Assembly: GCF_902459465.1 (NCBI RefSeq)
Contig: NC_047080.1
Coordinates: forward strand, 6,820,001 to 6,884,000
Source: Asterias rubens
Taxonomy: Eukaryota
Direction: 5' to 3'
Length of the DNA: 64,000 nt
The notes below the pieces were generated by a model, which was not told the DNA's origin, ran no database searches, and saw only the letters and a list, made by a program, of their open reading frames with translations. How positions within the stretch are numbered: position 1 is the first letter of the stretch; the number at the start of each line of letters is the position of its first letter. A program made the translations under genes and the position numbers. Positions 1 to 64,000 of this stretch are shown piece by piece.

Positions 1-95
1 AATCCATTTGAAAAAAACGGCACTAAATTAAAAATAAATAATAATAAAAGAAATGTTTGTCCCTTAAAAATAATTAAACGAAATGTTTTTAAAAC

Positions 96-1140
96 TACGG
101 AAGCTTAAAGTGACCTTCCGAGTTGCCGCGTGTCCGAGTTATTTTATCAGGAAAAGACGGAATACCGTGATATTTCAGACGTGTTCCGAGTTAGTACCTC
201 TCAGAAAGACGTCTTTCCCCGATACCGTATCTCAGAATGACGCCTTTCCCTGATACCGTATCTCAGAAAGACGTCTTTCCCTGATACCGTATCTATGAAA
301 GACGTCTTTCCCTGATATCGCATCTATGAAAGACGTCTTTCCTTGATATCGTATCTATGAAAGACGTCTTTCCCTGATACCGTATCTATGAAATCCGTCT
401 TTCCCTGAAACCGTATCTCAGAAAGACGTCTTTTCCTGATACCGTAGAACGGAAAGACGTCTTTCCAGGAAAACGTATTACGGAAAGACGTCTTTCACCG
501 ATACCATTATCTCAAAAAGACGTCTTTCCCTGACACTGTATCTCAGAAATCCGTCTTTCCCTAAAAACGTGTCTCAAAAAGACGACTTTCCTTGATACCG
601 TATCTCAGAAAGACGTCTTTCCCTGATACCATATCTCGGAAAGACGTCTTTCCCTGAAACCGTATTACGGAAAGACGTCTTTCCCTGAAACCGTATCTCA
701 GAAAGACGTCTTTCCCTGAAACCGTTTTACGGAAAGACGTCTTTCCCTGATACCGTATTACGGAAAGACGTCTTTACCCGATACCGTATCTCAGAAAGAC
801 GACTTTCCCTGATACCGTATCTCGGAAAGACGTCTTTCCCTGAAACCGTATAACGGAAAGACGTCATGCCCTGCCGTATCTCAGAAATCCGTCTTTTCCT
901 GATACCGTATTTCAGAAAGACGTCTTTCCCTGATACCGTATCTATGAAAGACACCTTTCTCTAATACCGTATCTCAGAAAGACGTCTTTCCCTGATACCG
1001 TATAACGGAAAGACGTCTTCCCCTGAAACCGTATCTCAGAAAGACGTCTTTCCCTGATACCGTATCTATGAAAGACACCTTTCTCTAATACCGTATCTCA
1101 GAAAGACGTCTTTCCCGATACCTTATCTTTGAAAGACGTC
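96..1140 (+). repeat. Left TIR: about 107-bp unique tip plus about 30 copies of a 31-bp unit (AGAAAGACGTCTTTCCCTGATACCGTATCTC)
   Basis: Period 31 measured directly (e.g. TGATACCGT at 251 and 282). Each unit holds the 14-bp palindrome GAAAGACGTCTTTC. Confidence 0.95.
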
Positions 1141-1464
1141 TCTCTAAGATATATTAGCCACGTTGAACTCATATTTAATCGTAACTGTGATCATAGTCAA
1201 GAACCCACCATTTCGGAGTCTCTATACCTCCTTCAGAGTCGTCATTCCAATTGGTAAGTACGCTGAAATAACATTTAATCATATTATTTCGGAAATGTTT
1301 GATTTAAAACCCCATTGCCAACAATCCCAAGTTAAAATTACATGTCAAGCAACAGTTGATCAAGGTTAAGTTATATATTACTATGGTATTTTACAATATA
1401 TGCTAGAACCTTTCATGCTACTGGCAGAGAAAATGTTCAGGTTGTAGAATTCTTTTTCTTTTGT

Positions 1465-2718
1465 TTGAAGGTCGTTGTGATACTGCTCGTACAGGAGGTA
1501 CCTGCACCTCGAAATCGTGGCGACATCATCGCACGGGGTCTCAACAGAGAGCAACTCATAGCACTCTATTTTCAAAGCGGTTACACAGCATTACAAATTT
1601 GCTCTGTCTTGGCTCTTCATCACCAGATTTGTCTAAGCATCCGGCATTTGCGCAGGTTACTATGGTCTATGGGACTGCGGATACACAGCCAACATGCTCC
1701 CGCCCATGAACTAGTTGCTGCTTTGAGAAATGAGCTGAGAGGCAGCGGTAGGTTACTTGGTTATCGCCTGATGTGGCATAGACTCAATTATCACTATGGT
1801 CTCCGGGTGTCTCAGAACATCACAAGACAACTTCTTGGCATTCTCGACCCCGAAGGAGTTCGGATGAGATCACGTGGGCGACTTTTGAGGAGACAATATT
1901 TTTGTAGTGGGCCAAATCATATTTGGCACATTGATGGTTATGACAAACTGAAACAATTTGGATTCGCAATACATGGTGCCATCGATGGCTTCTCGCGCAA
2001 GGTCCTGTGGCTCTACGTCGGTCCGAGCAACAACAACCCACAATACATAGCTGGATTCTTTTTGGAGCAGGTGAAACGTGCAAGGGGCGTGCCGACAATA
2101 CTGAGGTGTGATCGAGGGACCGAAAACAGCATTGTCCGAACACTGCAGATAGCGCTTCGAACAGGTCATGACGATGAGTTATCAGGATTGCAAAGTTTCA
2201 TGTACGGCCGATCTACCAGCAACCAACGAATAGAGTGTTTCTGGGCTCAACTAAGACGTATGCTGGTACATTTCTGGATCAACTTTTTTAGAGATATGAG
2301 GGACAGAGGAATATTTGACAATACGAATGTAATACACATCGAAAGTGTACGGTTTTGCTTTACCTCACTACTGCAAAACGAACTAAACCAAGCGGTGTAC
2401 TTATGGAACAATCATTCTATTCGGCGTCAGAACTTCCACAATGAGTGTCCATCCGGTAAACCAAACTTACTGTACCACACACCCGAAATATTTGGGATGA
2501 CTGATCGACTGAAGCCTTTGTTGCATAGTTTAGATGAAATAAATGTAGTTGAAGCTCAGTACTCTAGAAGGTATCCTCAATACGGATGCAGTGAGCAGTT
2601 TGTACAAGTTATTACAGAAATAGTAGGACAGAACATTGACAATTTTGAAATGCCCACTACCGCTGACGAAGCACTGGCGTTGTACACAAGAGTTTTGGCG
2701 ATCATCGATATGATTTAA
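1465..2718 (+). CDS. DDE transposase (integrase-core/IS3-like), uninterrupted 417-codon frame; true start probably in an upstream exon
   Basis: N-terminal HTH-like segment (LIALYFQSGYTALQICSVL...SIRHLRRLL). Catalytic motifs WHIDGYDKL, HGAIDGFSRKVLW, LRCDRGTEN and SNQRIECFW, with 40 residues between the second D and the E. The frame opens on TTG right at a polypyrimidine-AG acceptor-like site (TTCTTTTTCTTTTGTTTGAAG). Confidence 0.9.
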   Translation: MKVVVILLVQEVPAPRNRGDIIARGLNREQLIALYFQSGYTALQICSVLALHHQICLSIRHLRRLLWSMGLRIHSQHAPAHELVAALRNELRGSGRLLGYRLMWHRLNYHYGLRVSQNITRQLLGILDPEGVRMRSRGRLLRRQYFCSGPNHIWHIDGYDKLKQFGFAIHGAIDGFSRKVLWLYVGPSNNNPQYIAGFFLEQVKRARGVPTILRCDRGTENSIVRTLQIALRTGHDDELSGLQSFMYGRSTSNQRIECFWAQLRRMLVHFWINFFRDMRDRGIFDNTNVIHIESVRFCFTSLLQNELNQAVYLWNNHSIRRQNFHNECPSGKPNLLYHTPEIFGMTDRLKPLLHSLDEINVVEAQYSRRYPQYGCSEQFVQVITEIVGQNIDNFEMPTTADEALALYTRVLAIIDMI

Positions 2719-3779
2719 ATATTTTGTAAACATTAACAGCAAGGAAACTCAACAAAATGGAACTATTTTTAAAACTTTAAAGCCGAAACAGAGCTTGCCC
2801 TTTTTAGTTTCATTTATTTAATTGTTTATGTAAATTTTGTGTGAAGAGAGTTTGCAAGTTTGAAGCCAGAAAAGGACGCAGTCCAGCTTGCTTTCATTTA
2901 TTAACTGCATGGTTTCTACATGTTGTGCTTTTATTGGCTTAAATTCATGCAGGTGTACAATATAGAAGTGTTATTTATGGGAAAGTTAGAACGGAGCCGT
3001 ACCACTCATTGAGTTAGCAAAGTAAATTGTTCTCGCAATGTTGACTTGTTTCATCGCTTCAGTCGACTCACAAACAATAAGTCGACTTACTGACATAATT
3101 TATCTCGTTTGGGGAGGGATCATAATCGTAGCATTGGCAAGTCAAGCGACGTCGAGCAGTGTTCAGGGACTCCACGATTAACAGTCGTCATCACCGATTC
3201 CCTTGATTTTTCTCCATCATTATTAATAAACACCTAAAACTGTCAACCAAGTCGGGCCGTTTAATACATTGTTGAGTTAGTTCGTTTAGCCAAAGTTGTT
3301 AATTGTGCGCAACTTACATGTTAAGAAAACAAATAAATATTCCGCTCTTACTTTGACCTGTGAATTTAGTGACTCCCTTTCCTGTGTTTCGTTTCTCAAT
3401 ATCAATCTTGATTGCTAAGCAAAGTGCGACATACAAAACTCAAGAACATGTGCTTTGTGCGGTAGATGTTAGTTTCCAAACGCCAGGAGTCGATCGTTAC
3501 ACGTGAAAAGGATCCGAAATAACCACACTGGTAAGAACGCTTTTAGACTTGACCAAGTCCGTCCAGAATTTGTCTTGTTGCGAGTCGATCGGACCCACTG
3601 CAGGGGTACATACGTATCACTCTCCACGTTGCAAAACTTCTCAACACGAACGTACGTTATCATTCAAGTTAAGGCCAATCAAAGACTGGTCTATTCCCTT
3701 TCAGTACACAAGAGATTCATCTAGTTCTGCTGATTTTATTATATTTTTATGAAGCTGTCTGGTATTTATTTCAGATTTT

Positions 3780-6625
3780 TAAATATTTAAGACCGAGAGT
3801 CCCCCCTAAAATTGCTTCATATACTGTGACAAGTCACTGTGCCGTGCGTACAGTTTAAGATTTCATTTTATCATAATTTGATAAAGCTCCATGTATTTAT
3901 TTTAGATTATTGAAAATTAAAGAGCACGCGAGTCCGTTTGCAGCATAGGCTACTGTGCGTGTGTAAACAACGTACACCGCTGTGTGCACAGTTTACGATT
4001 TCATCAACGCCACGGGTCGATTTGTAAAACGGTTTATCAATACGGTATTATTCAAATTAGACCAATCAAAGACTGGCATTACCTAAACAAAGCATTCATG
4101 TAGCATTACTGATTTTATCATAATTCTAAAAAGCTCCGCTATATTGATTTCAGATTTTTGAAAATTACACACCACGAGTCCCTTTGCAGCATACTGTGCG
4201 CGTGTACTGGGTACTTCACTACTGTGCGCACAGTTTAAGATTTCATCAACGCCACGGGTCGATTTGTAAAACAGTTTATAAACACGTTATCATTTAAACG
4301 AAGCCAATCAAAGACTGTCATTACCTATACAAAGCATTCATGTAGCATTACTGATTTTATCATAATTTTATAAAGCTCCGTTATATTGATTTCAGATTTT
4401 TTGAAAATTACACACCACGAGTCCCTTTGCAGCATACTTTGTATGTGTAAATCACTGCTGTGCGTACAGTTTCAGATTTCATCAACGCCACGGGTCGATT
4501 TGTAAAACAGTTTATCAACACGTTATCATTCAAACGAAGCCAATCAAAGACTGTCATTACCTAAACAAAGCATTCATGTAGCATTACTGATTTTATCATA
4601 ATTTTATAAAGCTCCGTTATATTTATTTCAGATTTCTGAAAATTACACACTACGAGTCCCTTTGCAGCATACTGTGCGCGTGTACTACACTGCTGTGCGC
4701 ACAGTTTTAAATTTCATCAACGCCACGGGTCGATTTGTAAAACGGTTTATCAATACGTTATCATTCGAACGAAGCCAATCAAAGACTGTCATTACCTAAA
4801 CAAAGCATTCATGTAGCATTACTGATTTTATCATAATTTTATAAAGCTCCGTTATATTTATTTCAGATTTCTGAAAATTACACACTACGAGTCCCTTTGC
4901 AGCATACTGTGCGCGTGTACTACACTGCTGTGCGCACAGTTTTAAATTTCATCAACGCCACGGGTCGATTTGTAAAACAGTTTATCAACATGTTATCATT
5001 TAAACGAAGCCAATCCAAGACGGTCATTACCTAACCAAAGCATTCATGTAGCATTACTGATTTTATCATAATTTTATAAAGCTCCGTTATATTGATTTCA
5101 GATTTTTGAAAATTACTCACCACGAGTCCCTTTGCAGCATAGTTTGCATGTGTACACATCGCTGCTGTGCGTACAGTTAACGATTTCATCAACGCCACGG
5201 GTCGGTTTGTAAAACGGTTTATCAATACGTTTTTATTCAAACAAAGCCAATCAATGACTGCCATTACCTAAACAAAGCATTCATGTAGCATTACTGTTTT
5301 TATCATAATTTTATAAAGCTCCGTTATATTTATTTCAGAGTTTTGAAAATTACACACGACGAGTCCCTTTGCAGCATACTGTGCGCGTGTACTACACTGC
5401 TGTGCGCACAGTTTAAGATTTCATCAACGCCACGGGTCGATTTGTAAAACAGTTTATCAATACGGTATCATTCAAATTATGCAAAACAAAGACTGTCATT
5501 AACCAAACAAAGGATTCATGTAGCATTACTGATTTTATCATAATTTTATGCAGCTCCGTCATATTTATTTCCGATTTTTGAAAATTACACACCACGAGTC
5601 CCTTTGCAGCATACTGTGCGCGTGTACTACACTAACACTGCTATGCGTACAGTTAACGATTTCATCAACGCCACGGGTCGATTTGTAAATCGGTGTATCA
5701 ATTCGGTATCATTCAAATTAGACCAATCAAAGACTCTCATTACCTAAACAAAGCATTCATGTAGCATTACTGATTTTATCATATTTTTATAAACCTCCAT
5801 TATATTTGTTTCAGATTTTTGAAAACGACACACAACGAGTCCCTTTGCAGCATACTGTGCGTGTGTACAACACTGCTGTGCGTCAATTTACAATTGCATC
5901 AACGCCACGGGTCGATTTGTAAAACAGTTTATCAACATGTTATCATTTAAACGAAGCCAATCCAAGACGGTCATTACCTAAACAAAGCATTCATGTAGCA
6001 TTACTGATTTTATCATAGTTTTATAAAGCTCCGTTACATTTATTTCAGATTTTTGAAAATTACACACCACGAGTCCCTTTGCAGCATACTGTGCGCGTGT
6101 ACTGGGTACTTCACTACTGTGCGCACAGTTTAAGATTTCATCAACGCCACGGGTCGATTTGTAAAACAGTTTATAAACACGTTATCATTCAAACGAAGCC
6201 AATCAAAGACTGTCATTACCTATACAAAGCATTCATGTAGCATTACTGATTTTATCATAATTTTATGCAGCTCCGTCATATTTATTTCCGATTTTTGAAA
6301 ATTACACACCACGAGTCCCTTTGCAGCATACTGTGCGCGTGTACTACACTAACACTGCTATGCGTACAGTTTACGATTTCATCAACGCCACGGGCCGATT
6401 TGAAAAATCGATTTATCAACACAGTACTTTTCAAACGAAGCCAATCAAATACTTTCATTCCCTTAACAAAGTATTCATGTAGCATTACTGATTTTATCAT
6501 GTTTTTGTAAAGCTTCATTATATTTATGTCAGATTTTTGAAAATTAAAGACCACGAGTCCCTTTGCAGCGTATTGTGCGTGTGTACAACACTGCTGTGCG
6601 CACAGTTTAAGATTTCACCAACGAT
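3780..6625 (+). repeat. Tandem satellite array, about 12 units of about 237 bp
   Basis: Anchor CATCAACGCCACGGGTCGATTTGTAAA recurs at about 4002, 4244, 4480, 4715, 4950, 5187, 5422, 5663, 5897, 6139, 6380 and partially at 6616. Confidence 0.95.
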
Positions 6626-8289
6626 TTGTGGAACAGTTTATCGAAAGGACCCGCCCTTTGATGGTCGTTCGCTGATCGTCCTACAACTTACACGAATGTA
6701 GAAAACGATTGCTGGTGATGGACTGGAAGCAATGGTTTGCATGTATTCAATTCCAAATAATATGAAACAAACAACTTAACTTACATCTAAACTGAAGACA
6801 CGCCGTTTTGTTTCTCTTGTGAATGGGAGTAAGACAACATTTATTGAATTTAGCAAAACGAGTATAATGACGTTTAAGAACAATCTGTTAATATAAAACA
6901 ATAAAAGCAGTGAAAAGAGTTAACAACTGTTTTAAGCATTTGCAAGTTTCGACGAGTAACAAATATAATGGCAAGTTAATCCATTAATTTTGTTATGTGC
7001 ATGGTGTTTATACTCGTTAAGTTCACCACTCAAAAACTTAACAATTCATCCATTAGAGATAGCATTCAAGTTCGCTGGAGTTTCTTGAAGGGTGTGTCTT
7101 TTCATTTAAACTCATTTTTGGCCACTCATTTTTTGGATTGTGCAATGTAAAACATAACACTTGGTTAAAAAGTTGCTTCCTTTATTATTTAGGTTTTTTG
7201 GTCAAATTTTGCAAATGAGCAGTCAATTTTATTTTCATGCGTTCGAATTCAAGCTGTTTTGCCTCTCCAGTTGTTACTGCGTTTCAAATTCAAAATTCGG
7301 CCATTCAATTTTGTTTTGAGTCGAGTCAAATTCCTGTAGCACTCTGTTCAATGTAGCGTACCGTCATTCTTGTTCGTGACACAACCGCCTCAAGAAGCGT
7401 CTGCGAATTTGAATGCTGCTTTGATGAATTTTAAATTGAATGATTATTTTGTTAAATCGAATGCAACATTACCATTAGGCCAAAAATTACAGTTGAACAA
7501 CATTTGCCAAGATACCTGTCGCACAATTTTTGTTTTTTAGGTAAGTCTTGGTCATTTTCCATTACATACACCTCCCCCCCCCCCCCCCCCACCAACCCCC
7601 AAAATAAATACAAAATGAATGAATAAATATAGGATGGATTCTCCATTTCAAAAGGTTGCGCTCGATCTAAAATTGAATGCAGTACCTACCGTACCTACCA
7701 GTACTCGGAAAATGAGTAAATGACGCTGTCAAATTTGCTGCATTGTCTCCACGGTTATTATTAGACCGTGGGATTCATCATCAAAAAGGGCGCTAGTTTT
7801 CGAGTTATCTGCAACTACCTAAACTTTTCCCCCAGATTTACTTATGGTAGACTTTCATAAAATGTTAAAGTTGTCAAGGGTAAAACTTGCACAGTAATGA
7901 GTTGTTTTAGTTAGAAATTAATTACAAGAAAAAAGCGCCCTCTGTGGTCGAAACTGGAGAACGGTGCTCAAACTGTATGGGCAAATCAATACGGCACAAA
8001 CGAATTGGGAAGTTACCGGATAATTTATTTTAGTGTCCTTTACAGGTTAACAGCTTTTTCCCCCATAGTGTTTTTCAATTGTTTGAATTACTGTCACCCA
8101 CAAACAGGCTTTAATTAAATCTAAATTAAATAGATAACTTGAAAGGAAATAGAAGGATATTGTATATACAAGAGATACACATTTTTATTTTCTCACCATT
8201 TTTTTGTGTATTTCTTTCTTCTCTTCAGATGCCACATTTGTGGTATAAAAATCATAAATAAATCTGACGGAGCGTTAAACGAAATACAT

Positions 8290-10095
8290 TATAAAATCAG
8301 TAATGCTACAAGATTGCTTTGTTAAGGTAATGGCAGTCTTTGATTGGCTTCGTTTGAACAATAACTGTTTTATCTATCGACCCGTGGCGTTGGTGAAATC
8401 TTAAACTGTACGCACAGCAGTGTGGTACACATACAAAGTATGCTGCAAAGGGACTCGTGGTGTGTAATTTTCAAAAATCTGAAATAAATATAACGGAGCT
8501 TTATAAAATTATGATTAAATCAGTATTGCTACATGAATGCTTTGTTTGAGTACTGGCAGTCTTTGATTGGCTTCGTTTGAACAATAACATGTTGATAAAC
8601 TGTTTTATAAATCGACCCGTGGCGTTGATGAAATCTTAAACTGTACGCACAGCAGTGTAGTACACATACAAAGTATGCTGCAAAGGGACTCGTGGTGTGT
8701 AATTTTCAAAAATCTGAAATAAATATAACGGAGCTTTATAAAATTATGATTAAATCAGTATTGCTACATGAATGCTTTGTTTGAGTACTGGCAGTCTTGG
8801 ATTGGCTTCGTTTGAATGATAACGTATTGATAAACCGATTTACATATCGACCCGTGGCGTTGATGAAATTGTAAATTGACGCACAGCAGTGATGTACACC
8901 ATAAAGTATGCTGCAAAGGGACTCGTGGTGTGTAATTTTCGAAAAACTGAAATAAATATAACGGAGCTTTATAAAATTATGATAAAATCAGTAATGCTAC
9001 ATGAATGCTTTTTATAGGGAATGACAGTCTTTGATTGGCTTCGTTTGAATGATAACGTATTGATAAAGCGTTTTACAAATCGACCCGTGGCGTTGATGAA
9101 ATTGTAAACTGTACGCACAGCAGTGTTGTACACACGCACAGTATGCTGCAAAGGGACTCGTTGTGTGTAGTTTTCAAAAATCTGAAACAAATATAATGGA
9201 GGTTTATAAAAAATATGATAAAATCAGTAATGCTACATGAATGCTTTGTTTAGGTAATGAGAGTCTTTGATTGGTCTAATTTGAATGATACCGAATTGAT
9301 ACACCGATTTACAAATCGACCCGTGGCGTTGAAATCTTAAACTGTACGCACAGCAGTGTAGTACACATACAGAGTATGCTGCAAAGGGACTCGTGGTGTG
9401 TAATTTTCAAAAATCTGAAATAAATATAACGGAGCTTTATAAAATTATGATTAAATCAGTATGCTACATGAATGCTTTGTTTGAGTACTGGCAGTCTTGG
9501 ATTGGCTTCGTTTGAACAATAACATGTTGATAAACTGTTTTATAAATCGACCCGTGGCGTTGATGAAATCTTAAGCTGTACACACAGCAGTGTAGTACAC
9601 ATACAAAGTATGCTGCAAAGGGACTCGTGGTGTGTAATTTTCAAAAATCTGAAATAAACGGAGCTTTATAAAATTATGATTAAATCAGTAGTGCTACATG
9701 AATCCTTTGTTTGGTTAATGCCGGTCTTTGTTAGGCACAATTTGAATGATACCGTATTGATAAACTGTTTTACAAATCGACCCGTGGCGTTGATGAAATC
9801 TTAAACTGTGCGCACAGCGGTGTTGGATACACACGAACAGTAGCCTATGCTGCGACAGGACTCGCGTGGTCTTTAATTTTCAAAAATCTGAAATAAATAT
9901 AATGGAGCTTCATAAAATTATGATAAAATCAGTAATGCTACATGAATGCTTTGTTTAGGGACTGGCAGGCTTTGATTGGTTTCGTTTGAACAATAACGTG
10001 TTGATAAACTGTTTTTACAGATCGACCCGTGGCGTTGATGAAATCGTAAACTGATGCACACGCACAGTATGCTGCAAAGGGACTCGTGGTCTTAA
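8290..10095 (-). repeat. Same 237-bp satellite in inverted orientation, about 8 units
   Basis: CGACCCGTGGCGTTG recurs about every 235 bp from about 8378 to about 10023. It is the reverse complement of the 3780-6625 array. Confidence 0.95.
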
Positions 10096-12267
10096 ATTTT
10101 TTCAGTAAAGAATCCACATATTAAAAAAAAAAATTACACCCTAAATAAAAAATTAAAAATGAAGTCGTGTTTTTAGGGCACATGCAGTCTTTACATTTAC
10201 CAAACTCCTGGCACTGCAGCTTCTCCAGATTGTGAACTGTCCTTTTCTATGGCTAGCCTATAAACTGTATAGGCCTAGCTATACATAATTTTACAAAGAA
10301 TAGATTTAAATCATTCAAGGTTTGGAAATCGCTGGTGCCCGCCACCCTCGATTGTCGGACTGGACATTACACAAGAAGTTAAGGGATCCCGAGTCTTATG
10401 AGGGGTCCTTTCGGCGATGACTTGATACTTCAGCTTAGTGGCATAGTAAACTTTGTTCGTTTTTTATTTTTGTAACTTTTTAAAGGTAGTGTTGACTTGA
10501 AAGACATCTTACAATGCGTTATCAAAGTTCCCCGTGAGTTCAGAAAAAGTTGTCACGTTTGCGAGCCGCAAGCCCCCAAACCAAGTAACCGAGATTTTTA
10601 TCACCACTTAGTTTTAAGGTCATGACCCCTATGCCAAGATATAATATTCAGTCATTACATGCTAGAGGATGGTTGTTTGTGTGGGCCAGTTGGATTTATT
10701 TACAACCTGTTTAAGCTCTGGCGACTAAAGGGGTACACAAAGAGACCCTGACACAAGACACGGATCCCATTACTGCACTAAGCTATTGAGGCACCCTGGG
10801 GCTGCTGTCTTTCAATACTCTGAAGTGGTTATGGTCTGGCCAATGGGAGTCTACGGGCCTGTGTAGTACCGTAGACCAGGGGTGAGGATTACAGAATCTT
10901 GGCCTAATGTACCCATTGAAGAAAAACAAATATGACCGTATTTGGTAACATGTGGAGAATTTTACCACCCCTCGGTTCAAATCTATCCACGCATGACGTT
11001 CAAACAAAACAATAGGCCCTACACAGTCAAATTTGTTTGGAATTCAAAATATCAGGAAATATTAGTTTTTGACTGTGTAGGGTCTAAATTGTGTTTGAAT
11101 GTTATACGCGGATAGAATAGCATAACAATTGGGGGGGGGGGGGCTTTAAACGAAGCAATTTATCAGTTTACTTGCAACTATTGCGATCTCTTCTATAAAA
11201 AGTAGGCTTTCGCATAAGGATAAACGGCGCGCTTAAAACAGAAAATAGAACACGAAGAATAAGTCAAACGAATACCCAAAGCGATTTCAATGAACAACAA
11301 ACAAACAAGTCATCAAGAATTCCGGGTGCCTGAAGGTGCCTGTCTTTATTGTATGTCTCCCTTCATACATTTTTTTTACATTGACATGTTTCATTGCACA
11401 TAACAATATTGAACAATATCTACAGCGTGCACTTCTTTTACCGTTTTATCACTGACGACATTCACAACTTGCATAATACGTTCAGTTGGTTGGTTTAAAC
11501 AAACTTCTCATAAAATGTATTTAAACATCTGAGGAAAAATATAACTTTGTAAAAAAAGCAATTTTTTACTTTATAAGGTTAATACAAAAATATTCATAAT
11601 CTTACTAGATGGCTGTATTTCTTTGCATTAAAGTTGTGTTAACATGACTCCGGAAAAGATTTGCTCAGTTCAATTTGTTTCAATATTTCGTTAGAAACAA
11701 AATGGGCAATTACAACGAAAGTGGCATCTTATTCGATGTCGACACTTTTTCCACACATGTGCTGTTTCATCTCAACAGGAGGAATGGTTTAGGAGTCCCA
11801 TGGAATGACGCACTACAAAGCATCAGTATAATTCCCATTTTGTGAGTTACCGGTACTCTTGCCCATAATTGTGGTACGAACAGTCGAATAACGAGAGATC
11901 ACAACAATGAATGATAAATTTAGATCAGTAAATTGGAAAAACCACATTTTCACTTGCCAACTGCACTCCCGCTAAAATATTTGTTCAGATTCAAATATTT
12001 CTTCCCTTACCTTTTAGCCTAGTATAATTGTTATTTGTACACCGCAGTTTCTATTGTGTCCTATAATTAAAACTAGTATTGCTTTCCCTTAAGACAAAAT
12101 ACTACACACATTTTTTTTCTAAAATTAACAGCCAAAGACTATGACGTAAGCAAGTTACCTTTGATATCACATTTTTATAAATTTGCCACAAAGTCTGTAA
12201 AAAATAACTTGCATAACTCAGATATAGAAGAAAGAAACTTTAAACAAGAAACATGAAACATGAAACT

Positions 12268-13544
12268 GTATCAGGGAAAGACGTCTTTCGGAGATACGGT
12301 TTCGGGGGAAACGTCTTTCCGTTATACGGTATCAGGGAAAGACGTCTTTCTGAGATACGGTATTAGAGAAAGGTGTCTTTCATAGATACGGTATCAGGGA
12401 AAGACGTCTTTCTGAGATACGGTTTCGGGGGAAGACGTCTTTCCGTTATACGGTATCAGGGAAAGACGTCTTTCTGAGCTACGGTATTAGAGAAAGGTGT
12501 CTTTCATAGATACGGTATCAGGGAAAGACGTCTTTCTGAAATACGGTATCAGGGAAAGACGGATTTCTGAGATACGGTATCAGGGCATGACGTCTTTCCG
12601 TTATACGGTTTCAGGGAAAGACGTCTTTCCGAGATACGGTATCAGGGAAAGTCGTCTTTCTGAGATACGGTATCGGGTAAAGACGTCTTTCCGTAATACG
12701 GTGTCAGGGAAAGACGTCTTTCCGTAAAACGGTTTCAGGGAAAGACGTCTTTCTGAGATACGGTTTCAGGGAAAGACGTCTTTCCGAGATATGGTATCAG
12801 GGAAAGACGTCTTTCTGAGATACGGTATCAAGGAAAGTCGTCTTTTTGAGACACGTTTTTAGGGAAAGACGGATTTCTGAGATACAGTGTCAGGGAAAGA
12901 CGTCTTTCCGAGATACGGTATCAGGGAAAGTCGTCTTTCTGAGATACGGTATCGGGTAAAGACGTCTTTCCGTAATACGGTGTCAGGGAAAGACGTCTTT
13001 CCGTAAAACGGTTTCAGGGAAAGACGTCTTTCTGAGATACGGTTTCAGGGAAAGACGTCTTTCCGAGATATGGTATCAGGGAAAGACGTCTTTCTGAGAT
13101 ACGGTATCAAGGAAAGTCGTCTTTTTGAGACACGTTTTTAGGGAAAGACGGATTTCTGAGATACAGTGTCAGGGAAAGACGTCTTTTTGAGATAATGGTA
13201 TCGGTGAAACACGTCTTTCCGTAATACGTTTTCCTGGAAAGACGTCTTTCCGTTCTACGGTATCAGGGAAAGACGTCTTTCTGAGATACGGTTTCAAGGA
13301 AAGACGGATTTCATAGATACGGTATCAGGGAAAGACGTCTTTCATAGATACGGTATCAGGGAAAGACGTCTTTCTGAGATACGGTATCAGGGAAAGACGT
13401 CTTTCTGAGATACGGTATCAGGGAAAGACGTCTTTCTGTTTGATACTTACTCGGAACACGTCTGAATTATCACGGTATTCCGTCTTTTCCTGATAAAATA
13501 TCTCGGAAACGTGGCAACTCGGAAGGTCACTTTAAGCTTCCGTA
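12268..13544 (-). repeat. Right TIR: inverted 31-bp unit array (about 38 copies) plus tip
   Basis: Reverse complement of the left arm, with the same variant units in mirror order. Carries an extra 279-bp (9-unit) duplication (12631 vs 12910). Confidence 0.95.
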
Positions 13545-13550
13545 TAAAAC

Positions 13551-15620
13551 CAACAAGAAAAAAAAACTATCAAAAAAAAATAATCCATTAGAAAAAGAAT
13601 TCACAAAAAAAAAAAAAAAAAATTAATAATAAAAATTGTTTGCCCTGATAAATAATAACACGAAATGTTTTAAATTAAAATTAAAAAAAAATTACACTTT
13701 ATATATATTTTTTTATTAATTCTTACTTAAAAACCACAAACGTAAACTAAAATTGCACAGAGACAATATTGTGTAAAGGACAAATTTTGTAAAGGACACA
13801 TTTTTTAAAGGACAAATTTCAGAATCAATGAACACAAGTTTTTACTAACTGACCATAAATGAACATAGAGGGCGCGCATGATGGCGAGTCGCGATTTTTT
13901 TTCTTTTTATAGGCCAAGATTTTCCCATTGGCTGCAAAAAGCGCAAGACGGCATCTTTCATCGTACATCACTTCTCGCCGGGCCAGTGTTCCCCTATTAT
14001 TAGAGCTATAATTTGCTCTATGGTCTCAGATGCTGGCCATGCAATTGCAAGACGACTTAAAAGTAAAAAAATAATGTTGTACGTGGTGTGTATAAGACCA
14101 TATTGAGCAAGCAGCTGAAAGCTGGCCTACTCCGACTGGTGGCTTACGATCAGGAATAACATGGAAATAAAATAAAATCAGTGATACAGTTTGCTCTGAT
14201 TACCAAATGAAAAGAAATTGTGGACTTATGGCTGGTGCCCGACTAAATTTGTTGATAGTGAGGAAATTTTGTTAGCAGTATGATTTGGTAAACAAATGAA
14301 ACTGGTGGGCCCTGTTAATATTCACAGTGAAAGATTTTTTAATCTTTGGGGAAGGGAATCTTGAGGTATTCGAAAGTGTCCTTAAACCTTTGTGAGATCG
14401 GTTTTGAAACGTAAGTGATGCTGCAACTCTTGAAACGTGAGCCTATCGACTCGGGATTGAAAGCGTACCTTTTGATGTTGTAACTTGGAACCTAAATGTG
14501 TCTTGGAATGTAAAGAGTAGCTGCGTGCTTGGAACGTAACCAATCTTTTGGAACGCTACGAGCAATTTACATATTTCATGGGAAGGGTCTATTCCCTGTT
14601 TCCACAAGCGTCGATACGCACAGTAAATTACAGACCCATGAATTGGGGGCTCCAGTGCAGGCTGTGTACTTAAAACAAACTTAAAAAAAGAATTCCCGAA
14701 TTTACAAGAGCTTTTCTTTCTTCAAGTAGCACACACATGATCAGCCATGAAACACAGGTTTTTATCAATGATAGTACGATCTTTGGTTTTTATTGCACCA
14801 CCATGCACGGACTGTACATGGAGCTGAGGTATGGACTGTACATTGAACATGTACACCGACCCATTACGGCTCCATGAAATCACATGTTTCAACCCGTAGA
14901 GCTATTCTAATAACATGATAATAGCTTTATTAATAGGGGAACACTGACCCGGCGAGAAGTGATATACGATGAATGATGCTGTCTTGCAGCCAATGGGAAA
15001 ATCTTGGACAAAGTCTTGGCCTTAAAATCCACTGGGAAAAGAAACTCGCGATTCGCCATTATGTGCGCCCTCTATGTTCATTTATGGTCAGTTCGTAAAA
15101 ACTTTTGTTCGTTGATTCTAGAAATTTGTCCTTTACAAAATTTGTCCTTTACACATTATTTGTCTTTAGTTTGACGCCCTCAATGTTTGTTTCGCTTTTT
15201 TGTTTTAACGTAGCTTGTGCAATTTTAGTTTACGTTGGTGGTTTTTAGGTAAGAATTAATAAAAATATGTATATAAAGTGTAATTTTTTTTAAGGATAAT
15301 TTTTTAATTTTTTATTTAAAAACATTTTTTATTGTTACCTTTTTTTAATTTGGTTATTTTTTTTCTAATGGATTATTTTTTTGATAGTTTTTTTCTTAAT
15401 AATTTTAAAAACATTTCGTGTAATTATTTTTAAGGGACAAACATTTCTTTTAATATTAATTTTTTTAATTATTTATTGTAATTTTTTTCTAATGGATTAT
15501 TTTTTGGGAAGTTTTCTTTTATTGTTTATTTAAAAACATTTTCGTGTATTTTTTTTAAAGGGACAAACATTTTTTTATCATAACCTTTTTTTTAATTTAG
15601 TGTAATTTTTTCTAGTGGAT
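13551..15620. repeat. Inverted-repeat (foldback-like) element that is the target of the IS3EU-like insertion; left arm continues in 1-89
   Basis: 13680-14020 is the reverse complement of about 14910-15290 (e.g. AGTGTTCCCCTATTA vs TAATAGGGGAACACT). AT-rich approximately 110-bp units at 1-95 and 13551-13680 mirror 15300-15620. The spacer is about 0.9 kb. Confidence 0.7.
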
Positions 15621-16164
15621 TAAATTAACAGAATGCTGTTTTTTATTTTATTTTAATTTATTCGTGTTAAACTTTTGGTGCTCTGTATTTACGATCAACA
15701 CATAAATTTCGTTTGTTTTATTATTGGTATTATTGTATATCTTTAATTAGTTGTAGTTGTTCTTTGATTTGCGCTTTTTATGTTAGTTTTAATAAATATT
15801 GTTAGCTTTTATTTTATTTAGCTTTTGGCCCTTTTGGCCGCCCATAGGCCCGTGCTTGTACATTATATACATGCGTACTGTTTAACATCACAGACACAAA
15901 TGAACTATATCGAATTCGTTACAGAGGACAAACGTGCATGTGACAGGTATTTATTCTTATAACCCTGGAATTGGTTTGACCTTGGAGGTAGGGTTCGACT
16001 AGTGCCCTGTTTTGGTTCCCATAGATAACTCAACAGGTAATCGGTCTGACCACTCCCATGTACAGTTCCGTTGTATTGTTTACACCCCGCTAGATGATAA
16101 AAATCCTTTACACAAATATTTCTAAATGTAATGTGGGTGAGGGTGTTATACGCCTATCTTAATA

Positions 16165-16300
16165 TTTATGCGTGACGTCATAATTCTAACCCAAAATTAG
16201 GCTATGGCGCACATCCGCCACTACTTGCAGTGGCTGCGCCCACAGCCTCGTTTTGGGTTAGAGTGACGACGTACCTTAGCACACATATTAAGAGAGACGT
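16165..16300. repeat. Small palindromic MITE-like repeat, related to 41100-41200
   Basis: GACGTCATAATTCTAACCCAAAATTAGGCT ... AGCCTCGTTTTGGGTTAGAGTGACGACGT. A similar AGCCTCATTTTGGGTAAGAATTATGACGTCA occurs at about 41155. Confidence 0.5.
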
Positions 16301-16691
16301 ATTCGGAGGTACAGAGGTTATAATAAATTTGTATATTTGGATTGAGAATTGTATTTAAAATGATTGAGAGTGTTAAGCGCTAAAGATTCATATAACATTC
16401 ATAAGATTTCTATACTTTTATTATTTGGGTTGATTTTCTTTGATACTTTTTTTTTTGTCCTTTTTTTGTGTCTCAAGAAAAAATTATATAAGTGTTTTGC
16501 CATTTGTTTCTCTCTATCTATGCCCTTTAAACTAAATTTATGTATACTTATTTCGACTTGTTTGTTTGGTGATGTTTTGGTGTATAGTTTTGGTAATTCC
16601 CCATAAGGGAGCGACTTATTGATAAAATGAATGTTTCTTGAAATCGATGTTAAAGGTTAGTTGTGAATGTAATGTTGTATAGGCCCGTATT

Positions 16692-16724
<33 letters not shown>

Positions 16725-18120
16725 GGGGTGTGTGTTTGTCTCTTCATTTCGTTCTTTTAGATTTGTAAATTGCTGATTAGTTTAACAAAAATGGTAGTGC
16801 TACAGGGGTGTGGGTGCCACAAGATAGTTGTTCAATTGTGTGTTACCTTGTTGGTCTAATTACTATGATAAAGATTGAAATAAGATTGAAGATTGAAATA
16901 TGAAGTACATTATAACAAAGGATAATATGAGGTCATGTCTCGTAACGGTATAATATCCTCCTCAACAATAGGATAAATCCGACAAAAAAAGGCTTGAATA
17001 GTCACAGCCAATACGCAGAGTTTATCCGACTGAAAGGGAAGAAAGTAAACACCTTATAAAAAAACGCATTGGTTGGCGGTCCGCAGGTTCAATCGTGTTG
17101 AACAGATGGTAGCGAAAAAGTTCAACGTTATATCTGCAAAATTTTATTGAAAATAAACACATTGAATGATTGGTTGCTTTCTTTGATTTATTGTTTGCTT
17201 TATTTCCAATAACACTACTATTTTTAGAATCTTGGGCCCTTTACTTGTGCATCGCGATCTATGGAGCGTCACGTCCCACAATACATATTGTTAAGTTGTT
17301 ACAGCACTAAATAAAGCCAGTTTTCGGAACATGCTGGGTGTGCCACAAATCTATCTACTGTTGTTTACCAACGCTTTTTGTTGGTGGTGGGGGGGGGGGG
17401 GGGGGGAAGAGCGCCGGAGATTATTGGAAGTCCGAGGTCGCCACCCCTAAAGTGATCCCACGGCGACCTTCTTCACCAAGCAACAGGTGACCTGTATCAA
17501 AACCAGACAACACACCGCTCACAATACACTGACCACAATGTTTATTGTAAGGAGAGGTTGGGCTCGAATTACATGCTTACTTTATTTGTGTAAGCCCCCT
17601 CCCCCAACCCCAAAATGGTATTAATTCCCACAGGCTCCTTCCAGCCTATAGCCCTATAGTTACCCAATGTTTCCAAAATTATAAAGCTTCCGTTTGATCC
17701 CATCCTTGTCCGCTTGTCATGGTGTTTGGAAGTCAATGCTTTTTTATAAATTATTCTCCATTTAATCTTTTCAACAAATGAGTCACCTGTCAGAAAGATA
17801 TCTAGGAAGTCTGGTAACAACATCGACCACTGGTTGACATGGTCGGTCGCCTGCGAAACATCAATCTGAGTTTACTTCATTCATTCAATGCAAATTCGTG
17901 AGATTTGTTTCGGGTTTTGTCCTGTCACCCAGCCTCTTCGACCCCCTGCACGGCAATGAATGAACCACTCCGGAGAACCATGCTTAGCACAACACGAAAG
18001 TAACCCGACCAAAAAGGGCGGATCGACGCCGGGTGGGCGGGCAAGGGGCAATGAGTGAACCAATCCGGAGAATCATCTGCGAAACACTGTCCAATGAGTC
18101 TCCTGTCATAAACATTTCTA

Positions 18121-21100
18121 CACTGTTAAAAAAGCTGGGCAAAATATCGCTGGGTAAACGCCATTTGTGATTTGTTGGGAAATTTTTGTTAAACTATTGA
18201 GTAAACTTTAGGGTTGGTTAAGATAAAAAAGTTACCAACGTTGAGTATAGTTTAAACAACAATTGTTGGATAAACATTGTCCAATTAATTGGTATTGTTT
18301 ATTAGATTTATCCAACCACGAATTTCTGGGTAGAAATTGGAGAAACACTCCCGGCAGATGGGCATTATGGCGTGAAAGGGTGTGACGTTAACCATTTTGT
18401 TGTGAACTTTGTTATCGTGCGCACACGCGCTCATTACCAAGTCATGAAAGTTATAATGCGACGTCGATGATGGCTGACCACCAAGTGTTGAGATTACTGG
18501 AGGAGTGTGGCGTTAGCTCCCTAACGGACGTTTTCTGAGGTGAGAATTGAAAAATGTATCTCTAAAGTTTAAAAGTACATGTTCTTATTATGATTTAGAT
18601 CAAGAACGTGTGGGCCTGTCCGAAAACTCGGCTTGAGCTGTGAATGCATGGCCTACCGCACGTTATCGCAGTTTCAGGGACATCATCGACACACAACACA
18701 CACACGACGCCACACGCAGAGCCATGCCTAGCCCTTGTGTAGTAGTAGTAGTAGCCTATATAACGTCCAATAGTGTCCTTAGTTAACCCCCTTATCATTA
18801 ACTTTGATTGATAATATCCCTTGATATAAAACATGTAGATGAACTTGGGTGAACATGTAATGTATGTAGCAATTAAAACAGCATGGGTTTGGTAGGCCTC
18901 TTCAAGGAATGGGAAAACTTTGTTAATTATCTCCAAAGATTTGGTATTTTCTCCTTAGAAAATGGGTAATCGGTTCTGTTCTTCCAAAACGTTGAGTACA
19001 TGCTATTATCTTGCCCAACTGTTTGCTTACTGATCTAAAAAAGTTGGGTTACATGTTCCTGATCTCCCCAAGGGTTGGGTACATGTGCACCGCCAATTAT
19101 ATTCTCCCTAAATAGTGGGCGCATGTTCTCCTATACCAAGCAGTGGGGGTACGTGACACTGTTTTACCTGGGTCCGGGGTATGTCCCTATTTTTCCCTGA
19201 TGCTGACAATTTGGAAACAAAATGATCACTTCTTGATAAAAAGTGAACACAAAAATCAAAGCAAAAAAAAGGACCCTTAAATTTACCAAAGTGACACTAG
19301 TTTTAAGAGTATTGGAAGCAGTGCATAGTTACACACAGCTACTTTTAAGATAGGATAGCTATGCCCATGCGTAACAGCTTTGCAATTAAATTTATTTTTG
19401 TTTACAACTCATACAGATAATGAGATTGACATGCAGGCAATGAAGGTGCTGACCGAGGCAGATAATTTGCAACTTATTCCCAAAATCATCCATCGACACT
19501 AAACGGGTAAGTGATGAATTTCTCTGAAAACGAGCAGCCTTGCTTTGGTCTTCTATTTGTCACTGTTATCTGAATTTGTTTTATTTAAATGACTCCAGTA
19601 TGTTTTGAAAACCCAATTTCATGAATCATTTGTTTTCAGAAATAATTACAATTCTTACAAACCCAACACAAAATAATAGTAACACACATGTCTCTAGTAA
19701 ATTACTGTTACTCTTCTCAGTATACGGATCTGTCCTGGTGTTCGTGCGTGGTTGTCTTCAGATTGTGCCGTCACCTTGTAAACCCTAACAAGGCGCTTTA
19801 AACAGCTCTCATAACTCAAAAAAATAACTCTGTATATCCTCTTGTTAAATAAAATAATAATGATCACTTTACTTGACATTTGAATGTTATATTAGGCGCT
19901 ATATCTTAAGAACTGAGTATTAGGACATTAACAAGTTTTATTAATTATTCTTTTTATGCCACAGGATATCATAATGCCACACTACCTGAAGGATAGACAC
20001 AACGCTTCATCCCCAGCCCTTTGTGCTATCATTAGGCAGCGCTGATCTGGAGTCAAATGCTTTTCCACAAACATCAGTCATGAAAGCAGTAGATGTGTAC
20101 TACAAGGCACACTATGTGCTGGACTGCAAATACCAAGTTCAGTGCCAGGGGTATGGACTTTTTTTGAAACGTGTGCGTTCAGCCAGCAAGGTGTGCAATT
20201 GAGAGAAACCGCCACACTGAGAGGTCTAATGGCTTATCTTGCACATTAAAACGTGCTGGAAGTCACTGCAGTAATGCTGCACCCATCGAAAAAGTTAAAA
20301 GGCTACCTAACAAGTTATAATTATTGTAGTCGGTGTGTGAGAGAATCACATTATAAAACTTTGTTTTGAAAAAACATGTTGTTGTTGTTGTTGTTTTTTT
20401 TTTTTTTTTTTTGGGGGGGGTATGTGTATAAGTTAGCAGCTTTAAAGGTTTCATTAGTAAACATAATACAATTTAAAAGTGTAAGTCCCTGTCAAAAAAA
20501 TTACAACTCTTGTTTGTATTTTGTTTAGAAAGTACTTTGCTTTACAAAATAATCTTTGTTTTGAAAGTCACTGCAGCAATATCTGCTATAAACCCATTTA
20601 AAATTATGTAAGGCTACCCAACAAGTTGATCCTTAGGGAGTCTTATTATAGATGGTGTGTAAGAGAAGCAGATTCTTAACTTTGGTATGAAACAATGTTA
20701 TGAGTAAATATATTACATTTTGAAAGTGTACATCCCAGTAACGTCCGACCTGTCTGACTTGTCATGCAAGTGTCATCAAATTGAAGTACTTTGCTTTACA
20801 CAATACCTCTCATTGTTTTGAAAGTCACTGCAGCAATGTCTGCTGAACCCATTTACAAGTATATAAGGCTACCTAACAAGTTGATCCTTAGGCAGCCATA
20901 TTGTAGTCGGAGAGCAAAAGAAGCAGATTCAAAAAAATTGTTTTAGTTTGAAACAAACAGGCTTTTTCCGTTGATTTTTTTCTGGGGGATGGGGTGTTTA
21001 AGTCAGCAGCTTTAACGGTTTTATGAGTAATATAGCCTATGTTTGTATTTATTTGTGCAAAAACTTTGTTTCATTGCTTGTTTGATGTTCACAAATAAAA

Positions 21101-21615
21101 AAGGAAAAGCAAAGAAGTACTTTCTGAAGTCTTTCATTAATGTTTGTGCTAATTACTCAACTGTTGGATGAATAACTTGGTTCAATCTAGTCTCAACAAC
21201 TGAGCTTTAGTAATGGATTTGTGCCCAACAATTTACAAAACCAACGGAAATTTACCACCAAGTGGTCATTATCATGATACACGGTTGCCATCTATTGCAT
21301 AGTCATATTCCAACTACTAAGCAGTTATTCTAAAAGGTTGACCAATATTGAGGAAACATGGTTATACAACGTGTGTGTAACGTTACTACCCAAGAATTGG
21401 GAGACTTATTATTACCACCCTTGGACATACTAAACAAACCAAAGGTTGGGCAGAAGTAAATTCCCAACTTGTGTGTAGGTCGTTTGCTCAATCATTAAGC
21501 AATGACATTGACCAACGACCGTTGGGCTATAATTGCCCAATAGATGTTGAAGCTGACTATTGTACCAAACGTGGGCAATAAGTTGGGCAATTTTTTGCCC
21601 AAAGTTCTAACAGTG
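18121..21615 (+). mobile_element. Non-autonomous CMC/EnSpm-type (CACTG) DNA transposon, 3,495 bp, TA TSD
   Basis: Ends CACTGTTAAAAAAGCTGGGCAAAA / TTTTGCCCAAAGTTCTAACAGTG, with TA on both sides. Subterminal TTGGG/CCCAA motif arrays. Joined flanks match an uninterrupted paralogous site at about 17790-17850. Confidence 0.85.
18470..20249 (+). pseudogene. Degraded spliced accessory ORF of the EnSpm element (SAM-like N-terminus; exons about 18470-18539, 19417-19506, 19965-20249)
   Basis: GT-AG bounded pieces translate to MADHQVLRLLEECGVSSLTDVF*, DNEIDMQAMKVLTEADNLQLIPKI and QPFVLSLG...SVMKAVDVYYKAHYVLDCKY. They resemble the second protein commonly seen in animal EnSpm-like elements (from memory). 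Stops and frameshifts are present. Confidence 0.6.
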
Positions 21616-22121
21616 TAGGAAGTCTGATAACAACATCGACCAGTGGTTGACACACGGTCGCCGCCCAAACTTCCTCCAATCAGACAACTCGTAAGTGGGA
21701 GTTCGGGTCAGGGTTTTGTAGACTTGCAAAGCGACGTTTAAAACGACACAATCGTGTTGAATTCCACAACGATGTTGTTGAATTCGGCAAGGATGCCATG
21801 CCACTGGACCTTCTAATTTCAATCGAAGATGGAGCGGGTTACGCTTTTAATAGTATAGATAACTGACACAAGCGTTCATGTGTTGGGTTAGCCTTTTCTC
21901 AAGGCCCTTGTTGCTTGGACAGCTTCGTAGAACCGCGGTCCCAAGCGAGGTGAGCGACTGGAACGGGAGAACACACAGTGCCCCACGCGAGTTGCGAAGC
22001 CACAGGGGCATTATTCACCTTTTATAAACAAGAATGGTTCCAAATGTTTTCTTTGCAAGGAAATTGTTATCGGCCAGTTTTTTCACGTCTCTTCCAATGA
22101 AGCTTTAAAATATGATTTGTA

Positions 22122-22553
22122 AAGTGAACAAATAATGCTGTGTGCCAATTTGCAGCCGTTTTGGTTCACTTTCATTGTATAAGGCATTTAAAAAGTTCAA
22201 AGTGATCTTTTTTGCGTGACAATGTTTTTTTCGTTGGGAAATCCCAGTATGAGAAACTGCCTGTTAAACACGGCCGTCCTGAATCCAATGTGAACCCGGA
22301 AATTAGAATGTCAAGCTAAACATTAAACAGTGCATTTATCTTGAAAAAGTTAAATTGTATGAGTTTGGTTCTCAGTTTATAAATCTTAAATATAAAACTG
22401 CATATATGATTATCGTGATCAATTGAGTTATTTGTGACACCAGTATGTTATTGGAGTAAAAAATGTCTTGAAGAGACTAGAGAATAGCTTTTGCCGTTAG
22501 TATGGTATATTCACGATCTTGAAAACAGAGGAGGGAACAGAGTTTAAAGTGTT
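22122..22553 (+). repeat. Dispersed repeat, direct copy of about 24738-25190
   Basis: AAGTGAAC(A/G)AATAATGCTGTG...GGGAACAGAGTT is shared between both sites. The adjoining ACAGAGGACAAACGTGCA motif at about 24680 is also seen at about 15920. Confidence 0.75.
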
Positions 22554-23012
22554 AAACCGAGGTGATCCCCGGAGCGTTCTACTTAATAGAACGCTCCGGG
22601 GATCACCGAGGTAGTCATAGTTTTAACCATTGCACGAGTAAAAGCAGTCAATATTTGTTTTATAACACCCACACATTTCTAATACTGTACTATTAGTTAC
22701 AGACCTGAATGCTACAATCCACGGACGATGCGAATACAGATTTCGAAAAACTTTAGCTGTGCTGCATGTTGTGTCATGTAATCCGAAATTGTTACAGACT
22801 ATTATCTATCATCCTCGTATACGCAACGGACGTCTGGGTTCTGCATGCCGTGTGATAGTCTTCGGACTAGCGCATGGCAAACCGATGCACTATCACACGG
22901 CAAACCGATGCACTATCACACGGCCGTCGTCTAGTAAAACTAAGACATATCATGTGACGCGCTCTAAACCAATGAAAAAGCAGAATATTGGTAAGGGGTG
23001 TTATAATTAATA
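22553..23012 (-). mobile_element. Non-autonomous element with a terminal 21-bp perfect hairpin and subterminal inverted repeats (Helentron/HINE- or Crypton-like)
   Basis: GGTGATCCCCGGAGCGTTCTA-CTTAA-TAGAACGCTCCGGGGATCACC at 22561-22607. TTATAACACCC (22660) and GGGTGTTATAA (22996) form an inverted pair. Confidence 0.5.
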
Positions 23013-23384
23013 ATATTTGTTTCTGTTGTACCTACATGAATTGAGAGGGGTTCGGTTTCGCGCTCGTCCATTTTTTCTAACTCCATGTAGCATGATTTGG
23101 GGGTCATCAATCTCAACAACTTATTCACAAAATGTTACAAATTAAATGGTAATTAAATAACAATTAAAACAAGTTAAATTTAATTTAATGTGAACCTTTT
23201 TTAATGGACCACCGCCGATATATTTAAATATTTGATGTAATTGCACCCAGGACTATAAAACGTTGTGGTCACTAAAAGGCATAATAACAATTTTGACATT
23301 GAGTTTTCACCGACACATTTCGTACTGTCCCATTAGTATTACGTATAGTGCTGGCACGGTCCCAAAACGGGTTACACACCTATA

Positions 23385-23560
23385 TTCCATCCGACTCCCT
23401 TATGTTCCGATAACTCAGCCTATATTCCGACACCCCTATGTTCCGACACCCCTATATTCAGACACCCCTATATTCCGAACCCTTATGTTCCGACACCCCT
23501 ATGTTCAGACACCCCTATATTTCGACACCCCTATGTTCCGACACCCCTATGTTCCGACAA
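23385..23560 (+). repeat. 16-bp minisatellite (TTCCGACACCCCTATG), about 10 copies
   Basis: Directly visible tandem array. Confidence 0.9.
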
Positions 23561-25543
23561 GTTATTTTCGCACATGATTACTCTGTTGAACAAAAACACA
23601 CCTTGTATTGGTTTCCCGGCGAATTTCGGCCGGGAATAGGTTTGAACATTCATAAGTTGAATTTTTTGAAAGTGATTTAATCAAATTAAGATAATCGAAT
23701 CACACATTATTTTGTTGCTAGTTGGGGCATGCATTTCATTTTGGTGTTGTTATATAAAATACTCGGTACTTTGCTACTGTTAGATGCGTGTACTTGTTGA
23801 TAACATTTCATGAGCCTTCAATTTATAACAATTCCAACACTCCCCTGCGTTTTTTGCGCCGATGTATAATTTATTTCATTTGCCCCCCCCAAAAAAAAAA
23901 ATATATATATTTATAATAATGATAAAAATAACAATAATAATAATATGTTAACAACTAATAACAATACATAATTAAGCCCTACCACCCCTTAATTACTCAG
24001 TCCTTCTAAATAAACCAAAGTTTTTTAATAGCAGAATAACACTTTTCATACAAATTAAACTCCTCTGGAGTATTAACAGATTCATAAATATGGGTTACCG
24101 GTACGTTTATGGACGGTTATGTAGGTTTGGTCCTCCATGCTCTATGGACACGACCACAGATCCCCAAGTGTACTGACCATTGCTCTCTGCTGGCCATTAT
24201 TGTTTATTATTAATATGTAGGTCATGATGTCACCAATATTATGCTATTTACGCTGACGTCATTAAATGAAGAGTTCCTCAACCCCCACATCTCCCAATTT
24301 TCCACTCTGGGCCTCGACTATTCTTTCGACCTTTCTTGCACAAATTACTCCATGCACAAATACAGCAATGACTGATGATCGCCTCTCAAACTTCTCAAAT
24401 CTTTCAAGTATACTGAATATTTCCTAAATTTTTTTTTTTTTTACAAATGAATGTTGAATAAATTAACACAACTCACCTAGAAGGCTCCAGACTTGAAAGT
24501 TTCTTGGAAATGTTCACCGCCCACAACGATGTCAGAGTTCGTTGATTGCCAAACAGTTGAAATTAACATTCATAAACCATAAGACACACATGCAGCCTCA
24601 CTACTGGTGGCCTGTGCTTGTATGTACTTGCATGTAGCATACTGCTTACACCACAGACACATGAACTATTTATACCGAATTCGTTACAGAGGACAAACGT
24701 GCACGTGACAGGTGTTTTTTTTTGTGTTTTTTTTTGTAAAGTGAACGAATAATGCTGTGCACCAAATTTGCAGCCGTTTTGGTTAACTTTCATTGTATAA
24801 GGCATTTAAAGTATTATTTCGTGACTGTACAATGGTGTTTTTTTTTATTGGGAAATCCCCGTATGAGAAACTGCCTGTTTCACACGGTCGCTCTGAATTC
24901 AATGTGAACCCGGAAACTCGAATGTCACCGCTAATAAACATTAAACAGTGCAGTTATCATAACAAGTTAAATTGTATGAGTTGGGTTCACAGTTATCTAA
25001 AATCGTACATATAAAACTGCATATTGTGTACAATTATCAAGTTTTATTGATTTATTTGTGACACCAGTATGTTATTGAAGTAAAAAACTAAAACTGTCTT
25101 GAAGAGAGGAGAATATAGCCTTTGCAATTATTTAAAATGATTTATTCTCGATCTTGAAAATAGGGAACAGAGTTCGTTTTAAGTGTTATCACATTATACA
25201 TTGTCTCGCCACTATTTACAAACTTCAACACTATGTAGAGAAGTATTCAAAGTCGCATATTATATCAATAGTTATGTTTTGTTTCAAACAAACCACAACC
25301 CTATATAGAAACTAAACTTGTGTTAACTTTCTTTTACATATGTTTCATGTTAATTGTGAAAGCTTTTGTTATGATGACTTCCGTAACTATTATTTTTCTG
25401 CTGTACCTTAATTCAAACTGTTTAAAACCATTCACCAATTTAAACTGATTTAAAGCCACTCAACAATATCTACAAATCAGTGTAAAACAAGAAAAGTCGT
25501 GTTTAAAACACCGTTTCTTGACATTATACATGTAGAACAGTAA

Positions 25544-25643
25544 NNNNNNNNNNNNNNNNNNNNNNNNNNNNNNNNNNNNNNNNNNNNNNNNNNNNNNNNN
25601 NNNNNNNNNNNNNNNNNNNNNNNNNNNNNNNNNNNNNNNNNNN
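25544..25643. other. Scaffold gap (100 N)
   Basis: Run of exactly 100 N. Confidence 0.99.
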
Positions 25644-26400
25644 TTGGTGTTCCATCAATTATGATTCCAAACTGAGTGGACATTTTGTTCACATCACTAC
25701 AGATACCCCTCAAAACAGTATGGCCCATTAGCTGCAAAATTTCGTTCTGAACTTCGCCACCTGTAAAAGTAGTCTTTCTTGTCAGCCATCTCTTCAGATT
25801 GTCATCATCATCAGCCAGCAACTGCAACAATTTCTGGAAGTTACCATCAAACAAATCTTTTCCTCTAATGGCAAGACCCTGTTGGGCTAAAACACTGCAA
25901 TGTGGTATTAATGATCTTTAGCAGAGCTGATCGTGCAGTATGTTGTTCTTCTCAAAGTTTGGAGTCAAATTGCACATTGATGTCAGGTTGAATTCTTCAA
26001 AAAAAGTTATTTTTAGAAGCAAGGTTGTGAGTGGTTGACATTTCACATTTCACAGCGGGCAAGCCGAGTAAGACTTTGCCGAGTAGCACTAGCACACCAG
26101 TGGCAAAGTACCCCAACTATGCTCTGATCGAAATGAAGCCATGGGAAGTCTTTGAACCACTTATGCTGAAACTTTAATTTACGGTTCTGGAGTGTTTGAA
26201 CTGGGATGCAACTTACATCATCAGGTTGATAAGATTTATTGGGGAACTGCTCAGCAGTAGTCCCCATCTCAATGTTGGAACATGCACCTTGTTTTTTCTC
26301 ATTCTCATCGTCATCTAAGTTGTCGTCATCGTGCTTTTCACTTTGGGCATCATGCTCATCTTGTTCCTGTTGGGACTTAGCCACCGAAAAGAATTTTTCG
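25644..26400 (-). pseudogene. hAT (Ac/ZMYM1-like) transposase remnant, truncated by the gap
   Basis: TTF-type zinc finger FQHKWFKDFPWLHFDQSIVGVLCHWC. DUF4371-like GNFQKLLQLLA...QNEILQLMGH...FGIIIDGT. Broken by stops. A likely hAT-type end CAACGGCGCACCCAGGATT lies on the minus strand at 28051. Confidence 0.8.
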
Positions 26401-26669
26401 AATATCCATGTTGCTTCTTTGACAAATCTTGTCTGAGCCCAAACTGCTCCTATGGATCTTACTAATTTCGTACCTTATGCGATGTTTAAAAAAATGTATT
26501 ACATTTTGCACGCGCGTGGACACACAAACTTCTGGAGGCACCGTGTACCGTAACTTATCGTCTATTGTCTGTATTATAGAAACGAAAATATGCCCAAAAT
26601 ACCATTCTGGGCGTGGTCTTTGATTCAGTCTATACTGACACATTGGAAAGACCATTCACTGTTTGTCTG

Positions 26670-26670
26670 C

Positions 26671-26723
<53 letters not shown>

Positions 26724-26735
26724 TTATTATTATTT
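26670..26735. repeat. (ATT)n microsatellite, followed by poly-G/poly-C tracts (26823-26940)
   Basis: Directly visible. Confidence 0.95.
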
Positions 26736-27986
26736 TTTTTTTTAATAATATGAAATCAAGAAATTGATGTATATTTTTGTATTTCGTAGCATGTTTCTAA
26801 TGAAACACCCAATCAAAAAGTGGGGGGGGGGGGGGGACATCCGATTAGCTGTGTCCCCCCCCCCCCCCCCCCCCCCCCCCGGTCTAAAAAGTGTGGGGGG
26901 GGGGGACATGACCGGGGGCTTGAGGCCCCCCCCCCCCAAGAGGGTCCCCCCAAATAAAAAAAATAAAAAAAGGGGAAGAAAGAGGGAAGGAAAGAAGAAG
27001 AAAGGACAAAATATTAATGGGGGAGGGGAGGACGGGGAAAAGAAAAAAGAGCCGAGGGAGAAAAGTCGCAAATGCATGTGTAGTTTTTGGTTTTTATTTC
27101 CGGTGGAAGTATTTTCTTTTCTTCCTTTGCCATTCGCATTTTTTTCCCCTGCCAAAATAACTCTGGGATATTCGATGAGCGAGGTGAAAGATTTTGAACA
27201 CATCTTATGCAATGATCTTATGACAACTCCCTTGTAATTGTGTAAACTTGCAACAATAACATATTAAGCATTTAAAACCTGTGGTCCAGGATAAAATATA
27301 TCTCACGTTGTTCTTGGTCGCTCCGGCATTTAATGGTTTCCTAGTACTACACTTATATTTGAGAAATGCCGGATAGTAATGTTTTTTTACCCGCGATGTT
27401 TTTACTGAATATGCATGAAACCAGATACCGACCGACCTGATCGAATGTTGATCACCACGCGTTGCTTCTTTTCCACATTTTTCATTTTAGTCGGCTACGT
27501 TGAGGGATTAAAAGGTCTACAACCCTACCCTTAACAAATTAAACATCACATTTATGCCCTGGTTAAAGTTATAATTTCATTTTTGAACAGTAATCTGATA
27601 AAAATTATTATTATGCGCGCCACTTTCACAAAACAGAGGTTTATCTGTAGGTTCTGGGTTTGCCGCCTCCTTATTCATGGAATTTGTCGCCCAGTGATGA
27701 AAAGTAGGTAGCACCGCCTATAATGTTCTCTTTTCAACCACGTCCGCAGAATTACTATTTAAAACAAAAACCTTTGCTGAATTATTGACTGATTTTTGCA
27801 GTTCGTATTAATAGATGATACATTTATATGAATCAGAAGTGCTTAAAAAGTATGTTTTTCTTCTAAATTTATGCATAAAGAGGCTTGATTTTTCACCCCC
27901 AAAACGCCAGAAAGCTCAGAGCTCCATGGGGCTTCGCCTCTGAAACCACCAGGGGCCGGACCCCACCAAAAAATTGGTTCGAGCCC

Positions 27987-28017
<31 letters not shown>

Positions 28018-28051
28018 AAAAACCCAAAACATAATCCTGGGTGCGCCGTTG

Positions 28052-28110
28052 AAAGGCAGTGGACACTATTGGTAATTACTCAAAATAATTGTTATCATAA
28101 AACCTTACTT
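28052..28110 (+). mobile_element. Left part of a short TIR MITE split by DIRS-A; right part at 35965-36211
   Basis: AAAGGCAGTGGACACTATTGGTAATT (28052) is the inverted partner of AATTACCAATAGTGTCC (about 36195-36211). I recall the family as abundant in Asterias. Confidence 0.7.
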
Positions 28111-28508
28111 GATTCATAGCTAGAAAAATTGACAACCAGGGGGCGCGCCCTCGCGCGCCCACCCAGCATGCTACGCAGTAGCTCCGCCAAATACGTCCTT
28201 CTTTTTCTCATCTTACAGGTAACCCTGAACACGAGCCGTTAGTGGGGAAGGAGGGCGGGAAGGCTATTTGGGTAAGTATCAATCATAGACTCGTCCCACA
28301 CTATTTGTGGGGGGGGGGGGGGAGACTATTTCATTCCCTTACCCAAATAGCCACTACTTATGCATAGAATAGCACCATAACATGGAAGTTGGGTAGGCGA
28401 GGCGCCTTTATGAAAAATCAGACTATAGTCGGCAAGTACCCAAGACTTAAAACAACAAACTGATAAGGAAGTGCTTATAAGAATCGGGGAAAATTTTGGG
28501 GGCTCACC

Positions 28509-29555
28509 TCAAGCTCTGTCCTGGCGGTGCCTGGACGGGTCGCTTGCTTGGGGCTCCCTTCTGGGTTGAGATGCTGACAGCACTGCTCTCCCAAAAGCCC
28601 CTTGGTTCTGGAGCACATCACGCAGATAGAAGGTGGTGAAGTTGATGGACCCTTCCAGCAAGCTGCTTGTGAGATCTCTGCAAAGGAAATCCCCTGAAGA
28701 ACGCCAGGATGTGGACACGGCACGGACATCGTGTGCACGTATGGGTCCCTGACTGCCTGTGTCCTTGTCTGACAGCCAGTCGGGGTTTGCTGACTTTATT
28801 GCTGATACAATCCACCGTTTGATTGTATCTTTGGAGGCTGGACCATGCGGGGGAGTAGTCGAGATAAAAAGTTGGTCGCAGGTCCCTCTAAGTGGTTTGG
28901 TACGTTCCAGATACCATTTGAGGGAGCGTATGGGGCACCAGAGCCTGTCTGATTGGACAGATGATATAGAGGCAATTTCGGGAATGAAGATATCAGGCGG
29001 GGTAAAGACTGCCGTCTGGTTTTTAGTAAGGAATGAAGCCTTGGGTACAAGGCGAACCCCTCCCGGTTCCCACCGGATGTGTCCCGGTTGGATCGTAAGT
29101 GCCTGGATTTCACATCCCCTCCTAGCTGAAGCTGCAGCTATGAGGAAGGCCAGCTTGATTGAAAGTTGCAACAGTGATGAATGGTGTGCCAGCTCATAGG
29201 GGACCGCTGCTAAGTTCTCTAGCACCCGCCCCAACTCCCAGGATGGGACCAGCCTCTGTCTCCGGGGCCTTTCGTTAAACATGCCCGAAGTATCTGTGTT
29301 AGCACGGGGCTCGATGAGATTGTGGAGCCATTGGAGAACCCTTCATGGACTGCCGCAATGGCCGATCTGTAATTCTTAATTGTTGTCACCTTCAGTTGGG
29401 AATTAAAGAGGTGAACCAGAAAATCTGACACCATCGCTAAAGATGCAGTGGTTGAATCCACAGCGCGGTCGTCACACCACCGACTAAAATGTTTAAGTCG
29501 GTTGTCGTAAACCTTTCGTGTGGAGAGGCGACTCCCCTTCGCTGCATATTGCACC
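28509..29555 (-). pseudogene. DIRS-A tyrosine recombinase (frameshifted)
   Basis: SRLSTRKVYDNRL...VTTIKNYRSAIAAVH, FLIAAASARRGCEIQAL, LWCPIRSLKWYL, ASKDTIKRWI, IRAHDVRAVSTSW, FTTFYLRDV. Confidence 0.9.
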
Positions 29556-30277
29556 GATATAGAGCTGTGATGCGCTCCGTTGTGGGAAAGGCCACGCCAT
29601 TCCGGAGGTCGACGACCGCTCCTAGGAAGGTCGGAGACTGGGTTGGTATGAACAGGGATTTCTCTTCGTTTATAATGAAGCCTACAGCCCTCATCACCTC
29701 GCAGGTGGTCTGCAGATATTGGGCTGTTTCCTCTTACGATTTGCCGACAATCAGCCAGTCGTCCAGGTACATATAGATCATGATATTTTGATGACGTAGA
29801 TAGGCTGCGATTGCTCGTGTGACTCTTGTGAATGCCCTTGGTGGCGTTGAGAGTACAAATGGGAGGGCCGTGCGCCCCCGATATCTGAATCGGAGGTATC
29901 GGGAGTGCCCAGAAGAGATTGGTATGTGGAGGTAAGCGTCTTTGGAGTCGATTGACGCTGCCCATACCGCCTTGGGTAGCGATTCCAGGATCACTTTTAG
30001 TGTTTCCATCCGGAAGCGTCTCGGTCTGATGAACCGATTGAGCAGTTTGAGATTGCTTATAGGTCGCCATTCCATAGTTCCCTTTTTTGGCGTTAGAAAG
30101 AACGTCGAGAGAAACCCCTGGAACTGTTCTGCGTCTGCCACCAGACGCACTGCCTGCTTTTCTAGTAGGGAGGATATCTCCTTCTCTAGAGCCAGGCGCT
30201 TTTCCCTGTTCGCCGGAACTGGTGTTTCGCGAACCAGCATGTCCGACGGAGGGGTGCTCGTGAACTCTAAACGGTAA
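29556..30277 (-). pseudogene. DIRS-A reverse transcriptase fragment
   Basis: YRLEFTSTPP, FFLTPKKGTMEWRPISNLKLLNRF, IDSKDAYLHIPI, IYMYLDDWLIVG, QSPTFLG. The frame joins the YR N-terminus directly, so RNase H and MT are missing. Confidence 0.9.
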
Positions 30278-31655
30278 GGGAGCACGTATATATTTAACCC
30301 CCCGAGAGCTAGGCCGAAACTGGCCGAATTGTCCGGTGCTGTAATGAGCATCATTATCAACAGGTGAATGCACACCGCTTGGTTCGGTAACCTGCATATT
30401 CATGATCACCTTGCCCCTGCTTCCTAGCTTTTGGTACACAAAGGAATAGACAGGCGACTGTTAATCCCTGATGACTTGGACAAAGCCCCTTTGTGCCGGA
30501 TTAGTAATCAGTCCTGGCCACAAACTTCTATTGTAAGTTTATTGCTGGTTTCTATGTTATGACTGCATTTGCAAAAATAAATAAGGAATGATTTCTTCAA
30601 CTAAATTCTGCTGTTAAAAATATAAAACACTAGGTAGGCCTACTCTTTCGTAGGAACAAACCATAAAGGGTGACTTAGGCCGTTCCAACTTGATAAGTTT
30701 GTTTACGGATCGCGGCGACCGATTTTCTGAAATAATAGAACAAACATACATTTTAGGAAATCCACAATATTTGGTCCGATTATTTATAAAATACATCATA
30801 TTTCAGTTTATTTTTTATGTTTGAGGAACGTGTTGCAAAAACCCTAAAACAATCTTGGTTTACGATTCGATCATGCATTGCATCGACCTGCCGGTATATG
30901 CTACCGGCTCTGCGACGCAAAGAGAAGTCCGTCGGGGAAAGCCTTACCTCACAAAAAACAACAATGTATTAATATCCATTATCGTTCAGCACACGTGGAT
31001 AATTTATAGGCACTGAAATATTGTTATCACACCATATTTTGTGTACTGCCGCAAATTCATTTTGAAAAATGTCTTTAAATAAACAAACACTTGGCGGGTG
31101 AGTGGTATTCATTTCAGAAAAAGGAAGGAAAAATTAGAGTAAAAAGAGGGCGCTCTTTAGTAGGTTCCCTTAATGTGTTACGCACGCAATTGTATCAACA
31201 CGTCTAGCACACGACCTGTGGTAGTGTTGTTGTGAGCAAACCATCACGGCAGACCCTGTGCAACTGTACATGCATGGAGGAATAAATCGGTTGTTTTAGA
31301 ATCAGCAAATTATTGTAATACTCGGTGCACATGACTTGCGGTAGCGAATTAAAAGTTAAACCATTCTGGCTGTTTCAAACAGCCTATTCAGTCTGAAGTT
31401 GAGGGCAGTAATCCTATAATCCCTTAATTGTGTACCAACCACTTGACAAAGGACTTGTCATGCCTTTTGTTGCCGCCTGGACCCATCCAGACCCAAAAAC
31501 CATTGTGTTGAGGTTGTGAAGATTTAATAAGCAAAGGTGAGCAACTTTATTCATGACACCAGTCATTTCTTTTGTAAAAGCTTTCAGAGCGGAAAACCTT
31601 CAGGTTCGGCCACTTTCGGTCTAGCTCTCGGGCGGTTAAATAGATACGTGCTCCC
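30278..31655. mobile_element. PIF/Harbinger-like non-autonomous element, 1,378 bp, TAA TSD
   Basis: TIRs of about 50 bp (GGGAGCACGTAT... / ...ATACGTGCTCCC) with TAA at 30275-30277 and 31656-31658. Removing it restores the RT motif WVLATVEHG-YRLEF. Confidence 0.88.
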
Positions 31656-31658
31656 TAA

Positions 31659-33395
31659 CCATGTTCGACCGTTGCGAGCACCCATGCGTCGGACGTGATC
31701 TCGCTCCAAGACCCTACGAAATTTCTGAGACAGCCCCCGACGGGTCCCGGTTCGGGGCCAGAGTCGGAAGCAGGGCGTCATCGCCTCCGACCCCCGAGTA
31801 GCGAGGAGGGGGAGGGGGCCTACCGCCACCACGTCCCCTGCCGCCTGTCTGGAAGTTCTGACGGGCAGGCTGGGAGTAGCGGGGTGCCGCTGGGGCAGTG
31901 CCGAGGGATGTCCTAGGGGCCTGTTGTTGAGGGGCCTTACAAAAGGCTGGGCGTGACGTGAAGCCAGCCCTGGTAGCCTTTCTTCCCCCACGCTTGGCTT
32001 TTGGGGCCGCTGGTTTTCGCAGGTTTAGCTTGTCTGCATTTTTTAAGTGTTTTGCCTCTGTCTCAAGAACCTCTTGGAATTGCCCTCCAAAGAGGTCGTT
32101 CCCAAGAAGAGAGATATCCTCTAATTTCTTCTTAGCCCCTTCGTAGGGAATGTACAGTGTCTCAAGTGCATTTGTCCTTCTGGATCGGTGTGCTGGAGCG
32201 AAATTCTGGTGAATTGCTCCAGGGACATCCTAGGGCCTTCCTCTAGGCAGCGAGAAGCTATGGCTAGCATGTCCGCTGGGGTGGATGCGCCCTCCTCACA
32301 GGCGCAGACAATGTAAACCGAGAGCAGTAGAAGAAAAGTGTTGGCTTTGGCGCCAAAGCGGGCTGCCTCATCGATTTTCCTCATCTGCTCCTCAAGTCCT
32401 TAGACCTTTTGGTGTGTGGAATCCATTTCTTTAGAGCGGCTGTGCTTTTGATGCGGTCCACGCAAAGGCGGTCTAATGGGAGGGTCGGGAACAGCGTACT
32501 GTGTGTTTCCTCCCCTCCGGTTCTTGTCTTGAAGGAGCGACGATCCGATAGCTTGAGTACACGAACCATGTCCCAATGCACCAGTCGGAGCTGAGTTTCA
32601 AATGAAGAAAAACTGCCCGGTTCTGTGGGCTCGTCTTCCTCGGAGCTTGCCTCACGTGAACTCCTCTCCCCCTCGGGCTCCTCCCCGGGTTCCTCCCCGT
32701 TGGATGCCTCAAGGGTAGTTGAAGGGTGCAGCGAGATGGCCGTAGGAGAACCTCTCCGTTGCCATTCACGCCCCGGAGTGCAAGGCACCTCCGACCCACT
32801 ATCGATTACCTCTGACAACTGTGGAGGTCCGGTAACGACTGGGGCTGCTCTGATAGGCTCCCGGGTCTGGGTCCGGGAAGGTGGATGGTGGGGGAGCCCG
32901 CTGTGGGGTGGGTGCCGCCCCCCATTGCTGTTGGGCGATCGTTGCCAATGAAGCGTTGATTGAATCGAACGCCTTCATAAAGGCTGACGGGGATATGGTA
33001 TCCTGTTCTTTCTTCTTCTTTTTGACCTTCAGTATAGCTGAAGAATCATCAGAAGAGGAGACTGAACGCTTTTGCTTGGTCTTCTTGACTGAAGCCACGC
33101 TGACCAGGGAAAACTTTGAATCAGTCATTGGTATTCCCGAGCAGCGGTCAGTAAATGAGGTGGACTGTGATTCCCTCATTCCTAGTCCCTGGTCCGTCCG
33201 CCCGACGGGCGGGGGACCAGAGCGCCCGGAACGCGAAGATTGGGCCGGAGAAAGATTTAATTCTGAGTTCACCTGCCTGGGCTAACACTCCAGAAGATTG
33301 TTGAGGCGTAGAGGATCCTGAGGAAATCTTCGCCTGAGGACTGAGTGAAGTTGCAGTCGTTGGCTTCGAGTGTGATGTACTTTTCATGGGTTCAC
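31659..33395 (-). pseudogene. DIRS-A gag (LAP2alpha-like C-terminus) and start of RT, multiply frameshifted
   Basis: KIDEAARFGAKANTFLLLLSVYI and FPTLPLDRLCVDRI are homologous to DIRS-B gag KLDSAARFGMRSTSFLLLLSEYL and FPTLPLDRVCTDRM. Confidence 0.75.
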
Positions 33396-36205
33396 CCATT
33401 TTAGGTGCTAAATTTATATTCAACACATCTTAAAATTAATTTTACCGTTTGTCTATTTTAAATTTTATTAATAAATTGAAAATAAAAGTTTGATGATTGA
33501 GTCAGAGAACAAGTCTTCAGAGATTTTTTTATTTATTCTGCATCAGAAAACACATGAATGGATACATACTAGAGCTACAAGTACAAAGTGGCTTTTTTGG
33601 GTTGTGAAAATAAAGACATTGTTTATATTATATAAAACTGTGAAAATGAATGTATTTAAACTTGCTTCAGCTTACTACCCTTGGCCTCGACACCAAAACT
33701 TATTTTAAAAGATGGCCCGAAGTTTTGATCCTGGGCAAGAAACATTCATTTATTTTAATAAACTTACACATGTACTTAAAACATACAGCTTCACAACAGC
33801 AAACATCGTGTGTCAGAACGAAAATATTGTTTACAAAAACACTTCGTTGTGCGTACATCGAACATGTCGTATTATGTATGTACACGTACATCGTACACCC
33901 TACTTAATAGAAGCCATGTGGGTCAATGGTACCCCGTTTTACACTTGTTTTACTCTAGAGGGACCAGTGATGCTGCAAATAGCTACACGCTTCAAAATAA
34001 AATATCCGTTTAAAACCGTGTATTTGGTGATACTGTATGATGCACGACTCCGAATTGTGGTTGGTTTTCCACCAGGCATAAATTTTGCACTCCTTTTTTT
34101 AATGCCAAAATAACAGTTCATATAATTTCAAAATGCTTAAATAAAATAACTACACATGATTAAAATCCGTTTGTTTTCTCGGAACAAAACTTGCACTCTA
34201 AAATGAAAGAATTAAAAAAGATTTTAAAAAAAAGATCCCGGTCTACGGCACGCTACGGATACGGCGGTACCGTCCTGCCCCCACCCCCATGTGCCCTGGG
34301 AAATCTGTCCGCATATGTTGCATCAATTGCATAGTACAGGGGCGGGTACCAAACTATTCTGTTTACATCGGAAATAATATTTTGCCGTCTTACACCCAAC
34401 CCCACACAGTTCCAGCACACGCATGGGCTCCCGTTCTCACACCCCTGCTGCGTGCTGGATGCATGATCAAAACTGATGTACATTTACGCTGTACACGTCG
34501 TACGTATAGACACGCAACAAAAAGTATCCTGCCCCGAGGTTTCTCTTTGCGTTTTCTTTGTTTTTTTTTGCAAACCGTTTTATCAATTATGAACAGGTAT
34601 TTTTTAATATTATCATTATTTTTGTATTTTATAATATCCTGACCGATGTTTGACTTCGTCGCCGGGAAATAGAGAAAAAAAATATTGTGTTTTCCCGATT
34701 TTTTTTTTCTTTGCAAGTTTCATAAATATCGGTCGCCGCAATCCGTAAACCAACTTATAAAATTTGAACTAATTATTTAAAAAAAAAAAAAAATTATTTT
34801 AAATTTTTTTTAATTTATTTTAAATTTTTATTTATTTATTTATTATTATTATTATTTTTGATAATCGCGCGAAAGAAAACGCAGTAGCGCGGTCTTTTTC
34901 AATTTTGACCGGTACTGAACTTTGTCCCTTTTTCCGTGCGGTACTGTGTATGTGGGAAGAAAAAAACCGTGCGGTCGATGTTTCTCACAACAGCGCCCTC
35001 AATTAGTCCCTCGATCCAAGTCACCGCGGTGACTAGGAAGGAAAATGGCTGACCATGGAATTTATCGAACGGTCTGTACGAAAACAGACGGGGCAAGGGA
35101 GAGGCCAGAGGCCGGTATACCCCGTATATATTTTCGTTTGAACCCCACGCTCTCCGCTGGAGCGAGGGGGAGCGAGCAGGGGAAGGGAACAGATTTAACA
35201 GGTATACACAAGCTCTCTCCGCTAACTTCCTGCGCCGGGCCGGGAGTACTTCTCTCGGGACGGGGGGAGTTCGACTGGTCGCGACCAGAAGACAATAGCC
35301 AATCGTAAAATTATTGAGCCCTGGAGTCAGCCTCTTACTACAACGGCCGGGAGTACTTCTCTCGGAGTACACTGACCCTAAAAAAACTAGCTTTTCTACC
35401 ACGGAGTACTGCTCCTGGAGCGAGTCCCACGGAGGTGAGACGCTAGTTAATTTATATATCATAATTAATTAAATTAAGGAAGACACGGAGACACAACAAT
35501 AATATATATACACTTGGAAAATAAGGTAAGGGGATGCACTCGATCCACGAGAACCCTGAGTGCTAGTTGCGCTTTGGTCTCAGCAGAATTCAGAATATAT
35601 ATCTTAGCAAATCATGCAATAATTCTCAAGAATTTGGAGGATAAGTGTAACAGAAAAACATCTCGGGCTCTTCCAAGACGTCACTCAAAATGACTGAAAA
35701 CTCTACAAATGAACTGGTTGTAATCTTATAGGAATAAAGCGAACGTACAAGTACTTGTAGCTAAAGCAAGAGGGTGGAAAAAAACTCACGTCTACCACGT
35801 ACGGTCACTAGAAAAAGAAGGACGTATTTGGCGGAGCTACTGCGTAGCATGCTGGGTGGGCACGAGAGGGCGCCCTCTGGTTGTCAATTTTTCTAGCGAA
35901 TTAGCCTGTCGGCTATGAAATATGCATAAGTAGTGGCTATTTGGGTAAGTGATTGAAATAGACTGTAGTTTTTGAGAAAGCAGTAATTTTCCACGAATTT
36001 GATTTTGAGACCTCAGATTTAGATTTTGAGGTCTTGAAATCAAGCATCTGAAAGCACACAACTTCGTGTGACAAGGGTGTTTTTTTCTTTCATTAATATC
36101 TCGCAACTTCGACGACCGATTGAGCAAAAATTTTCACAGCTTTGTTATTTTAAGCATATGTTGATATACACTAACTGTGAAGAGTAGTCTTTGACAATTA
36201 CCAAT

Positions 36206-36572
36206 AGTGTCCTCAAATTTACATTCAACTTACAGGGTTTGAAGATAATGATAGTGGAAAGCTTCCCTTCAAATATTACTAACTGAGGTTGTGTAGTTTT
36301 TGAGAAATGAGTAAAACAAGTCACAAAATAATTTTCGTCTCAGGAAGACAAAAATTATTTTAGCATGTAAAATCCCATTACCAGATATTATACCAAAACC
36401 ATACATGTAGCATAACTGGTTAATACGTTTTTACATGCTAAAACTGAGACGAAAATTATTTGTTTTACTCATTTCTCAAAAACTACAGCACCTCAGTAAG
36501 TACAATTTCAAGGGAAGCTTTCTACTATCATAATCTTCAAACTGTGTAAGTTTAATGTAAATTTGTGGACAT
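36206..36572. mobile_element. Palindromic MITE, about 370 bp, with TIRs of about 110 bp
   Basis: AAATTTACATTCAACTTACAGGGTTTGAAGATAATGATAGTGGAAAGCTTCCC... is inverted as ...GGGAAGCTTTCTACTATCATAATCTTCAAACTGTGTAAGTTTAATGTAAATTT. Confidence 0.8.
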
Positions 36573-36699
36573 TGTGTTTTGTGTTAGGGTTAGGGAAAAA
36601 GTACATAGACTCTTTAAAGGTTTAAACATGTATATCAAGAGAATTGTAAAAAAAGCTTAACATTATACATTACAAGTATGTAAAGATTATAATACGTAC

Positions 36700-36812
36700 C
36701 GCTCTACTTCCTCTTCTGAATGAGCAAATGTACAGCTACTTCCACGAGGACAACCTGCTTTCTGTGAAATATCCCTGCACATGCTCGTCTTGTACTTTAT
36801 GTTTTGTGTTTG
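36700..36812 (-). CDS. RC3H1: Roquin exon: CCCH zinc finger
   Basis: [37 protein letters not shown](R) resembles human [35 protein letters not shown]/GT boundaries, phase 0 to 2. Confidence 0.93.
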
Positions 36813-38320
36813 CTGCAAGGAGAAAAAAATACTGTATTTTATTTTACATAACAAAAATACTGTATTTTATTCAAACTAAATAACAAGTTGTTAACCAGAA
36901 AAATGAGTGTGAGGAATATGAGAAATGAATATGAACTCAAAGTCAGTGTTTTTATGGCTGGGTTTTCATGTGGTGACATACATGTATGCTTGCCTCTACT
37001 CGGTGATGATGTGTAGTGTAGCCACGCCTTGGTTCTGTATGTAAGTTTACATTTGTATTTCTTTATACCCGGGTACGTTTCAGCCATGCCATTCCATTTT
37101 GTAGTGCCTTATTCATATATGCTTATACATGTACTTACATTTTTGTAGAGTTATAGGGCCCTTGGTTTTTGAGAGTGTTATTCTGTGTACATGCGGCAGG
37201 GTAACATTTTTGAGGGTTTAATTCTGGGGAAAGTTGTTGTTGTGTGTTACATTTTTTTTAGCCCATTCAAATTTAACAGCCGATTCGCCTAGTTTTAACC
37301 CAAATTTATTGATTAAAACATTGCTGCATGTACAGGAGATACATTGGGCGGAATTTGGGGTTCCTTTCCTCTGGTGAATTTAGTGTAAGGTTCAATGGTT
37401 TGTTCATAATAGTGCGTTCATTATTTTTTAGTCAATATTCCTCCCGTTTTTATGTGAATTGAGATTTGGAAGTTATTTTGTTAGTTGAATAAAAAGTTGC
37501 TAAGAAATTACAGTGACGACAACTGGAAACTTTTGAATCGTCTGCAAGTCCAAAACTTGTTCATTTTTCTTTTGGTAATTTATCTACCCATTTCTTTAAT
37601 AAATCCCACGACTGGCGAAATTCCTAGGGGGGGGGGGGGTTCTGTTACTCTATCGGATGTAGCGTTAAAATACAGCCACATATAAGGAAGGACAAGACAT
37701 TTTCCTCCATGGTAGGACCATGATTAAAGACCAAATAAATTGAATTGAAGGCAAACACTATCATGCCCTTTCAGCTTTGACGGCAGGGCATCAACACAGA
37801 CACTGCTTCAAATAATTATTTTTAAGTATGTTATTTATTTGGTCTTCCTGACAATCTCCCTCTTCCACATGCATGGCCAGCAAAATGTTATTTATTCATT
37901 TATTTATTTATTTCCAGGCAAACAGTAAATACAAAGAATAGGCAATAAAAATATGACTACACAGAGAACAAGCCTGCGGATAACCAAAAAGCGAAAATAA
38001 TCACTACCTTAAGGCGATCCAGACAATAAAAATAACAAAGGCACAAAAGGGTACAAGAACAAAAACATGAAAAAAAAAATGGAAAATAGCATGTCATCAA
38101 ATACAATATCAAATATAATTATATAGAAAATCCATAGAAAATTCATTAACATTCCAAAATACCGCCTGGCAGCAAATTTTGTATAAAAAAATGGATTAAC
38201 CAGAAAAGACCCCACATCCTCGCTCCTTTCAAAAAGGTAGGATGCCAACCATTTTCCTTTAGTTCTAAAGATAAAAACAAGTGAATGATAATTTAATAAA
38301 AAACGTTTTCAAAATTATAC

Positions 38321-38442
38321 CTGCTGCTCCAATGCTTTCTTGTTCAGACTGTGGTTCTGCACAAAATTCACCAACCCCTGTACCACGACTTTGACTGCAA
38401 TCATGGCCTTCTCTAACTCACTCCAACTTGGAGCCCCTGCAT
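38321..38442 (-). CDS. RC3H1: Roquin exon: HEPN-C region
   Basis: DAGAPSWSELEKAMIAVKVVVQGLVNFVQNHSLNKKALEQQ resembles human [31 protein letters not shown]. Phase 1 to 0, consistent with neighbouring exons. Confidence 0.92.
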
Positions 38443-39412
38443 CTGTATTCAACCAAACAAATTTCAATTAACCTCATTATAAAAGAATATGTAAACAGTG
38501 TTGTTCACGTTTATCATTAGCAGTATTATTAGCTGTTCCGACTTACTGTCGGAACAGGTATCGTTTTCGTCAAGATTTTTATTATTAGCTGTCCTGACAT
38601 ACAAGTTGTAATAGCTATTTTTTTGTTAAGATTTTTATTTGTTTTAATTATTTTTATGGAGAATACTGTTCATTTCCAACTACCAGTCCCAACTGGAAGA
38701 CAGGTCAAAAAGAGGTCACCTCTATGTAAGTTTTTGCTAAACTTTTAAAGACCTTAAATATGACACATTGATTGTTAAAATAGCTTCTGTAGTTCTTCCG
38801 AGAAGAAAAAGAAAAACTATACAAATAATGTTTTTTAAACTCATAAAGACAATAGGTGTTTGGCTGTTGCCTGAACACCTAACAAGAAGTTTTCCAGGTC
38901 CAGGCCCAAATACGGTACAAAAATTGGAAAAACCACATCACTGATCTTGAGTCAATGCTGCAAGACTTAACGTCTTTAAAAAAGCCATGGCAGCAAGAAG
39001 GTTTACTGGACTCAAAGTGAATATGAAAAAGACAAAGGTCGTGGCAGAGCCAGTCTCAGAAGGAAGCACTAGTGAACAAAACAGAAATAGAATCGATAGT
39101 AGTAAGACAAGCTCTCATTGAACTCATCTACACAGCAAAGTAGATACTACACAAAGTGTTACCACAAACTGAGTATGTACAAGGATGCCTCACCATGCAA
39201 TGCCTCAAAACCCACATAGATACCTAAAATGTACATAAATGTAGGCCACGGTTCTCCCTTTGAGACAAATACCAAGACAACAAGGAGGAATCAAAGCTGG
39301 ACGACAAGCCTTTGGAGGATACAGTACCTTCATGATAGGCAACCTCCCAATGTGCCTGAAAGAAAAGTGTAAAGTCGGTGCATCTTCCCTTTCAAGTTCC
39401 AAATAAATGTAC

Positions 39413-39545
39413 CTGAGTTTGGGTCTATTTCACCTAACCGGTCCAGCTGACATCTGAGCTTGCCAAGGTTTCCTGGGTCCCCTGATCGTTGCAAAGCAAT
39501 TGTCAACTCTTGAATACTTGCAGCAAATGAGGCTGGAGTTTGCAA
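39413..39545 (-). CDS. RC3H1: Roquin exon: ROQ C-terminus/HEPN-C
   Basis: [44 protein letters not shown] resembles human [43 protein letters not shown]. Phase 0 to 1. Confidence 0.95.
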
Positions 39546-40617
39546 CTTGAAAAAAAAAAAAAAAATGAAAAAAATGTTAAGTAACAAATTATTTACATGT
39601 ATGCAAAGGGGTCAAAGAAGTCAGTATAAAGTGGATGTGATAACACGTAAAACAGGCCTGTATGCTTTGTTTTTGAATGGGCAACGGCACCAAGGCATTT
39701 TCTCCTTGGCAAGGGGCACCCTATGAGGAAATTGTAAATTTAAACTGGAGCATTTCAAGGGCACCAGGGTGGCAATCGCCTTCGGTAGGCAATAGATCGA
39801 TCCATTAAGCTCCGCCCCATTGCGTATTGACCAATCACAACCCATTGCACAACCAAAAGTCAGACACTATAAAGTCCGACATGCGTACACGTATGCTTGA
39901 TGCGCGGCAGAGTTGTGCAAAATGGCATTGGAGAGGCTCACGTTTTCTTGCTCACACGTGTGCCGTGGGCCCGGTCGCCAAATGCGAGTGAAAATAGCGG
40001 CGGGCGAGTGAAAACCCTTTCTCACTAGCCCGCTGGGCGAGTCAAATAATTATTCCTTTTCACATATAAAAGAGGGTTCAGTGGCAAAATCCCACAGAAA
40101 ACTTTTACTAAAGCTTTTAAAATAGTAAGTTTGACAATTCTAGATACTTGCTAGATTTAATTTGGCCGTGATCGGGACCTGAATTGCTGTCGTTCGTTTC
40201 AGAAAACACGTAAAATCAATTGAAAACACGATGCACAAACCACATGGTGTCGAGTATCCTTACAGTACATGTACACGGTCGCCCACTGGTACGTCCATGC
40301 AGTATGCACAGCACATACACAACACACAGTCGTCCAAAGTCCATTCTGACCAACACTCCGCACGCTGTGATTGGCCGTTGATGGCTGTTAATAAATCCAT
40401 GGTCATGATCTTCTTGACTAGACTTTAATGCAGTACACATTTACGAACGGAGTAAAGAATTGCCGCACGTTGTGCATAATGCCTGAAGACTGTGCACAAT
40501 GTACAGCCTTGGAGGAATTCTAATAACATGGACAACTTTTGCCAACAGAGGGCATTGCGGGGGCAAAGTTCATTGGATTATTTCTCGATGTGCATTGTTG
40601 ACTGATCATTGATTCAC

Positions 40618-40870
40618 GAAGATTTTGTTGCAAACGGAGTTCAACAAATATTCAAATCAACCGACCCCCTAACCGCAATCATTAAAGTTGTTGTTGATGG
40701 AAATGGGATAATTTAAGGTAAAATTTAATTTCGTTTTTTTTTTTTTTTTTTCGTTTTGAAAATTTTGTGTATAAATGCATGCGGGCTAGTGAAAAAACCT
40801 GCGGGCGATCGAGAATTTTGGTTTACTCGCCCGGCGGGCGATTGAAAAAAAAAGTTAAGTGAAACCCCTG
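40618..40870 (+). repeat. Dispersed transposon-end-like repeat, direct copy at about 59688-59960
   Basis: Both sites share GAAGATTTTGTTGCAAA...GTTGTTGATGGAAA...ACTCGCCCGG(C/T)GGGCGA...AAAAGTTAAG. Confidence 0.7.
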
Positions 40871-41220
40871 TTACCGTGTGTGTGTGTGTGTGTGTGTTGG
40901 ATATCCTCCCTGGATACCGCATCAAACCTCGCCAAATTTACACGGAAGAAAGACGCTGACTTCGTCTTGACACTCATCTATTTTTGAACAACATTTTTGA
41001 GAATTGACAGATTTATGAGCAAAAAAACACCAAAATTGGTGGGGTTTTGCGCGCCGTTTTAACCGTTGCTATGGGCAGCGCGCACGTATAATGCAAGCAA
41101 AGAACTGTTGCTATGGGCTGCGCGCGCGTACAGTACAGTGGCTGCGCCCCCGTAGCCTCATTTTGGGTAAGAATTATGACGTCATGCATAAATAATAAGA
41201 GAGAGAAGGGGCAGGGGGGA

Positions 41221-42190
41221 TAGGGGAACGGCACCTTTTATTTAACTGTTGCTATGGGATGGGATCATGGAGAATGGAGGCAGGCTTTAGAGCACGTGGG
41301 ACGGGGAGAGGGAAGGGGAAGGGGGACGGGGGAACGGCACCTTTTATTTAACTGTTGCTATGGGATGGGATCATGGGGAATGGAGGCAGGCTTTAGAGCA
41401 CGTGGGACGGGGAGAGGGAATGGGCAGGGGGACGGGGGAACGGCACCTTTTATTTAACTGTTGCTATGGGACGGGATCATGGACAACGGAGTCAGACATT
41501 AGAGCATGTGGGACGGGGAGAGGAAGGGGCAGGGGGACGGGGGAACGGCACCTTTTATTTAACTGTTGCTATGGGATGGGATCACGGAGAACGGAGTCAG
41601 ACATTAGAGCATGTGGGACGGGGAGAGGAAGGGGCAGGGGGACGGTGGAACGGCACCTTTTATTTAATTGTTGCTATGGGACGCGACGGGATCATGGAGA
41701 ACGGAGGCAGGCTTTAGAGCACATGGGACGGGGAGAGGGAAGGGCAGGGGGATGGGGGAACGGCACCTTTTATTTAACTGTTGCTATGGGATGGGATCAT
41801 GGAGAACGGAGGCAGGCTTTAGAGCACGTGGGACGGGGAGAGGGAATGGGAAGGGGGACGGGGGAACGGCACCTTTTATTTTACTGTTGCTATGGGATGG
41901 GATCATGGAGAACGGAGTCAGACATAAGAGCACGTGGGACGGGGAGAGGGAATGGGCAGGGGGACGGGGGAACGGCACCTTTTATTTAACTGTTGCTATG
42001 GGACGGGATCATGGACAACGGAGTCAGACATTAGAGCATGTGGGACGGGGAGAGGAAGGGGCAGGGGGACGGGGGAACGGCACCTTTTATTTAACTGTTG
42101 CTATGGGATGGGATCACGGAGAACGGAGTCAGACATTAGAGCATGTGGGACGGGGAGAGGAAGGGGCAGGGGGACGGTGGAACGGCACCT
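41221..42190 (+). repeat. G-rich minisatellite, about 9 units of 105-106 bp, with a 5-unit higher-order repeat
   Basis: GGAACGGCACC at 41225, 41331, 41437, 41542, 41647, 41757, 41863, 41969, 42074 and 42179. Variant block at 41471 recurs at 42003. Confidence 0.95.
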
Positions 42191-44786
42191 ATCACGCAGC
42201 TCCATTTTTTCAGAACACATGCATCTGTCCTCAAGCAAATTACCCCCCCCGTCCACAACTAACGACTTTCATTGGAGTTCGGACAAACTGAGTAAAACAT
42301 GCCTTAAAGGCACCTGGAAATATATATTTTGTTTTCCTTCAAACATCAGAGTTCCTGAACAATAAAATAATTTTTTGAGTAATTGTTTTTGACGATTTAT
42401 ATGTTTAACAAATTCAATAAAGTTGTGTAGGGGGTGACTCCGCCTACCCCTTTTGTGACGTCAATCGAGGAAGACTTTGCCTCGATCGAACATCGAACAC
42501 ACGTGTACGTGCAAGTACATTCAAGTTCTAGTCGTGAGTTTGTACATTTTGAAAAAGTTTTTTTCCTTGCATTTTTCCGGCAATGTCGACCAGGTGTATT
42601 GCTTGGAAACCTTAGTTAATTGTTTATTCATATTCCACTCATCAAAACACATATTTTAGTGATAAGAGCTTTATTTTGACAAAATACCACTTCCAGGTGA
42701 CTTTAACAGTTTACGCGTTTGGACAGTCATTGCACATGACAAATGATATTTTAAGCTTTGGTTACTGTTACTTTAACAACCAGCTTCAGGTGTGCTAACT
42801 GCCCAGTTTATCTGTCGAGCGGGAGCCGCAGTACAAGAATTTGCACAAAACAAACAAACATTGCAAAAACGCGTACAAGTGCGCGAACGGGAATAATGAA
42901 TGAGACGGTAACAAAATTAATTCGACTGACAAACAATACGAAACAGGAAAAACAGGACGAGAAAATAATAATCAGGACGGAAAAGAATTAACGAGGCGGG
43001 GGAAATACCCTCAGACAGTCTGAGTTAATTTCGTATTTTTTTTCCCGTTTTTAAACTAGTAAATAATGCATTTAAAGGGCTGTGAATGTCCAAAGACAGT
43101 GGATGTGGATTCATAACTGACAGGGGCACTAAAACATATTTCAAATCAGCAAGTATTTTTGTTTGGGGTGGTGGGGGGGGGGGGGGGGGGAGGGGGGGAG
43201 CTGACTATTTTATTATTTTATTTGTCTATTTGTGAAGGGGGGGGGACACACCATTACGCTCGTATTATTTTGTCAGCATTAATACCAAATAAGTAAAATA
43301 GTAACATTAGAAATGCACTTGAAAAATACAAGAATGGGTATAAGCAATTAATATTAATTGTATGGCGAGTAAGGTACTGATACAAATAAGATAATAACAA
43401 AAAACGGCTTTCTGACCATCCTGGAGTCCGTTTAGCTTCAACTGATATTTATTTAAGCGTTTCTCTTAGCAATTACACCATTGAGTCGCATAAAAAGTCA
43501 AGCGCAGCGATGCTCAGCGTCCATAGACTTGATTTCAAGTCTAAGGTGGCGGTTATTCCTCTATATGAGACATGAAAAACGCCCCCACAGATTAGCTATC
43601 ATGGGCCAATCTAACAGTAGGGCTCTATTTGCGGCAATAATGTATTGGCTATAAAGTTGACTAAAAGTAACGATAGCAGGCTTGGATCAAGTCTACACGG
43701 TTCACCGTAGTAAAGTAAATTAATTAAATTTCTTTTATATTTTGGTATCAAGGGTTAACCGTTTGAGTTCGTGTCCCAAAAATGAATGAGGTGGTTGAAA
43801 AGAATATCAACAGGTTATGTGTTGTTTGTGGACTGTAATGGCCTTTTGGTGTTGAAGAAAAAACATTTTACGCTAAGTTAGCAGTCAAAATGCTACGGTG
43901 AACCGTGTGGTGAACCGTCAGACATGAACACAACCCAAAAAGTTGGACAGGTACATTATTTTTGTGCGCAGCCGCAAGGCGGTCGTGCCAGGAATCGTCA
44001 TTGTCGTCTCAGAGTGAAAGGCAATGACGTTTTGGACGGGCTACTTTGGGAGTTACACATGTCTTCATTTATATTATTTTATGAACTTCATACCGAACAA
44101 CACAAGAAGCAAGCCAAGTTACATAATTTATTTAGGTTTAACCCATGAATTCCCCCCCCCCCCCCACAGTAGTGTGGGTAGGGTCTACGAACGAATACTT
44201 ACCTGTAGAGCAAATTACTACAATTGCATATTCCCTATGCGCCGCTAGGTAACACTAAGACTTTTTTACAACAAGTGCAACAGCGCCCTCCATCGCCCAG
44301 TGCACGACGGCGCGAACGCCATGCGCAATCGCCCTCTTTCTCGGAAACTCATATGTACAAGTATGCAAGAACCAAGTATAGTGGGGCAGGGGGAGGGATG
44401 CTCTACAGGTAAGTATTCGTTCGTAGACCCTACCCACACTACTGTGGGGGGGGGGAGTCTACGTCACTCTACTTACCTGTAGAGCAAATTACTACAATTG
44501 CATAGACTAGCACCGTTTAGGAAGGCGGTGGGTATACGCGGGACTATTGCACATCATACAATTATTATGGCGTCATGGCAACGAGGCGCGACCGGAAGGA
44601 GGCACCAGCTGTTGCAAGAAATAAGAAACGCAAAATATGGGGGCCACATTGTCCGCACACGACCCGGGGGGTGTCGTCCCAATAGGACAAGGAAAAAACA
44701 TTATCAATGTTAAACAGTGGCACAAATGTATGGTATACAGACAAGAACTCACCGAGGGTGAAGACTTGATGCGAAGAGGACTAGCG

Positions 44787-44978
44787 GTAACGCGCGATAC
44801 TATCACTCGCTGGATTGTTACCGCCATCTGCTCCGTCTCGGGTGGGTGGCCGGCGGCCGAGGGCAATATTCACGCCCATGACATCCGCGGGGTGTCGTTC
44901 TCTTGGGCATTTTTTAAAGGTATACCGATAGAGGATATAACCAAGGCAGCCTGTGGGAAGAGTGCTACAACCTTCTCA
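44787..44978 (+). pseudogene. Inverted C-terminal fragment of the DIRS-B tyrosine recombinase
   Basis: The plus strand reads RDTITRWIVTAI...IHAHDIRGVSFSWAFFKGIPIEDITKAACGKSATTF, while the YR N-terminus is on the minus strand. Confidence 0.88.
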
Positions 44979-45300
44979 CAATCGCTCGATTGGTAGAAAC
45001 CGAGGAGCCATCAGGAAAGCCCTCATGAATGGCTGCAATGGCCGACCGGTAGTTTTTAACCGTGGCGGTCGCTAGCCCACTCTCGTAAAGGTAAAGAAGA
45101 AAATCCCCTATGTCCTTCAGAGAAGCACTGGGGGGACGTATAGATCGCCGTCTACACCATTTAAAGAAATGGCGTAGTCGGCAATCGTAGATCTTACGAG
45201 TGGAGGCACGCCTCGACTGGGCGGCAAGCTCTGCAGCCCGGCGTGAAAGGCCTGCTGTGCGGAGCGACTGGGTGATAACACCCAGCACGTCAGGTGGAGT
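44979..45300 (-). pseudogene. DIRS-B YR N-terminal (SAM-like) fragment
   Basis: AAQSRRASTRKIYDCRLRHFFKWC...LATATVKNYRSAIAAIHEGF, cut off at about 44979. Confidence 0.9.
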
Positions 45301-47152
45301 TCCCTCAGGGCCGGATGAATCATCCCGGAACTGGGTTGATAAAGGAGATCTGGACGTTGAGGCAGGACCACCGGGCGGTGGACCAGGAGCCTCACGAGTC
45401 GAGGGAACCACGGCTGACGCGGCCAGAACGGGGCTATGAGGAGCACCCGGCAGTCTCTATCTTGGTCAACACCCGGGGGATGAGCGAGAATGGCGGAAAG
45501 GCGTAAGCCAGGAGGCCCTCCCACGGAATCGACAGGGCGTCAATCTGCCATGTGTTGGGGTCTGGAACCCTTGAGCAATACGTTGGCAGCTGATTGTTTG
45601 CCCGTGAGGCAAACAAGTCTATGTGGGGCCAGTCGATCAGCCGGAAGAGGGTCTGTGCCACCTGAGGGAGCAAGGACCACTCTGTCGGGGCAATCCAGCC
45701 CCTGGAGAGGGCATGGGCTGTCACATTCTCTACCCACGGGATGTGGACTGCCGACAGAGCAACGCCCTGGCGGATGCACCAGTGAAGGAGTTCCCAAGTC
45801 AGGGCGCACAACTGCGCCGACCGGGTACCTCCCTGGCGGTTGACATAAGCCACGACCGTGGTATTGTCGCACCGCACGAGCACCGCGCGTACCGACACCG
45901 CAGTCTGAAAATGCCGAAGGGCATTGAAGACCGCCATCAACTCTAGGACATTGATGTGGGACGAGCGGTGCTCCGGGCCCCACTGTCCCGCGATCTGGCG
46001 CGGGTGGAGGGTCGCCCCCCAGCCCTGCTGTGACGCATCGGTGACAATGGTCACCGAAGGCTGAGGGGGGCGGAACATGCGCCCCTGAGTGAGATGGGCC
46101 TCGTCCAGCCACCACCGCAAGTGCGGGATCAGCCAGGGCGTAGTGGGTACCGGCAGGTGGATAGGGTGGTGTCGAGGGCGGTAAAAAGACAGCAGATGGA
46201 GCTGAATTGGCCGCATCCGGAGTCGACAAAAATCCACCAAGTCCACCATGCTGGCCATACGGCCAAGAAGCCTGAGCCAAGCCCTTGCCGGTGCCACAGC
46301 CGCTGGGAGAAAGAGGGACACGCACTGAAAAAGATTCAGTACGCGGTCCTCCGTACGGCGGGCTAGTCCCCTCGGTGGGCGGAGATCGAGAGCTGCTCCG
46401 TCGAAGGTAGGGGTCTGCGAGGGTATCGGGTGCGACTTTTCGGTGTTCACTAGAAACCCAAGTTCGGAAGTGAGGCGCCAGGTGAGCCTGAGCGCCGCAT
46501 CCGTTGCCGCCCGCGATGGCCCCACTACCAGCCAGTCGTCGAGGTACATGAAGATCATGACCCCGCGCCTCCGTAGAGCAGCCCCGATTGTCTTCACTAC
46601 CCGGGTGAACACTCGGGGCGAAGTGGACAACCCGAAGGGCAGGGTCGCAAACTTGTACATGTCGACGCTGTTGTACATAAAGCGTAGGAATTTGCGATCC
46701 TCGGGCCTGATGGGCACGTGGAGGTACGCGTCCCTCAGGTCCAAGCTCGCCCCCCAGGCGGGTGTGACAATAGATTCGAGAATGGTCCGCAGCGTCTCCA
46801 TACGGAAGCGCTGCGGACGTATAAAAATCTGTTGAGGGGTTTCAGGTTTAGGATGGGGCGCCACTCGCCCACCTCCTTCTTGGGCACCAGGAAGAAGGTG
46901 GACATGAAACCCGTCCGCGCCCCTTGCATTGGAGCGGCGTAAATTGCGCGTTTCTGGAGGAGGGAGGAGATCTCCCCCTCGAGAGCCAACCGCTTCCCCA
47001 TGTCGGATGGAATCGGGGTGGGCCGAATTATCATGTCCAACGGGGGGGTCCCCGTGAACTCGAGCGTGGCCGTACCCGAGTGTCTCGAGGACCCACCGGT
47101 CGGAGACAACCTGTCCCCAGGACCCCAGAAATTTTTGAAGGCGGCCCCCCAC
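45117..47152 (-). CDS. DIRS-B pol: RT, RNase H and N6-adenine-methyltransferase-like domain (a few frameshifts)
   Basis: LDLRDAYLHVPI, LPFGLSTSPRVFT, IFMYLDDWLVVG; VTDASQQGWGA, HINVLELMAV, CDNTTVVAYVNRQGGTRS; IDLFASRANNQL, AYAFPPFSLIPRVL. Confidence 0.93.
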
Positions 47153-49327
47153 GGGTCCGTCGGTGGGAGGCCGCCCTGAGGCAAGCGAGTCACTTGCGCC
47201 ATGCCCCCTGGGAATCGGTAGTTTGGCGCGTGAAAACCCCGCCCCGATTGGGGGCGCTGGTGTCCCATCTGGGTCGGCGCGGCTCGGACACTAGATTGAG
47301 TGTCGGCCCTGCCGCGAAACCCACCACGGGCGGGCCGCTGAGGTTGACGCCGTGGGATGGTATAGGAGGCTTGCTTCTTCGCCTTGGCCTTGGGCGCAGT
47401 CGGTTTCTTTAAATTAATTTTATCTGCCGCCTTGATGCGCTTGGCCTCAGCTTCCATGGATTCCTGGAACTGGCCCGCAAAAAGGTCAGGACCTGTGAGC
47501 GGCAAGGCGTCAAGACGCTTGCGCGCTCCCACTGAAGGAAGGAATAGTGCGTCCAACACGTTCGCCCTACGGGAAGACGTAGCCAGGGCGGAAATACGTG
47601 AGAACTGGTCCAGGATGGTCCTCAAGCCATCACCAAGGCAGTGCAGGGCAGCGACCACGAGATCGGCGGGAACCGCCGAGTCGCCGTCAGCGCCCAAGGC
47701 CAAATACTCGGAAAGGAGTAACAAGAAAGAAGTGGACCGCATCCCAAAACGGGCGGCTGAGTCCAACTTCTTAGCCACTTCCTCCAATTTCCCACGGGCC
47801 TTATCGGCGAAGGGACGTTTGGTCCCGGTCGGCAGTGAGTTTGTCCGATGCCGAATCTGGGAGAACGGGCGTCGCAAAATACTTATCGAAACCCCCTTGG
47901 GGAAAACGATAGTAAGCTTCAGCGCGTGAAGCATGCGCCCGCCATTTCCCTGCCTGCATAACTGCATCCATGCGATCTGTGCAAACACGATCCAGGGGCA
48001 GAGTCGGGAAAGTATTCTGGACCGAGGGAGCCGGACCCGACCTCTTCTTGAACGACTGGCGTTCAGAAGGAGGGGGGTCGCCCACGGCTGGCAGGTTCAG
48101 CGCTCGGATCATGTCCCGCTGAACGAGCCCCAACTCAGTCTCATGAATTGACAACCGCTGCATAGCGGTCAACTCGTCCTCTTCCGGGGACGAGTCATCC
48201 CCAGGGGGGCGACTCGTCCCGGGCGAGTGCCCAGTACTATTATCATGGCCCATAGATGACCCCGAGTCAGAGAATACTGACGCCGGGTGCAAACTGATCC
48301 CCGACGGGGATGTTACAGTCCTGGCGGTCACCGGTACCGAGCGGTGGCACGGCGGAGACGCCGGGGCCCTGCTCACGGTATGAGGGATACGGCTACCCGA
48401 GGCCACCCACTGGTGGTCGAACGGGACCGGTGCGTTGACCCGGGCCGGGAAACCCGGCGGGGCTGACACGCCATGAATTGCCGACAAAACGGGCGGAACC
48501 ACTGGGCCATGGCCCTGCTCCAACCTGCCCGTCAGGGAGGCGGTCAACGCCTGAAAGGCCTCCATGAAGCGAGTCACCGCGGTGACGTTTGCCCCTGCGG
48601 GATTCCCGGGAGGAATCACTGGAGCTCGAAGAGCGCCGTGACCTATTCCCCTTTTTGGCCTTTTTCCCTCGGCGGGAAGAAAGGGATGGGGTAACCTCAG
48701 ATGTCCCTTCGGAAAAGGGTTGTGTCACGGGGACCCCAGAGCAACGGGTAAAACCCGAGGATGAGGACGGACCCACCGAGCGCGGGATACCGGCGGAACC
48801 CCAGTTCGCCGGCTCGGCATGGGCAATCTGCCGACCGACAGCCAGCGCGCCCAGCCCGATGGCATGAGCGGCCGGGTTACGGTCGGCAAACCCAGCCCCG
48901 GTGGGGCTGGATGGGGAATGGCGCACTGAGACATGCGGAGGGGGGACCCCTCCGTCCGCAGTAGGCCAGTGGGTGGCTTAGCGGCAGGCGTGGAAGACCC
49001 CGGAACGGGGTTTCCTTTGCCTGCCTTATTCTTCTTGGAAACGGCCCGGGTAGCAGGATTTCTTGTTTTCTTGCTTGTACCCGGGCGTTTACCCTTAGAC
49101 AGGCTGGACCCCTGGACGCTGACCGACGAGGGGGAACGGGAAATGTTCCCCCCGAAGTCAACGGGGTCCATGACCGACGCAGCACGCAGGGGCTGCGAAG
49201 GATGGGAGGACTGCACCGACGACGGACCGTCAACGGCGTAGCCCCCCGAGGAGTCAAGCTGTCCCGGGGAAAGGGAAGTATCCCCGGTAGCGACAGTGCG
49301 ACCCCTCCCTGCCTTTCTAGAACTCAT
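47100..49327 (-). CDS. DIRS-B gag (Ser/Pro/Arg-rich N-terminus, LAP2alpha-like C-terminus), frameshifted
   Basis: ORF pieces 48725-49327, 47801-48619 and 46735-47988. Start MSSRKAGRG lies about 180 bp inside the 5' ITR. Confidence 0.8.
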
Positions 49328-49812
49328 TTTATCACACTAAGAAATTAATAAAGACGACACACACACTCTACAAACACGTCTTTATCAAAGTAACAATAAT
49401 AATAAACACAGTTTATTTTATATATCAAAAGAGACTTGGTTTAACGGAAAAGTAACAATTTTCTAGGGAGCCTAAAAAATTAACGTGTCACCTGTTCGAA
49501 GCTAAGAGAGAAAGAGGGCGATTGCGCATGGCGTTCGCGCCGTCGTGCACTGGGCGATGGAGGGCGCTGTTGCACTTGTTGTAAAAAAGTCTTAGTGTTA
49601 CCTAGCGGCGCATAGGGAATATAGTAAGTAGAGTGACGGCCAAAATGCTTGGGCCACCCTTTCCTAACGTTGTATACAACGATTCCCTGTGCACTTCCCA
49701 TTCACATTCAAAACATTTGTCCCCCGCCCCCCGCTCAACTCAGAACACAATCAGCAATTGGAACCAACATTGAAAGGGGGCAGGGGGGCCCAACGAGATA
49801 TGGCCGGGATTG

Positions 49813-62420: not shown

Positions 62421-64000
62421 AAAATATTGTAAGTGTAGAATGCCAGAAGTTGTTATTGTTACAATAACATATTATTGCCGTTATTTTTTTATAAGGTTCA
62501 CTTTCGTTACAAAGTTGACCTTGCAACAAGGGAGATTTTGCAGGGCAGTCACTATCACTCAGGGACCTACATGTACATGTATTTTATAATTACATTCAGC
62601 ATAGAAGATACAAAGTTTCCACATCAGTATTCCAAACTTGAACCAGGGAGAGTCGTCAGCTCTGATGGTTAAACGCGAAAAGCATATAATAATTGTAAGT
62701 AATATCCTGCTTCTGTCAATGATGGCTCATTGAAAACGGATCGGCATACGACAATAAACATTGATGTTGCTGGGAATGCTGGCAACCAGTAGTGGCTAGT
62801 GTATCATTACAACACCAGATAAGACCCACAGCAAGTGCATCACAGACAATGCACACCAGGAGGTGTTTAAATAAAGCGTGGGGGCCCCAATTGTTTAATC
62901 ACCACTTGGCTTTGGGACCCAGCTAAACCACAAGGTGCGAATGCAGCTTTATATGGGTATGTTCAGACAGCGTACTGAGTTAGACCCGAACCGGTTTAAC
63001 TTTTACGAGCAGCAGGGGGTAATCGTAAAAATAAAATCCCTTTGCGTTCAGACAGCACTGAGTTAAACCCGATCTGGTTTATCTTTGGTTTTAAGAGGTC
63101 AAAGAAAACGCGACCCCGTTACTCTAACATCCTGTTTATTGTCCTGTTCATTGGTCACCGTGTGTTTATGTAATGATTACGGAGGTCAATGGGTCGCCTG
63201 TTGTGAGTTAAACCAGATGTGGTCTTTTTTATTCTGTCCACACACAGGGTACGTTCAGGCGTGGGGTTAAACTAGTCCTTAATCCAAAAGTGCTAAACTA
63301 ACCCTGCGTGGGAACGCAATATTCTGGTCCGCGAGGGTTAATTAAACTAAACCAAAAAAATTGATGTACTAGCCTAACTTAGCCCAGGTTTTACGACCAA
63401 CCCCCCGCTGCGAGGCCCAGTAAACCATCATTGGAACGCAACTGACCTGCTACATCCGGTCTGTTTTAGCCCAAATGACCGCGGCAACAAAGGTGACGTC
63501 ATTCCACATGTATGGATGGATCGGCAGCGAGTATTGGGTGGTGTCTGCATGAATCCATGGAGCTACACTATAATATCTCCTTGCGTCTCTCCGCTGCCTT
63601 CCCTTTCTGTTACCATTAAGTGTTGGGGCCCGGTATTCCTCTTCGCCGAAAATGTTTGAAATGGACGTCGCACGAAAACAAGTTCTCATTTTTAGTAGCA
63701 CTTTTCAGCTTTTAAATTCACTTCTTCTGTGCGCAACGCTACTTTATGATAACGAACGGGTTTTGCTTTGAAGAAAGTGGCATCTAATCACAGCTAAGCT
63801 ACACACACGGGATCGACAATATTAAGACCAAAGTTTGGGTTCGAAAGCTAGGTTGTATCTGGTTCCTGCCCTCAACAACTTTACGTAACAGTTATACGAG
63901 TACCACATTAATGTTGAATTGAAAAACAATTTTTAACGTAACATGAGAATGTGTGTAGGCTACGACTTCTCAATGACTAAGTTGTGATATATTTACAAAA

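What the first reader, a model, noticed from the sequence alone, without database searches (positions are those of the whole stretch)
96..13544. Giant, apparently intact IS3EU-like transposon with kilobase satellite-built TIRs
Seen: exact terminal inversion, a 6-bp TSD, an uninterrupted DDE frame, and TIRs of about 1.0 and 1.3 kb made of a 31-bp unit. Known: IS3EU is a poorly characterised eukaryotic IS3-related superfamily, documented mainly in Repbase (recollection). Inference: at 13.4 kb with a foldback-type architecture, this may be a young, possibly active, undescribed family in which the transposase recognises tandem palindromic sites.
Basis: partly seen in the sequence, partly recalled or inferred. 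Interest (0 to 1): 0.8.

Follow-up and report, generated by a model that had tools for sequence, protein, structure and literature searches.

The report
IS3EU transposon copy with nested foldback
This is a real, very young IS3EU-type DNA transposon, but it reaches 13.4 kb only because a second, unrelated transposon sits inside it, and this copy has lost its start codon, while three 7-kb sister copies look intact and the family is transcribed and spliced.

Summary
Window 96-13544 has exact 32-nt inverted tips (TA..TA), a 6-bp duplication TAAAAC on both sides, and arms of 1046 and 1277 bp made of a 31-bp near-palindromic unit. It also has an open DDE (rve-type) frame.

- **Size.** The genome holds four copies. 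The other three are 7.3-7.6 kb. Window 3461-10104 (6.6 kb, the inner inverted 235-bp satellite arms) is a copy of a separate dispersed element. That element has 9-bp duplications and its own termini elsewhere (Foldback/MULE-like). Here it replaces 550 bp of the canonical element and lacks its right end.
- **Coding state.** The transposase gene has two exons. A contig from a public run shows intron 1254-1470 spliced out, with the ATG in exon 1. This copy has a 12-bp deletion that removes that ATG. The three sisters keep it and encode 420 aa.
- **Family.** TA..TA termini, 6-bp duplications, an rve-type DDE core without an HHCC motif, and IS3 as the only bacterial match all fit IS3EU/GingerRoot.
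- **Arrays.** The 31-bp period and its GAAAGACGTCTTTC core are shared by two sister families (62-72% transposase identity). This supports, but does not prove, a multi-site transposase-binding role.

Verdict: new member of a known kind, with moderate interest.

The parts
90..95 (.). left copy of the 6-bp target-site duplication TAAAAC
   Evidence: paralogous-unit alignment
96..198 (+). left terminal unique segment: 32-nt exact tip starting TA, and three TCCGAGTT-like direct repeats
   Evidence: 96 of 103 nt identical to the right terminus
199..1141 (+). left arm array: about 31 units of the 31-bp near-palindrome GTATC-TCA-GAAAGAC|GTCTTTC-CCT-GATAC
   Evidence: core at least 90% conserved; spacing 31 bp in 27 of 30 intervals
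1186..1253 (+). exon 1 of the transposase gene (5' end not mapped). This copy has a 12-bp deletion after 1244 that removes the ATG
   Evidence: spliced contig in run X8 and the 12-bp insertion in X4; alignment of the four copies
1254..1470 (+). intron, 217 nt, GT..AG
   Evidence: X8 contig 27 joins the end of exon 1 to 1470/1471
1471..2718 (+). exon 2: 415 codons plus a stop. N-terminal helical (HTH-like) region, rve-type DDE core (D155, D214, E255 in exon-2 numbering, R at E+7), C-terminal helical domain
2719..3460 (+). internal non-coding region shared with the sister copies. It holds a short high-copy repeat near 3074-3165
   Evidence: depth spike
3461..10104 (+). nested, right-truncated copy of a separate Foldback/MULE-like non-autonomous element. 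Left terminus and unique 404 bp at 3461-3864; 235-bp satellite array at 3865-6623; centre at 6624-8362; inverted array at 8363-10060
10105..12267 (+). internal right region shared with the sister copies (3 mismatches in 2163 bp versus the C11 copy)
12268..13438 (-). right arm array: about 38 units of the 31-bp unit, including an 8-unit internal duplication
13439..13544 (-). right terminal unique segment ending in the exact 32-nt tip (..CCGTA)
13545..13550 (.). right copy of the duplication TAAAAC

Best explanation
Window 96-13544 is one of four genomic copies of a very young IS3EU/GingerRoot-type cut/copy DNA transposon. The native element is about 7.3-7.6 kb. It has TA..TA tips, a terminal unique segment of about 100 bp, and arms of 0.9-1.3 kb built from 28-41 phased 31-bp near-palindromic units. 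It carries a two-exon gene for a 420-aa DDE transposase and makes 6-bp target duplications.

This copy inserted into an AT-rich minisatellite. It then received an unrelated satellite-armed Foldback/MULE-like element at 3461. A one-sided deletion then removed that element's right end together with 550 bp of the host element. This copy also lost 12 bp of exon 1, including the start codon. It is therefore most likely a non-autonomous derivative with perfect ends, which the intact sister copies could still move in trans.

Shown: the anatomy, the copy comparison, the splice, the loss of the ATG, and the nested element's independent life elsewhere. Inferred: the order of events, mobilisation in trans, and the idea that the transposase's N-terminal helical domain binds the repeated palindromic units, which sit about three helical turns apart, to build the synaptic complex.
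For: - Tips and duplication.
- Copies: four have an open exon 2 at 97-100% amino-acid identity. Perfect 6-bp duplications flank two of them, TAAAAC and CAAAAG; at the third (C11) CTTATG flanks a composite of a 548-bp MITE plus the copy, not the copy alone.
- Colinearity: window 96-3460 and 10105-13544 align with the 7-kb copies. 3461-10104 replaces a 550-bp segment that the other three share at about 98%.
- Nested element: it occurs at 15 or more other loci at 98-100% identity. It has its own termini of about 40 bp and 9-bp duplications (CAAACAAAC, CTAACATAC), and its length varies from 5.3 to 10.4 kb. Only its left terminus is present in the window.
- Splice and ATG: a spliced contig puts the ATG in exon 1. 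The 12-bp deletion is in this copy only.
- Protein family: Pfam rva_4 at 1.4e-34. The only NCBIfam hit is the IS3 family transposase, at 5.7e-8. D, D and E are invariant across 30 homologues. The model has mean pLDDT 83, and its structural neighbours are TnsB, MuA, IstA and retroviral integrases.
- Arrays: the 31-bp period and core are conserved in sister families B and C.
- Independent copy: a metagenome contig holds a canonical copy without the nested element.
- Literature: IS3EU termini are TA..TA and duplications are 6 bp (PMC10045372).
Against: - No read or contig independent of the assembly bridges 3460/3461, 10104/10105 or the 12-bp deletion at 1244. Short-read contigs break there.
- The kind of run X8 is not on record. 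Only the spliced joint shows that it contains RNA.
- The C19 copy has no recognisable duplication, and its right end is rearranged.
- Binding of the transposase to the 31-bp units is untested.
- No Repbase IS3EU sequence could be placed in a tree with this protein.
Confidence: 0.8

Rival explanations
1. One reading: a single, intact, autonomous 13.4-kb element of a new family. On this view both the outer 31-bp arms and the inner 235-bp arms are native features.
For: The ends and duplication are perfect and exon 2 is open. The inner arrays are inverted like the outer ones.
Against: Three sister copies lack the inner 6.6 kb and carry 550 bp in its place. The inner part lives independently at 15 or more loci, with its own termini and 9-bp duplications. 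The ATG is deleted in this copy only.
Confidence: 0.04
2. The window copy is still autonomous. On this view the transposase is made from a non-AUG codon, from the internal in-frame ATG (residue 69 of the listed ORF), or from an unmapped upstream exon.
For: Exon 2 is fully open, its catalytic residues are intact, and it differs from the C11 copy at only 3 amino-acid positions. The 5' end of the transcript is not mapped.
Against: No ATG lies between 1142 and the splice donor. The first ATG in exon 2 is out of frame. Starting at the in-frame one would remove about 70 residues, including the first predicted three-helix bundle. Homologues start at the position that exon 1 supplies.
Confidence: 0.1
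3. The 31-bp arrays are not transposase-binding sites. On this view they act as a promoter or enhancer (ACGT-core palindromes directly upstream of exon 1), as a hairpin-forming target for silencing, or as a neutral satellite that expands by slippage.
For: Exon 1 begins less than 50 bp after the array ends. The number of units varies freely between copies and arms, from 28 to 41. The core holds GACGTC, an ACGT-type palindrome (sequence).
Against: The arrays sit at both ends in mirror order, not only upstream of the gene. The period and core are kept in families whose transposases are only 62-72% identical, while the unit flanks differ. Short elements of 213-550 bp made of tips and units alone have duplications.
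Confidence: 0.25
4. An assembly artefact: the long arms or the nested 6.6 kb are a mis-join of repeats.
For: The region is highly repetitive, and no independent contig bridges the junctions.
Against: The same arm architecture occurs in four copies on three chromosome-scale contigs and in an independent metagenome contig. The left junction falls exactly at base 1 of the nested element. Another run's contig also ends at that boundary (X8 record 31).
Confidence: 0.05

Closest known systems
[quoted passage not shown] 2019, PMC6839031)
   Same: TA..TA termini and 6-bp duplications. A DDE transposase of the rve type with no HHCC zinc motif and IS3 as its nearest bacterial family. The host range of the protein family (fish, cnidarians, molluscs, fungi, echinoderms). 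Sizes of 4-13 kb.
   Different: The inverted repeats described are 100-150 bp in GingerRoot and 36 bp in Styx. Here the arms are 0.9-1.3 kb and built from 28-41 phased 31-bp near-palindromes. Whether animal Repbase entries already show this could not be checked.
Styx, an active IS3EU-related element of Zymoseptoria (PMC10853768)
   Same: 6-bp duplications, recent activity, solo ends, and copies clustered close together on a chromosome. Here two copies lie 509 bp apart.
   Different: Styx has 36-bp inverted repeats and four coding sequences. Here there is one two-exon gene and kilobase arms.
Bacterial IS3 family (NCBIfam NF033516)
   Same: A DDE core with a basic residue seven positions after E. 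It is the only bacterial family hit. Tip-to-tip junctions of ends recall the abutted-end junctions of IS3-family circles and dimers (my recollection).
   Different: The score of 32 bits is far below the family cut-off of 160. There is no OrfA/OrfB frameshift. The gene has an intron. The termini are TA rather than TG..CA. The duplication is 6 bp rather than 3-5 bp.
Foldback elements and MULE/MuDR-type non-autonomous elements (for the nested part, 3461-10104)
   Same: Long inverted arms made of tandem repeats around a unique centre, 9-bp duplications, and large length variation between copies.
   Different: No transposase was found in it, and its superfamily is inferred from duplication length alone. 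This copy lacks its right terminus.
Ginger1/Ginger2 and IS481EU
   Same: Integrase-like DDE transposons of eukaryotes.
   Different: Ginger has an HHCC motif and shorter duplications (recollection). IS481EU is found in parabasalids and makes duplications of about 4, 15 or 25 bp (PMC10045372). Neither fits here.

Membership tests
IS3EU/GingerRoot | termini 5'-TA..TA-3' (PMC10045372, PMC6839031) | tested here: met
   TACGG..CCGTA in all four copies and in sister families B and C
IS3EU/GingerRoot | target-site duplication usually 6 bp | tested here: met
   TAAAAC and CAAAAG flank two family-A copies; CTTATG flanks the C11 composite of MITE plus copy. Family C: GTTACG/GGTACG and a 7-bp case. A paralogous unit confirms the window's duplication. 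One copy (C19) has none.
IS3EU/GingerRoot | DDE transposase of the integrase type without an HHCC motif, first D 100-300 residues from the N-terminus | tested here: met
   Invariant D155, D214 and E255. No conserved H/C pattern lies upstream. The N-terminus is helical. Pfam rva_4.
IS3EU/GingerRoot | transposase clusters with Repbase IS3EU and GingerRoot sequences in a tree | not testable with these tools
   No Repbase or GingerRoot protein sequences are held here. Indirect support only: IS3 is the only bacterial family hit, and the rva_4 clusters come from the same host groups in which IS3EU/GingerRoot was reported.
Autonomous (self-sufficient) element | complete transposase reading frame with its start codon | tested here: not met
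   The 12-bp deletion removes the exon-1 ATG in the window copy. The ATG is present in copies C11, C20-upstream and C19.
Ginger1/Ginger2 | N-terminal HHCC zinc-binding motif in the integrase | tested here: not met
   No such invariant columns in alignment A1. PMC10045372 states that IS3EU lacks it.
IS481EU | duplications of about 4, 15 or 25 bp; parabasalid hosts | tested here: not met
   The duplications are 6 bp. The nearest named homologues are echinoderm proteins.
Foldback/MULE-like (nested element only) | 9-bp target-site duplication and terminal inverted repeats | tested here: met
   Two other copies have 9-bp duplications and inverted termini of about 40 bp. The window copy has lost its right end.
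Foldback/MULE-like (nested element only) | relation to a MuDR-type transposase | not tested
   No long ORF in the 1.74-kb centre. No autonomous partner was sought.

The most novel reading that the evidence does not exclude
The family is currently active in this animal, and its transposase assembles on dozens of phased 31-bp palindromic sites per arm. That would be a multi-site end-recognition mode not described for IS3EU. The elements also preferentially insert at or beside each other's termini, as IS911 and IS30 target their own inverted repeats. This would explain the tip-to-tip junctions at two loci and the two copies lying 509 bp apart.
Probability: 0.25. Interest if true: 0.6.

Novelty: new member of a known kind. 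Interest (0 to 1): 0.45.

Why it matters
IS3EU is among the least studied eukaryotic DNA transposon superfamilies, and no animal member has been worked out mechanistically. This genome offers a compact natural system for that work:
- three apparently intact copies that differ by no more than about 1.3% in substitutions;
- evidence of a spliced transcript;
- a naturally defective copy with perfect ends;
- short end-only derivatives;
- two sister families that keep the same 31-bp period and palindromic core.

Together these make end recognition directly testable. For annotation, the lesson is practical. The 13.4-kb 'giant' should be split into two elements. The transposase gene model needs its upstream exon.

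Tried and rejected
- Slicing the arrays at fixed 31-bp steps lost register and gave meaningless conservation. I replaced it with core-anchored extraction.
- Two anchor-based alignments failed on copy variants before a coordinate-based alignment worked.
- The sequence search of solved structures gave only a chance hit. The fold search was informative.
- Contigs for homologues P0010 and P0065 could not be read.
- The flank of metagenome contig L062 has no match in this genome. I could not tell whether that copy is a polymorphic insertion or comes from another species.
- I looked for a duplication around the C19 copy and around the MITE-plus-element composite on C3. None was found.
- I looked for contigs bridging 3460/3461 in the window's configuration. 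None was listed.
- I considered that the similar left and right flanks meant a larger duplication. They are units of a host minisatellite.
- I considered a domesticated single-copy gene. Rejected: there are several copies, each with ends and duplications.
Full report
**Observation**

- The 32-nt tip TACGGAAGCTTAAAGTGACCTTCCGAGTTGCC stands at 96-127 and, inverted, at 13513-13544. Its first 14 nt occur nowhere else in the 64-kb window.
- TAAAAC flanks both ends (90-95 and 13545-13550).
- Tandem Repeats Finder gives 31-bp arrays at 199-1141 (30.5 copies) and 12268-13438 (37.8 copies). The arms are therefore 1046 and 1277 bp.
- The arrays are mirror-ordered: 264-873 against 12829-13438 is 610 nt at 92% complementarity. 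The right arm holds an extra 248-bp (8-unit) duplication.
- The first 103 nt of the two ends agree at 96 positions.
- The flanks resemble each other because the host site is an AT-rich tandem repeat of about 125 bp. A neighbouring unit aligns gap-free only if one TAAAAC is removed. This serves as a paralogous empty site and shows that the duplication is real.

**The family**

The assembly is 417.6 Mb in 150 contigs, and the window is C20:6820001-6884000. It holds 14 tips within 3 mismatches and four copies whose exon 2 is open at 97-100% amino-acid identity.
- The copies are the window copy, C11:15061839-15068893, C19:1185494-1192812 and C20:6812171-6819587.
- The last of these ends only 509 bp upstream of the window copy.
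- The three sisters are 7.3-7.6 kb.
- The duplications are TAAAAC, CAAAAG and, at C11, CTTATG around a composite of a short end-only element plus the copy. The C19 copy has a rearranged right end and no recognisable duplication.
- In the internal unique parts, the window copy differs from the C11 copy by 12 substitutions in 4482 bp and from the other two by about 1.2%. C20-upstream and C19 are 99.5% identical over 7 kb.
- Within-family codon changes run about 2 non-synonymous to 1 synonymous, as expected for copies drifting after insertion.

**Why this copy is 13.4 kb**

- Window 96-3460 and 10105-13544 align colinearly with all three sisters.
- Window 3461-10104 (6,644 bp) has no counterpart in them. 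It stands in place of a 550-bp segment that the three share at about 98%.
- That 6.6 kb holds the two inverted 235-bp satellite arrays (3865-6623 and 8363-10060) and a 1.74-kb centre.
- It is a copy of a separate dispersed element. Its first 404 bp, its satellite and its centre recur at 15 or more loci at 98-100% identity.
- The paired ends at those loci imply lengths of 5.3-10.4 kb.
- Two other copies that I cut out have inverted termini of about 40 bp (GGTAGATGTTAG...) and 9-bp duplications, CAAACAAAC and CTAACATAC. This is the signature of Foldback/MULE-type elements. The superfamily is inferred from that alone.
- In the window the element starts exactly at its base 1 (3461), but its right terminus is absent.
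- The simplest history (inferred) is insertion followed by a one-sided deletion. That deletion took the element's right end and 550 bp of the host element.
- No other IS3EU copy carries this junction, so the 13.4-kb form has not visibly transposed.

**The gene and its state**

Contigs from four public runs were laid on 1142-3900.
- One contig of run X8 joins '...CATTCATCATGTTTTTCCAATT' directly to 1470/1471. This shows a spliced intron at 1254-1470 (217 nt, GT..AG).
- The reading frame then starts ATG TTT TTC CAA TTG | GTC GTT..., giving a 420-aa protein that begins MFFQLVVV.
- This start matches the N-termini of the homologues.
- Longer X8 and X18 contigs cover most of exon 2 and the 3' region.
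- The three sister copies carry the ATG. The window copy has a 12-bp deletion after 1244 that removes it.
- No other ATG lies between the array and the donor. The first ATG in exon 2 is out of frame. The first in-frame ATG would delete about 70 residues.
- The window copy is therefore probably unable to make a full transposase, although its catalytic residues are intact.
- I could not verify the 12-bp deletion in reads independent of the assembly, because no contig of run X1 crosses 1244.

**The protein**

- Pfam gives rva_4 (integrase core) at 1.4e-34 and a weak rve match.
- The only NCBIfam hit is the IS3 family transposase, at 5.7e-8 and far below its cut-off.
- Across 30 homologues, D155, D214 and E255 (exon-2 numbering) are invariant, and an R sits seven residues after E.
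- The AlphaFold model has mean pLDDT 83. It shows two small helical bundles, an RNase-H-like core and a helical C-terminal domain.
- Its structural neighbours are TnsB, MuA, IstA and retroviral integrases.
- Homologues number at least 606. The nearest named ones are echinoderm proteins (Holothuria 55%, Lytechinus 48%), followed by corals, an acorn worm, a brachiopod and a mussel.
- Atlas clusters of rva_4 come from chordates, cnidarians, molluscs and fungi. These are the groups in which IS3EU/GingerRoot was reported (PMC6839031, PMC11934779).

**Membership**

Kojima and Bao state that complete IS3EU families always have TA..TA termini and usually 6-bp duplications. They also state that IS3EU lacks the HHCC motif and that IS3EU and GingerRoot form one lineage (PMC10045372). 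All three sequence features are met here. A tree with Repbase sequences could not be built. The Ginger1/2 and IS481EU criteria are not met.

**The 31-bp unit**

- Anchored on its core, the consensus is GTATC-TCA-GAAAGAC|GTCTTTC-CCT-GATAC. This is a near-palindrome with an asymmetric inner triplet.
- The 14-bp core is at least 90% conserved, and the spacing is 31 bp in about 90% of intervals.
- Unit numbers differ between copies and arms: 31/38, 41/30 and 32/28.
- Family B has 72% transposase identity and the core GAAAGACATCTTTC. Family C has 62% identity. Both keep the period and the core while the unit flanks differ.
- End-only derivatives of 213-550 bp, made of tips plus units, have duplications of their own.
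- Thirty-one bp is close to three helical turns, which would place the sites on one face of the helix.
- I therefore favour repeated transposase-binding sites, at a probability of about 0.6. A promoter or enhancer role, or a silencing role, remains possible, because exon 1 starts just after the left array.

**Comparison and novelty**

- The inverted repeats described for GingerRoot (100-150 bp, PMC6839031) and Styx (36 bp, PMC10853768) are much shorter.
- Satellite DNAs related to IS3EU entries are already noted in oyster and beetle (PMC8268682, PMC5844308).
- A Lytechinus homologue has about 1.7 kb of 53-bp arrays directly upstream of its gene.
- Arrays in IS3EU elements are therefore probably not new as such.
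- I class this as a new member of a known kind.

The scan noted the inner arms (s1-150961) and the mirror order of the outer arrays (s1-151410) on this same stretch before. My tests show that the inner arms belong to a separate nested element, and they give an 8-unit expansion in the right arm.

**Verdict**

This is a real transposon of a young, transcribed IS3EU family. The copy in the window is a composite and probably a defective derivative, not a giant intact element.

Noticed in passing
window 1-95 and 13545-13680; L017:8150-8396: The insertion site is an AT-rich tandem repeat of about 125 bp. A second full copy of the same transposon family ends only 509 bp upstream (C20:6819587).
   Followed up: partly
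window about 7182-7472 (centre of the nested element): A segment of about 290 bp recurs at many dozens of loci at about 92% identity. It is probably a SINE or MITE nested inside the nested element.
   Followed up: no
window 3074-3165: Contig depth spikes about 30-fold in all four runs, with small palindromic joints (3106/3070). One run skips 2944-3154. This suggests a short high-copy repeat inside the canonical element.
   Followed up: no
L015:492-1041 and L021:499-1052: The same foldback MITE of about 550 bp (two tips plus 31-bp units) abuts tip-to-tip the left end of a full-length element at two loci, family A on C11 and family C on C3. At C11 the 6-bp duplication CTTATG flanks the composite. 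At C3 no duplication was found. This may reflect insertion targeted at ends, or mobilisation by hybrid ends.
   Followed up: partly
L016:7601-7813: In the C19 copy, a 29-nt fragment of a family-C tip follows the right tip. A second partial family-A right end of 184 bp comes after that. The terminus is rearranged and has no duplication.
   Followed up: partly
L062 (ENA ERZ1764465 k141_1586603), 5920-6422: An independent metagenome contig holds a canonical copy whose 503-bp right flank has no match in this genome. The flank begins TAGTAG, the same six bases that precede a solo left tip at C8:20711672 (L018:495-500). The copy may be a polymorphic insertion or may come from another species. Runs labelled with five organism codes hold near-identical sequence.
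   Followed up: partly
alignment A1, columns 1-60: Most homologues, and the spliced product here (MFFQLVVVILLVQEVPAP), start with a hydrophobic stretch like a signal peptide, followed by a conserved AP..Y(T/S)(A/P)A motif. This is odd for a nuclear transposase and is unexplained.
   Followed up: no
L067:5984-7710 (Lytechinus pictus, GCA_037042905.1): A 48%-identical homologue has about 1.7 kb of 53-bp tandem arrays directly upstream of its gene, and the gene contains intron sequence. No inverted partner lies within 8 kb downstream.
   Followed up: partly
L071 (C37:217952-218164) and L072 (C149:11185-11397): A 213-bp family-C MITE has a 7-bp duplication, GGCCGGG. Over the 361 bp read from each (L071, L072), contig C149 is the reverse complement of contig C37, and is probably an uncollapsed haplotype.
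   Followed up: no
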